A DNA stretch of 62,170 nt, the filler included, from Globobulimina sp. (Eukaryota): assembly GCA_003354225.1 (NCBI GenBank). It is 20 parts of 20 records of this genome, joined end to end, with 100 filler letters (N's around TTAATTAATTAA, not from the genome) between each part and the next. Parts side by side here need not be neighbours in the genome. Positions count along the whole stretch, not along the records: positions 37,378 to 40,390 come from PIVH01004021.1; 19 more parts are not named here. One strand, written 5' to 3'. Below, piece by piece: positions 1 through 62,170 of the stretch; the first letter of the stretch is position 1; every line of letters begins with the position of its first letter. The translations under genes and the position numbers were made by a program. Under the pieces are notes generated by a model, which was not told the origin of the DNA, ran no database searches, and was given only the letters and a program-made list of their open reading frames with translations.

Positions 1-1
1 T

Positions 2-2560
2 CTTCTTTACATTTATTGTTAATCCAAGATTTGTGAAACAATTTGCAATAACATTAGCATCAGTAACAATGTCAGATTGTTCGGAAACAGATTCTGCTTT
101 TTTCACATATGCTAAGTCATCTGCATAACCAATGCAGCAAGAGCCAGGAGACAAATTGAGTTGTAAAGCTGGCGCTGAGTAAGCATTGAAAAGCATAGGT
201 CCCAGCACTGAACCTTGTGGAACGCCTGAAATAACTTCACGTTTGGAAGACAGAGCCCCATTGACACGAACAAATTGTCTGCGCTCAGTGAGATAGGAAC
301 GAAGCCAGCGCAGGGCTCCAGATGGTATCATGTAGTTAGTTTCCAAAGAAGTGAGCAGACGACCAACAGGCACTTTATCAAATGCTTTGGAAAGATCGAA
401 GAATATCCCACATACTTTAGTAGTGCCAGAGCATTGATTGAAGTTATTAAGTATGCAGTATTCTAGCATTGCAATTGCATCTTCTGTAGATCGACAGCGC
501 CTGAATCCATATTGCAATTGTGGCAACTTGTCATCAATCATTGGTCCTAGATTTCTTGCAAAACATCGTTCAGCAATCTTCGAAATTATACATAGCAGGG
601 ACACTGGTCGATAATCAGCTGGATTTGACGAATTTTTGACCTTTGGTATGGGAGTTACAATGGCCAATTTCCATTCGGAAGGGACAATTCCTTCAGCAAA
701 TGAACGATTGATTAGAAGTGTGACAGACGAAGCAATTACAACTGAAGATTCACATAACATTCTGGCTGTAATGCCATCAGTTCCGTTCGATTTTGTAACA
801 TCTAACGAAGACAGTTGTTCACACACCCATTCTTCATCAGCTAACCATTCTGCATTAATATCAATACTGCCAGATTGCGGAATAGGGCCATCAATTCTGT
901 TGTAAACAGTGTCATATTGGTCAGCCAAAGCATTAGCTTTCTCTGCATCAGAAACTGCATTTCCATGTTCAGTGATGAGATCAGGCATAACACTATGGAT
1001 AGAACGCCCAGTGACACGTTTGATGGTTTTCCAGTATGAGGCTGAATCCTCACAATTCTCAAATTGTTCAGTAAAGAATTTTCTCTTCGCTTCTAAAATG
1101 GTTTTCTTCACTTTCTTTCGCAGTTGTTTGAACTTTGCAGCAGTTTGAGGTGTTTGAGTTGATCTCCATTGTCGAAATGCAGTGTCACGTTGTCGAATGA
1201 GTCTTTTGATGCATCGATTGAACCATGTTTTGCCAGCTCTCTTGACAGAAACAAGTTTCCTTTCAATATGACACTCTGCTGCTTGAAGAAAAAGCTTTTT
1301 CCAGATATTCCAAGCATCATCAACGCTTTCAGCAAGCATGACAGCCGAATTCAGATCAAGTTGGATCAAGCAATCACAGAAAGCTGTCCAGTCAGCAGAC
1401 CCATAAAGCCACGCTGAACGTTTCCCTTGTGGTATTGGACGGCATTGTGCAGTTGCATGACACCATATTTCTGCATGATAGTTTTCTATGGGAGCAGCCA
1501 AACCCCAAGGTAGCTGAGTGAATGAGAAAACTAAATCAATTGAACGATTTTGATGTGTAGGAACATCAACAAGTTGTTGGAGACCGAATGGTACAGTCAA
1601 TTGACTAACTTTATCAAGTTCTGTATGTGAATCCCAATTGAGGTCGCCCATCAAAATTAGCTCAGGTATTCGATCATCAAGACCAGACAAAAAGTTTGAG
1701 ATGGCATCAACAAATAAATCTTCATTTGATTGTGGTGGTCGATACACAGAGCTTAGTAATAATAAACCAGCCTGTGTCTTCATCTGAATAGTAATCAGTT
1801 CCACATCAGGTGTATGTCGAAGTTGAGTAGGGAAATAATCAGATTTACAATAGATTGCTACCCCACCACCATTTTCATTCCGATCACGTCTGAACAGAAC
1901 ATATCCAGGGATTTCAAAATTGTCCGTAATACTTGTGCCAAGTTTCGTTTCTTGTAGACAGAATGCAGCATAATCAAAGGACAAAATACGAGCATAAACA
2001 TCCAAAAACTTCCCTCTCAGTGAGTTAACATTAGCAGATCCAATAAGAATTTTGCCTTGAGGTGGGGTTTTCGGGTTAGGTGGTTCAGGTATGGGATCGT
2101 TTGTGTCAAAAGAGAAATTGAAACCAGAAAGTAGATTGGGAACATAGAGATCCACATCCGTACATTTTTCTGAACAATAATATAAACGTCTACCCTTTCT
2201 TGTCATGATTAAATCAGGTCCATTAAGTCCAGAACAAGTCGAGTGAACTTTAGCAAAACAGACAGAGCATGTGACAGGTCTTGCACGACCATCAAGACGA
2301 TTTTGGCAAACGTTACACATAGTGGAAGTAGGTCCAGGATTAGGCGAAATATCACCACATAATAGCAGCAAGAAAAAAGCATGAAAAGTGTCTTTTGAAG
2401 TGGAACGAATACGTCTTTTGTTCGCTTGACAAATAAATGAAGGGTCATAGGGTAATGAGGGAGACACCTCTGCCTTTGTCAATAAACGAGTCTCGCTAGG
2501 CACACAGATAACGTTATAGGCAGCAAAGACAATGAGCAAAATGAAAGAAAACCGGTCCAT
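2..2560 (-). mobile_element. Non-LTR retrotransposon ORF (CR1/L2-like): 2A-like motif, PHD finger, AP endonuclease and reverse transcriptase; 3' end cut by the window start
   Basis: Hand translation from the ATG at 2560; the frame appears open to the window edge, which would explain its absence from the ORF track. Motifs in order: LLLLCGDISPNPGP; PHD-like CNVC...CSVC...HSTC...C; APE motifs SANVNSL, CLQETKL, RRDRNENGGGVAIY, VYRPP, MGDLN; RT motifs YRPVSLL, QYGFR, FFDLSKAFD, GVPQGSVLGP, GYADD. Confidence 0.93.
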
Positions 2561-2801
2561 GATAATAAGAAAATAAGCAAAATTTTGAAATACCAAATTG
2601 AAATCAAAATAATGTTCAAACAGAAATACAAATCGGATATTAAAAAGCAGCACAATTAGGCGAATTAGTGGATATAAGTATCGAGGTATAAAATGCCAAA
2701 ATGAAGTCGAAAATAGCAAAACTTTAAATCAGTCGCGGAGAGGAGAGAAGAGCACAACACAGCGTCGATAGTTTTGATGAGAGTAGAGATGAGAGGAAAA
2801 G

Positions 2802-3016
2802 ATGAGAGCAAAAAGATGGATGATTGCAGGCCTGGCCATGGGGCTGGGATTGAGTACTCAGGCGGAGCTGACGCACCGCTACACGTTTAATGGTGACGCG
2901 ACGGATGCAGTGGGCACACTGAACGGTTTAATGACTACGAATAGCGTGCCGAATACCACTGAAGCGCCGCAATTCACGAATGATGTTCCGGCCGGCGCGG
3001 TAATGAATTTTGCGAA
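2802..3016 (+). CDS. Bacterial-type secreted protein N-terminus (LamG/PEP-CTERM-like style), partial
   Basis: GAGAGGAAAAG ribosome-binding site before the ATG; signal peptide MRAKRWMIAGLAMGLGLSTQA followed by ELTHRYTFNGDATDAVG; GC clearly higher than the rest of the contig. Confidence 0.55.
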
Positions 3017-3116
3017 NNNNNNNNNNNNNNNNNNNNNNNNNNNNNNNNNNNNNNNNNNNNTTAATTAATTAANNNNNNNNNNNNNNNNNNNNNNNNNNNN
3101 NNNNNNNNNNNNNNNN
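3017..3116. other. Artificial contig linker N-TTAATTAATTAA-N, the first of 19 (cores at 3061, 6177, 9293, 12409, 15524, 18639, 21753, 24867, 27981, 31095, 34209, 37322, 40435, 43548, 46660, 49771, 52882, 55993, 59104)
   Basis: Identical N-padded dodecamer with stops in all six frames, repeated about every 3.1 kb. Confidence 0.99.
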
Positions 3117-3551
3117 TTTTATGAATGTGATAAGTTACAAATTGGTGATTATATTGATCATAGAGACGAAACTGGACATTTCTTACTGGCGAAAATTATA
3201 AATTTAAATAAAAAAAAGAATTATATTCATATTCATTACGAAGGATGGGCCTCAAAATGGGATATTTGGGTTAATATAAAAAAATCATGCAATCTAAATA
3301 AAATTGCTAAGCCACGGTCAATTTCAAGGAAATCAAATACGCGATTTCTTGAACTGCAAATTGGTGATAATATTGATTTAAATCCAATACAAAGACATTC
3401 TGGATGGAGACAAGGAAAAATTAAAAAAATGGATAAATACTCCGGACAAATACAAGTTGAATACATTCAAAACAATGAAAAATATTTTTATTGGGCACAT
3501 CTAAATGACATAAATGAAATTGCACCATTTATGACAAAATCTTGTGATTAA
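3117..3551 (+). CDS. Tudor-knot/MBT-like domain protein, C-terminal part
   Basis: Hand translation from the contig edge: LQIGDYIDHRD...IHIHYEGWASKWDIWV...LQIGDNIDL...WRQGKI...stop at 3549-3551. Confidence 0.6.
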   Translation, partial: FYECDKLQIGDYIDHRDETGHFLLAKIINLNKKKNYIHIHYEGWASKWDIWVNIKKSCNLNKIAKPRSISRKSNTRFLELQIGDNIDLNPIQRHSGWRQGKIKKMDKYSGQIQVEYIQNNEKYFYWAHLNDINEIAPFMTKSCD

Positions 3552-3748
3552 TAAAATATTTTAAATCTAATGTTTTTTTAATTGTTTTATGTTTTTTTAA
3601 TTAAATTGTTTTATGTTTTTTGACAAACGTACTTTTGTGCGGATATAAATTTACTGTTTCTCAATTAAACGTTAATGCTCGATGACTAGAATAAATGATC
3701 AAGAAAAAATAGGCGTGTTGTGTCACGAAAAGTGAATTATTGTTTGGT

Positions 3749-4641
3749 TTACTGTAAAAATGTCAAAATAGGCTGAATTTTATTTGCTAAAACATCGCAA
3801 GATCCGAATGTTATGTCATATTTCAAATCTTGCCAACTAAATGTGTTTAACTTTAATGTCCGATTTTTTTTTAAGATGTCAACATATTGATTATCAGCAT
3901 CGGCATCGGCATCGGCATCGGCATCATTTTTATATTGCGATATGGAGGCAACAGAGGAATTTGATTGATACAATTTGTTTAATTCTTTAATTAATGTTGC
4001 TTTTATTGTAATAATTGTTGTTGTATTCGGTTGATCCATTTTGTTACAAATAACCAATATTTTTGGTAAAGGTAATATTGAATGAAATGATTTTAATGAT
4101 AATAATTGATATAACACTTTTGATGAATTATTGATGTTTTGTAAATCTGTGGAGTCAATCATGAATATCACATATTTCACATTTGAGCAATATTTGTTTA
4201 TTTGATATGACTGCGATGAATGGCCTGATAAATCTACAAATTCGTATTGTTTTGTAATTTCTTTCGGTTTTGCTACAAATGAAGCAACATTCTCTTGCAT
4301 TGATGATTGTGTCTCCTGATTTCTTCCATGCAATAACTTATAAACACATCATTATTATAAATATTAATATCAATAAATAAAAATAGAACTAAACTTTAAA
4401 AAATAACAAGGTTTTACCAGATCCACATGGTCCATAAATTAACACACGATTATATTTACTGCGTATTGTCCCTGACGATGATGATGACCTCAAATACCAG
4501 AATACACCTTTAATTTGTATGTTTATTGTTTATTTTGCATGATTTTTGAAATAACATTATCGGAATAAAAGCAATTAAATGTGTACCAACTAATATTACA
4601 GCGAATATAGTGACAACCACACTGATCACTGTAATAGCCAT
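3749..4641 (-). CDS. SRPRB: Signal recognition particle receptor beta subunit (SR-beta GTPase), multi-exon
   Basis: N-terminal TM segment MAITVISVVVTIFAVIL, P-loop GPCGSGKT in the next exon, then DLSGH, FMIDS and ICNKMD in ORF 3749-4333. Confidence 0.8.
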
Positions 4642-4724
4642 TGCCTTGAGCTGACCGACAGTATTATATAAAAGTTTTAAGTTAAAAACTATAATATTTA
4701 ATTTAAGCTAAGAGAGATTTTTGA

Positions 4725-5510
4725 TTATTTGCAACATTTCTTTTTTTGATCCTGCGGATCGTCGAATATTATTTTGGTCCCATTTGAATTTATCTCATCG
4801 TCTGACAACATTCCATTTGCAGTTTTTATTGCATATATAGACTGAGCAACATCATTAAACATTTCATTTATATTAATTGAAGCTTTCGCAGATGTTTTCC
4901 AAAGTTTTGCACCAATTTCTTGCGCATATTCTGATGCCTGTTTCATTAACTCCTTACTTTCTTTGCTGTTTGATTTGGATAAATCACATTTATTGGCTGC
5001 TAATATTAATACAATATCCTCTGATACGTCAATATGTTCTTGCAATTCTATATATTATTTTTCTTTTTCAATGAGTGAGTGCAAGGATAACAAAAATATA
5101 TTAATGCAGTACCTTTAACCCAGTTCTTAACAGATTGTAGCGATTTTGGCTCAGTACAATCAAAAACTAAAACAGCAGCATCGGCCCCTCTGTAATACAA
5201 TGATGCCATTGATGCAAATCTTTCCTGTCCGGCAGTGTCCCACATTTGTAATTTCAATTTGTGTGTTTTGCTCACCTGACTTAAAATTGTTACATAATAA
5301 TAATTAAATAATATCCTCTGAATAAATAATAATATTATAAACATACACAGTTTTTGCCATATAGGATGCACCGATTGTTGGTGTTGCCATTGTTGGGAAA
5401 TTCCCCGTCTTATATTTAATCACAAGGCATGTTTTACCAACACCTGCACTTCCTAAAAGGACTACTTTTGCATGTATTACTTCATCCTCCTCATCTCCAT
5501 AGTGAGCCAT
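4725..5510 (-). CDS. Rab GTPase of the Rab5/21/22 group, 3 exons
   Basis: GSAGVGKT, PTIGASY, WDTAGQERF, YYRGA, NKCD, TSAK and C-terminal CCK. GT-AG introns at 5280-5346 and 5048-5112 restore the frame. Confidence 0.92.
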
Positions 5511-6232
5511 GCAAATAACTAAAAAATGTTTTTTCTAGTCTTAGATCTTTTTAAATTAATATTTTTCTAATAGCAACACTCCCGACCCGTTGACTTGCAA
5601 TCAAAACAACAATGGGTTTTGAAAATCATTGGGCAAAATGGAAAAAACCAGGAAACTGGAACAAGGGTGTTCGGAGATGGTGTGTTTGTTGACTTAACTA
5701 TAAATAATAAAAAATAAATATAAATAATAAATTTATCAACAAGTCGTGTATGCGCATCTCGTCGTGGACTAATCAGAAAATACAACCTTTTTATGTGTCG
5801 TCGCTGTTTTAGAGAAAAGGCAAAAATGATTGGATTCCAAAAAGTTAATGCTATCCTTCAAACAAATCGCTGACACATAAAATTTAAACAAACAAAATAC
5901 AATACATATTGCAATGGAATGGAATGGAATGTAATGTGACTAATGATATTGGATATACATTTGAATAAATTGATAGTATGATTAAAATGTACAACAACGA
6001 AGTGAAAGATTCAAAATTTGTTTAAACTTTAAAATGATGACCCAAAATGAATTGCAAATTTTGCGAATTTGAGTCGATTTTAATATCCGTATCGTTAAAA
6101 CCAAATAAATCTTTTTTTTGTTCATTCAATGGNNNNNNNNNNNNNNNNNNNNNNNNNNNNNNNNNNNNNNNNNNNNTTAATTAATTAANNNNNNNNNNNN
6201 NNNNNNNNNNNNNNNNNNNNNNNNNNNNNNNN

Positions 6233-6693
6233 TGGTCAGGCCGCAAGTATCCGGCAATCCGCATCGATAATACGCGCCTTTGCTCCCTAAGCGCCTATCC
6301 CACCCAGCTATAATTGCCTGATTACAGGCCTTCTCAAAGGCTTCTTGGTCCACTACGATGTATGTGTTGGTCTCCCACGCCGCCCAAAAGGGAATGTGGT
6401 CGTTGTCGTCGCCCAAATGGTCGGGGTATCTGCGCCCGTCATAGGGCACTGTTATCGGCACTGTATACAAATATGTAGAAAGAAACGCATTATACAAATA
6501 CACATATATGAGCGCAGTGTGTAGGTACATACCAAGTTGATTGTCGTCGGTGATTTCTATGCCAACACTGTGTCAAAAACAAGTACAAAAGGTGGGGGTG
6601 GCAATGCAGTGCAATATGGAAGACATACGGTTTGAGTTTGGCGCGCGAACATTTCTTGCCAGCGTCGTTGCGCGCCCATCGCTGAACTAACAT
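6233..6693 (-). CDS. Hypothetical protein, probably spliced, partial
   Basis: Two overlapping minus-strand ORFs with higher GC and an apparent GT-AG intron between them; no family recognised. Confidence 0.35.
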
Positions 6694-7526
6694 GAACAGT
6701 TTCTCTGTGCAACAAAAGAGAATCTGAGAAATGATTTGTTTACATATTTGCTGCGGTACTTAACGAGATTCGTTTAATTGGAAATTGGGCGCTGTTCGCG
6801 GCGTGATACCGGCGGCGCGCACTTGATCTGTCAAGGCGGTGACCTGTGCTTTCAACTCGGCCATTTTGATGATGGCTTTGCGAAGTAATTGCACTCTCTC
6901 CGCCCGGTTATATACCAAATTTTCGCCCAATGAGTGGTATAATAATTCGTAATGAAGGTTGATTTCGACGCGACGGCAGGTTTCGCGCATATTCTTTTGG
7001 TTTCTGTGTATGATGTTTATTATTATTGGCGTTATATGACATCGGTAATTTTCGCAATTTTTGTCATTTTTGAGGGTGTTTTTGGGTTTGTGAAGAGGAG
7101 AATATTTTTTTTTGGCAAAGTGAATGTTTCGGAAATTTCTGGTTTTAAATGTGTAATGTTTGATGGTGTGGTATGTGACTATGTGGCGATGCACTCAACT
7201 TTTTAGCAGCGATTTCTTCTTTGGATAATGGCTCTGTTTTAAATGTTTTCATAAAGAATGGTGCATAAAATAAAACAGATTTCTGTGTAATTTTGGTGTC
7301 AAACATTTTACTCAACTTTTGGGTTTGCGTCCTTTGTTTGATTTTTTTTTCCTTCCTCTTTTGGGAGACCTGCCTGACATCGTCTATTGGTCTTATAATG
7401 ACAAAAAAAAAACAATTTCTAAAACTAGATTTGCAGCTAAAGTTGCAATGATACAAATAGCTTAAAAAACTAGTAAAGTTTTTGTTAATTTTGTATTTGC
7501 GTTCCATACATTTTTCCTCTCAAACC

Positions 7527-9035
7527 ATGGCAACGGTAAAGAATGATGAAAACACTAGCACTGAAGACAAAAAAGCTGACGATAAGAAAGGAGACAATGC
7601 AGCCAGCACCAAATCTAAACCATCAATTCAAGAAACGTTACAAGTTCAATTTACAACCAAGATTGCTGACAAATCATTACAATGCGATGACACAATCTAT
7701 GCATTGACATCCAGATTAAGACCAGCACCGTTATCTGAAGTCGTGAACCATGTATTAAATAAAACTAAAAAAGACTATGTTTCATTTGATTTTTTAATCC
7801 ACAATAACTACGTAAAAAAATCATTAGCCCAACATTTATCAGAGAATGAGATCTCATCTGAACAGACGATACAGATCGAATACATTGAAAAAACAATTGA
7901 ACCCTCAGCAAAATGCAGCAACCAACATCCAGACTGGGTGTCGTGTGTCGACGCGTTGAAAGCAAACTTATTTGTCACCGGCTGTTATGATGGCATTATA
8001 CGCGTTTGGAGACCCGACACAAAGCTCGGAAACGCGAATCACACCAAATTATTCAGTCAATGTCGGGGCCATATTGCTCCGATTAAGGGAATAACTGCGT
8101 TATATTCTGTGTTGTCGACGAGTAATATTTATTACTTTGCCAGTGTTGGTAAGGATCGTTCGGTGAAAGTATTTGGTTTAAATGAAACCACAAAGGACAT
8201 GAAACAGATTGGAAGTATAAATACCAAATCGTTGAATGGGTCGCATAGATTGAGCATAGAATGTTGTTCTGCTCCGTTTCCGTCAAAAGTGTTTGCCACT
8301 GGTTCGGCAGACCGAGATATTAAGATTTATCGACTAAAAAATAATGATATTGTGGAGTCTGAGGAGGATAAAGAAGGGCCACCGACAAAGAAACGGAAAT
8401 TAAATGACGATGAGGAGAAAGTGAGTAATTTTATAGATGAGGATGGCGATGATGCGATGAAAGGGAATGCGATTGAAAGTGGTTCAGTCTGTAATATAGC
8501 AACGTTGCGAGGACATCGTGACAGCGTCAAATGTATAGATTGGAGTACTCCGTATGCGCTATATTCAGGTTCATGGGATTGTAATATAAAACTATGGGAT
8601 GTTGATAAAGAAATTGATTTTTATACTTGGTGTACGCAGTCGGCAGTGACTTGTCTCAAATATTGGAGGGCACAAAATGTGCTAATCTCTGCGCATTCAA
8701 ATCAGAAAATTGCGATTTGGGATCCGAGGACAGATCGGAATTTATCCAATAAAACTATGAGTCAAATGACATTTCGATCCCATCGCTTACCGATTACAGG
8801 GATTGATGTGGATGGATCTGCGGGAAATGAAAGTAATGCAATAAAGAATAGTGATTTCCTGTTTATTTCGTCGAGTCACGATGGAAAGTTAAAAATATGG
8901 GACATTCGATCAAAATCACCATTGTATACAATTGACAAACATAAAGGAAAAGCGCTATGTGTTGGGTGGTATGGAAATACTATTGTTTCGGGAGGAAGTG
9001 ACTGCAAATTACATGCTTTGAAATGGAATAAATGA
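7527..9035 (+). CDS. WDR12: Ribosome biogenesis protein WDR12/Ytm1 (NLE domain plus WD40)
   Basis: NLE-like LQVQFTT...LSEVVNHVL...FDFLI...SSEQTIQIEY; HPDWVS, TGCYDG, GH...WD repeats; C-terminal IVSGGSDCKL. Confidence 0.9.
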   Translation: MATVKNDENTSTEDKKADDKKGDNAASTKSKPSIQETLQVQFTTKIADKSLQCDDTIYALTSRLRPAPLSEVVNHVLNKTKKDYVSFDFLIHNNYVKKSLAQHLSENEISSEQTIQIEYIEKTIEPSAKCSNQHPDWVSCVDALKANLFVTGCYDGIIRVWRPDTKLGNANHTKLFSQCRGHIAPIKGITALYSVLSTSNIYYFASVGKDRSVKVFGLNETTKDMKQIGSINTKSLNGSHRLSIECCSAPFPSKVFATGSADRDIKIYRLKNNDIVESEEDKEGPPTKKRKLNDDEEKVSNFIDEDGDDAMKGNAIESGSVCNIATLRGHRDSVKCIDWSTPYALYSGSWDCNIKLWDVDKEIDFYTWCTQSAVTCLKYWRAQNVLISAHSNQKIAIWDPRTDRNLSNKTMSQMTFRSHRLPITGIDVDGSAGNESNAIKNSDFLFISSSHDGKLKIWDIRSKSPLYTIDKHKGKALCVGWYGNTIVSGGSDCKLHALKWNK

Positions 9036-9833
9036 TTGATATATTTATACATCACACTTTGTATGTAAATAATATCATTTATTGATATTAATCCTTAATT
9101 GAGTTATTTTGACATTTTCTTTCTTGAGCTAGTTATTATTCGTGTTTCCCCAAAGCCAGGATACATTTCAAGTATTTCTTGTTCTTTATCAAAATAATTT
9201 GAATTAAATAATAAGGGTTTCTTAATATATTTTGGCGGATTGGCATCANNNNNNNNNNNNNNNNNNNNNNNNNNNNNNNNNNNNNNNNNNNNTTAATTAA
9301 TTAANNNNNNNNNNNNNNNNNNNNNNNNNNNNNNNNNNNNNNNNNNNNTTGAAACAAGTTTCAAATTCCAATTTTTTGCGGAGCATAGTAAAATTCCCCT
9401 GTCTGTATATATGCAATAGATGGATCAACACCAATGCCATAATGTAATACTAGATTTTAATTTTTTTTGTTTATTGATATTATATACTGCTATAAAACCA
9501 TCATTTGTTTCGCACTCTATTATTATGTTCCAAATTAAGAGAATACTGCGAATTCGGAATCTATATTTATTGAATTTTGTAGTGAGTCATATTTAATGTG
9601 TTTGTCGCCGACTGTATCAACTTGTTAACGTATCATAATTTTGTTATTGGTTCAATTGTTGATCACTCGATCTGCCATAAATATTACATTGATATCACAA
9701 CATTGTGAATTGATTTGAAAACAAAATAATATTATCCTTACACTGTAGAGCCACTGAGAACAGATTAAAAAATATTGGAGAAACACTCATAAATTAAAAA
9801 ACAAAATACAACTAAAAGTATAATTTCCAGACA

Positions 9834-10870
9834 TTACATTTTTTGATATTCAGAACTACATAGTTTCGATCCACAAAAATAAATTGCAACAATTACAAAT
9901 GAAACTATTGCACCAAATAAATAATAATACGAATTAGTTTTATATGTATTATTAAGTAAAGAGATATTATCATAATCATATACCACATTATTTTTATTTT
10001 TTATCTTTTCTGCAAATGATTCCGTATCATCCAACATATACATTTGAAATAATTGATATTTAATATTATCTTCTTTCTCCATTTCTTTCTGCTCCATATA
10101 TTCCATAAAAACATGATCCTCCTCTTCCGATGAACTTATCCGCCACTTTGGACAAGAAATGCCATCATATTCATCCACAGAATCATCACTTAAACATTGC
10201 TCTGGTGATACTGAACAAGCTGAGCCCTCAAAACAAAGGAAATCTAATTCCAAACAACCGCCAGATTTACAGCTTAACGTACATTCCGCACCCGATTGAC
10301 ATAAAATATTTGCAGCGTAACCGGCGTCAACACCAAACATTTTAACATACATTGTATTGCTGTCTCCACTGTCGATCGTAGAGTATAACAATGCGTAATA
10401 TCCATATCCACGAACAGTTGGTACGCCAGAAATAAATGCGTTTACTGCACCATAATGGCCATATGAATATACTATATCTGCAGAATTGATATACGAATCC
10501 GAACATGATTCCACACCTTTTAAATAGCAATGGTTTCAAATTATAAATGTATAATGTATGGTCTATGCTATATATATATACCTTCGCAATATATTTTTGA
10601 TGATTGTAAAGTAGCGCTTTTGCATGAAGCTACAGATCGACATAAGGTTGAATCAGATGTATCAATCAGCGCAGAATGGCATGAATGTGCACCATCGCAA
10701 TGAACAGAATTGTCAGTTTGAATTGATGTGGAATGACATGATCCATATCCAAAGCAGTTTGCGTTATCAGTGATTGTTTGTGACTCACATTCAAAAGGAT
10801 AATCACAATCTGTGCTTGATACTAAATGCAAACCAAATGATAGTACTACAATTACTAAGAAAGTGGCCAT
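9834..10870 (-). CDS. Cys-rich type I membrane protein, spliced
   Basis: Signal peptide, repeated C-x-G-x-x-SC motifs, C-terminal TM segment and short tail ending YQKM; two ORFs separated by an intron-like AT-rich stretch. Confidence 0.65.
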
Positions 10871-10918
10871 GATGCTTTGCTTCAAACTGAAGTAGTATTA
10901 ACTGTTATTAATTTAAGC

Positions 10919-12052
10919 ATGGCATCTGTAGCTTCGGTTTTGTTTTACTGGTTGTTGTTATTGAAACTAACGATACCAATGTCATCGCGATCGCGATTAA
11001 AACCTTTGGATGGAACAATCAATGTATTTTTCCAGGAAGGTGATATAGTTCGTGTTGTTTTAAATGGCTATTTCTTCGGTACAATTGGTAGAGTCACAAC
11101 TAAAGCTGATGAATATAACGAATTTCGAGTGCAATTCAAACACAGTTCACTCGGATTCACTGCAACATCCATGCGTAAGAGTTGAGTGTTTATCATATAA
11201 ATCTTTATGAGACAGATAACACTTTCTGTCCAAAAATTAGTTCCAAAAATTGTCATTATTCCAATGCAAAACTACAACGAATTTGCTGCGGTCGAATCAA
11301 TTCAAAGTTTGCTGCAAATATCTCAATTAAACACGATGTTGTTACTACCCATTCAAAAAACAGAGTATATTTCAGATAAATTTTTCTATGCAAACGGATA
11401 TTTACGAGATAAGTCTGAAACATTTGCATCCGGCTCTGTGTTATTAGCGGTATTATTTGGTATACAGTCTGGAGAAATTGCGATGAATTCTCATTTGGAA
11501 ATTGATGTTAATTCACCGAAACTCATGAAACCATTCCGAGATTTTATCAGAAAATGTGATCCCTTGCTGTTATTACCTTTGATTTATGAAAGTAATCCAA
11601 ACGATGACACTGCAAACAATGCTCAATCACAAGTTATCATTGAAATGATTAATATCTATCATTTTTATCCATATCGGCCACATTTATTAGAAACAGAATT
11701 GGAATGGCAATCGAAAAATATTAAATTCATGTTGTTGTTCAACAGATTCATTTATAAATCCTTTGATTTAAAATCATTAATCGAAATTATCAAAAGTTTA
11801 TTAGCAGAAATATCATCCGATGAGGCGAATAATGTAAAGGAGAACATAAATAATATTGTTATGAATGTACAGAAATGCTCTGAATCTGCGTTGTATTGTA
11901 ATAATGTCATTATATACACATATGATGATTATGTGCAAAGAATATATAATGAAATGATCGGACATTATCGTAGTGCGATACTTGAAAATCCAACGGTTTC
12001 TGTTGGAGAATGGGTCTCTGAATATGTTGTTGTTCATTCAGCTATACACTAA
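10919..12052 (+). CDS. Hypothetical protein, probably spliced
   Basis: ORFs 10877-11185 and 11207-12052 are adjacent on the same strand. Confidence 0.5.
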
Positions 12053-12091
12053 CTCGAGTTTTTTTTTGTTTTGTTTTGGTTATTTAATATC

Positions 12092-12364
12092 ATGACACAG
12101 TCAAAATCAAATGAAATTGAGGAGGAAATAGATACAATTGAGGCTATTTTCGGCGAGGCTTTTGATCGATACCTTGAGAATGTATTCAATGTTAAACTAA
12201 GTTATTCCATAGACGTAATTGTGTCATTTGGATGTAAGGATTATCCAAAATGTAAACCAGAAGTATCAATGAAATACGATGATAAGCACAATTTAATGAA
12301 ATCAATTCAAAAAAAAGGTTTGCTGCAATATATTGGTAAACAAATTAAAAACAGTTCATTGGAT
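12092..12364 (+). CDS. RWD-domain protein, N-terminal part
   Basis: EEEIDTIEAIFG ... F..KDYPKCKP matches the RWD YPxxxP pattern. Confidence 0.65.
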
Positions 12365-12464
12365 NNNNNNNNNNNNNNNNNNNNNNNNNNNNNNNNNNNN
12401 NNNNNNNNTTAATTAATTAANNNNNNNNNNNNNNNNNNNNNNNNNNNNNNNNNNNNNNNNNNNN

Positions 12465-13505
12465 ATTGCGCCTTTTGTGAGGTTGGAATTATTGGAATGG
12501 AATGTATTAAAATGTAAAATAGATATTGCTGAAAGTGCACCGGACGATATTATGTCAAATATTTTAATCAAACCACAGTTATTTATCAGCCACAAATGGT
12601 ATGAATTAATATCTTTTTATGGTACCAATGATAAGGGAGAAATGGAGGAGAATGACAGTGATGATCTAATTGTTCCCACTTTGATTGCTTCATTGGTTAT
12701 TACTGAAATAATTAATGTGATTAAATATGATTGGAATGCATATAACAAACAAGAAACAAAACAGTTATTATTAAATATAAACTGTGCATTGGAACATATT
12801 GATGGTTATCAACAATTTGAATGTAAAAAAGCATTATTAATGGAGAGTTTGTATGAGAAATGTGATGAGATTATAGATGATTTTATGGAGTTGAAATGTA
12901 TCGGAGATGAGTTGATAAGAAATATATTTGCAAATTTCAAGAGGTTACCAAATAAACCATTGGATTGTATTGCAAATAGCAATCAAATACATGATATTAA
13001 GTCAAATTTGCCCAATGGTTTAATGTATGAATATATTAAAAAACGGGTGTTTAATGCATTGAAGTTATTGGAATGTTTATGTGTTGTAATTGTTGGTGTG
13101 AATGGATCGTTTGAATACATACAGAAAATTACAGTAAAAATATATGATTCGGTGATTGAAGGATTTATTACATATTTAGCTCGATGTCCAGCGAGAAATG
13201 CAAAAAATAAAAATGACTCACAAATGGTGATAGTGGATGATTTGTGTAAAATTGTTACAAAATTATTTGAGATTAAAGATGGATGGAAATTAATGCAAGA
13301 TGAAGATGAAGAGGAGGATGATGAGGATATACAAATGATTTCTCAGGATATTAATTTTAAATTCGCAGAATCTATGCTCAAACATATTAAACGAAGTATT
13401 TTGGAAATAAATGAGAATATAAATGGTGTAATCAAAACTAATCTTAATGTAACGCAAAATCTTGATTGTCTGAATAAAACTGGTCATCTGTGTGGTAGTA
13501 ACTAG
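12465..13505 (+). CDS. Hypothetical helical protein, 5'-partial
   Basis: 342 aa ORF running from the contig edge. Confidence 0.55.
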   Translation: MAPFVRLELLEWNVLKCKIDIAESAPDDIMSNILIKPQLFISHKWYELISFYGTNDKGEMEENDSDDLIVPTLIASLVITEIINVIKYDWNAYNKQETKQLLLNINCALEHIDGYQQFECKKALLMESLYEKCDEIIDDFMELKCIGDELIRNIFANFKRLPNKPLDCIANSNQIHDIKSNLPNGLMYEYIKKRVFNALKLLECLCVVIVGVNGSFEYIQKITVKIYDSVIEGFITYLARCPARNAKNKNDSQMVIVDDLCKIVTKLFEIKDGWKLMQDEDEEEDDEDIQMISQDINFKFAESMLKHIKRSILEINENINGVIKTNLNVTQNLDCLNKTGHLCGSN

Positions 13506-14126
13506 ACGAATGAAACTCATTGTATTGTTGAATTTGTCTATGAGATTTACTGATAGTTTTGCATGACTATTGCTTTGTTGTTTATTTTGAAAATCATTTA
13601 GGACCTGTTTGAAACAGATTGTTTTTAAAATTACAGTTTGAATTCAAAACATTTCGTTTTTGAAACACTGCCTGTTTATAGCCTATGGGCTTATGAATCT
13701 AATATTCTATACATCACGAATTTAAAACATATGTATGATGAGTTTAAAATAAGCTCTTTAAATCAAAAATTTCCGAAAGGCAATATTCTAAACACGTCCT
13801 ATTCTAAAGTAAATAAAAAACTTTTGTGGTGTTGTGATTTTAATAAATCTTAGATGAAGATCGGTGAAATCTGGTTTTCCTAACTTTTCCTTCTGCCATC
13901 GATCCTTATTTTCACTGTTATTAAAGCTGATTAAAAAAATTAATTTTATTATGTCTCACACTCAAAAAAAAAAACTATACAAAATAATTTATAAGTTACA
14001 TACAGCAATATACCTTGAAAAAAAGGAGACAAAATATAATTTGCTAAAAAAATAGTAATAGAATCTAATACACAAACACACAAAATGCTATCTAATGACA
14101 TATAAGTAGGTAAGTAATAATTTCAG

Positions 14127-15317
14127 TTATTGTGGATTTATATCACCATCCAATCCATCCCCTTCCTGATATATATAATCATATCCGTCCATAGTATTGC
14201 TACTGTTACTATCGTCACTGTCAATATCCCCGCATGGTGTATCTCCCTCCACTGTATTCCCTTTGGTCCCATTTTCATGTTGTTCAAAACTAATATTATC
14301 ATACATTCCATCATCATCATCATCATCATCCTCATCCTCATTCTCCTCAATAAAGTCCTGATGTGGCGGCGTTATATCACTCATATAAATCATATTCGAC
14401 ACAATAGAGGCCACATTTATGTGAGTGTCAATCACAAGTTTATGTTTATTCACATTATCCATAACTGACATAATCGGTGTACATGTTTCTGTAAATGTGG
14501 ATGATGGATTTGTTATTTGTATTACAATCTCATTTTCATATTCGTCTGTTCCATCGTTAATATCCATAACTTTTTGCCTCGGAGAAATTGATGAGGTCAT
14601 TGTTTGAACGTGTTTTGTTTTTTCGTTATTTCGCATTTTTTTCTGTATACAACATATCAAACAGATACATAATAAAAAAAATGATAAAACTATTCCTAAA
14701 CCTATCTGATATAACAAATATTTTGATGATAAGATTGAATCAGAACGAATTGAATCATGTATAATATGCGTTGTTGTTATAATTACATCAAATCCGCTGT
14801 CAACGGCACGTTCATTGAGACCATCTCCAAATAGATACACTTCATCAACATAACAATAATGAGCTCGAGTTCGAGTGATTGATGTGTGGCTTTCGAATTT
14901 TATAGATACAGAATTGATATTATCTGCATCTTTGTTCATGTCTTTTATTTCTAAATATGTTTGCTTATTATCCGTATAATCATACTGTGCTAATAGTGTC
15001 CAATCAATTTGGTTGATAGAATAAAAAACTTTGCATGAATCATGATCGGTATCTTCAAAATCTAATAGTTTTATGGAATACATTAAGTGAATGTTATGGT
15101 AATGTAATGTCGATATTTCATGGTATTCTATTGATGCATTGACAGATAACTGTACACATGCTGTACTATCACAATTTGCAGTCGATGTTGATGCTGTGCT
15201 TAATCCATAATATTTCCAACCGGAACTTGTATCCATTGAATCATACCATATCTGATCACTACACACTAAAATGACTAAATGAGTTAGGAAGTAAATGATT
15301 ATAATTGAATTCGTCAT
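14127..15317 (-). CDS. Type I membrane protein (signal peptide, about 145 aa ectodomain, TM, acidic tail)
   Basis: 396 aa ORF; IWYDSM...CYVDEVYLFGD ectodomain; TM followed by a Cys cluster; D/E-rich tail. Confidence 0.75.
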   Translation of the reverse strand: MTNSIIIIYFLTHLVILVCSDQIWYDSMDTSSGWKYYGLSTASTSTANCDSTACVQLSVNASIEYHEISTLHYHNIHLMYSIKLLDFEDTDHDSCKVFYSINQIDWTLLAQYDYTDNKQTYLEIKDMNKDADNINSVSIKFESHTSITRTRAHYCYVDEVYLFGDGLNERAVDSGFDVIITTTHIIHDSIRSDSILSSKYLLYQIGLGIVLSFFLLCICLICCIQKKMRNNEKTKHVQTMTSSISPRQKVMDINDGTDEYENEIVIQITNPSSTFTETCTPIMSVMDNVNKHKLVIDTHINVASIVSNMIYMSDITPPHQDFIEENEDEDDDDDDDGMYDNISFEQHENGTKGNTVEGDTPCGDIDSDDSNSSNTMDGYDYIYQEGDGLDGDINPQ

Positions 15318-15579
15318 ATTGATTGTCTGCTGCTTTGATTTTCTTTGGATGATTCGACAAAGAAATCAGTACACAGATGATTAGAGTTTTCCTATTTGAC
15401 CTTGATTTTGCTCATGATCAACTTTTTTTAATCATTTGTGAATTGTTAGAGAAAAAGCTTAAGTAAATGTTCGTCTAATNNNNNNNNNNNNNNNNNNNNN
15501 NNNNNNNNNNNNNNNNNNNNNNNTTAATTAATTAANNNNNNNNNNNNNNNNNNNNNNNNNNNNNNNNNNNNNNNNNNNN

Positions 15580-17728
15580 GCAAGAATTACAGTTAAAGTT
15601 GCAACAAATTAATGAATTAAACATCGAATTTGATCAACAAACCAAAGACTTGCGACAGTCGAGAAACAGTCTGCATTCTATCAATGGCGATATTGATTCC
15701 AAGAATAACCAATTAAAGAATATATTGACCCGCATAAACAACGCCAATGATTCCATATTGTCACAGTATTCCACGCCGGAAAAGAGCCGCGCGAATATCA
15801 CACAGCCACTGGACATATCATTGGAGGAAATCAACAATAGCAACGACAATGAGTCGTTATTAATATTATCCACCACCACGCCACAGATTATCATCCGCAC
15901 CGTGGAGAAATTGCGCAGAACCATCGATGCCATGTGTTATCCGCGCGGTGGGTGCATTTTTAGTTTGTCCTCAAGCATAAATCACTACAATTCCGCATTG
16001 AATACGTTGGAGAATAAACGGAGCAAATTAGTGGAGATTTTGCAAGCGGCGCCGAAGAAAATGAATGCAAATCTGAATGAGAGCAATATCAGCAATAACA
16101 GTGTGTTGATGTTTGAATTGGACTCCGATGGGGATAATGATGCGGAGGTTAAGGAGGAAAATATAACGGCACAGCGACAGTCGTTGGCGGTGAATGATTT
16201 GGGCAAAATATGGGAGGAGCTGCAGACTGTAAAGAAGGTGATTAACAAATTGCATTTGGAGCGGCAGCATTTAACCACCACATTGAATCACGCTTTGTCC
16301 ATCATACAAAATAACGAGAATGGGAAAGAAAACACGAGTATGGATAGGAAGATGGAGCGGAGTGAGATTGAAGGCGATATTCAGAAAGTTTTGGGCTCGA
16401 TAGAGACGCAAGGAAATGTATGGCGGAATGCTATCAATGCGATGGGGAATAAATTGAAACAATTCGAGTTGCAATTGACGCAAATCAAAATGTGTAAGAA
16501 TGGAGATAATGAAATGAAGCATATATTGAGCGAGTTGGATACGAATATTTGTGATAAGAAACAAGAGTTAGATGGCATTACTAAGCAATTAGATTCGCAG
16601 AAGAATTTATTATCGCAGTTAGCACAGCAAACTGCCACAATTTCCGAGTTCAATGACAAGGATTATACATTTAATAAGTTATCGTCGTCACCAAATATGG
16701 CGCGACAGCTCGCGAATAAAATGCGACTACAAAAAGAATTAAATGATTTGAAACAGGAATTAAGTGATAAACAATATCAATTAAATATCATTTCTGGTGA
16801 GTTGACGCGCCAAGCAAATCAATTGAAACTGCAGCAAAATAGCTTGTTATCCTCGATTGAATCAACGAACACAAATCCAAACAATACGCAGGTTATTAAT
16901 AACCGCATCGAAGAGATCCAGAAACTGTATAAAATGCGAGAGAAGAACTTAAAACAAAGAATCGATTCATATAAGAAAGAATTGCAGAAAAGAGACAAAG
17001 AATTGAATAATTTATTCAATAATAACGCGGATAATACGTTTCTGTTCAAAAAGGAGATCGTGAAAGAAATGCGAAAACTGCAAAATGAGCGGAGCAAAAC
17101 GCTGAATCGGAGAGATTTGAAAAATCAAATTAAAGAAAGAGATGAACAGATTGCATTTTTGATTAATCATTTTGGCAAACAATCAAATAGTTTGTATAAA
17201 TCGCAATCTTTTATGGAGACTTCCAATGTGTCGCATCAATATAATACCGATTTATCGTCGGTGTCCACGACGGGCAATACATCGCAGGCTTTGTCTCAAA
17301 TTGAGGCGAATTTGACTGCGGCGTTGGCTCCGTTTGCAAAGGATAAGAATAAAAATAAAAAACAAAATAAAAAACACAATTTAAATTTGAGTGCTTATCA
17401 TTTTGTTCCAGCGACCTCATCCTCGGAAAATATAAATAACCGAAATAAAAGAAATGTCACTGTTTATAATGATGATTCATTGTTGAATTCAATCTTTGGA
17501 GACAGTCACAATGCGATCCAACAAAAGCAGCATAGATCAAAATATCAACGGGATACATTTAGCAGTAAACAAAAACAACGAAAGCAATCCAGTTATAAAA
17601 AAAAGCAATTTGTGGAGAATAATGACAATGAGAGTGAGGAGGATGATGATGACGATGTGGATCATAGCAATTTTATTTTAGATGATCATGAAAATAGATA
17701 CAAATCATTGGATAGAAAATATGGATAA
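15580..17728 (+). CDS. Long coiled-coil protein, 5'-partial
   Basis: 709 aa Q/K/E/L-rich ORF from the contig edge. Confidence 0.7.
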
Positions 17729-18694
17729 ATGGTTGGTTATATTTGACTCGTTTTGTACTCTTTTGACTTTATTTGATTTGGCGTTGTTTGTCATTTTAGG
17801 GGGTTTTGCATTTGTTTTTTATGTGTTTTAATACATTTGGGGTTTAATCACATTTCTATTTATTTTGCTGTCATAACTGAACCACCCGCCCCATGTACTC
17901 CGAATATTTCTCTTACGTTTACAACAAACGTGAACCGGGAGCATGTGGAGTTATCTTTTAAAAGATAAAAGTACCTTTATCTGATGTTTTTTGCCTTGGG
18001 GGCTCCACAAATCATTCAATAAACCATTGTTTTGATTAAAGTTTTCAGTTTTCTACTAACTTCAACTCACTGACCCTTGAGAATGGCAACTGACTATGCA
18101 AGTACACCCACATTGATATGGCATCAAGTATATGACACCCACATTGATTGCAAAACACGCAAATATTGACGATATGAAACAAATTTCAAATATTACATTT
18201 AAACATTCTGATGAACAGAAAATCGAGAAATTAGAATATGTCGATCGTTGCAAATCACTCAAACGATTAATTGTCTGCTCATAATCATTAAATAAAATGA
18301 ACGGAATCAATTTAAACTATCCAATTAAATTAATTAAATATTACATTTAAAGATTGTCATTTTCCCAAGATACCTTTAATTGCGCCAAATATTTGTCCCT
18401 CGGTGTCCGCCTTTTGGCATTTTCCGACCTGTCCTCGTGCGAAATAGGTCGTGGCCTCGGGGTTAGGCTGTTGTGCGTATCTACATATTCTATCTCTATA
18501 ACAATTCCGATCAGTGAGACAATACCAGTCTGTTTTGCCCCGAACAAGCCCCCACCGATCGCTTTTTCCATCCCAATCTCTTTTAATACATATTNNNNNN
18601 NNNNNNNNNNNNNNNNNNNNNNNNNNNNNNNNNNNNNNTTAATTAATTAANNNNNNNNNNNNNNNNNNNNNNNNNNNNNNNNNNNNNNNNNNNN

Positions 18695-19035
18695 TCTTCA
18701 ATTAATTTTAATCTAAATTTATCATCATATTGCACACCGTAAATATAATTCATCATAGAATTAATTAATGCTGATTTCCCTGAACCAGTTTTACCACAAA
18801 TCAATATTACTTTATGGTCATCATCTGAAAATATTTTTTCTGGTGCACGTTTTTGTTTTCTTATTTCAGAAATATTTTCTTGTTTCTTTTTATCATTCTT
18901 TAAATTCATCACTTTTTTTTTAATTGTTGTCCAAATTGATATACACTTTTGCCCAAATCCTTTGCCACCTTGAAAAGCATACTGAGATTGATCCAAAGCA
19001 GGTAATCTATATTCTCTTTTTTTAAATGGTACCAA
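18695..19035 (-). CDS. P-loop GTPase (septin/AIG1-like G domain), partial
   Basis: KVILICGKTGSGKSALINSMMNYIYGV..DD.FR.KLI. Confidence 0.65.
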
Positions 19036-19313
19036 ATTAATACCAGGTGCAAATTTGATTTGGTTTTGTGATTCTATTTATTATTAGCAATCAAATTAAA
19101 CTTTTATTAATGCCAATGAAACATGAAAAAATGAAACATACTTTTATTAATGTCAATTAAAGGAAATGAATTTTTCTCTTCTAATAACTCAGATGCATAC
19201 ATTATAACAACACACAACGATAAACTTTATTTGTCTTAAAAGTGCAAGGTTAGAGTACTAGAGTTAATTACAACAATCATAATGGGTTGCATCTGTTTTA
19301 AACGAGCCGATGA

Positions 19314-20284
19314 TTGGAACATATTGCAACACAAATAAAAGCACCCACTCGTTCAAATACAGCACCAGAACTTATACAACCTCTCATACAGCAAAGTAGC
19401 ACAGAACATCCCGCATATGCATCTATTTCGGCATCAGGCCCTAAGTTAATACCAACAGACAGACAAATTGATCATTCACATATCAACATCGATGTTGACA
19501 GTATAATGGAAGAAGATCAGTTAACATTATTAAGTATGGAGCAAAACAAGCAATTACGACAAGATGGTTATTGTATGCTTGAATGTGCATTAAATCGAGA
19601 AAAACAAATAAGATATGCAGTCGAAGGATATATTCGACACCATTCTATTAATAATAGTCGCCACATTGTCACAGAACTAATTAGACAAATTATATATTAT
19701 TATGGCACCACATTCAATGCAAAAATGTATATTGAATTAGTTTGTAATGACAATCCGAAACATTTTTTAATACCAAGAAGAAATATTATATTATCCGCGG
19801 TATTGCAGCATATTGCAAATGATGAAAATATAAATAAAATTGAATTGAATGAATATACAGAAGATAAAGCAGTGCCTATTGACGTCGTGCATCGTGTATT
19901 TCGATATTTGGGGCATCATAAAGGTGTGGAACCAGATCCATTGCCATGTCCCGTGAGATCTATTGTGATGGCACAGATTGTTTCTGATAAATGGGACGCA
20001 GAATATATTGATGCGTTTGAGAAGAAAGAAATTTTTGAAATTATTCTGTTGGCGAATCAATTGAAAATTCAATGTTTACTGCATTTGGGTATGTTTTGTG
20101 ATTTGTGTATTTGATAGATTTGATGCATTGATGTTATTTGTTGTGTGTAGGATGTGCGAAGATTGCGACTTTGATTAAGCAATTGGACCAAAAGGAGATT
20201 AATAGGATTATTGAAGAAGAAGAGGAATATCGACGACAGCAGGCACAGAATCAGACTGTGGTATTGGATGAGGAAAGTAAATGA
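19314..20284 (+). CDS. Skp1-like protein with long N-terminal extension, spliced
   Basis: ILSAVL...VFRYLGHH.G...PLPCPVRS...WDAEYID...FEIILLANQLKIQCLLHLG; an intron near 20089-20150 joins to CAKIATLIK; stop at 20282-20284. Confidence 0.8.
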
Positions 20285-20600
20285 ATATCGAGATATTTTA
20301 ATATTAATTATAATTCATAACAGCCAATTCACTGAATATTATATAGGCAGTGTGTTCTGTTTGAATGTTTTTTTTTAAGTATATTACCATCACGTACGCC
20401 ATTTGACACATCACTTGAAATATAATCTGCTTACTAGTATGTCTGCATTTGCAAGGATCTAACATCTCATCAGTTAGACTTAAAGTACTTTTCTGCCAGA
20501 TCTTGATTGACTCCTTGCACACAAAATATACTGAAGAGGTTTTTAACATGTTTCGAAGTGTACTTATTGAAGTAAACTAAACAACGCATCATCCTACAAC

Positions 20601-20965
20601 ATGGAGACAGAAGTGTTACTAAATAAACACACATCCCGTGTTAAGAATGAATGGTCAACAATGCAGTTAGTTTGTATTGTAGCACTATGCGTAATATTGA
20701 GCACTTTAGGCAGTAATATGGACAGAATCATAAAAGCGTTGAAATATAATGACAGTGTTGAGAACCAGCATAAATATGATAAATATGACGTAGTTATTGT
20801 TGGTGCTGGGATAACGGGATTAACGCATTCTTATTTTTTGAATGAATATTATGATTATAAAATATTAACAGTTGAGAGATTCAATCGGGTTGGCGGTAGA
20901 ACACATAGTGTTCATTTAAAATATAATGAGTCAACAATTGTTTTTGAGAATGGTGCAATTCGATT
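20601..20965 (+). pseudogene. Flavin amine oxidase-family gene, N-terminus only, disrupted
   Basis: TM anchor, DVVIVGAGITG, ERFNRVGGRTHS, FENGAIRF; the sequence then degenerates into scrambled repeats and an inverted-repeat element. Confidence 0.7.
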
Positions 20966-21062
20966 TCGATACTATTCAGTAATGATTACTTTCGTGCAAT
21001 TCGAATGGTGCAATTCGAATTCGATTACTTTCATAACAAAGTTAATTGATTTATTTTTATTT

Positions 21063-21584
21063 AACTCTTTTCGGAAAAACTTACCTTTTTGAAATGAACT
21101 CTGTTTGTTTATATAATTACAAACTGTCAGAACAAAAGTACAACAGAAATAATTCAGTTTGCTAAAGGTACTAAACAATGCAAATGGATCCACGGGAAAT
21201 ATTCATTTAATATTAATTATAATTAATAATTTGTAATTACAACAATGATGGTATACTGCATACTTTTGCCACCATAAATCCGTTGCAATATATGACAGGA
21301 ACTACACATATATATGGTGATACGTGCCCATTTTGTATCAGATACATTATATATTGAATAACCATTGAATGTGGACCATCGCAATCGATAATTATCAGAA
21401 TTAAGCCAGCGGGAAATCAATTTGTTTTATGCGCAGTGAGAATGTTGACGGATAATGAAATATCTGTACTGCATAATATTTAGTACCTTTATCAAACTGA
21501 ATTGTTTCTGTTGTACTTTTGTTCTGACACTGTGTAAACAAACAGAGTTCATTTCAAAAAGGTAAAGTTTTTACGAAAAGAGCC
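21063..21584. mobile_element. MITE-like element with about 110 bp terminal inverted repeats
   Basis: Left end CTCTTTTCGGAAAAACTTACCTTTTTGAAATGAACTCTGTTTGTTT...GCTAAAGGTACTAAA is the near-perfect reverse complement of 21480-21584; non-coding interior. Confidence 0.85.
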
Positions 21585-21808
21585 ATTTTAACAATAACCT
21601 TAAAATTCTAAAAACACAATGTTTTTGGATTTTTTATGTAAATGTAAAAATGATGACAAGTTTAATAACAAAAACACGAAAACTTTGTAAATTAACATGT
21701 TTGCTTACNNNNNNNNNNNNNNNNNNNNNNNNNNNNNNNNNNNNNNNNNNNNTTAATTAATTAANNNNNNNNNNNNNNNNNNNNNNNNNNNNNNNNNNNN
21801 NNNNNNNN

Positions 21809-22718
21809 CAATGTTCACAGAAAAAACACCAACAAATAGATAAACCCACGTGAATAATATAGACAATATGACCAGAAAACACATCTTAATCATCAACCTA
21901 TTCAATTTTAATATTCTTTTAAAACTTTGAATGTCTGCACTCGATGGTTCATTTGTTGCGGATCTTTCCGTCTCAAATGAGTGCACCATATCCTTTCGAA
22001 TACTGTATAGCCGCCACACAAAGGCATATAAAACATAAATATTATACAATGTCTGCGTGGCATAGCCACCTAACCATCCAACCTTGTTTGCTGTGTCACC
22101 GTTGTCATTTGTGCAGTACATATTTTTCCCGTCAGTAACGTTTATAAACATTTTTTTAGAAAATAATAAAAAGCTCACAAATAAAAGTGCGCTGAAACCG
22201 AATACAGCTGCAATTCCAATATTTGTTCTGCGGGAAATCTTATATTGCGATTTTCGAAACGTAGTATGTAAACGGTATAGAAATAATGTAGAGATCGTAA
22301 ATTGTCCCATGGAGTACGGAAAATAATACATAAAATAGGCAAAGAAACAGATAGTATATGGATCGAAAGAAGGTCCCAACACAAAGTTAGATCGCATGAA
22401 TGTTTGCGAAATTGGAGTTAAAATGAAGAATCCCAACGTAATGTATCCTAATATATAGATGTATTTGTTCAATGCATCTGGGTTTGATGCGTGAATGCTC
22501 ACCCTTTGAACTTTCCTTTTTTGTTTCTTTCGTAGATAAACTCCAATATTTATACCAATCGCAATAATCACCAAAATTGCAAAGCCACTGCCAACTATAC
22601 CTATGTATACAATATTAGATTGCAGAAACATATGATAACAACACATTATTATCGAGGCGTGAGTACCAGCAATGATAGCTTGCCGTTCATCATCATCCAT
22701 TTGCCGAGTCTCTGCCAT
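21809..22718 (-). CDS. GPCR-like multi-TM protein, 3'-partial
   Basis: Six or more hydrophobic helices, LFLYRLHTTF after TM3, probable short intron near the 5' end. Confidence 0.65.
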
Positions 22719-22811
22719 GGTTAGTTAGATCTAAATTAAAACTATCAAAAACATCAACAAAAAAACATTAACAAGGAAATTGCAACTCTGCAGGTTCTAT
22801 TTACATTATGT

Positions 22812-24002
22812 TCACACTATGTCATTATAATCAGGCGTGCCAATGATTTCAGCCATAAGCACTTGTGTAATGGACCCACTTTGCGTTACCGAGGGTGTTT
22901 GACTCTTACTATCATTATATTTTGGAGTTTGTTGTGTATTGAACTGTTGATTTACATATTCCTTAGTTGCCTTATGTTGGAATCCTCTCTCCACCACAAT
23001 AGCATCCTCTTTCCCTTCTCGTTTGATTGTAGGAAACCATGACACTTTCTTTTGCACCTTCGTTACATGTACAGTATTGCCATGATTTGTATCTTTATTC
23101 CCTTCGCCTTCTGGCTCGCTCGCACGATGCGTCACAGTCATATTCGCCGCAATACCGTCACAGTCATAATTCGCGGCAAGGTTTGTTTGCTGCGATACCG
23201 ATAATTTATGACTTATTGACTCAGGAATACTATCTCTGCCCGGCGTTGATAAATGTATTGCTCTCATTGCATTGGCCGAGGTCACAGCGCCTATTCTCGG
23301 CAGTTTGGTCGTTGCTGTTTCCAAATTGCAATCACGTTGCTGGTATATATCGTGTCCATATTTGTTATTATCCTCAGCTATGGAACCAAACAACGCTCGG
23401 AACTTTCCACTAAAATTTTTAGATTCTTCTACTGTGGCTATGTCGGTATCAGTCTCCAGCTCTTTGCGTAACACTTTAAACCTCCAACAACAGAGAACTG
23501 TGACACAAATACAACAAAGTGCAAGCACCCCACCAGCGGCGTAAACAAGTGTTTCTGTGCTGATCACGTATTGATTGCTTTGATCGTCTTCATGTTGTAC
23601 ATGGTCCCCATATAAATATACTTCGTCTATATGGCATAGTTGCGTTTTATTCATATTATCATTTGCAAATCGTACGGCTGTCTCATTGTGCATTTGATCG
23701 TCAATAAACAAGGTAAATATGCATGAAGCAGTCGCATGATACTCGATAGTGATATTGGTGAAGTTTATAAGCTTAGTATACCGTGTAATATATGATGATG
23801 AGCCAATATGTGTGCATACATTATCCGGCCCGAGGCAATGAATCTGATCAATTGCTGAATCTATATTGCTAACATTGGACAAAATCCAGTTTGGAGATTC
23901 TGTGATGTTACCCATTGAATCAAACCAAATGAGTGGTTTCCCATTACATTGAATATACAATAACAAAATAATAACATAAAAATATTTCGTCATAATTCCC
24001 AT
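22812..24002 (-). CDS. Type I membrane protein, paralog of 14127-15317
   Basis: Signal peptide, LIWFDSM...CHIDEVYLYGD, TM followed by a Cys cluster. Confidence 0.75.
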   Translation of the reverse strand: MGIMTKYFYVIILLLYIQCNGKPLIWFDSMGNITESPNWILSNVSNIDSAIDQIHCLGPDNVCTHIGSSSYITRYTKLINFTNITIEYHATASCIFTLFIDDQMHNETAVRFANDNMNKTQLCHIDEVYLYGDHVQHEDDQSNQYVISTETLVYAAGGVLALCCICVTVLCCWRFKVLRKELETDTDIATVEESKNFSGKFRALFGSIAEDNNKYGHDIYQQRDCNLETATTKLPRIGAVTSANAMRAIHLSTPGRDSIPESISHKLSVSQQTNLAANYDCDGIAANMTVTHRASEPEGEGNKDTNHGNTVHVTKVQKKVSWFPTIKREGKEDAIVVERGFQHKATKEYVNQQFNTQQTPKYNDSKSQTPSVTQSGSITQVLMAEIIGTPDYNDIV

Positions 24003-24145
24003 TTATTATCAACATTTAAGCAGACTGACTTAAAAAAAAACATCATCTTCAAAGCGTCCAACTAGCAGATAATAATAAGTAAACCACTTTTGTGTCAGGA
24101 CAATTGCAATCAAAACCAGTCCTCGCATAATCCAACAACAGCAAT

Positions 24146-24822
24146 ATGGCTCAAGAAGCGCCGGAGCAAGAAATCATCGAAATGCAAGGTGAATTGGAAG
24201 GTCACACCGATTGGGTCACTTGTTTATCCACTTCGTTAGATGACCCAGACACGATCTTATCCGGTTCACGCGACAAATCCGTCATTGTCTGGAAATTAAA
24301 CCGCGATTTACAGCAACGTCATCGCGACGGCGGCAACCGCGGCATGATGTATGTCCGCATCGTGGAGGGCAAAATGATGAAAAGATTGGTGGGACACAAC
24401 CATTTCGTGCAAGACATCGACATCTCATCCGACCGACAATACGCACTCTCCGCCTCTTGGGATGGCACCCTCAGATTATGGAACTTGAAAACGGGGCTAA
24501 CTACGCGCCGCTTCATTGGGCACAAAAAGGACGTATTATCGGTGGCGTTCTCTGCGGATAACCGGCAGATTGTGTCTGGTTCGCGGGACCGAACCATCAA
24601 TGTCTGGAACACGTTAAGTGCCACTGATTGATTACTAATCATATGCTGCATTGCTATGATGTATATACAGTATCGGTGTGATTAAGCATACGATGAACGA
24701 CCAGGACGCACATCGAGATTGGGTGACATGTGTACGTTTCAGCCCTAATGTGGATGACCCCGTGATCGTGTCCTCAGGGCGCGATTATACGGTGAAAGTG
24801 TGGGATATGAACACGTTTGAGT
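24146..24822 (+). CDS. RACK1: RACK1 (guanine nucleotide-binding protein beta-like), 3'-partial
   Basis: [65 protein letters not shown]; intron 24613-24670; [12 protein letters not shown]. Confidence 0.95.
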
Positions 24823-25303
24823 NNNNNNNNNNNNNNNNNNNNNNNNNNNNNNNNNNNNNNNNNNNNTTAATTAATTAANNNNNNNNNNNNNNNNNNNNNN
24901 NNNNNNNNNNNNNNNNNNNNNNCTTGAGAGCAAAGTCAGAAGACTCATGATGCTGACTGACACAAGGAATATGAGAGCAAGCAGTTGTTTCGGCGATTAG
25001 AGGAATGGCAAGGCAAGAACGAATGTTAGAAAAGTTAGATACGATATATCTATGGTCGGACTTGGAGATAGTTTCTGTTCAATTTATCAGCATCCTGTAA
25101 CATATAAAAAAGCGAATATATTCTAAAATTTGTTTGTCTACATAATATTACTAAAATCTGTAAAATGTATCAATTTAATTAGTACTAAAAACAAAATCAA
25201 CTTATTCAAACAAAAAAAAAAGAAAATTACAATTTTAAACATCAATCATAGGCATACCATCCATTTAAATTGTGATTTATTTACAATTTATATTTATAAT
25301 AAT

Positions 25304-26393
25304 TTACGCCTGTGGTGTTGGTGCATCCGTAAAACAATTGTCATCAACATATTGCTGGTATGTTGGCGGTGTCACATAACCGGGGCCGGTGTCGCATAGC
25401 CAGCTCAAATCTGTGTCAGCCGGGGCCACTGTGGGGATTACAGGCGCTTGCGCAGTGGGCGCCGGTGTCGCATGTGTACCTTATTAAAAACAATGCAGTG
25501 CAAGGATCAATATACACATATCATATAAGACACTAACCTGTACATTGTACCACACGGTGAAGCTCCGGAGTTTTAACGTCATGAAAAAACCAAAAGCCTG
25601 ACGTATAATCGATATATGAGGCATAGGGACCTCCCATCACCACAGCGACATTGAGGAACACCGAGGTACTTTTATACCATTCACATCTATCAATGTCGTC
25701 GGCAGAGTCCGCGATCGCCCACGTCCATACTTTAGGATTCCAAAATAAATACCAATATCCAGTGGGGTTCACTGCCTCTGATTGCCGGTATATATTTGGC
25801 AAAAAATAGGCAAATGTACCGGTGCGAAATGTGGTAACTTCGTTATAATTTGGCGTGAATGAGCTCGGCTGCACACTCCAAATTGTTATCGAATTGCAAG
25901 TGATTTGGGGACAGCCACCAGGCATAATTTTAAAGTCTGTATCAAGGACATGGCCCGCCGCAGTCGAGCCATCTTTTGGTGCACCAATCATCCATTGACC
26001 ATCGCAGCCACCATCGGGAGTATCCTGATCGGCGGAGGCTGCAATACAATATGCATAGCCTGTGTCTGGATCGGTTCCTAAACCAGCGGCAATGACCCAG
26101 AAATTTGTGGGTGGGTAACTCATGGTATCCGTATGTCGGTATAAGTATAATGGGGAAGGACCACAGGTGGTAGCGGTCATGGAATAATATGGAACGCCTC
26201 GAAATAATTCAGATTGGCCTCCGTTGGTGATGCTTGTGTCTCGGTTAAATTCACCGTTGAGGAAATTGTAGGTTGCTAGAACATTGTTATCGGCGGGTAC
26301 TTGTTGTGCTCGATTCCATGCACAGAAATCTGAGGAGTGTGCTACATAAAATACTGCAGTTGCTATGCAAAGGAAATCCAACATTGTTGGCAT
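25304..26393 (-). CDS. Secreted hypothetical protein with a Pro/Thr-rich last exon
   Basis: Signal peptide, 286 aa first exon, intron, then HATPAPTAQAP...APTPQA and stop. Confidence 0.65.
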
Positions 26394-26561
26394 TTTGTTT
26401 CTCTGCTTTAAGTGTTTGAAATTATCAAAAACTTTTCAGAAATAATTATCAGAATTATTCTCAATACGGTTCTACACGGTTCTAATTAACGATAATTATT
26501 TAAAAACACAAACAAACACATAAATTAATAATTACAGTGCAATAAAAAATGGATAATATTG

Positions 26562-27167
26562 CTATCGGATGACTTTATATGATCCAAGAAAAGTGCCACA
26601 AAGTGAGCAACTATGCTCTACATCTTTTAAATCATCAATGCAAAATGGTATCAAACAACAACCCAACCAACATCCGACAAGGCAAACACCTCCGGACACG
26701 GCCCATGTTCCTAATCCTGCCACATATATCGTTCTTGTCTGTGTTACCTAATGTATTATATAATTTATATTATATATACATCCTTCCATGCACTGCAGTA
26801 CATTTTATACCTTTTGACATCGTGGACAAAAGAATTGTTGAGAAGATCTGGATATAATGCGGGTAAATGTCGGTTGAAGCTGAGAGGTTGGCTGCACTAC
26901 AACTACTTGCGGCGGTGGTTTATAATAATTATATCCCGGTTGTGTTGGTACTACAGCAACTTGTGGCGGTGGTTGGTGTGCATAGATTGGTTGTTGTGTT
27001 GGATACTGATACCCAGGGCCAGGTTGCACTTGGTGTGGAATGGCAGAATAAGTTTGTTGTGGTTGTGTATATATATGTTGTTGTTGTGAATATGTGTCCT
27101 CTGCTGGAGGTGCGCTTGGTTGGAACGCTGCAGCGCCTTCTGTTGAATATTGATTTTTGCCTGACAT
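26562..27167 (-). CDS. LITAF-domain protein, 2 exons
   Basis: Pro/Gln/Tyr-rich N-terminus, CPRC, intron, then YVAGLGTW...GCWLGCCLIPFCIDDLKDVEHSCSLC and stop. Confidence 0.9.
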
Positions 27168-28036
27168 TAGTGAAGTATTACTGTTTTTTGTTGAGTTAAA
27201 AAAAACTTTCCATCCTTTAGACTATCACATGGATGTTTCAGCAATCTGAGTATGGAATCGGACTTACGTCCTGATTGAATTTTGCCCAGTTCACAACGGC
27301 ATGGACTGGTGTTTTTTTCAACAAGTAAACAACAAGAAATTCGTTCAGAGCCATTCACGATGCAGCATATGCAGGTTCAATTGAAAATTGTATATTAACT
27401 ATCTAATTGCTCAAAAGTGGTAAATTCCATCCAATGTGTCCAGGCATTGTAGCATTGGCAAGGTCAGCTTTTCCTGACAACGCACCGATTGCAGGTCAGA
27501 TTTTTATTGATATTGACGAAGCGAGGAATAGGGCTAAAAAGAAAAATGATAAAAGGATGATGTTTGAATGGATTGGATATGAAACAATGGTCCTTGCAAT
27601 GAAACAATTGTAGCAAATAAATGTGATGGATGTAATTTCGATTTATATAAATTAAGTTTTCAAAATTCCGATAGGTTTCTGTTTTGATGTACATCCCTGA
27701 GGTAACTATAGCTAATCGTATCAACAAACGACGTATTCTCTATCTGCTGAAAAAAACGACGCATTATGCGCTCATTCCATTTGGGGAAATGTAATCGCAT
27801 CGATGTTGTTAAGTTGCGTTTCTCATCACGTTTTATTAAACGGTGTACAACATTAACCATAAGTTGCTTGTGAATACTTGCTGGAATTGCAACACATAAA
27901 CCATTTTCCGATTTGATTTGATCGAAACAAGAAAGCNNNNNNNNNNNNNNNNNNNNNNNNNNNNNNNNNNNNNNNNNNNNTTAATTAATTAANNNNNNNN
28001 NNNNNNNNNNNNNNNNNNNNNNNNNNNNNNNNNNNN

Positions 28037-28985
28037 TTATCGTTGACCAGATTTGCTGGTAAAGGTCTGCCAAAACATCGTATTCATGGCACGGGAAGGC
28101 GTCCATTAACGCGTTGTTTTCGTCTTTGATGCGTTTGTCAATCTCATCCATCGGCAGCGACGACATGTAGCCATTGTTCATTGTGGAGGATAAGTTGGAC
28201 TGAAATGAGAATTTGGTCAATCGGATGCGATCCACCTCTCTGAAGATGGAACCTTGTGAGATATCGCGCGAATACATATTGTCGTCGGTAGCGATATGAA
28301 ACCGTTCTTTTGCGTACGATTCGTCATAGCCATAACCATATTTTCTATAAAATTTATAGATTTCCTCGTTTACGTATTGTGAGTAATAGCGAACGTATAA
28401 ATCCCTCCAACATTGCAGGTTGAATTGACGATTTTCAGTGGCAGCGTCATGTGTGGCTTGCGCCAATTTGTTATCTATCAATAATAGCCACTCCACAATC
28501 AAATGTGGGTCTAAATTGAGCGGATATTCTAATTTATCACACCAATATTTCATGCGTTTCTCGCTGATGCCAACGTACAAGAAATCTACGTTTGGTACTG
28601 GGGAGGGAACGGACGATGGTAATTTAGCGGGCGAAATATGTAAATCTGTTCTCCGTAGGTCCATCTCTAAGGTGTTGCGCGTTTGTGAGTGGTGGAGTGC
28701 ATTTAATGCGTCTGTTGCTGACGTGTTGCTGTTTAATAATGGCTCGGTTTCGTCCATTTCGTTATAATTCTTTGTTTTCTTAACCACAAATATCCATTGT
28801 TTGCAATCGTTGGCAGTTTTCCTGCCTCGACCCAAATCCATATGGTCTTCGATAATCTCAAAATCTGATGAGTTTGAATCACGGTCATTGTCGGTGAACT
28901 CAGTTAATTGATGGTGTTGTTGGTGTTGAAGTTGCCCCATTTCTGTGTATTCTCGCATCGAAGCATATTGATATTTCTGTTCCAT
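28037..28985 (-). CDS. Hypothetical protein, 3'-partial
   Basis: Long open frame running to the contig edge. Confidence 0.6.
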
Positions 28986-29077
28986 TGCAGTGAGGTTTGT
29001 TGGCTTTAAACCTAAGACATGCTCCAAAAAAAAAAAGATTTGCTAAAAACTCCTCTGACAACATCCAGAAAAACAAA

Positions 29078-30293
29078 ATGTTTGCATTAGTAGCCGTTCT
29101 TCTTTGCGTAACATATGCCCAACGTGAATGTATGTATAGAGGCGGACCAAACGGTGAATATGAATTAAATTTAACCTCGATTAGTGAATTTCGTTTAGAA
29201 TACCAAACACCGCAACATTTCTATTATTATACGCCATGGTACTATTCATTTATATCTCTTCTCTCCTCACGAATAATATAATTAATACCAGTCGAAATGG
29301 CGAAGTGTGTCATCAAGGAAATGCAGATTTCGCTGCTAATGCAGTTGATATTATTCCAGGCGAAAATCAATGTAGACATTTTTTATCCGTTGATCATCAT
29401 GAAAGACCAGACTATTTTTTTGGAACTGCCGCCTGGATCTTTCGATATGAAGGTACGTAGCATTTATACACATATATTATACCCGCGGACGTACTGTGCC
29501 TCAGATGGTGAGCTCTGTGATGTGACCCAGTCGCCAAGACGTACCAATATATTTATGTTATGCGACGAGTTCATGCTTGGACCGGTTCAAATGTACGATG
29601 TCGAAGAGCGGCAAATTTGTAATTATGCCATCACTATACGGACTCCGTTAGCGTGTGTTGCTGAAAACAGCCATCATGCCAATTGTCAATGGAAATACGA
29701 CCAAGGAAACCAAAGCCATCGATTAGATTTATCATCGATGAAAGGCCATGTTATGCATGGCAGACAATCCTCGAATGGATATGAACAATATTACAGTCCA
29801 TGGTATGTATGTATATACGTATAAACAGTACAATTTATACATCATGCAATATAACGCAAATGTATTCAGTCAGAATGGATTGCATTGTTATCAACAGGGA
29901 GCAGCCGATGTGATGTCGATATTACAAAATCGAGAGACTGATACATGTGAACATTATTTAAGTGTATGGCAAGAAGGTAGAGTTGAACCGCTATTTCATG
30001 GCAATGATCCAGATCAAATCCATTGGGCGTTTCACTATTTTTTGAATGAGAAATGTCCGGATGGCACCCAGGGCGAACAGACCATACGATGGTATTGCGA
30101 TGCGTCTGTTGATACGTTTAGTGTCATTAATGCAACATATGATGGCCAGTGTAGATGGGAAATGAATGTGAAATCACACTATGCGTGTCCAGATAATGAA
30201 CATTATACACATTATGAAGGATTTGATATGACCAAGTTAGTACAAAAAGGACTAAAAGCACGCGATCCAATATTAAAAAAAGTATTCAATTAA
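29078..30293 (+). CDS. Secreted protein with two mannose-6-phosphate receptor homology (MRH) domains, 4 exons
   Basis: Signal peptide; introns 29239-29291, 29453-29504 and 29803-29869 give one frame with two repeats of C...L(N/D)L(T/S)S...YY.PC.NG..C...C...Y..(G/N)E.C...T.I...CD...C.(Y/W).....(T/S)..AC. Confidence 0.8.
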
Positions 30294-30380
30294 TCGATTG
30301 TTTATGTTTGTAACTTTTTCCTATTATTATAGTTAATATTATATCATTTATATAAAATAGAGACAAATCTCTCACTATAA

Positions 30381-30540
30381 TTAACTTTTTTGGTCAGTTT
30401 CATTTCAATGATTGGCAGAGTGTTTTGAAGACTTAAGTAATCCTAGCAATGACCTAGTATTCGAAGTTGAAAACCACTCTAGCTAACCCAAAAACCTTGC
30501 CAATCATTGAAATGAAACGAAACTAGCCAAAAAAAGTTAA
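30381..30540. repeat. Small inverted-repeat (MITE-like) element bounded by TTAA
   Basis: TTAACTTTTTTGGTCAGTTTTCATTTCAATGATTGGCA ... TGCCAATCATTGAAATGAAACGAAACTAGCCAAAAAAAGTTAA. Confidence 0.7.
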
Positions 30541-31150
30541 ATGAGTTTCTGTAAAATGTAAATTCGTAAACATGTGCTCTTTGACAGTCGTTGTATTTCA
30601 TTTTGCTCATAATCAACTGCAAAAGATAAGTTCACGTGTTTTTGGTTCATCGGATTTCGACTTTTGTTGACCACCATATATAGAATGGATGGGTTATCTC
30701 ATCGTTTACGTTTACATTTAATTTTAAGCTGTTTGAGTGGTTTTCTCAAATTCTTGACAATGGAAATGTAATATCAAATAACTTAATAGAAAAATATCAT
30801 TGTTGCCAAAAAACAGCCATAAACTCCATTCAAACATCAATGACAAATGTAACAAAATCATTACATATTATATCATTTATATGTGATAAAAATTTGAGAA
30901 AAACTGCTCATTTGATGGCCTCATTAAACATTGATGTAGCATACTTTGACGGTAATTCAAGTGAAAATTATTCCAAATTATTCAATATTGCGCGAAATGA
31001 ATTCACGCAGAATAAAAAAGTGGTAAAGCGAAAGCATTGTCCAAAATATTNNNNNNNNNNNNNNNNNNNNNNNNNNNNNNNNNNNNNNNNNNNNTTAATT
31101 AATTAANNNNNNNNNNNNNNNNNNNNNNNNNNNNNNNNNNNNNNNNNNNN

Positions 31151-31525
31151 TTTAACTTCATCCAATTCGTTGCTATGTGTTGCTAATAAATGATAATAAT
31201 CATCCAACACAAAAACACCATACACATTTAAACAAAAATCACTCCATTCTTTCACTGAGTTATTCCACTTATTATAATATGTTAACGCAAATGCTAATCG
31301 TTGTAAATGTTGACAGTTATTGATAATATCAGTTGTTGTATGATGGCAATTCATTTCAGTTTGTTTGAATAGATTTCTATTTATCTCATTTGTTATTTCA
31401 TCATCATTTGCTTTTGAGTCTACACAACCGATATGGTCTTGTTTATTTTGTTTATTCTCATGTGTGGATTGTGCGCCATTTGGTGGTTCAGCATTTGCTA
31501 GAAATGTCTCATTAACACAGTCCAT
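31151..31525 (-). CDS. Hypothetical protein, N-terminal part
   Basis: CHH...IINNCQHLQRLAFALTYY...LDDYYHLLATH module. Confidence 0.55.
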
Positions 31526-31661
31526 GTTTTCTTGTCTAGTTCAGTTCAAAAAACAATCTTTAATTTACAAAAGAGCAACAAACAAACAAACAAAACAACC
31601 AATATCCATATAATACATCAACTTAATCACAGTTCAATACATCAACTTAATCACAGACCCA

Positions 31662-33851
31662 ATGGAGTGTAATAATAAATGGCTTCTGTCTAATAATACA
31701 TTGGATACATTAAAAATATGGAACTCAACATGTGATACACGACCAACATCATCACCAACAATATCACCGACAACATCAAATCCAAGTAATTATCCGACAC
31801 AAAATCCAACTGATACACCAACATATATTCCGACAAGATTACCAACTATAAACCCAACAACATATGAACCCACATTATATACATCTATTGCTACGGTTAT
31901 ATTTACAACAAATATAGAAATAGAAACCTCCCAAACATCAGAGATTGCATCAACAGAAATATTACCATTAATAGTAGAAAATAAACGATTATCAACAGAT
32001 ACCTTTATGGTTTTGTTAGGCATTGTTGTCTTACTATTTATGTGTTGCTTTTTCGGTGTATGTGTCATTGTGTGTTGGTTTTGTAACAGTAACGAATCAA
32101 ACAAAAACACTGTTGTACATTCAAAAAGAGGCGGTAACGTTGTGTTGGATGCCCCGCGTTTCCGAGAAACACTCAATGAATATATGACACAACACTTTCA
32201 GGATAATTTTGATCAATTATTGCGCAAATCAGTCGGTGATATGGTGAAACAAAATAAGTCAATGGAAGTGCAACATCATTACGATGATAGGAAGCGATAC
32301 ATGAATAATAATGAAGGCAAACGCTTTTATGCCAATAATCAGCTATATGTTGCCAATGATAATGCGTGTACAGCATCATGTACCTCATATATTTCAGGTA
32401 CAAATGACATCGATGCAATAACGCAATCATTTGCTACGGATGACTCACCACAGCAATATATTCAAGAGAGAGTGCACAGTAATAATAATAATAGATATGG
32501 TCATGGTAAACTACGTCAATATGATATGTATGATGATGCTGACAATGATAATGCATACAATGCTGACAATGATATTATTATTAACAATAAGACGCATGTC
32601 TATAATATTGTGATTAATGAAGATGATGTATTGGATGAAGAGGAGTATAATCGACAGATGGATGAATATAATATTCATGGTCAGGCGGTGTCGACTCGTA
32701 AATCCATTGGTGGCCAAAGTGCAGTTTCCAAAATAACAGATGCCTCATTTGGTAGTAATCAAACAGAGGAGAAAGAGGATAATTTATTTTATAATACACG
32801 AAAATATAAAATGAATCGACTAAAACTTAGCAAAGAACTATTATCAAAACAGCCAATTGAAGTTGCCATATTTCCTGAAGATGGCGAAGGTGTTGAAACT
32901 ATCCAAAATATGCCAGATTTAGCTCGTGATTCCATCAAATTGACACCGTCGTCGTCAGATAAAAAACAGCAAACAATATCTGTATCACAATCACAATCAC
33001 CATTACAATCATCATCAAATAATAATAATATGACAGAGATAAAATCATTATATATTAATATGAATGAAAAGAATAAGGCATTGAAAGAGCACAAGAACGA
33101 GAATGAAGTGGTAATAAAAAAAAGTCCGCCAACTCTAAAACCACCACCAAATTCAGAGATTGAATCCCCATCAACATCTGTATTATTATCCGGTTATAAG
33201 TCAAGTGATGATATTATTAATCATATGCATGATATTGATATTGATGATATATTGAATATTAAATCTATGCAACAAAACGAGAATAGACACCGAAAGAGTT
33301 TGCATTTAAATAATTTAACTCCGAAAAGACAGTCAATATCAGGCACACATAAATCGGGCCGTTCTTTTGTAACATTATTTGATGAAAAAAAACAGATTGA
33401 ACATGTACATAATGATGAGGATGATGATGATCTTGATGATGATTTAGATGATATGAATGATAATAATTTAGATTCGGGTGATAACAGTTTAGATTTACAT
33501 GATGATGATTTAGAAGAGTCAAATACTGAGGATTTAAGTAAACAATTATTTGGGACACATAGTGTGAGTAATAATGATTATAATTATCAAACACCAGCGG
33601 AAGCTGTAGAGACTGTATCGACTGTGGTAGGAACAGAGATAACTATACATAGTGAACACGACACAATCACTCCATCACCATTTCAGCACACATTGCAATC
33701 TCAGATAATACAGAATAAAAATTACAATAAAAATAAGTCATTAACGTTAACAAAACATTTCGTAAACCAATTTTCAAATAGTTTTGAAATATCTGAAATG
33801 TCACAGCTTCATTCTTCACCAAATCCAAATGATAGCCATTATATTGATTAA
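31662..33851 (+). CDS. Single-pass membrane protein with PT-repeat stalk and long low-complexity tail
   Basis: 729 aa ORF; PTxxPT repeats; Cys-rich TM; N/D/S-rich tail. Confidence 0.75.
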   Translation: MECNNKWLLSNNTLDTLKIWNSTCDTRPTSSPTISPTTSNPSNYPTQNPTDTPTYIPTRLPTINPTTYEPTLYTSIATVIFTTNIEIETSQTSEIASTEILPLIVENKRLSTDTFMVLLGIVVLLFMCCFFGVCVIVCWFCNSNESNKNTVVHSKRGGNVVLDAPRFRETLNEYMTQHFQDNFDQLLRKSVGDMVKQNKSMEVQHHYDDRKRYMNNNEGKRFYANNQLYVANDNACTASCTSYISGTNDIDAITQSFATDDSPQQYIQERVHSNNNNRYGHGKLRQYDMYDDADNDNAYNADNDIIINNKTHVYNIVINEDDVLDEEEYNRQMDEYNIHGQAVSTRKSIGGQSAVSKITDASFGSNQTEEKEDNLFYNTRKYKMNRLKLSKELLSKQPIEVAIFPEDGEGVETIQNMPDLARDSIKLTPSSSDKKQQTISVSQSQSPLQSSSNNNNMTEIKSLYINMNEKNKALKEHKNENEVVIKKSPPTLKPPPNSEIESPSTSVLLSGYKSSDDIINHMHDIDIDDILNIKSMQQNENRHRKSLHLNNLTPKRQSISGTHKSGRSFVTLFDEKKQIEHVHNDEDDDDLDDDLDDMNDNNLDSGDNSLDLHDDDLEESNTEDLSKQLFGTHSVSNNDYNYQTPAEAVETVSTVVGTEITIHSEHDTITPSPFQHTLQSQIIQNKNYNKNKSLTLTKHFVNQFSNSFEISEMSQLHSSPNPNDSHYID

Positions 33852-34264
33852 CATTATTTATTATTATATATTTACTTTCTTTTGACGGTTTTTAATTTGT
33901 TTGTTTTATATCTGTTTTTATTTCATCTTTGTTTTAACAGTTTTTCTTTTATTATTTAGAGTTTCTTTTTTTCCCCATGTCATTAAAGTTGATTAAACGT
34001 GCAAGATTAAAAATTGTCATCATCATTTAGATGCTTTCTTCCACTGCAGACACAACTAATGATCGGACTTCAACTTTTGGAGTTGATCGCTCACCACAAT
34101 AAATTAGCTCAATAGTTGTGACTCCAGTGGTTATGAACGTATTTTGGTTTGAAACAAAAAGGAANNNNNNNNNNNNNNNNNNNNNNNNNNNNNNNNNNNN
34201 NNNNNNNNTTAATTAATTAANNNNNNNNNNNNNNNNNNNNNNNNNNNNNNNNNNNNNNNNNNNN

Positions 34265-34588
34265 ATTGCCAATTCCTCATCTTCTGTGATTACATGATAT
34301 CTGTGGTTATATCATATTATTCATAAAAAAGAATTAGGTGCAATGCGGTCAGAGTATACATACTTGCGCATTTTATTGACAGCATTCATAATATTAGGTA
34401 TCAGATGTGCTTTGGCAAATAATTGTGGATCGCTCATCAAACCTTGCAATTCATTTGATGACATTGATAAAGATTGCGGTTTGACTGCGTCATGTTTGAT
34501 AAACAAATCTTTAACATCTTCCATTCCATTTTTATTGATCCACGCGTCGAAATTGAATGCTGTGTCTTCACCTTCATTACTTTTGTGC
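34265..34588 (-). CDS. SAM-like domain protein, N-terminal part
   Basis: FDAWINKNGMEDVKDLFIKH pattern, then a probable intron. Confidence 0.4.
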
Positions 34589-34808
34589 AGCATTTTTCTT
34601 CACTGTGAACAGCTCAAAATTTCGGGTTTCTGCGAAAGAAGACTTAACAATGAGTTTTAATAGAAAATTTGTTCGTAGCGCGTATCAGAACTATTCGATT
34701 AAAATGCAACAATTGCAGCTGAAACTCACATACAATGTTGATTATGAATTATGCAATAATAATTTCCGCTGAATTCCTTCTTTTTGATGGTTTGTTGAAA
34801 AAATAAAA

Positions 34809-35843
34809 ATGCCCATACGTTTACGAATAACTATTCACTTAAAAGTGGATAAATGTTCACAAGTATTCAAATTCCCAAAATGTTTCAAAGTATTTGCATG
34901 GACTTCGATCAGCGAAATCGCGCAACGAATACAGAGCGCGACTGGAATAGCGGCAGACACACAACGACTATTTTATCGCGGTACAGAAATAACATCGAAT
35001 CACACTCTCTCATATTATGGTATAACCCATGGGAGTTGCATCTATCTGCAATGTGGCAAAGCAGACGCTATTCATCCAATCGTTGTGCATGGAATTAGTA
35101 TCACTCCGTCGGAAGAACATAAGGTATTAATTAAAGAATGTAACGATGGATTAGTAAGCGGCAAAAAACCAATATCGTCAGGTTACGGTGAAGGAGGAAG
35201 TTATGTTTTATTCAACAACAGAAATGAAAAAATGGCTGTATTTAAACCATTGGATGAAGAAGCCGGATGTCACAAATCTCACAATCTTACAGCCACTCAG
35301 ATGATAAATGATTACGGTATAAAGCCCGGTGAATGTTATTTGCGAGAGATTGCAGCATATTTAATTGATTCAAAAATCCCCTGTACTCTGAAAGTGGAAA
35401 TAGTTTCTGATCTGTTTCCGAAACCAGATGAAAATGTGCGAGGAAAAACAGTTTTTGCCAAAGTCGGTTCACTGCAAAAGTTTATGGTTGGTGAGGTAGT
35501 GGAAAATTTTGGAACTGCATTTTTTACCAATTTGCCCATTCGACAAGTGCATAAAATTGGAGTTTTAGACATTCGCATTCTAAATTGTGACCGAAATGGA
35601 GGTAATTTATTGCTGGCAAAGGACGAGTATTATATTGAAGATAAAAAGTATTATAATTATGAATTAATTCCCATCGATCATGGATTGACATTCCCAGAAA
35701 AACTGAATATTACAAGTGATCATCGCATCGGCTGTATCCCGCACCACCGCCGCAACCAAATGGGTTGCTACGTAATGATACGACCGATGCGGAGATGTAT
35801 ATGCCGAGCATTGGGTGTTGAAACTGTATTTTATTTTATTTAA
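34809..35843 (+). CDS. Ubiquitin-like-domain type II PI4-kinase (PI4K-gamma-like), apparently C-terminally truncated
   Basis: Ubl segment TGIAADTQRLFYRG...TLSYYGI; GEGGSY, AVFKPLDEE, YLREIAAYLID, KVGSLQKF, VHKIGVLDIRILNCDRNGGNLL, LIPIDHGLTFP. Confidence 0.85.
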   Translation: MPIRLRITIHLKVDKCSQVFKFPKCFKVFAWTSISEIAQRIQSATGIAADTQRLFYRGTEITSNHTLSYYGITHGSCIYLQCGKADAIHPIVVHGISITPSEEHKVLIKECNDGLVSGKKPISSGYGEGGSYVLFNNRNEKMAVFKPLDEEAGCHKSHNLTATQMINDYGIKPGECYLREIAAYLIDSKIPCTLKVEIVSDLFPKPDENVRGKTVFAKVGSLQKFMVGEVVENFGTAFFTNLPIRQVHKIGVLDIRILNCDRNGGNLLLAKDEYYIEDKKYYNYELIPIDHGLTFPEKLNITSDHRIGCIPHHRRNQMGCYVMIRPMRRCICRALGVETVFYFI

Positions 35844-36120
35844 TTTCTTTTTTTTTTTGCTTATTTACGTAAGTAAATTGTTCTATTATCCCGCTATTTT
35901 TTTTTTTAATATTGTTGTGGTTGCTTAAATAAATTATTGCAGCAAGTTACACGTTACAGATCAGAATTAATTGTTTAAATTTCACTTTTTAATAATTTTT
36001 TCATTAATTGCAATTTTTCGTTAAAATCAATGTACAAATTCAAAACTGTGTTCTTTTTAATTCAATAGATCCTTGCACATAAATCATTAGTTACAAAAAA
36101 AAACCAGCTTTTGAAGTATA

Positions 36121-37005
36121 ATGGCAGTTTCTAGGAAGCGTACATTTGACGAATGTGAAGGAAATGGAATTGACAGCATAACGAATCCATTAAAAAAACA
36201 AAAATTATCACGTAAAAGTGAGATTAAAAGCATATTTTTGGACTCTGTTGATCACGCACAATTTATGATATTATTTGAAACAATTGAGAAATATGTGAAG
36301 AATATTAGAGTTCCAACAGAAATTAGTCAAGAAATTGCAGAGTATGCAACAGGAATAATTCATAAATGCTCAAATCCAACAAATCCAAATTGTATAATAG
36401 ATATACATATATTGAATGAACATTGGACCGATGGCAGTGATAATAATATAAAATCATGGATATATTGTGATGAATTTAATAAATTTTTTTGTGAAGAATG
36501 TGCGCAAAATACATTTTATTTTGACTGTTGTTGCAGCCTTCAATATGTTGATAAAAATAGTAAAGAATGTAGTTGTTGCACTAAAAGGCATTCTAAATAT
36601 GTTGAACCGCGGGGAAATGAATGGCAATGTAAATTTTGTCAGGATGATAAACAAGGAATTTGTGGAAAATGTAGTAATTGGACATGTTATTATTGTCGAC
36701 TTGAACAAGAATTCGAATGTAAACATAATATGTGTTGCAATGGATTTCAATGCTTAGACTGTGAAAACATACTTTGTATTAACTGTCATGATTATAAACG
36801 CTGTGATGTTTGTTGTGAATTTTATTGCGCTGAATGTGCAGTAAATTGTTTAGTAAGTTTGAATGGGGAAAGATATAAAAATGTTTGTATTATTGATAAA
36901 AGAATTTTTTGTATTGGACTTGATAATGATAATTGTTGTGATAAACTCAAAGCATTGCATGAGTATGACTGTGATTCTAATAAAACCTGTAAATCAAAAC
37001 AATGA
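36121..37005 (+). CDS. Cys-rich (many CxxC) protein with N-terminal NLS-like motif
   Basis: RKR...PLKKQKL, IRVPTEISQEIAEY, many CxxC pairs. Confidence 0.7.
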   Translation: MAVSRKRTFDECEGNGIDSITNPLKKQKLSRKSEIKSIFLDSVDHAQFMILFETIEKYVKNIRVPTEISQEIAEYATGIIHKCSNPTNPNCIIDIHILNEHWTDGSDNNIKSWIYCDEFNKFFCEECAQNTFYFDCCCSLQYVDKNSKECSCCTKRHSKYVEPRGNEWQCKFCQDDKQGICGKCSNWTCYYCRLEQEFECKHNMCCNGFQCLDCENILCINCHDYKRCDVCCEFYCAECAVNCLVSLNGERYKNVCIIDKRIFCIGLDNDNCCDKLKALHEYDCDSNKTCKSKQ

Positions 37006-37377
37006 ATTTTTTAGTTATTTTGCCGTGTCAGACTTCTAGGGCTCATCAACTATTTTTTTTGATGATTTAATTCTTTTTTCCTTTTGAGTTGTTGAAAGCC
37101 CATAAATCTCAAATCCATGACACAATATGTGATGAGAACCATATGAATTATTTCCCGTGATATATATTCTGAACATTCTATATGATTTATTACAATTTGA
37201 AATGTTCCATGAATGAGATTGTTTTGCTGCATTAATTGTTGTATCATTTGTATGTTTTTTGAGAAGCTCCCAATTTGNNNNNNNNNNNNNNNNNNNNNNN
37301 NNNNNNNNNNNNNNNNNNNNNTTAATTAATTAANNNNNNNNNNNNNNNNNNNNNNNNNNNNNNNNNNNNNNNNNNNN

Positions 37378-37612
37378 GACCATTAGCGCGGTATTGAAAC
37401 CACTTGCACTGCCATCCTACAATTTGCCCCGCACTACCAAGCCGAGTATCGTTTTCACTTAATTTAATATGATATTCAACACCAGGCTGATTCTTTAATT
37501 CTTTCAGTGGTCCCAAAAATCCAAATTGGCGGCGTACAATACTCCGACATAGTTTTTCAAAATTATCAGTATCTGCCCCCGAAAGGCTTTTAAATCTACT
37601 CCAATCCAACAT
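37378..37612 (-). CDS. Bacterial protein beginning with an Mrr-like/Avs4-type nuclease domain, cut by the contig end
   Basis: W..FK......NFEKLC...KNQPGVE...IVGWQCKWF; AGGAG RBS overlapping the upstream stop codon. Confidence 0.7.
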
Positions 37613-37626
37613 AATAGACACAACTC

Positions 37627-38007
37627 CTAATCCTTATTCTCTGGATGGTAATGGGTAGAAAACACTTCGACCTTTGCGCCCTGATGGACAAGTAAGCTAA
37701 CAAGAGCATTAAGATCATCATCTGAGGATATTCGAATTTCATTGCCCTGTTGCTCTATATGCATTTCATATAGGAGTTGTCCTAACTGCCGAGGCGATAG
37801 GTAAAAGAGGTTTTTCTTGCTAAGATAATCGAGCACTTCTGAGTCAAAACGATCGGCATCCACATCGAAATTCTCATTGTCTTCAAGAAAACCTGTCAAT
37901 GATTCCACCATAGATTTGAACTCTTCAGCATCTACCACATTTTTAAAACTGCCTATGATAACTAAATTTAGAGAGTGCTCAGCCCCGTAACTTTGCCAAA
38001 TCTTCAT
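37627..38007 (-). CDS. Small conserved bacterial protein (DUF6375-like, from recollection)
   Basis: MKIWQSYGAEHSLNLVIIGSF...GAKVEVFSTH; AAGGA RBS; start overlaps the radical SAM gene by 29 nt. Confidence 0.75.
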   Translation of the reverse strand: MKIWQSYGAEHSLNLVIIGSFKNVVDAEEFKSMVESLTGFLEDNENFDVDADRFDSEVLDYLSKKNLFYLSPRQLGQLLYEMHIEQQGNEIRISSDDDLNALVSLLVHQGAKVEVFSTHYHPENKD

Positions 38008-38926
38008 GAATTTTCCTTTTCGAATTTAATTTAGAAAACGCCATTAATATACCATCACCACCAATCTCGGATCCCGATTTGTCAAATGATGTACGTTTCA
38101 ATACGCCATTGGCATCGATATGAGCAAACGCGAGGTTATTAGATTCATTCTCAAGCGCACATAGGTTGTCAACCATGTCCTTGTAATTAATGCTAATAGA
38201 GAGCCTTACGTTTCCTTTATAATTTGCAACCCATGCGCATAAACGCTCCAAGGTTGCAGCATCAATTTGCTTACCAAAACCAATAGGTTCTTCGGGGAGT
38301 AGAAGTAACTCGGCTGCACCGCAGGCCTCTGCCACTTGAACTACGGCACTAAGGTCTCCAATGGTTTTGTTGTTAATGATACAATTAATCCCAAATGGAA
38401 TACGTCCCGTGAGTAAGGCTAAATTGCGTTTCAACTCTTCAAAGAAACGACCCCGGATGCTTTCGTAATTTAGCCCAATACCATCCATACTCACACGCAT
38501 GAAGTTGACCGTATGTTGTAACTGAAGAACTAATTTATCCGATAGCGTATGACCATGGGTCGTCAAACTGATTGCTAAACCGGTTTCTTGTTGTCCAAAC
38601 TTGCAGAGATCTACTAAGTCTGGATGGAGAGTGGGTTCCCCGCCTCCAAATCCAACACCGAAACACCCAGCGTTATCCAATTCTAGCATCCATTGTTTTA
38701 CGAGTTTCTTAGGTAAGCTGGCTATATGTTTTGGTGCATAACAATGTGTACACGACAAATCACATGCATTGGTGAGTGCAATTGAGATCTGCCGAGGACA
38801 TGTTGTCCAGGAGGAAGGTTGAGGAATATGCTCATCCAGCAGAATATTAGTACCGCTTTTGCGTTCAAACAGGTGAATACCATCAGGCCCCCTTCTTACT
38901 TTTATGAAAGTTTCCTCAATCACCAA
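37979..38926 (-). CDS. Radical SAM protein
   Basis: LTNACDLSCTHCYA (CxxxCxxC), GFGGGEPTLHP, SLTTHG, RVSMDG; AAGGA RBS before the TTG start. Confidence 0.93.
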   Translation of the reverse strand: MVIEETFIKVRRGPDGIHLFERKSGTNILLDEHIPQPSSWTTCPRQISIALTNACDLSCTHCYAPKHIASLPKKLVKQWMLELDNAGCFGVGFGGGEPTLHPDLVDLCKFGQQETGLAISLTTHGHTLSDKLVLQLQHTVNFMRVSMDGIGLNYESIRGRFFEELKRNLALLTGRIPFGINCIINNKTIGDLSAVVQVAEACGAAELLLLPEEPIGFGKQIDAATLERLCAWVANYKGNVRLSISINYKDMVDNLCALENESNNLAFAHIDANGVLKRTSFDKSGSEIGGDGILMAFSKLNSKRKIHEDLAKLRG

Positions 38927-39005
38927 ATCTGATTCCTTTGATTACCGACTGATATTTACTATCCGATTTAAAAGATTCAATCTGTCTGACATACAAATTC
39001 CGTGT

Positions 39006-39299
39006 TTAGACATGGTATTCATTGAATTGCATACCGTGGCTGACAGGGAAGTTATTGTTCTTTGCTTCAACTACAGCCACAGGGACGCCAGGTTCCTGGT
39101 AGAGTACATAATCCGCATACTTCTTCTTTTTCTTATTCCTGGATGACATGTTGCCCCGGACAATGATGGGGCCAGGTGTAAGCGCTACTTCACGGCGAAT
39201 TTGTGTCAACTGATCCCAACCGGCATCTTTAATCGCAGGCGTGATGAACTGATCGCAGATATCTATTTCACTGAGGTCTTTTTTGTCGAAATTATCCAA
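39006..39299 (-). pseudogene. hsdR: Truncated type I restriction enzyme R subunit (EcoEI-like N-terminus)
   Basis: KKDLSEIDICDQFITPAIKDAGWD...IRREV..T.G.IIVRG...ADYVLY..PGVPVAVVEAK.N...V..GMQ, then an abrupt stop after 97 aa. Confidence 0.88.
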
Positions 39300-39547
39300 A
39301 ATGAGCCTATATGAAGCTTGTGTTAGCTATCCAATATTGATCTTCCCACCTTAGCCATTACAAATGACTCTCAGTGACTCATTAACAATATAAATATTAC
39401 GTGTAAAGAAATATCATAGTAAATTAACCGGGAATTTATCTACTTAATTGAAATCTTTAGAGAAAGAAATTCTCCTTTTAACGATAAGTTACATAACGAA
39501 TCGGGAATTATATGTTTGAAATGATGGTATTAGTGGAATTGAAATTG

Positions 39548-39770
39548 TTATACGGTTTTAAATACTTGTTCACGATGATAGGCCATAAATGGTTCATGCT
39601 CAGGAACAAGATTAACTGACATAGCTTCCATAATTCCCAAAACTTCCAACTTCTGTAATAAAGATGAAATTATGATGCTACCAGATTCTGAAAAAGTTAT
39701 GAGCCCTTGATCAAATGCACGATCTACTGTTGGTATTAATAATAATCCGTTGAACTTATTTATAGATCTT
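39548..39770 (-). pseudogene. HNH endonuclease C-terminal remnant
   Basis: Hand translation: NKFNGLLLIPTVDRAFDQGLITFSESGSIIISS...FMAYHREQVFKTV and stop; no N-terminal half before an upstream in-frame stop. Confidence 0.75.
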
Positions 39771-40231
39771 TTATGCTTAAAAATTAATGAGGGAAATTGA
39801 AATATATCATTTCAACAAGTTACAAATTTTAGCATAAATCATTGGGCTTAAAATTTGAATTGTCATTTTATTATAAATAAAAAACGAACAGTTTATATGA
39901 ATTAAAAATAAATATGAAATGGATTGATTATCATAGTATGAATTATGAAAAATTAATTAGTTTTCAACCTTTTTTATTTAGTTCGGAAAGTAAGTGAGGC
40001 AACCCAAGACTTTAGATAACTTGCATTTTGGTGACTTTAAGTTATAGCGGAAAACTGTTTCGATTTGTATCCGTATCTTAAAAATTTCCAAGTGTTGACT
40101 ATGTCTATCTATCAGCTGGGTTGGCCTACGTTTTAAGGGTGTTGACTATTATTAATAGGGCTCCCTTAAACATTTGGTACAAATTTCTCCAAGAGTTTTT
40201 TATTTTCCAGTTGATTAGAAAATCAGAATTT

Positions 40232-40390
40232 TTATAATTGTTTTTTTGTTAATGTAGTAATCTTTTTTCCAGCCGGGAGTTTCTTTATTTTAAATTCAAG
40301 TTTTAGAGCTTCACTTTTTGTCAAACTATCTTTAAAAGCCGCCAGTTCAACTGGGAGGTGTGCTGCTGTGTACTTAGATGCTTTGCCTTG
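40232..40390 (-). CDS. GIY-YIG nuclease (UPF0213/YazA-like), C-terminal part
   Basis: Hand translation: QGKASKYTAAHLPVELAAFKDSLTKSEALKLEFKIKKLPAGKK. Confidence 0.8.
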   Translation of the reverse strand, partial: QGKASKYTAAHLPVELAAFKDSLTKSEALKLEFKIKKLPAGKKITTLTKKQL

Positions 40391-40490
40391 NNNNNNNNNN
40401 NNNNNNNNNNNNNNNNNNNNNNNNNNNNNNNNNNTTAATTAATTAANNNNNNNNNNNNNNNNNNNNNNNNNNNNNNNNNNNNNNNNNNNN

Positions 40491-42074
40491 AATATATCTC
40501 ATATTCGACCTGAACTGGATCGAAGGTACTCGCTACAGTTTAATACCGGCGCCGGAATGGAAGGAAATGTTGATGTGGAAGCACGTGCACTTGCTACTAA
40601 ACCGGTTGTTGATGAATATACATTTTCAGAATGCGAGCAGAAATATTTAGGTTGGAACAGAGACTCTTTTGGCGATTTATCCTTTGATGAAAGCAGAAAG
40701 AAAGTTATTTGCGAGAATAAGGAGTATGAGCATGATTTGAGACATTTGAATATGGGCTGTTGGCATGTTTTTGATAACAAAGGCAAAAATTATGTATGTT
40801 TACTCAGGAATTTATATGGATTTGTGTCTGGTGATAATAAGTTGCATTTTGTTGGGTATTGTAAACACAAATTGTATGCGATGGCGGATGAAATAATGCG
40901 AGATATATACTCCGCATTCAATGGAAACAACCCAGAACTTGTAAAGTATCCATTATATTTGGATTTTGTTGCGGATGAGAATGGAAAAAACAATGTGAGT
41001 GTTGATGGCGTAAAATACAAAGATAATAATCACGATATTTGGTATTATGACAACAGCCATCAATGCGAATCACATAAAAAGAATGATTTGCAACATATTG
41101 GTAATCCGTGGCATTGTTTTGGACATATTGAATATTACTATCATATCGCACATCGATTAGGAATCAGCATTAATAATTATAACACCACTGTGGTTATGTC
41201 GCAATTTTCAAATTATAACTTTGGTAGAAATACAACACCGATTTATCACTTTTTTACGCCTTTCTTTAAAAACATTATTAATAAACCGGTGGTGAATGAG
41301 ATGGGCAGTAATGATAAAAAACCATTTTACATCAAACAAATGATAATCGATCATCGACTCGCCAAAGGTTGGGGATATGGCACAATTTGGAAAAGCTCAG
41401 AGGTGAAAGCATTTGATTTGGACGAAGCGTGTGACAGCAAACAAAAACATTTGCGAAGATCACAAATAATGTTAGAAATGCAAAGGGATATGATACACTT
41501 TTATGACTCGACTGCTTTTTATGCAAATTATGATTGGCTGAATGAGATAAAAAATATGAAAGGAAGTAATAAATTGGACACTCATAATATTAATATAAAT
41601 GATATGGGGACATTAAAGGAAAAGAAATTAATATTCATAGCAAGCAGATGGATGGATGGTATTTGTAGATATCGCTGCATTGCAAATGGAAAAGAATTAA
41701 AAAATAAACTTATTCAATTATTTCCGAATGATATTGTTATTTACGGCAATCCCGGAACTGTGTCCTTCAGAGCGCAGTATCATTTATTTCAAAATACAGA
41801 GATATTTGTTGGAGTGCATGGAGCTGCTTTTTTGATGGCATCTTTATTTATGCAATCGGATACATTTAAATTTGAAATAACAATGGGTGACAATCAAAGT
41901 AAAGCAGCAAATTCATTGGGTATTGTTTCAATGTTTGGTGGCAGACAATCGTATGCCAGGTATCATTGTAATGGCTGTCAAGCTAAACGTGGACAAAAAC
42001 CATCCAAAATAAATGTAAATCTGGTTACTGAGAAAGTAATGACTGCATTGAATAATATACGCCACATAAATTAA
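40491..42074 (+). CDS. Glycosyltransferase family 61-like protein, 5'-partial
   Basis: GNPWHCF near the middle; C-terminal SFRAQYHLFQNTEIFVGVHGAAF..SLFM......FEI. Confidence 0.8.
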   Translation, partial: NISHIRPELDRRYSLQFNTGAGMEGNVDVEARALATKPVVDEYTFSECEQKYLGWNRDSFGDLSFDESRKKVICENKEYEHDLRHLNMGCWHVFDNKGKNYVCLLRNLYGFVSGDNKLHFVGYCKHKLYAMADEIMRDIYSAFNGNNPELVKYPLYLDFVADENGKNNVSVDGVKYKDNNHDIWYYDNSHQCESHKKNDLQHIGNPWHCFGHIEYYYHIAHRLGISINNYNTTVVMSQFSNYNFGRNTTPIYHFFTPFFKNIINKPVVNEMGSNDKKPFYIKQMIIDHRLAKGWGYGTIWKSSEVKAFDLDEACDSKQKHLRRSQIMLEMQRDMIHFYDSTAFYANYDWLNEIKNMKGSNKLDTHNININDMGTLKEKKLIFIASRWMDGICRYRCIANGKELKNKLIQLFPNDIVIYGNPGTVSFRAQYHLFQNTEIFVGVHGAAFLMASLFMQSDTFKFEITMGDNQSKAANSLGIVSMFGGRQSYARYHCNGCQAKRGQKPSKINVNLVTEKVMTALNNIRHIN

Positions 42075-42580
42075 ATATATCTATATCTTTATTATTGATG
42101 TTATTTAAGTTAAATCTCAGCCTTTTCTAATTAGGTCACAGGAATCATAGCGAAATTGGCAACTTCCATAAACCTCGTACATGAATCGTGATTTTTTATT
42201 GTATACTGAGTCTATTTTGTGAGTTGCAAGATATGGAACAACATATTTCAATCCAAAAGTTGCAAAAGTAAAAAATGAAAATTGTAAAATACGGTCAAAA
42301 ATATCCTATTTATGCAGATATTTTGATGATTTTCTCGTGATTCTGCAGTATTTTGGCCAATCTGTGTTTTCGTTGATTTTCATAAATAGAAAAGGGTACA
42401 TATTTCGGAATCCGTAATATACAAAATAATTGAACCAGTAGTACATCAGAAAAAGCCCCGTTTCTTAAAAATAACAATAATAACAATATTGGAGTACGAA
42501 TAGCAACACAAAAAAAAACACATTATAATTAAACAACAATAGACAGCAACTTTATTATACATATTTCATGTAATAATCAC

Positions 42581-43437
42581 TCAATTTTCAAACCATTTAG
42601 CTTTGGGAGCATATTTCCGTAACGTTTGAAAAATAACATCCCGATCCGATGTAGACATATCATACACAAAAATGGTTATAATTACGTCTCGATCCTGATA
42701 CACAAATCTCGGATTACCATACACAATTTCTACACCGTTTGCTTTTTTAGTTAGTTTTAAAATATTTAGTCGAACGGTATACGTCCAATCATCCCCTTCG
42801 CCATCTTCCTCTTCAAAATAATGCTCAACCAATGTCCCATCATTGCTCCATTCCAATTTGCCACATTGGTCACGTCCAGTCCATGAACACTTAATTCTAT
42901 ACCTTTCGTTTGGCAATTTTCCTCTGGGATTATCATCAAAACGTTCAGCTTTTGTCTGATTATAAAGAACTCCCATTGTTGCTGACAATATCAATCCAAA
43001 CGCACCATACAATGCAAACAGATAATCACCACTTAATTTGGATTTTTGTTGTCCATTATTGGCATTCTGAATGAATGGGATATAAAATATACAGGAATTG
43101 TAATGTAACTCCGATGAAGTATAACAAGTATTTATCACACATTATCAGCCATTATCGGAGTTATATATATGTGTATAACTTGGTATGTGTTATGATAAGG
43201 TATAGGTGATGGTAAACCAATGACTAATTTGTCATAGGACACAGAAACAATTGGTTTCTGTTGTACTGAATATAGGTTCACTGTACGACGTGGTTTAATG
43301 TGTATTAACCTCTTGGAATGAAATGGCAATCCACTCGTTAATAATTGCACCCTTCTTAACTTTTGTAAGTGTTTATAATACAATGTCGTATTTGTAAACC
43401 TATACAATAACCGTGAAACTGCTTTAAATGCACTCAT
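42581..43437 (-). CDS. Hypothetical single-TM protein with transit-peptide-like N-terminus, spliced
   Basis: Arg/Ser/Leu-rich N-terminal ORF adjoining a 185 aa ORF with one TM segment. Confidence 0.5.
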
Positions 43438-43856
43438 TGTTTGCTACAGTTTCAGTGCAAAAAAAGTTTTTTGTTTTATTTTATTTTAATTTTTTGGCAA
43501 AGCNNNNNNNNNNNNNNNNNNNNNNNNNNNNNNNNNNNNNNNNNNNNTTAATTAATTAANNNNNNNNNNNNNNNNNNNNNNNNNNNNNNNNNNNNNNNNN
43601 NNNAATCCTCTCCCTGATACACCTCCTTCTAAAGTTGAAAAGGTAATTTTGCCGACTTCTCCTTTTGTTTTACCTGCAGAGGTTATCATTAGAGAATATG
43701 GAGTGAAGAGTCTGATAATTATCCATTACCTGGCAAGAAGAATTGTTACTCAATTTCATTGTCTAAACAGCGGAATCCCATAGTTACCTATCCAATAAAA
43801 AGAGGAAATGGAACAGACTAATCACTTTGGTAGTTTAAGACGCATCATACATACTA

Positions 43857-44471
43857 ATGCATTGTAATTATGGTTCAGTCAACATTAATATTGATGCATT
43901 TCAAAATCATATCCTTACATGGAACGAAACATTTATTACAATATTGGATAATCAGTCAATGTGCTTTCCAGTACCGTCAAATTCATCAAACAGAACATTT
44001 CATAGTATCAACGTTAGCAATATCAGCTCAGCGACAGCAGCTACGTGTTGTGTAATTTGTGCAACAGAACTTATGAACTCAAGCACCAATATGCCGAACG
44101 TTGGAATAAGACCGACAGCACGAAGTAGACAGACATTATGTCCACAGAATCTAACATGTGGCCATCAACATTTATTCCATGAACGATGTTTACAATCATG
44201 GCTCAATATAAAGTCAGAATGTCCAGTATGTCGACAACAATCATCAAACCCTTTGTGCTCATTACCACGAAGGATTTCTGAAACCAGAGCTAGACAAAGA
44301 GCGGCTGCGAGGGAAATATACAGAGAATCACTCCGCGGCCGCGACCCGATGCAATCATATACAATCACAATGCGTGAATCCGAATGCAAATCTGGCCCAT
44401 TTATTTTCCTTGCAATTGCTTGCTGTTTAATTATTTTCATAGTGCTAATGTCATTATTGAAGGTCACATGA
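43857..44471 (+). CDS. RING-H2 zinc finger protein with C-terminal TM anchor
   Basis: CVIC...CGHQHLFHERCLQSWL....ECPVCR; hydrophobic C-terminus. Confidence 0.85.
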   Translation: MHCNYGSVNINIDAFQNHILTWNETFITILDNQSMCFPVPSNSSNRTFHSINVSNISSATAATCCVICATELMNSSTNMPNVGIRPTARSRQTLCPQNLTCGHQHLFHERCLQSWLNIKSECPVCRQQSSNPLCSLPRRISETRARQRAAAREIYRESLRGRDPMQSYTITMRESECKSGPFIFLAIACCLIIFIVLMSLLKVT

Positions 44472-44563
44472 CAAATGTTTCAGAGTTGTTTTTGATTTGC
44501 AGGATTTTTGATTTTCAAACTAGAATTTATCACTAAACTTTTTGAAACTCTCTCCATAAACTC

Positions 44564-46459
44564 ATGAACACAAACTCCTCGTTTAATTTGCTAAACATTA
44601 TACCAGCCATTCCACTTCCAAGCCAACCACCACATCCATCCATAATTGGCAATGAAACTCAACCACAACAACAAAATCAACTGTTGTCAACGATCCAAGC
44701 AACACAAAGATTGTCGCAGCCACAGACTGGAACTCAATTATTAAACAAAATCAAATACGAAATCAAATCTGAACAGAAACCAAACCCTCTCCGCATCACC
44801 GCCACCAACACCAACAATAATAATAACAACCTACTTTTTAATGGATTATTAAATGCGCAGCAAGCTATGTTTCAATTGCCATCAAATAATAATAATAATA
44901 TCCATACTAATCATAATAATACCAATCATACTCAAAATCAATTAGCAGTTAATCATAAATCACATAGTCATAGTTCTACATTTCTGACCGTAAATTTCTT
45001 TCTTTTTTTTAAATCGTCAGTTTCAAATTGCCGATCATATAAATTGCAGTTTTTCATAAAAACAAAAAAGGAATGTCGATCAGTCAGAGATTGCCAAAGT
45101 ATTAAACGCATCGTAAAATTGGGCGTATTCCATCTAAAGTACGGCAGCCAAAATACAAACATAATCGCACAATTTATGAATAATTGCGCAGAGTTTAACA
45201 CTTTGAACGCAGACTATCAACATTCCATTGTCCACCATTTGAGTATGGCACATAAACAAGAAATCGCGGCCATGTCGTCGCAATATGAGAAGATCTACGA
45301 TTTCCTTCATAATTTCCAACAGAATAATCCCGCCTCGGTACAGCAACTCTTATTTTATAACGAAACCATGGATACAATCTATGCCGGCATGGACATCAAA
45401 TCCGAGAAAGCAAACAAAATCAAATTCGAATTACTTGACTTAATATCTGAGGATAAACATAATATCATCGATGCGCATCCCATCAATCCCATTATTTCCA
45501 TGCAATTCCCCTCCATAATACCTGTGCCGTTGAATAATAACATCCAATCTTTTCCAAATCTCTTTTCTCTCACAAATAAATTCTCCAACACCAACACCGC
45601 CAATATGACCATGCCGACGCTGCCTTCGTTGATACCGTCATCGCATATTCCTTTGATACGGTCAGTCATCCAACCAATTAATGTGAATCCTATCAATACG
45701 CACTTCATAGCCATGAATCCGCAATTTATAGCGAATCGAGGTATGTCTATACGTGTATGTTCATATTCTTTTGCGTGTACTCTGTATTTGTGTATTTGTG
45801 TATAGTTTCAGCTGCAAATGCATGTACACCGAAAAAAGATGTTATACAAAGCGAAAAAGAGCTATTGGCGGTGCGAAATGTGAATGGTGAGAGCGTCGCA
45901 CATAGAAAATCCACGGTGGTCGGTAAGAAAGTACAGAAACAAAGATATGTGAAACAACAACGTAAAGAACAAGACGCAGTAACTCGTAAATTTAAATGCG
46001 ATTTTTGTGGCAAACAATATAAACATTTATGTAATTTAAAATCGCATCAGAAAATCCATACGGATGAAGCGTTGATTTGCCCGCATTGCAAGAAAAGATT
46101 TGGGCGAAAGGCAAATTATAAGGAACATTTGAGGATACATACCGGGGAAACTCCGTATCAATGCCAGGTATTACTTTTGTGTGTTTTTTATTTTCTGCTG
46201 GTTTATTATAATAAAATATGATTAGTTTTGTCAACGGAGGTTTAAGCATCACCATTCGTGGAAGGACCATATCCGTATTCATACGGGCGAGAAGCCATAT
46301 TCTTGCGCAATTTGTAAGAAAAGATTCAAGGTTGGACATAATTTGACGGTGCATTTAAGGATTCATACCGGAGAGAAGCCATATCATTGTACTGTGTGTT
46401 TCAAGAGATTCAGACAAAAATCCGCACTCAACTCACATCTTAAAAGAGTACATAATTAA
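44564..46459 (+). CDS. C2H2 zinc-finger transcription factor, multi-exon
   Basis: N/Q/P-rich N-terminus; tandem CxxC...HxxxH fingers with HTGE(K/T)PY linkers; stop at 46457-46459. Confidence 0.9.
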
Positions 46460-46715
46460 AATTGTATGGAACATTGTTTTAATTTCTGACCTATTAAGTT
46501 ATGCAAATCTGTTTGTTTGTAAAGTAGAATTCATTTCATTTTTCTTTTATTTTTTTTAAATTTATTTTGTTTATGGTCTTGTCAATTTTTAAAATGAACT
46601 ATATAAAATGTATACNNNNNNNNNNNNNNNNNNNNNNNNNNNNNNNNNNNNNNNNNNNNTTAATTAATTAANNNNNNNNNNNNNNNNNNNNNNNNNNNNN
46701 NNNNNNNNNNNNNNN

Positions 46716-48574
46716 ACTGAGCTATCACCATTCCAATATTGACAAATAATCTCCTTTAACACCATGGTACACATTGTTGTTGAATGATTAGCTTTATAAG
46801 CAAATTGCATGTCACTTGTTTTCAGGACATCAGTGCTGTGTCTTGTAAGTATGATAATATCAAGAGCTTTGGAGATAGCGCACCCCAAAGCTATACCTCT
46901 ATAATTATCTGAATCACACAAGTCACCTTTGCGGTCCTTAGGTATGGGCACTATAACAGCTGACAAGAGAGCGTGGGGTGTGTGCCCATGTCTCAACATA
47001 CAGCTGAACAACTGTGCCAACTTACCATAAAGAGCAGGATTGCCGCATAGCAAATGGTTACTGTAGAACCCATTGCCATCATGCTTGTCTGCTTTCAGTT
47101 TTAAGATAGCAGCTTGCACTTCCTGTTCAGATATGTCACAACAGCTCGAGTCACACTGAAGTAATCTGGCCTCAATACACTGTTCCAGATCATCTGTCCT
47201 GTCATCTTCAAGCATGTTGTATATATCTTTATATTTGTTTGCAAATTGATTACAAATATCAGAATCATTTTTCAAATCATCAATCTTATTTGTACAAGTG
47301 CGGTTAGTGCCAGCCAGCTTTTTGAGTTCGTCAAAGATGGGTCTTGAACCCTTCTTTGAAGCCAACTCACCAAGACGCCGACGTTGCACTGACTTTTGAT
47401 TTTTAAGACATACTTTCACTGCATTATGGTACTTTCGACGAGTAAGGCGCCGTACATCAGCAACTGCACCTTGCACTGGTCGACCACAATCTACCCATAT
47501 ATTGTGCCAAAAAATTGATGTTTGACGAACAGGTTCTACATCATCAATCCAACCAGCAACCGCGTTTTGCTTGGGTGGTCTTGTACGCGGTATATTTCTG
47601 TCAGCTTCAATGCAAGCATGAATTATTTTTGAACAATATCTATCTATTATTGATTTATGTGTTGCTGAAGTACATGTGAGATCAGCGCATTCATGAGCAC
47701 AGTCAGTCAACAAAACATCTTCTAACTTTATTCTTAAATCAGCACTGTAAAGTTGTTTTTGCGCATTTGTGGCTTTATACCACGCAATTCTTGGAATAAA
47801 GTGTCGTGTTTGTATAGGCATGGTTGTGATTGACTGGTCCAACTCGGCTGCAATAGCATAGTGTCGAGATGGAGTGTCCGGTCTATCAAATACTACCATG
47901 GACTGCAAGCCATCAAACAAGCTATAAGAAAAAACGAAATGATCAATTCGAGATGATGGCCCATTGTCAGAAAATAAGTAGGTAGGTCCTGGTAATGCAG
48001 TTTGACTCTGCCATCCTGGACGTAAACCCCACCTCTTGAAAAATTCGACAATATGCTTTGTCTGGGCATTATTGCGGTCAAAATCTGTGTTAAAATCACC
48101 ACCAATCAGGATGTGCTGATGAGCTGAGTCGCTGAGTAGTGCATCCAACTGACTAAGTTCAAATAACAACTCATCACTCGCAGTTGTATTGCTGTAATTG
48201 TCACATGGGAGATAAATACAAATAATTACAAGGGAGACTTCTGTTGTTTCAAGTGTAACACCACAGATTCTTTTACTGTTAACTTTTAAAGGCTTCACAG
48301 CAGCACTTAAACTTTTGCTCCACAAAATAGCAGCCCCACCATAAGGTCGACCCTTGAGGATATCCCCAGGCTCAACGCCAGAAACAGCAGAGCAGGAAAA
48401 AGAATTGGAAAGCAGTTGCAATTTATGTAATGTAGACTCTAGTAACCAAAATTCTTGCAAAAACATAATATCTGTGTTACCTAATAACTCTTTTATAAAT
48501 ATTTGTTTATTATTATTAAAACCTTCACAATTGAAGGAGCAAAGACGTAAGGGACGTTTGATCTGATTAGCCAT
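46716..48574 (-). CDS. Non-LTR retrotransposon ORF2 (AP endonuclease plus start of RT), 3'-partial
   Basis: SFNCEG, FLQEFW, GRPYGGAAILW, IYLP, GGDFN, IDHF; RT-proximal PIPK...NYRGIAL, QFAYKANHST. Confidence 0.93.
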
Positions 48575-49632
48575 TAGGAGTTGCCGCTGGAGCCGCGATT
48601 GAAACCATTTGGTTTCGAAATAACACGTTTATGAATAAACCTGCGACAACATACTCCTTCAGGCCAGAACTCAGGGTCCTTAACTTTCCCTTCATCATCT
48701 GAGCTAATAGTCAATTTAAAAGATTGCATTGGAGCTTCGGAATTTGACATTTTTAATAGTTCAATAATAGTAATATGTTCAGAAATATAATTTTTAATCT
48801 CTTCCTGTGAAACATCATTGTGGACCCGGAAAATAAAAAAGTCGACAGTTTTACGACCACTTTTAAACGATTCACATTTTGTAGAAGTTCCAACGACTGC
48901 ATTTTTATTTCTCTTTGCCTTTCTCATTTCTTGCAACCGTTCATGTCGCTGAACTTGAAATTCATTATTATTTAGAGTGGTCCAGGGTGGAGCACCTGAG
49001 TGATGTGACTGGGGAAGAAGACCCCTGCCACCGAAACCACTGTGTGAGCTTCCACCCTGAGTACCTCCTAAATTTTTCTGAGTAGCATTAAGGTAACTTG
49101 GTACAAAGGATTTACTTCGATCCATAGTTTCAGTCTCAAAACTAGCACCCATATCAGTCTGTGTAGGACGGGTTCCTGATGGATCCACTGCCCTTTGTAC
49201 TCCCAGACTTTTAACATGGTTAGCAAGTTTATCTAAAGCCTTTTGAGTTTGAACTTGGGTTTTGCGCAACATCTCAATTTCTCTAGTGATTGCATCCGCA
49301 TTTTTAAGCTCAGGAGAAAACGAGAAAAATGGTAATCGCTTCAGATCAACGGAGCAAAAAATGATACAAGAATAATCTTCATTTTCTCGGTATTTATCAA
49401 ATACAACAAAAATATCGTCTAGATTTTGACTGGAAATCGAAGCTTCGTTTCTGCTGCGGTTCGGGTATTTTTTACCTTCCTTGAACGTATCTAGCAGAAT
49501 TTTTCTAGCCTCCGTTATTTCATTTTCATCGAAATTGCTTATTATACACTCTTTCATTTTACTTTTGGTAAACGTGCCTCTATACTGATCGATAAAATTC
49601 AAAATCTCACTACGTACAAGTGAGGGTGCCAT
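48574..49632 (-). CDS. Non-LTR retrotransposon ORF1
   Basis: 352 aa ORF abutting ORF2; coiled coil; C-terminal FFIFRV...SFKLTI...DPEFWPEGVCCRRF, typical of LINE ORF1 RRM-like domains. Confidence 0.85.
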   Translation of the reverse strand: MAPSLVRSEILNFIDQYRGTFTKSKMKECIISNFDENEITEARKILLDTFKEGKKYPNRSRNEASISSQNLDDIFVVFDKYRENEDYSCIIFCSVDLKRLPFFSFSPELKNADAITREIEMLRKTQVQTQKALDKLANHVKSLGVQRAVDPSGTRPTQTDMGASFETETMDRSKSFVPSYLNATQKNLGGTQGGSSHSGFGGRGLLPQSHHSGAPPWTTLNNNEFQVQRHERLQEMRKAKRNKNAVVGTSTKCESFKSGRKTVDFFIFRVHNDVSQEEIKNYISEHITIIELLKMSNSEAPMQSFKLTISSDDEGKVKDPEFWPEGVCCRRFIHKRVISKPNGFNRGSSGNS

Positions 49633-49951
49633 TGTGGCCTTTGCTTTACGCTAGTGTAAAGAACACAGCGACAGATAACAAAAGACCCACATACAACGAC
49701 ACGTAAACGAGATATAACCTTTGCCTNNNNNNNNNNNNNNNNNNNNNNNNNNNNNNNNNNNNNNNNNNNNTTAATTAATTAANNNNNNNNNNNNNNNNNN
49801 NNNNNNNNNNNNNNNNNNNNNNNNNNTACGCTCTTTGCTTTCATATACACATTAAACACAAACTGTTTGCTGAGATAATTATTTACGGACAATGAATTGG
49901 AAAAAAATACTATATTGAACTGACAAGTGTTTTAAAATCAATCTCATTTGA

Positions 49952-50564
49952 TTACCATGGCTGTAATCGCAACCCGTATTCATCTGTAACTTTGTTCATT
50001 GCAAATAAAAAAATATCAGTAATAATCCATGCGGCCCATACCAAAAATGTAGCTAACACAAAAATGGAGTTTGCTTGCAGACATCTTTCAATCGCAAAAA
50101 CTATTCCTAACACTAATTTGCTTATAGCTATGACATAACTACCGATATAAAAACGAGCAGCACCAAGTCCTCCAAGAAATAATGTCAATAAAAATGCAAT
50201 TAATTGTTTTTTCGTCGAATGTGACGTATCCGCTGATGTTTCAATGTCATCAATCTCCTCATCGATGCTATCACTGCCAATCATCATAGCTGAAAATGAT
50301 GGGAAATATTTACGGCTAAAATAGTATGGAGGATATCGATGTTGTTTTCTATGTTGGTTATGTATAGCATCTTTTTCATGGTGATTGTAACCGTTTTCAT
50401 TCCCTAATAAAATATTGTATATACGCACAGGTAATATTCAAATGTATGAATATTTAACTCGATTGGGAAATGAATTGCGGATACAGTTGTATCCCATCAA
50501 CGACATCATATAACCACACAATATGCATCAACACAATTACAAAAATATTTAGAGACTGTGCCAT
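49952..50564 (-). CDS. TM2-domain protein, spliced
   Basis: KKQLIAFLLTLFLGGLGAARFYIGSY...WIITD...DEYGLRL; upstream signal-peptide exon. Confidence 0.85.
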
Positions 50565-50799
50565 GGCATGTGAAGTAACACTACGATTTTTATTCAACTG
50601 TTTTTGATATAACAATAAGGTCGAGCGTTTGGAGGACATATAGCTAGGTCTGTATTTATTTTGCAGTTTGCAAACCCAATGCAAATTTTCTTTGCATAAA
50701 ATCATATACAAAATATCGACCAGAGGGGTGTTATCTATTAAAAGTTGTCGGACTTATTTTGAACACTCCAAAAATTTTTGCTCAACACTCCCAAAAATA

Positions 50800-51243
50800 A
50801 TGGGTAATAGCGACTCAGAGTGTGTATTTATCGAAACAATTAACGGCATAGATTTTAATAAGGTTCGATATGATCGAGAATGGACGTTCCTCAATGTTGA
50901 TGATGCAGCATTTTATCCATCGAAAAAAGGATATCGACGATGGCTCGATTCGTATAAAAAACACATTGAAGTCGCACCTCGTAAATGTATGGCTTGTGGC
51001 GAAGAAACAAAATTAAGGGGAGGACATATGAAACGAGCAGATAAATTGGGAGATGTTAATGATCATTTTATAATTCCTGTTTGTTCCAAATGTAAGAAAT
51101 ATCATAAAGAGAAACCAACAGAAGTTGTGGTAGCGGCCAATGTATGGCTATTAAAAGCAAATCCCTCCGCAAGGGGAAGAATGGCAAAACTCCAATCTGG
51201 CATTGGGACTGGTTTGAGCATGAAAAATATTTTTGGCAAATAA
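50800..51243 (+). CDS. Small Cys/His zinc-binding (HNH-like) protein
   Basis: MGNS start; W...Y.......CMACG......GGHM.......FIIPVCSKC...H. Confidence 0.6.
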   Translation: MGNSDSECVFIETINGIDFNKVRYDREWTFLNVDDAAFYPSKKGYRRWLDSYKKHIEVAPRKCMACGEETKLRGGHMKRADKLGDVNDHFIIPVCSKCKKYHKEKPTEVVVAANVWLLKANPSARGRMAKLQSGIGTGLSMKNIFGK

Positions 51244-51445
51244 AAATACGCAATTTAGCAGCAATTTAATTTATTATTGTACACTGCATATATAATTTGC
51301 AAATTATCACCGTATTAATTTTTTTTTTTAACATTTTGTATTTTGTATTTTGTTATAATTCATATATTATAAAGAATAATCAGCAATGAATTCCAAGCAA
51401 TCTTGTTTATAATTTATACTAATTTTCATAATCATTGTCGTTCAT

Positions 51446-51530
51446 GGCTCTTTTCGTAAAAACGTTACCTTTTTGAAATGAACTCTGTTTGTTTACAAAC
51501 TGTCAGAACAAAAGATAACATAGAAACGTT
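51446..51530. repeat. Second copy of the TIR of the 21063-21584 element
   Basis: GGCTCTTTTCGTAAAAACGTTACCTTTTTGAAATGAACTCTGTTTGTTTACAAACTGTCAGAACAAAAG on an unrelated contig. Confidence 0.85.
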
Positions 51531-51856
51531 TCTCAAGGTTTTGAGCAGTTTTTTCAGTCAATCAGCTACGAATTTGTTACCCTTAAAACGTTTTTGTCAA
51601 CCAGCAATTCATTTCTGTACAGACGCAAAGTTCTAAAAGTCCTGGAATTCCTAAAAAACGACAATGATTATGAAAAGAAACTGAGCGACAATGGTTTTGA
51701 ATTGGTATAATGTTCCGATTGCGCGATTCTACGGTAGTCATTATTTCGATTAATATTCGCTAAACTGGAAAAAACCCAAAGCAGTGGCGAACGCACCACA
51801 CACACACACAAATTGAATAACATCCCAAACAATTCGCTAAATTGATCATGATCAAC

Positions 51857-52837
51857 TCAAATACATGTACAGTCACCAAATCTCGTATTCATTTGATTAA
51901 ACACGTACTGAAACATTAATTCATTTTTATTTTTAGTACAGCCATTCAATAATGAATACCAAATCACATAATGATTATCGTCAAATTTGTAATCACAATA
52001 CTTCTCATATTTATATATCAAATCTGATGCTTTATTGACATAATTTTTATTTCCTAAACAATGAACTATAGCATTTATAACATGCGAATCATATTTAATC
52101 TCTTTATTTAGTTCCAAATCATTTTCCCATATATTCAAAGCATCAGCAACAAAACCAGAATGACTGCATGCATTTATTAACAATATGTATGTCCTTCGAC
52201 CTGGCCTTAATCCAATATCATTTCCCATCCACTTATACAATCTCTCACATTCTTTAAAATTGCCATTAATTGAATATGCATAAAGCATTGCATGGCAAAC
52301 ACCAATTTCGTGTTGTTTGCTGTTCTCAAATATCTCCTCACAGACTTGTAACAGTCCATATTTGCCATACATACTGATCAAGCTGCATTCAATACTGCTT
52401 TCCTGTAATATCCACCCATTATCATCCATATTATTCAATAAATCGACATGTAATTTCTTACCAAACTCTAATTGTACTCCGTTAGTACATGCTTTCAATG
52501 CAGTTTGATAAATACCAATATTTGCTGTTAACTCTGGATTGATTGATTTAATTTGTTTGAATAAATCAATGCATTCATCATACATTTTACAATCACAATA
52601 GGACTCCATCATTGCACCAACACAAATAATGTCTTTCTTATCATTTTGAACGGTATTAAAAATATTTTGCGCAGTGGCAATATCTCCGCAACTCCCATAA
52701 AATGAAATAAACGCACTTTTTAACCTAATATGTTTATCATTTAATACTATATTTGAATATATTTGTTTGCCTTTATCATAATTACTACAATTACGACAGG
52801 CTTTGACTGCCAGTAAATGTGTGCAATCATTATTGAA
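51857..52837 (-). CDS. Pentatricopeptide repeat (PPR) protein, 5'-partial
   Basis: ALKACT...GKKLH, SLISMYGKYG....EEIF, AMLYAYSING, PGRRTYILLINACSHSG repeats. Confidence 0.9.
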   Translation of the reverse strand, partial: FNNDCTHLLAVKACRNCSNYDKGKQIYSNIVLNDKHIRLKSAFISFYGSCGDIATAQNIFNTVQNDKKDIICVGAMMESYCDCKMYDECIDLFKQIKSINPELTANIGIYQTALKACTNGVQLEFGKKLHVDLLNNMDDNGWILQESSIECSLISMYGKYGLLQVCEEIFENSKQHEIGVCHAMLYAYSINGNFKECERLYKWMGNDIGLRPGRRTYILLINACSHSGFVADALNIWENDLELNKEIKYDSHVINAIVHCLGNKNYVNKASDLIYKYEKYCDYKFDDNHYVIWYSLLNGCTKNKNELMFQYVFNQMNTRFGDCTCI

Positions 52838-52937
52838 NNNNNNNNNNNNNNNNNNNNNNNNNNNNNNNNNNNNNNNNNNNNTTAATTAATTAANNNNNNN
52901 NNNNNNNNNNNNNNNNNNNNNNNNNNNNNNNNNNNNN

Positions 52938-55900
52938 TTATTTACAGATATTGCAAGATACGAACAATTATAACTCGTTTCCGATGTTGGTTGGAGGCGA
53001 CATGAACGCTCATAATAATGCATGGTTTGAGGGAGATATTAGGTCCTCGAAGGCAGAAAAAAGTGGCTCAATTTTAGCGGACTGGATCTATGATAACAAA
53101 TATTTAATTTTGAACGATATGAAAGCAACGAGAGTCAGAAAACAACAAATTACTTCGCCGGACGTTATTTTTGTTAACAACAAAACAAAAATTGAAGATT
53201 GGAAATGTTGGTCAGAAGATTTTGGACGCGCAGAGACAAAGAAATATTACTCAGATCATTTAGTGTTATTCGCTTTTTATAGTAAAGGCGAGTTATACGA
53301 AAAAGAATTACCAGAATTTGCGATAAAAACAGGTACGGACAGATGTTGGGATAAATGGAGAATGGAATTAGCGGATAGCATCGATGAATGGTATGATATT
53401 TATGGAAAGAACTTGAATGAATTATTGACACTCTATTTAACCACGTATGGCAATGGAAACTGCGACATAAATAGAGATTATTTATTAGATTCAGTTGCGT
53501 TGTCACGTGACGATGTATTGGATGCAGTGAATGATTTATTTAAACACAGAATCGTTGATACTTCCATTGATATATTAGGTTTACGAAAGAAAACGATCGG
53601 GAATAACAAGCCGTGGCTAACAATTAAGATGAAAAATGCAATAAAGGATTATATTTGCTACAAACAGCGATTTAAATCATTTAGTAAAAGAAAGAAGAAA
53701 ATTATGAAGGAAGTATTGTTGGAAAAAAAGAAAATCAGTGATAATTTGTGCGATAATGGAAGGAAAGCATGGATTAAGGATGAAATAAGAAATATTAATA
53801 ATAATGGTACCATGCCGTGGAAGCAAATAAATAATATAATTAAATATGATAATAATTCAACAAAAAGTATACCTGTTTGGTATAATAAGAATGGCACAAT
53901 AAACTCAGTGAAATCGATCGATAAAGCTAAGAATTATATGAATTACCTGCACAGATTTGATGACGACGAAATTGAGCAAGAAAGTGAAGCATTGCACAAT
54001 GATCAGTTTGATGAAATCATTAAGAACTACAACAACAAAAACAAGCAACGATTTGGCACAAAACAACACTTTGAAGAATTGAAAGAAATTAACTCAATTT
54101 TGGATATCGACGATGTAGAACCATTGATTTTATCGTTTAAAAAAGGCAAAGCGAATAATAGTGACAAATCAAATTATATATTGTTGCAGAATGGAATTGA
54201 AATACTTAAACAAAGCCTATATTTATGCTATAACTCATTATTTATTTTAGGAATTCGAGAGCTTTCAATGAATATTAGAGACATAACAGTCATACTTAAA
54301 TCAAATAAACCCGCAAAATATATGGACAGTTATCGACCTGTCTCGTTATTGTCGAGCTGCAGCAACCCGTATGACAAATGGATGGCGACTAAGTATTTAA
54401 AATATGGCGTAAAAATGGGTATAATCAAGCCGCGACATTTTGGTTTTGTCAAAGGCTTAGGATGTACGGATGCGATTGGATACATTGTAGAATTGATATG
54501 GAATAACAGGATGAATAAAATTGATACGCATTTATTGTTTATTGATTTCAAAGCCGCATTTGACACGATTCAACATACAATAATCTTGGAATGTATTCGA
54601 ATTAATATCGGTATAAATGGATTCGCCTTCGATTACTTATTTGTAGCATTAGAATTTAGATGGGGCAGAGTGAAGATATACGGATTTTATTGTCAATGGA
54701 GGCAAGATATTTGTGGTGTGCCTCAAGGCTGGCCCCCTTCGTCTATTTTATTCATATTCTTTACGATTGAATTTGACGCGATTAATGGACTGAGAATTGG
54801 ATTGATAATAATTGGCTACGCCGACGACAACACGGTGGTGTCAGACGGCACAATTTGTGGAAAAAAATTGAGAGATAATTTGCAATTCGCGACCGATTTT
54901 ATATCTTATTTAGCAAAGAAAAAACGGCTGTTTCTTCAGCCAAAAAAGCAGAATTATATGGTAATCTCATCCATATCGAATGATGTATTGCATAAGAAAG
55001 CATATTTTGACATTGAAATGGAAAACCAACCGGTTACCAAGAAATTTGATAAAGTCAGGTATTTAGGAATTTGGTTAGATTGGAAATTAGATTGGAATGC
55101 ACAGTATCGATCTGTTATAATTAATGGAAGAATATCATATATTAATATTTATAAACGTTATAAGTATGCATCGAAGCTAATTGCGAGGCATTTAGTTAAT
55201 ATTTATAAGGCGTTGATATATCCAAAGCTATTATATGCGGCAGAAATATGGTATGATACCAAACATTGCCTCTCATCTAAGCTGCGATCATTATATAACG
55301 ACACAGTACGACATTCAAATTACGCTGAACGTACAAATCCGATTAAATGGCAGTTAACGCAAATTGGGGAGACAAGCTTTGATAACATGGCAATTCAAAA
55401 GAAATCGACTTATTGGTCACGGATTATTAGATCGCCCGACACAAATATCCTAAATATAATCGTGAATAACAAATATTGGAAGCAATGGAATAACGAAAGA
55501 TTAGATTTGAATGAAGATTTCAAGCAACTTAAACAGAGAGAGAATATGCACAAAATTGATACTTTTAATTCAGATAAGATTGAGATAACAAACAAATTAT
55601 ACAGAAACGATTTGGATGAAACGTGGAAATTTGTCGAGAATCAATTTGATGACGTTGAGAATTTTAATATTAAACAAAAAACAATTAATAAATACAGAAA
55701 GAAAGTAAATAAGAGATATCACTTTTTTTATGAATTGTTTGATGCAGCGATCAAACTAAAAAGCTCAGATATTAAATATATGAAGAATGTCAATTATGAG
55801 ATTGTCCCAAAGAGGCTTTCATTTCATTTGAAGGCGTTGAAACAACCAAAGAGTTTATTTTGTTATTTGGAGGATGAAGAAGGTCAGAAATTATCATTTG

Positions 55901-55948
55901 ATGAAGATTGGGTTAGAAATTGGGCCGATAATCTATTTTATTATAATG
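52938..55948 (+). mobile_element. AT-rich non-LTR retrotransposon ORF (APE plus RT), both ends missing
   Basis: GGDMNAH, SPDV, SDH, YRPVSLLS, HFGF, FIDFKAAFD, GVPQG, GYADD, RYLGIWLD in a 1000 aa uninterrupted frame. Confidence 0.93.
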
Positions 55949-56271
55949 NNNNNNNNNNNNNNNNNNNNNNNNNNNNNNNNNNNNNNNNNNNNTTAATTAA
56001 TTAANNNNNNNNNNNNNNNNNNNNNNNNNNNNNNNNNNNNNNNNNNNNCGTGTGTTTTCATGGTTTGCTCGTAAATGGAATGCCTAGATATTTAGTTTTC
56101 ATTTAAATTTAAAGTGTTTTTGCAGGCATTTAGTTGATTCACCTTTAGGTATGTTGTATTTTAGGAGGTGCTGCATTTATAAGTACGTCTTTCAGGATGC
56201 CATTTAGTATATTTAGTATGTGATGTCTTTCAAGAACAGTTTTTTCTTTTTTGAGAATAGCTAGATCAGTG

Positions 56272-56906
56272 ATGGGAAGTTCTTGCTGTGCTCCAGTTCC
56301 AGATCGTTAGTTTGTTGTATCAATGCATTTTCGTATTGACAATTGTGTTATTGTTCAGGTGATACACCCAATGAAAGTTTATTGAAATCGAGTGTACATA
56401 TTAATGGTATCGATAATGTCTCAAAGGAGATTATTGAATTGCATCAATTTTTTGTCAACTGGTTCAATGGAACTGTTGCTGCACGGGACAAATCAAGCAT
56501 ATTTACACAGTTTAAGTCACGATTTGATAAACACTTCTCAATGAACACATGTTCTGGATCGACATTGGATTGTCAAACAGTGATAAATTGGATTGACTCT
56601 GCATATGAATCAGAGAAAGGTTCAAATTTTAAAATTGAAATCAAAAACGTTAAAATATGCGATCCGGACTTTGATAAAAATAAAATTGAAAAATTAAATT
56701 TATCCGATCATAACTTAGATGCAAATGATGATAAAATTCTAATTGTCTCATATGAAGAATGGCAGAAAAATGATACAAATACAAAACATTCCAGCAGACA
56801 ATCATATGTTGCGTTTGTTAAAGAGAACAATGATACAAAGCTTAGTCCAAATGGTCTCTTATGGAGGAAATTGAACGAGGAATGGATAAATGAGCACATA
56901 CATTGA
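56272..56906 (+). CDS. NTF2/SnoaL-like (DUF4440-like) protein with N-terminal acylation motif, 2 exons
   Basis: Exon 1 MGSSCCAPVPD, intron 56306-56358 in frame, then EIIELHQFFVNWFNG...FKIEIKNV...YEEWQ...RQS...PNGLLW..L.EEW. Confidence 0.7.
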
Positions 56907-57041
56907 CAAAGTAAACTCAAATTACTGCTTTTCAGTGCTTCTCTTATGTGCGAGGATAATGATAGGGCACAAATTAAATTAGCAAAGTCAATCTATAATT
57001 AATTCAAAACTAAAACACAAAAATGCAATGCACCACATTCA

Positions 57042-57725
57042 TTATTCAACATCACCAGACTCAAAATCCGTATATTTTCTCTGTTCATTTTGATTATTTT
57101 CATATGCGCCAAAATCAACAATGACATTCCTCGCCGACACATATTGCTTTCGGAATGTATGCCTCCTTAATAATCGAACAGTAAATCTCAACAATAATAA
57201 AGACAATAATATCCAGGCGGGCACATACCAATAAATTGGTGTTATCACAGCGCAAATAGCCACAAATAAAAAATCCATCCAATTTATAATTGATTTAAAA
57301 AATATGGCTTGAAATGCTTGGATATGGATCAAAATATCAAAGATCATTAAGGCTAAACAGGACATATTTAATGCAATAAACCATGTCGGCTGTTGGGATA
57401 AAGTTAAATTATCAATATGCAAATCCAATAAATCATAGATGAAGGCTGAGAGTGTTATTATTATTATCACCACATAACACAATGAATACGCATTATAATA
57501 TAATAAGTTTAAACAAAATTGTTGTCGTTTGTAGTTGGAGAGACAAAAACATTTATTCCTTTCTATTGAGCTTACTGATGGTGGTCTGTCAATTGGTGAG
57601 GAAGTTGCATTTATACTTTTGGCGGATGATATTATATCGCGTGGATTTGTGTGGTAGGGAATAGTCTTTTTATTGAGAGATGTTTTCTCTGTGCTGTTAG
57701 TGTTAGACTTCATTGACGATAACAT
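57042..57725 (-). CDS. Stand-alone voltage-sensor-like four-TM protein
   Basis: Four TMs with S2 FDILI, S3 INWMDF and S4 LLLRFTVRLLRR; no pore domain. Confidence 0.6.
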   Translation of the reverse strand: MLSSMKSNTNSTEKTSLNKKTIPYHTNPRDIISSAKSINATSSPIDRPPSVSSIERNKCFCLSNYKRQQFCLNLLYYNAYSLCYVVIIIITLSAFIYDLLDLHIDNLTLSQQPTWFIALNMSCLALMIFDILIHIQAFQAIFFKSIINWMDFLFVAICAVITPIYWYVPAWILLSLLLLRFTVRLLRRHTFRKQYVSARNVIVDFGAYENNQNEQRKYTDFESGDVE

Positions 57726-57802
57726 GATTAAAATGAGAAAATATAAATAGAAAAACAGCTGACGCTTCGAAAATCTCAACGTTACTTTACGAACTCATAA
57801 TA

Positions 57803-59059
57803 ATGAAGCCTTGTTTGTCAACGTTAATTTACGAACTCATTGTATTGAGCATATCATGGCCAATATATTTATATTATTCAATAAAGTGGTACAAATATCG
57901 TAATCATTTTGTAATTCAGAACAGGTATCCAAAAATATCAATTATTGTTTTTGGTGGTATTGTCCTGATACAGATTATGTCGTTCATAGAGTCCATTTTA
58001 TGCATTGACAGTATATCAGCCGCACTCATTGCAGTTGCAAACACAGTCAATGGCTTAGTATTTTATCGTACCTACTTATTTTATGTCCAATATGTGGAAT
58101 CCCAGTCATATTTAGCTCTAATGAGTAATGAATCAATTAATAATATAACATTCAGAAACACCCCAAGTTTAGAATTATTTTGTAGTTTTGTACTAAGATA
58201 AGATATATACTGTCAAAACAAAATATATTTGCAATTCACAGCAACGCGTTTACGCTATAAAATGTTAGCAAATGCAATCTTATTTGTTACATTCATAAAT
58301 TTTATGTTAATCATTATATTCTCAATTTGGGAAAGCACAATGATACGGATGTTAGCAATGGCAATGACAAACATCATAGGAATCGTTGTCGTTATTACTG
58401 TGTTGATCGCAAAAGTAAAAGATTCCATTGGATGCATAAAAGAAAGTGTATTGATCATTTGCATCAGTACATTTTTGATGATTTTTGCTCCGGTCCTTAG
58501 CTCTGCCTTTCCCGACGTTATGTTTCTTTTTATTTGTATCTCATTTCCGTGTTTATCTTTATGTTAATTTTAGTATATAGAGATAACTAAAATTATCGCT
58601 CATTTAAGTGTTACAATCATTGCATATTTCACATTGATTATTGGATTGCAACTAATTAAAAATAGAGAAAATAAAGACTTGCAAGTATTAAATGCAAAGA
58701 GTTTAGAATCGAATATATCGATAGAAACTTCTGCAGGTTCAACCGCTGCGGAAGCAAATATTTCAGCAAACGATGCGCATGAAATTAATAAACCGTTACA
58801 TGAGTATTTGGAAGATAACAAACATTATATTTTGTTTGCGGGCTATTTATCTGAATGCTGGGCATTAGAAAATTTGTTATTTGTCGAGCGAACAATAATT
58901 TTATATCATGCGATTTTGAAATATAAAGCTTTTGATACTGATTTTGTTGCTTCGCCTAACAGTCAACAAACAACACAATTGTTTGCAGCATATTATAATT
59001 TGACATTTAATTATTTGCCACAGATTTATGCAGATATAAATGAGCTGATTGATGAGGGA
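57803..59059 (+). CDS. 7TM-RGS protein, multi-exon, 3'-partial
   Basis: TM exons with RNHFVIQNRYP, KVKDSIGCIKE, followed by RGS-box LHEYLED...LFAGYLSECWALENLLFV. Confidence 0.8.
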
Positions 59060-59159
59060 NNNNNNNNNNNNNNNNNNNNNNNNNNNNNNNNNNNNNNNNN
59101 NNNTTAATTAATTAANNNNNNNNNNNNNNNNNNNNNNNNNNNNNNNNNNNNNNNNNNNN

Positions 59160-59724
59160 AACAAAATTGCAATTATTTGCAGCAATATTAATGTTATGGA
59201 CAATATTTGGTTGCGTATTCAACGTAATATTTGGTGAAAGTCATTTGGATCTACAATCATTTCCACACTGTATTATAAAATATAAACCATATACGATGAT
59301 ATCAGTTGCTTTTTTGGATGTTTTTGCTGGTTTTATAAGTTCATATTTATTCATTAAACCTGTTCTTGAAATACGGAAAACATTAAATTCAAACATTGAT
59401 AACAATGACCGGACAGAAACGAATGAATTAAAAAATCTCGCTTTAAAACAATGTATATTATGCATAATTGCTATAAGTTCCACATTAATCGTTATATTAT
59501 TTGTTGCATTGACTGGGATGAGGCATATTTTTGGTTCAATCGATGTTAATATATCTACTCTTTGTATCATTTTGATGTATCGATGGAACTCAAAAACTGT
59601 AGAAAATATATTTTGGTGTTGTTTAACGTCAAATATTAAAGATTTAAAAATGATGTCAAAAAATATGTCACAATCTGCGGATACAAAAGAAAGCAAAGAA
59701 ACAACTCAATCAACCATTGTATAA
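59160..59724 (+). CDS. GPCR-like multi-TM protein, C-terminal part
   Basis: Four TMs; SYLFIKPV, LALKQCILCIIAISST, IDVNISTLCIILMY, CC tail. Confidence 0.6.
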
Positions 59725-59954
59725 TGGATCGTATTATAGTTATTATTTTGTTATATTTTAGTTTGGTGTTTTTACTGTTTTATTATCAGTCTGTTTGTTT
59801 TATTGTTGAGTGTGTTTCATCTGTGGATTTCATGTGTTGTATCTATGGATTCGTACGGATTTTACATAAAAACGGATTTTACATAAAAACTGTTCATGTG
59901 TATGTTTATTTAAGTGTTTAATAGGAAAAGATAACACAACTCGAATAAAATTAG

Positions 59955-61594
59955 TTACAAACAAAAACCCCATCCCGCCTGACACGGAATTCCCCCATTT
60001 TCAACATAGTCGGTCGATAACTGTGAATACAACATTCCACCAATGGCAAAATTACCAGCATACATTGAATATCCTTCATCAGAATCATAAATTCGTGTTG
60101 CTTTCAAATTATCCCAGTCCAAGGTCCATAATGTAAATTGTTTTGCTCTCCAAAAACTTTGATTTTTAATAAAATCCAAATCATAGCCTGCATTTTTTAA
60201 CTGCAATAAAAACAAAGGATCGCCACTTTCTTGCAAAGCACCTATCAAAGTTCCAAATTCCCACAACATATTTATATTACCTCCAATACCATGACAAAAC
60301 ATCGTGCCTTTCACCAACAGTCCTCTGTTCCACGTCACATTCGCTGTGGAATAAGCTGTATCAAAATAAATCTGTGCTGCACTGCTATTATATCTATGCA
60401 AAAAGTAAACAGCGTCCATGAAAACATTAATAAATCCTGGAGCGCCATGGCAAAATTGCACCCTCGCATCACTGTCATGGCCATAATTTTGAGAGCAAGT
60501 CCCATTGGTTTGCGTCGGCATATTTCCATCATCCAATTGGATGCTAACATAAAAATCCAATGTGTTCTTGAGAGCGTTATAATATTTAGCATCACTCAAC
60601 AATGCATCCAAAGCATCTGGATATACATAATAAGCAGAGAGGAACTGATGAATCAAACCCGTTGCTCCATGATTCACGCCATACAAATAACAGTCTGCTA
60701 AACGTACAAACGGCACTTGCAAGTATTCAGTCTTTAATATCTGTCCAATTTCTATACTTTTATCCATAACATAAAAAGTAATGTTTGCGATCGCCTCAGG
60801 CGAAATCACATCAGTTTGCATGATGACATTTATGAAGACACTGTTATAAACCAAGCCGGTTAAACCGGTCTCCATATCTAATAAAGTCATATTAATGCCA
60901 TCAGCACTCGTATCTAAGCCTTGTTGTATGGCATCCACAACATTCACAATCGTTTTGTTGATCAGTCCCATATATTGTTCATATCCATTCGTGTTTCCTT
61001 GAGCATATTGAATGAATGCCTTCAAAGTCCACACTCCGATATGCGATGACATGAATGCAGAGTAATATTGTTTTGTGGGTAACTGAGATATGGCATAATC
61101 AATGTATTCGCCAGCCAGGTTTAAATACGTTGTGTTTCCAATGTATACATATAATCGGAAAAATATATACGCTCTGCCTGCACTTCCACTGTAAATGTCG
61201 AAACCGCCGGGTGTTGCCACAAACGGTGGATAAGTCTGCGCCCACCACTTGTTATAATAATCTATGAAATCACGCATTGTTGCTTTCTCAGAAGCGGTGA
61301 AATTCAAAATATCGCCGCTTTTGTAATCAGACTCTGCATTTGAATAACATGGAGGACTGTAAATATTATTTGGTATACATTTATTTCTTATATGACAAGT
61401 AACTTGAAGTTGAGGCAATAATATATATACCATGGCGGACCGATTGTCATTGGACATTGTGGTGGCTCAGTGGCATTGACCGGTTTGCACTCATCTTGTG
61501 GTGGTGGTGGAGCATGGTAATGATGGTGATGTGGATGCATGTGACCGAAGATAGGAACCAATAAAATTGCTACCGCAATCAAATAGGACGACAT
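59955..61594 (-). CDS. LanC-like (lanthionine synthetase C-like) protein with signal peptide, 2 exons
   Basis: DIYSGSAG, YGVNHGATG, VQFCHGAPG, FCHGIGGN; intron 61357-61430 joins exon 1 MSSYLIAVAILLVPIFG in frame. Confidence 0.88.
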
Positions 61595-61745
61595 CTTAGT
61601 GACCTTACGATGGAAAACTTGAAATCATCTAAAACTATTAATAAAATTAAGACATGGAGGTTGATAAGATGGAGTTCATCATGGGGTTAAACACTTATCA
61701 GCTCGCAAACTAAAATCTATTGTATCATCGCTGGATCATTATAGT

Positions 61746-62021
61746 TTGCAGCAATTGTTATTGGTTTATTGCAAATTCTTTTGGAATTCAAACAATCGAA
61801 ATAAATATGATCGATATCATGAATCGAATCGTTGTCATTCCGAAATTATACAGAAACTCCAGCAAAAAATAAAAATTCGTAATCAATCGAATAGTTTTAG
61901 TAAACTGCCAAGCTTATTAACAGCATATATCGTATCATTTTTAGATACAAAATCACGATCAAGAGCATCGTCCGCAAATCATTCATTTCTTAAAATTTCA
62001 AATGAACCCATTGCAACCTAG
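61746..62021 (+). pseudogene. F-box-like gene fragment
   Basis: FSKLPSLLTAYIVSFLD...RASSAN pattern; the upstream frame has a stop and the ORF ends soon after the motif. Confidence 0.4.
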
Positions 62022-62170
62022 TGGGGTCAAGACCCTGTAACCCTTTGGAAAAACGTTCTGCAAATGCGAGTGCAAAGATAAAAATAAAAAACTGAAAGTA
62101 AGTACTAACTTAAAAACGTCAAAATTGAATGGCTGTTATCTTTGCCAAAAAATAAGCAGGCCAATTAATA

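What the first reader, a model, noticed from the sequence alone, without database searches (positions are those of the whole stretch)
37378..38926. Candidate undescribed anti-phage operon: radical SAM, small DUF6375-like protein and Avs4-like nuclease-headed protein
Seen: three co-directional bacterial genes are tightly coupled. The radical SAM (315 aa) overlaps the 126 aa gene by 29 nt, and the third gene's AGGAG RBS overlaps the 126 aa gene's stop. They lie directly downstream of a type I hsdR remnant and an HNH remnant, with a GIY-YIG gene further upstream. Established: defence genes cluster with restriction-modification loci; radical SAM enzymes act in immunity (prokaryotic viperins); Avs4 is a single-gene STAND ATPase with an N-terminal Mrr-like nuclease. 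From memory, gene 3 (W..FK...NFE.LC...KNQ.G.E...GWQ.K.F) closely follows that Avs4 nuclease pattern. Inference: this is a three-component system in which a radical SAM enzyme and a small partner (substrate, decoy or regulator) control or accompany a large nuclease-NTPase effector. I do not recognise this architecture as a named system. Only about 78 aa of gene 3 are visible, so its NTPase domain is a prediction.
Basis: partly seen in the sequence, partly recalled or inferred. Interest (0 to 1): 0.88.

Follow-up and report, generated by a model that had tools for sequence, protein, structure and literature searches.

The report
Known Avs2 anti-phage operon, cut short
The three genes are a truncated copy of an anti-phage operon already published in 2024 (a radical SAM enzyme, a small DUF6375 protein and an Avs2 nuclease-NTPase sensor), so the system is not new, although what its two helper proteins do is still unknown.

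Summary
The sequence features are real. On the minus strand lie a 315-aa radical SAM gene, a 126-aa DUF6375 gene that overlaps it by 29 nt, and the first 78 aa of a nuclease-headed gene. That third gene is cut by the end of a 3,013-nt contig.

The architecture is not undescribed. It matches the three-gene "KpAvs2 operon" of Béchon et al. 2024 (PMC11564622): Avap1 is the radical SAM protein, Avap2 is the DUF6375 protein, and Avs2 is an Mrr-type nuclease fused to a STAND NTPase and a C-terminal sensor. That paper shows the operon protects E. coli by abortive infection.

Full-length relatives of gene 3 are about 1,370 aa and match Avs2 models, not Avs4. Among 71 genomic DUF6375 loci, the radical SAM gene lies directly upstream in 68 and Avs2 directly downstream in 63.

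The window is an artificial chain of about 3-kb contigs. The neighbouring contigs look eukaryotic and are irrelevant to this locus.

One new lead emerged. Avap1's model is closest to peptide-modifying radical SAM maturases. A complex prediction places Avap2's near-invariant N-terminal tail on Avap1's N-terminal strand and barrel mouth (score 0.61, best control 0.01).

Verdict: a known system, of low interest in itself.

The parts
37979..38926 (-). avap1: radical SAM protein, 315 aa, TTG start
   Evidence: PF04055 E 9.3e-13. CxxxCxxC at C55/C59/C62, GGGEP at 94-98 and C108 are invariant in 53 sequences. AF2 model pLDDT 92.1.
37627..38007 (-). avap2: DUF6375 protein, 126 aa, overlapping avap1 by 29 nt
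   Evidence: PF19902 E 3.7e-46. 65 homologues, best 75% identical. AF2 model pLDDT 83.6, with residues 1-11 under 50.
37624..37628 (-). AGGAG ribosome-binding site overlapping the avap2 TAG stop, 11 nt before the avs2 ATG
   Evidence: Read directly from the sequence.
37378..37612 (-). avs2 5' fragment: first 78 aa of the Mrr-type nuclease head (FEKLCR, NQPGVEY, GWQCKW), cut by the contig end
   Evidence: Start fixed by alignment with 20 relatives. 46 longer homologues, 37 of them 1345-1551 aa, 51-79% identical over the fragment. 5 of 5 tested are PADLOC Avs2.
39006..39299 (-). Type I restriction hsdR N-terminal remnant, 97 aa
   Evidence: PADLOC REase_I E 2.8e-28 over profile positions 1-90 of 807. 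NF046051 EcoAI-type E 5.7e-25.
39548..39811 (-). HNH endonuclease remnant (C-terminal part only, no start codon)
   Evidence: PF13391 E 2e-5 over profile positions 34-65 of 66. NF045952 E 8e-5. Stop-to-stop frame.
40232..40390 (-).
   Evidence: 0 families in Pfam and NCBIfam at E <= 10. No homologue found.
37278..37377 (.). Artificial join N44-TTAATTAATTAA-N44: end of the contig
40391..40490 (.). Artificial join N44-TTAATTAATTAA-N44: other end of the contig

Best explanation
The locus is a bacterial copy of the published Avap1-Avap2-Avs2 anti-phage operon (the KpAvs2 type). It sits on a 3-kb contig that ends 78 codons into avs2.

Mechanism as reported for KpAvs2 (not tested here):
- The C-terminal sensor of Avs2 binds a phage protein, either large terminase or small proteins such as Ksap1 and Ksap2.
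- The STAND NTPase is needed for defence.
- The N-terminal Mrr-type nuclease degrades DNA, and the infected cell arrests (abortive infection).
- Avap2 is bound to Avs2 both before and after infection and is needed for defence.
- Avap1 is needed against some phages only.

Inferred here:
- Avap1 is a peptide/protein-directed radical SAM enzyme rather than a viperin-like nucleotide enzyme.
- Its likely partner is the near-invariant N-terminal tail of Avap2.

The contig most likely comes from a gammaproteobacterium-like organism mixed into an assembly whose other contigs look eukaryotic.
For: - Family matches: PF04055 and PF19902.
- Homologues of gene 3: 37 of 46 are 1345-1551 aa.
- Avs2 identity of the relatives: 5 of 5 tested hit PADLOC Avs2 PDLC02164 at E 1e-100 to 1e-110. 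4 of 4 have NCBIfam Avs2 as best family. The solved Avs2 9o4e is the only PDB hit, at E 3.7e-30.
- Catalytic motifs: GWQ.KW at residues 66-73 in 9 of 9 relatives and P-loop AGGGKT in 5 of 5. These sit at the same positions as the paper's K71A and K337A mutants.
- Conserved order: in 71 DUF6375 loci from genome contigs, the radical SAM gene is directly upstream in 68 and Avs2 directly downstream in 63. Four of the 8 without Avs2 are cut by a contig end.
- L022 bears the organism name 'Nitrospirae bacterium JdFR-85', which the paper's Fig. 1B legend lists as carrying the operon.
- Paper passages describing the operon, Avap1/Avap2, the protection assays and Avap2-Avs2 co-immunoprecipitation.
- For the inferred Avap1-Avap2 step, see the section on the most novel reading.
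Against: - Only 78 aa of avs2 are present, so the NTPase and sensor of this copy are unseen.
- The relatives fall below NCBIfam's Avs2 equivalog cut-off (272-306 bits against 1000).
- Pfam gives no domain above threshold in the five full-length relatives.
- I could not obtain the KpAvs2 sequences themselves. The link rests on family definitions (the paper's own PF19902 and PF04055 criteria), gene order and the shared JdFR-85 genome name.
- No promoter-like or terminator-like signal above chance on the contig: 6 promoter-like sites against 10.3 expected.
Confidence: 0.93

Rival explanations
1. One reading: an undescribed three-component defence system built around an Avs4-like nuclease-NTPase.
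For: The 81-aa fragment's only named hits are weak Avs4 and Avs2 N-terminal matches: PADLOC Avs4 at E 1.2e-3 and NCBIfam Avs4 at E 9.9e-4. PADLOC has no model for the DUF6375 protein.
Against: The trio is described, named and tested in PMC11564622. Full-length relatives match Avs2 models over about 930-1350 residues, and match Avs4 only at the first ~120 residues at far below cut-off.
Confidence: 0.03
2. The contig is bacterial DNA transferred into the eukaryote-like genome of the neighbouring contigs and is decaying there, so the operon is a relic.
For: Neighbouring segments encode eukaryote-type proteins: a ubiquitin-PI3/PI4-kinase fusion, RING fingers and GT61. The contig carries two gene remnants (hsdR, HNH) and an AT-rich upstream kilobase.
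Against: The joins are artificial N linkers, so adjacency in the window means nothing. No eukaryote-type gene lies on the 3,013-nt contig. avap1 and avap2 are intact, with every residue that is invariant across the family alignments, overlapping reading frames and a Shine-Dalgarno site. Remnants of restriction genes are usual in bacterial defence islands (established knowledge).
Confidence: 0.04
3. Mechanistic rival for Avap1: it is a viperin-like enzyme that makes a modified nucleotide which blocks phage replication, acting independently of Avap2.
For: PADLOC pVip models hit at E 7.2e-19 and 6.1e-15. Viperin structures align at Z 21-22, rmsd 2.4 A, over 232-242 residues.
Against: - The NCBIfam viperin equivalog scores 52.4 bits against a cut-off of 180.
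- Viperin alignments start only at model residue 39-45. The RiPP maturases SkfB (Z 26.1) and SuiB (Z 24.9) rank higher and also span the N-terminal sheet.
- The paper reports no pVip-type products in cells expressing the operon and no NTP-sized pocket in its AlphaFold model (passage).
Confidence: 0.1

Closest known systems
KpAvs2 operon (Avap1, Avap2, Avs2) of Klebsiella pneumoniae S_15PV; Béchon et al., Nat Commun 2024, PMC11564622
   Same: - Same three families in the same order: a radical SAM protein (PF04055), a DUF6375 protein (PF19902) and an Avs2 with an Mrr-type nuclease head. The first two are the paper's own criteria for Avap1 and Avap2.
- The nuclease lysine and P-loop lysine sit at the same positions.
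- It also lies next to restriction-gene remnants, as the paper notes for defence neighbourhoods.
   Different: - This copy is cut after 78 codons of avs2.
- It is a divergent orthologue. Its Avap2 is 40% and its Avap1 45% identical to those of an enterobacterial locus (L029). The nearest DNA match is 73% identical (L001).
- avap1 overlaps avap2 by 29 nt, whereas 39 of 67 measured junctions overlap by 4 nt.
Single-gene Avs2 (EcAvs2; PDB 9o4e; bioRxiv 10.64898/2026.04.30.721860)
   Same: The STAND NTPase and sensor are of Avs2 type: phmmer to 9o4e gives E 3.7e-30 over residues 319-931 of P0066.
   Different: EcAvs2 is described as acting alone. The passages found in that preprint hold 0 occurrences of 'accessory'. 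NCBIfam's Avs2 equivalog cut-off is not reached by the Avap-associated proteins.
Avs4 (AVAST type 4)
   Same: A weak likeness of the N-terminal Mrr-type nuclease head (E 1e-3 to 6e-5).
   Different: The NTPase and sensor are Avs2-type. Avs4 scores reach 16-20 bits against a cut-off of 1500.
Prokaryotic viperins (pVip)
   Same: A radical SAM core, a defence context, PADLOC pVip hits and fold Z 21-22.
   Different: It falls below the curated viperin cut-off. It has an extra N-terminal three-stranded sheet that the viperin alignments do not span. The paper found no pVip products.
Peptide-modifying radical SAM maturases SkfB (6efn) and SuiB (5v1s/5v1t)
   Same: These are the best structural matches, and their aligned ranges span Avap1's N-terminal region: Z 26.1 over model residues 6..307 and Z 24.9 over 3..315. 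The predicted docking of a partner's terminal peptide on the N-terminal sheet and barrel mouth resembles how such enzymes hold their precursor peptides. That comparison is from recall and was not tested here.
   Different: There is no SPASM or twitch cysteine set. Only C55, C59, C62 and C108 are invariant cysteines in 53 sequences. Sequence identity is 14-22%. The presumed substrate would be a folded 126-aa protein that stays bound to an immune sensor, not a secreted peptide.

Membership tests
KpAvs2-type operon (Avap1-Avap2-Avs2) | Avap2: a small protein matching PF19902 (DUF6375) next to avs2 | tested here: met
   PF19902 at E 3.7e-46, 157.5 bits against a cut-off of 27.5, over residues 1-124.
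KpAvs2-type operon (Avap1-Avap2-Avs2) | Avap1: a neighbouring protein matching PF04055 (radical SAM) | tested here: met
   PF04055 at 49.1 bits against a cut-off of 29.5. The CxxxCxxC and GGGEP motifs are invariant.
KpAvs2-type operon (Avap1-Avap2-Avs2) | Third gene is an Avs2 with Mrr-type nuclease, STAND NTPase and Avs2 C-terminal sensor | tested here: inconclusive
   Only 78 aa are present in the window. 37 of 46 homologues of the fragment are 1345-1551 aa. 5 of 5 tested are PADLOC Avs2 with a P-loop.
KpAvs2-type operon (Avap1-Avap2-Avs2) | Conserved gene order radical SAM - DUF6375 - Avs2 | tested here: met
   Radical SAM upstream in 68 of 71 loci and Avs2 downstream in 63 of 71. The window has the same order.
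KpAvs2-type operon (Avap1-Avap2-Avs2) | [quoted passage not shown] | not testable with these tools
   Reported for KpAvs2 only (passages). The Avs2 region said to bind Avap2 lies beyond the contig end.
Avs2 (NCBIfam NF041813 equivalog) | Score at or above the curated cut-off of 1000 bits | tested here: not met
   250-306 bits in 4 of 4 full-length relatives, covering the NTPase and middle part only. PADLOC's broader Avs2 models are met.
Avs4 | Match to Avs4 models over the NTPase and sensor | tested here: not met
   There are only N-terminal matches of 16-20 bits against a cut-off of 1500. PADLOC lists no Avs4 hit for the 5 full-length relatives.
Prokaryotic viperin | NCBIfam NF038283 score at or above 180 bits | tested here: not met
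   52.4 bits.
SPASM/twitch radical SAM peptide maturases | C-terminal cysteine set for auxiliary Fe-S clusters | tested here: not met
   The invariant cysteines are C55, C59, C62 and C108 only. Two further columns hold Cys in 34 and 32 of 53 sequences. All NCBIfam SPASM families score far below cut-off.
SPASM/twitch radical SAM peptide maturases | N-terminal peptide-recognition domain that docks the substrate peptide | tested here: inconclusive
   A three-stranded sheet at residues 9-30 falls within the aligned ranges of SkfB and SuiB. The complex model pairs Avap2 residues 1-5 with Avap1 residues 26-31. No experimental test.

The most novel reading that the evidence does not exclude
Avap1 is a RiPP-maturase-like radical SAM enzyme whose substrate, or docking partner, is the flexible N-terminal tail of Avap2 (M-K-[IVL]-W-x-x-[YFH]-G-x-E-H-S). 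On this reading a post-translationally modified small protein tunes a bacterial NLR-like sensor, or recruits a second enzymatic activity to it.

Support:
- The complex model scores 0.61 against 0.01 for the best of 3 controls. That mark was reached by 51 of 78 solved complexes and 2 of 108 mismatched pairs. Partner pLDDT was at least 47 and the runs agreed in at least 32% of contacts.
- The interface is Avap2 residues 1-8 on Avap1 strand 24-32 plus barrel-mouth residues.
- That tail is disordered in the monomer model, yet it is the most conserved block of the family.
- 118 of the 150 best representatives from a word-free search start exactly M[KR][IVL]W.
- 11 of 24 Avap1 interface residues are at least 90% conserved, against 69 of 291 others (p = 0.019).
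- The single locus without a radical SAM gene (L059) lacks the K, W and Y of the tail.
- Two Avs2-less loci keep the tail next to a radical SAM gene.

Against:
- The paper reports that Avap1 is dispensable for defence against SECphi18, so any modification cannot be required for Avap2's core role.
Probability: 0.3. Interest if true: 0.65.

Novelty: already known. Interest (0 to 1): 0.22.

Why it matters
As a discovery it does not matter much. The operon was named, mapped across phyla and shown to protect E. coli in 2024.

Its remaining value lies in the open question that paper states: what Avap1 and Avap2 do. The computations here give a concrete, cheap test. They point to the near-invariant N-terminal tail of Avap2 as the contact with, or substrate of, a peptide-directed radical SAM enzyme. 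If that holds, it would be a case of protein modification chemistry of the RiPP type regulating an NLR-like immune receptor.

The report also flags that this window is a chain of unrelated short contigs, so gene neighbourhood arguments across the N linkers are invalid.

Tried and rejected
- **Whole genome of the window:** none is held.
- **Earlier notes on this genome:** none.
- **GIY-YIG claim:** Pfam at E <= 0.01 and <= 10, NCBIfam at E <= 10 and a homologue search with 'longer' lengths all gave nothing for the 52-aa ORF end. This neither confirms nor excludes the claim, because the fragment is short.
- **Promoters and terminators:** counts were below or near shuffle expectation, so nothing was used.
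- **Solved structure of Avap2:** no PDB sequence match better than E 0.15. The fold searches gave only generic ferredoxin-like matches (Foldseek best E 1.1e-2; VIA best Z 6.6).
- **Co-variation test (do DUF6375 proteins without a radical SAM neighbour lose the tail?):**
  - Two phylum-wide samples of 401 genomes each found only 1 and 3 genomes over the family cut-off, too few to use.
  - 11 'tail-less' representatives begin at an internal Met. In 2 of 2 cases with a longer cluster mate, the mate has the full tail, so I treat them as start miscalls.
  - The test therefore rests on one locus (L059).
- **Shared flanks:** the upstream remnants have no tblastx match in the other loci, so there is no conserved insertion site.
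- **Phage carriage:** no match in 50,697 phage records.
- **Literature:** searches for DUF6375, Avap1/Avap2, KpAvs2 and 'Avs2' + 'radical SAM' found no paper that assigns a function to Avap1 or Avap2. Subscription journals are not covered.
Full report
**What the window is.** The 62,170-base window is not one stretch of genome. It holds 38 runs of exactly 44 N, in pairs set 12 nt apart, which divide it into 20 segments of about 3,013-3,016 nt in descending length. At the two joins I read, the 12 nt are TTAATTAATTAA. The finding lies on the segment 37378-40390 (3,013 nt), and only that segment is its context. Neighbouring segments encode eukaryote-type proteins: a ubiquitin-PI3/PI4-kinase fusion, RING fingers and a GT61 glycosyltransferase. 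No whole genome is held for the window, and no earlier notes exist.

**The observation.** Five features lie on the minus strand of the contig.
- An unassigned ORF end at 40390..40232.
- An HNH remnant at 39811..39548. It matches PF13391 at E 2e-5, over the C-terminal half of the profile only, and has no start codon.
- A 97-aa N-terminal remnant of a type I restriction R subunit at 39299..39006. It matches PADLOC REase_I at E 2.8e-28 over profile positions 1-90 of 807, and EcoAI-type NF046051 at E 5.7e-25.
- A radical SAM gene at 38926..37979, 315 aa, matching PF04055 at E 9.3e-13.
- A DUF6375 gene at 38007..37627, 126 aa, matching PF19902 at E 3.7e-46.

The last two overlap by 29 nt. AGGAG (37628..37624) overlaps the TAG stop of the small gene. 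Alignment with 20 relatives puts the start of gene 3 at ATG 37612 (MLDW...), 11 nt after the AGGAG, so 78 aa are visible before the contig ends.

The 'GIY-YIG' label for the 52-aa ORF end could not be confirmed.

**What gene 3 is.** A search for longer homologues of the fragment gave 46 proteins (of 77 candidates) at 51-79% identity. Of these, 37 are 1345-1551 aa and the other 9 are shorter. Five full-length ones were scanned.
- All five hit PADLOC Avs2 model PDLC02164 at E 1e-100 to 1e-110, over roughly their first 930-1000 residues. Three of the five hit model PDLC02162 over nearly the full length.
- Pfam gave nothing above threshold: a weak NACHT match in 1 of 5 and a weak nSTAND3 match in 2 of 5.
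- NCBIfam names Avs2 as the best family in 4 of 4, but at 250-306 bits against an equivalog cut-off of 1000. It adds a weak Avs4 match confined to the first ~120 residues in 3 of 4.
- The only PDB sequence match is a solved Avs2, 9o4e, at E 3.7e-30.
- The nuclease motif GWQ.KW sits at residues 66-73 in 9 of 9 relatives, and a P-loop AGGGKT with its lysine at 336-338 in 5 of 5.

**Conserved neighbourhood.** A scan of genome contigs with a DUF6375 alignment gave 71 loci from many phyla. I called ORFs in them and searched with the window's radical SAM protein and a full-length Avs2 relative.
- The radical SAM gene lies directly upstream on the same strand in 68 of 71 loci.
- It lies downstream in 2 (L067, L070) and is absent in 1 (L059).
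- Avs2 lies directly downstream in 63 of 71.
- Of the 8 without Avs2: 4 are cut by a contig end (L035, L066, L068, L069); 2 have the reversed pair and no Avs2 (L067, L070); 2 have none within the flank (L058, L063).
- A 4-nt overlap between the first two genes is the commonest junction, in 39 of 67 measured.
- The upstream remnants of the window have no counterpart in the other loci, and the closest operon DNA is 73% identical (L001).
- The small protein is also encoded on 16 of 72,556 plasmid records, 11 of them typed conjugative, and on none of 50,697 phage records.
- On one Vibrio plasmid the avs2 gene is interrupted by an IS3 transposase and lies beside brxL.

**It is already published.** A full-text search for DUF6375 found Béchon et al., Nat Commun 2024 (PMC11564622). 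I read passages of it, not the whole text and not the supplements, which are closed.

[quoted passage not shown] About 5% of Avs2 homologues are associated with Avap2, and most of those also with Avap1. The operon protects E. coli by abortive infection. Defence is lost when the nuclease domain is mutated (K71A is the nuclease mutant the paper names), with the NTPase mutation K337A, or when the C-terminal domain is deleted. Further reported results:
- Avs2 alone protects weakly.
- Avap2 co-immunoprecipitates with Avs2 and is predicted to bind a helical bundle between the nuclease and the NTPase.
- An avap1 stop mutant keeps defence against SECphi18 but loses some defence against T2.
- avap2 could not be deleted.
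- No pVip-type nucleotides were detected, and the roles of Avap1 and Avap2 are stated to be unclear.

One of the genomes in that paper's Fig. 1B legend, Nitrospirae bacterium JdFR-85, has the same name as the record of my locus L022. Searches for Avap1/Avap2, KpAvs2 and Avs2 + radical SAM found no later paper assigning functions to the accessory proteins. A 2026 preprint on the EcAvs2 structure mentions KpAvs2 but has 0 occurrences of 'accessory'.

**Alignments behind the helper-protein analysis.**
- Avap1 alignment A2 holds 53 sequences: the window plus 52 of the 58 radical SAM ORFs of 290-340 aa. I left out L015, L042, L048, L050, L052 and L056.
- Avap2 alignment A3 holds 48 sequences: the window plus 47 of 55. 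I left out L003, L048, L050, L052 and L056, and the three variant loci L059, L067 and L070.

**Avap1.** The invariant residues are the cluster cysteines C55/C59/C62, GGGEP at 94-98 and C108. There is also an N-terminal set (R11, G16, F20, R22, G25, N27, L29) that precedes the radical SAM core. No SPASM or twitch cysteine set is present. The AlphaFold model is confident (pLDDT 92.1, pTM 0.89) and has a three-stranded sheet at residues 9-30 before the barrel.
- Foldseek ranks the RiPP maturases SkfB (6efn, E 2.3e-14) and SuiB first, with viperins next.
- VIA-align gives SkfB Z 26.1 (rmsd 3.3, 287 aligned, model 6..307) and SuiB Z 24.9 (model 3..315).
- Viperins reach Z 21-22 and align only from residue 39-45 onwards.

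**Avap2.** The model (pLDDT 83.6) is a generic ferredoxin-like sandwich with no specific relative: best Z 6.6 and Foldseek E 1.1e-2. Its residues 1-11 are below pLDDT 50.

**A predicted contact between the helpers.** A complex prediction of Avap1 with Avap2 passed the tool's mark. The tool folded the two sequences without my alignments.
- The score was 0.61 (runs 0.61, 0.62, 0.44), against 0.01 for the best of 3 controls.
- That mark was reached by 51 of 78 solved complexes and 2 of 108 mismatched pairs.
- Partner pLDDT was at least 47, and the runs agreed in at least 32% of contacts. The tool warns that the partner's own fold is uncertain.
- The confident interface is Avap2 residues 1-8 against Avap1 residues 22 and 24-32, plus barrel-mouth residues 45-46, 89-90, 118, 120, 141-142, 177, 205-206, 241, 243 and 257.

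This supports binding but does not show it.

Independent observations fit this picture.
- The tail is the most conserved block of Avap2: the commonest residue has a mean fraction of 0.88 over residues 1-10, against 0.32-0.63 in the middle of the protein. That alignment came from loci retrieved with patterns drawn from this very region, so it is biased.
- I therefore ran a word-free HMMER search of 1.84 billion representatives, which gave 357 hits at E <= 1e-3. Of the best 150, 118 begin exactly M[KR][IVL]W, all 118 have H11 and S12, and about 14 more carry close variants.
- Eleven representatives begin at an internal Met. In 2 of 2 with a longer cluster mate, the mate has the full tail, so these are probably start miscalls.
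- On the Avap1 side, 11 of 24 interface residues are at least 90% conserved, against 69 of 291 others (one-sided Fisher p = 0.019). Conservation alternates along strand 24-32.
- The one locus without a radical SAM gene, L059, has a tail lacking K2, W4 and Y7. This is n = 1.
- The two reversed, Avs2-less loci keep MK[VI]W.SYG next to a radical SAM gene. In L067 only the first 49 residues still match DUF6375.

**What weighs against that reading.** The paper's avap1 stop mutant still defends against SECphi18 while Avap2 is required. Avap2's core role therefore cannot depend on modification by Avap1. A free N-terminal peptide laid as an extra strand on an exposed sheet edge is also a common modelling outcome, although three controls scored 0.00-0.01. 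The comparison with leader-peptide docking in RiPP maturases, and the thought that K2 and W4 might be cross-linked as in Lys-Trp cross-linked peptides, come from recall and are speculation.

**Verdict.** However, the system is the known Avap1-Avap2-Avs2 operon, here truncated by a contig end and sitting on a bacterial contig among unrelated contigs that look eukaryotic. Novelty: already known. Interest is low. The one item worth passing on is the testable prediction that Avap2's near-invariant N-terminal tail is the contact or substrate of a peptide-directed Avap1.

Noticed in passing
window 1-62170 (joins e.g. 37278-37377, 40391-40490): The window is 20 short contigs (about 3,013-3,016 nt, in descending length), separated by pairs of 44-N runs set 12 nt apart; at the two joins I read the spacer is TTAATTAATTAA. 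Any neighbourhood argument across a join is invalid.
   Followed up: yes
window 34809-35843 (+), 43857-44471 (+), 40557-42074 (+): Neighbouring contigs encode eukaryote-type proteins: a ubiquitin-PI3/PI4-kinase fusion, a RING-H2 finger protein and a GT61 glycosyltransferase. They have long intron-free ORFs and low GC. The bacterial contig is probably a contaminant or an associated bacterium.
   Followed up: partly
L067:8001-9293 and L070:1674-2677: Two Acidobacteriota loci have the reversed order (a DUF6375-like gene, then a radical SAM gene) and no Avs2. In L067 only the first 49 residues still match DUF6375, and ThyX and a dCMP-deaminase-like gene lie upstream. This may be an Avs2-independent use of the Avap pair.
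   Followed up: partly
L059:7974-12358: An Acidimicrobiales locus has DUF6375 and a split Avs2 but no radical SAM gene. Its DUF6375 lacks the K2/W4/Y7 tail residues. DNA-methylase-like and other ORFs lie upstream.
   Followed up: partly
L081 (Vibrio parahaemolyticus plasmid pLH80-1) 6045-12731: The operon occurs on large Vibrio plasmids: 12 of the 16 plasmid hits, and 11 of the 16 are typed conjugative. In this record avs2 is interrupted by an IS3 transposase and lies next to brxL. All three genes are annotated only as radical SAM, DUF6375 and hypothetical.
   Followed up: partly
P0112 (246 aa) and P0065 (221 aa): One representative holds two DUF6375 stretches in 246 aa. One partial protein joins a DUF6375 piece to ABC-ATPase/SMC-type domains. 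These may be fusions or gene-calling artefacts.
   Followed up: no
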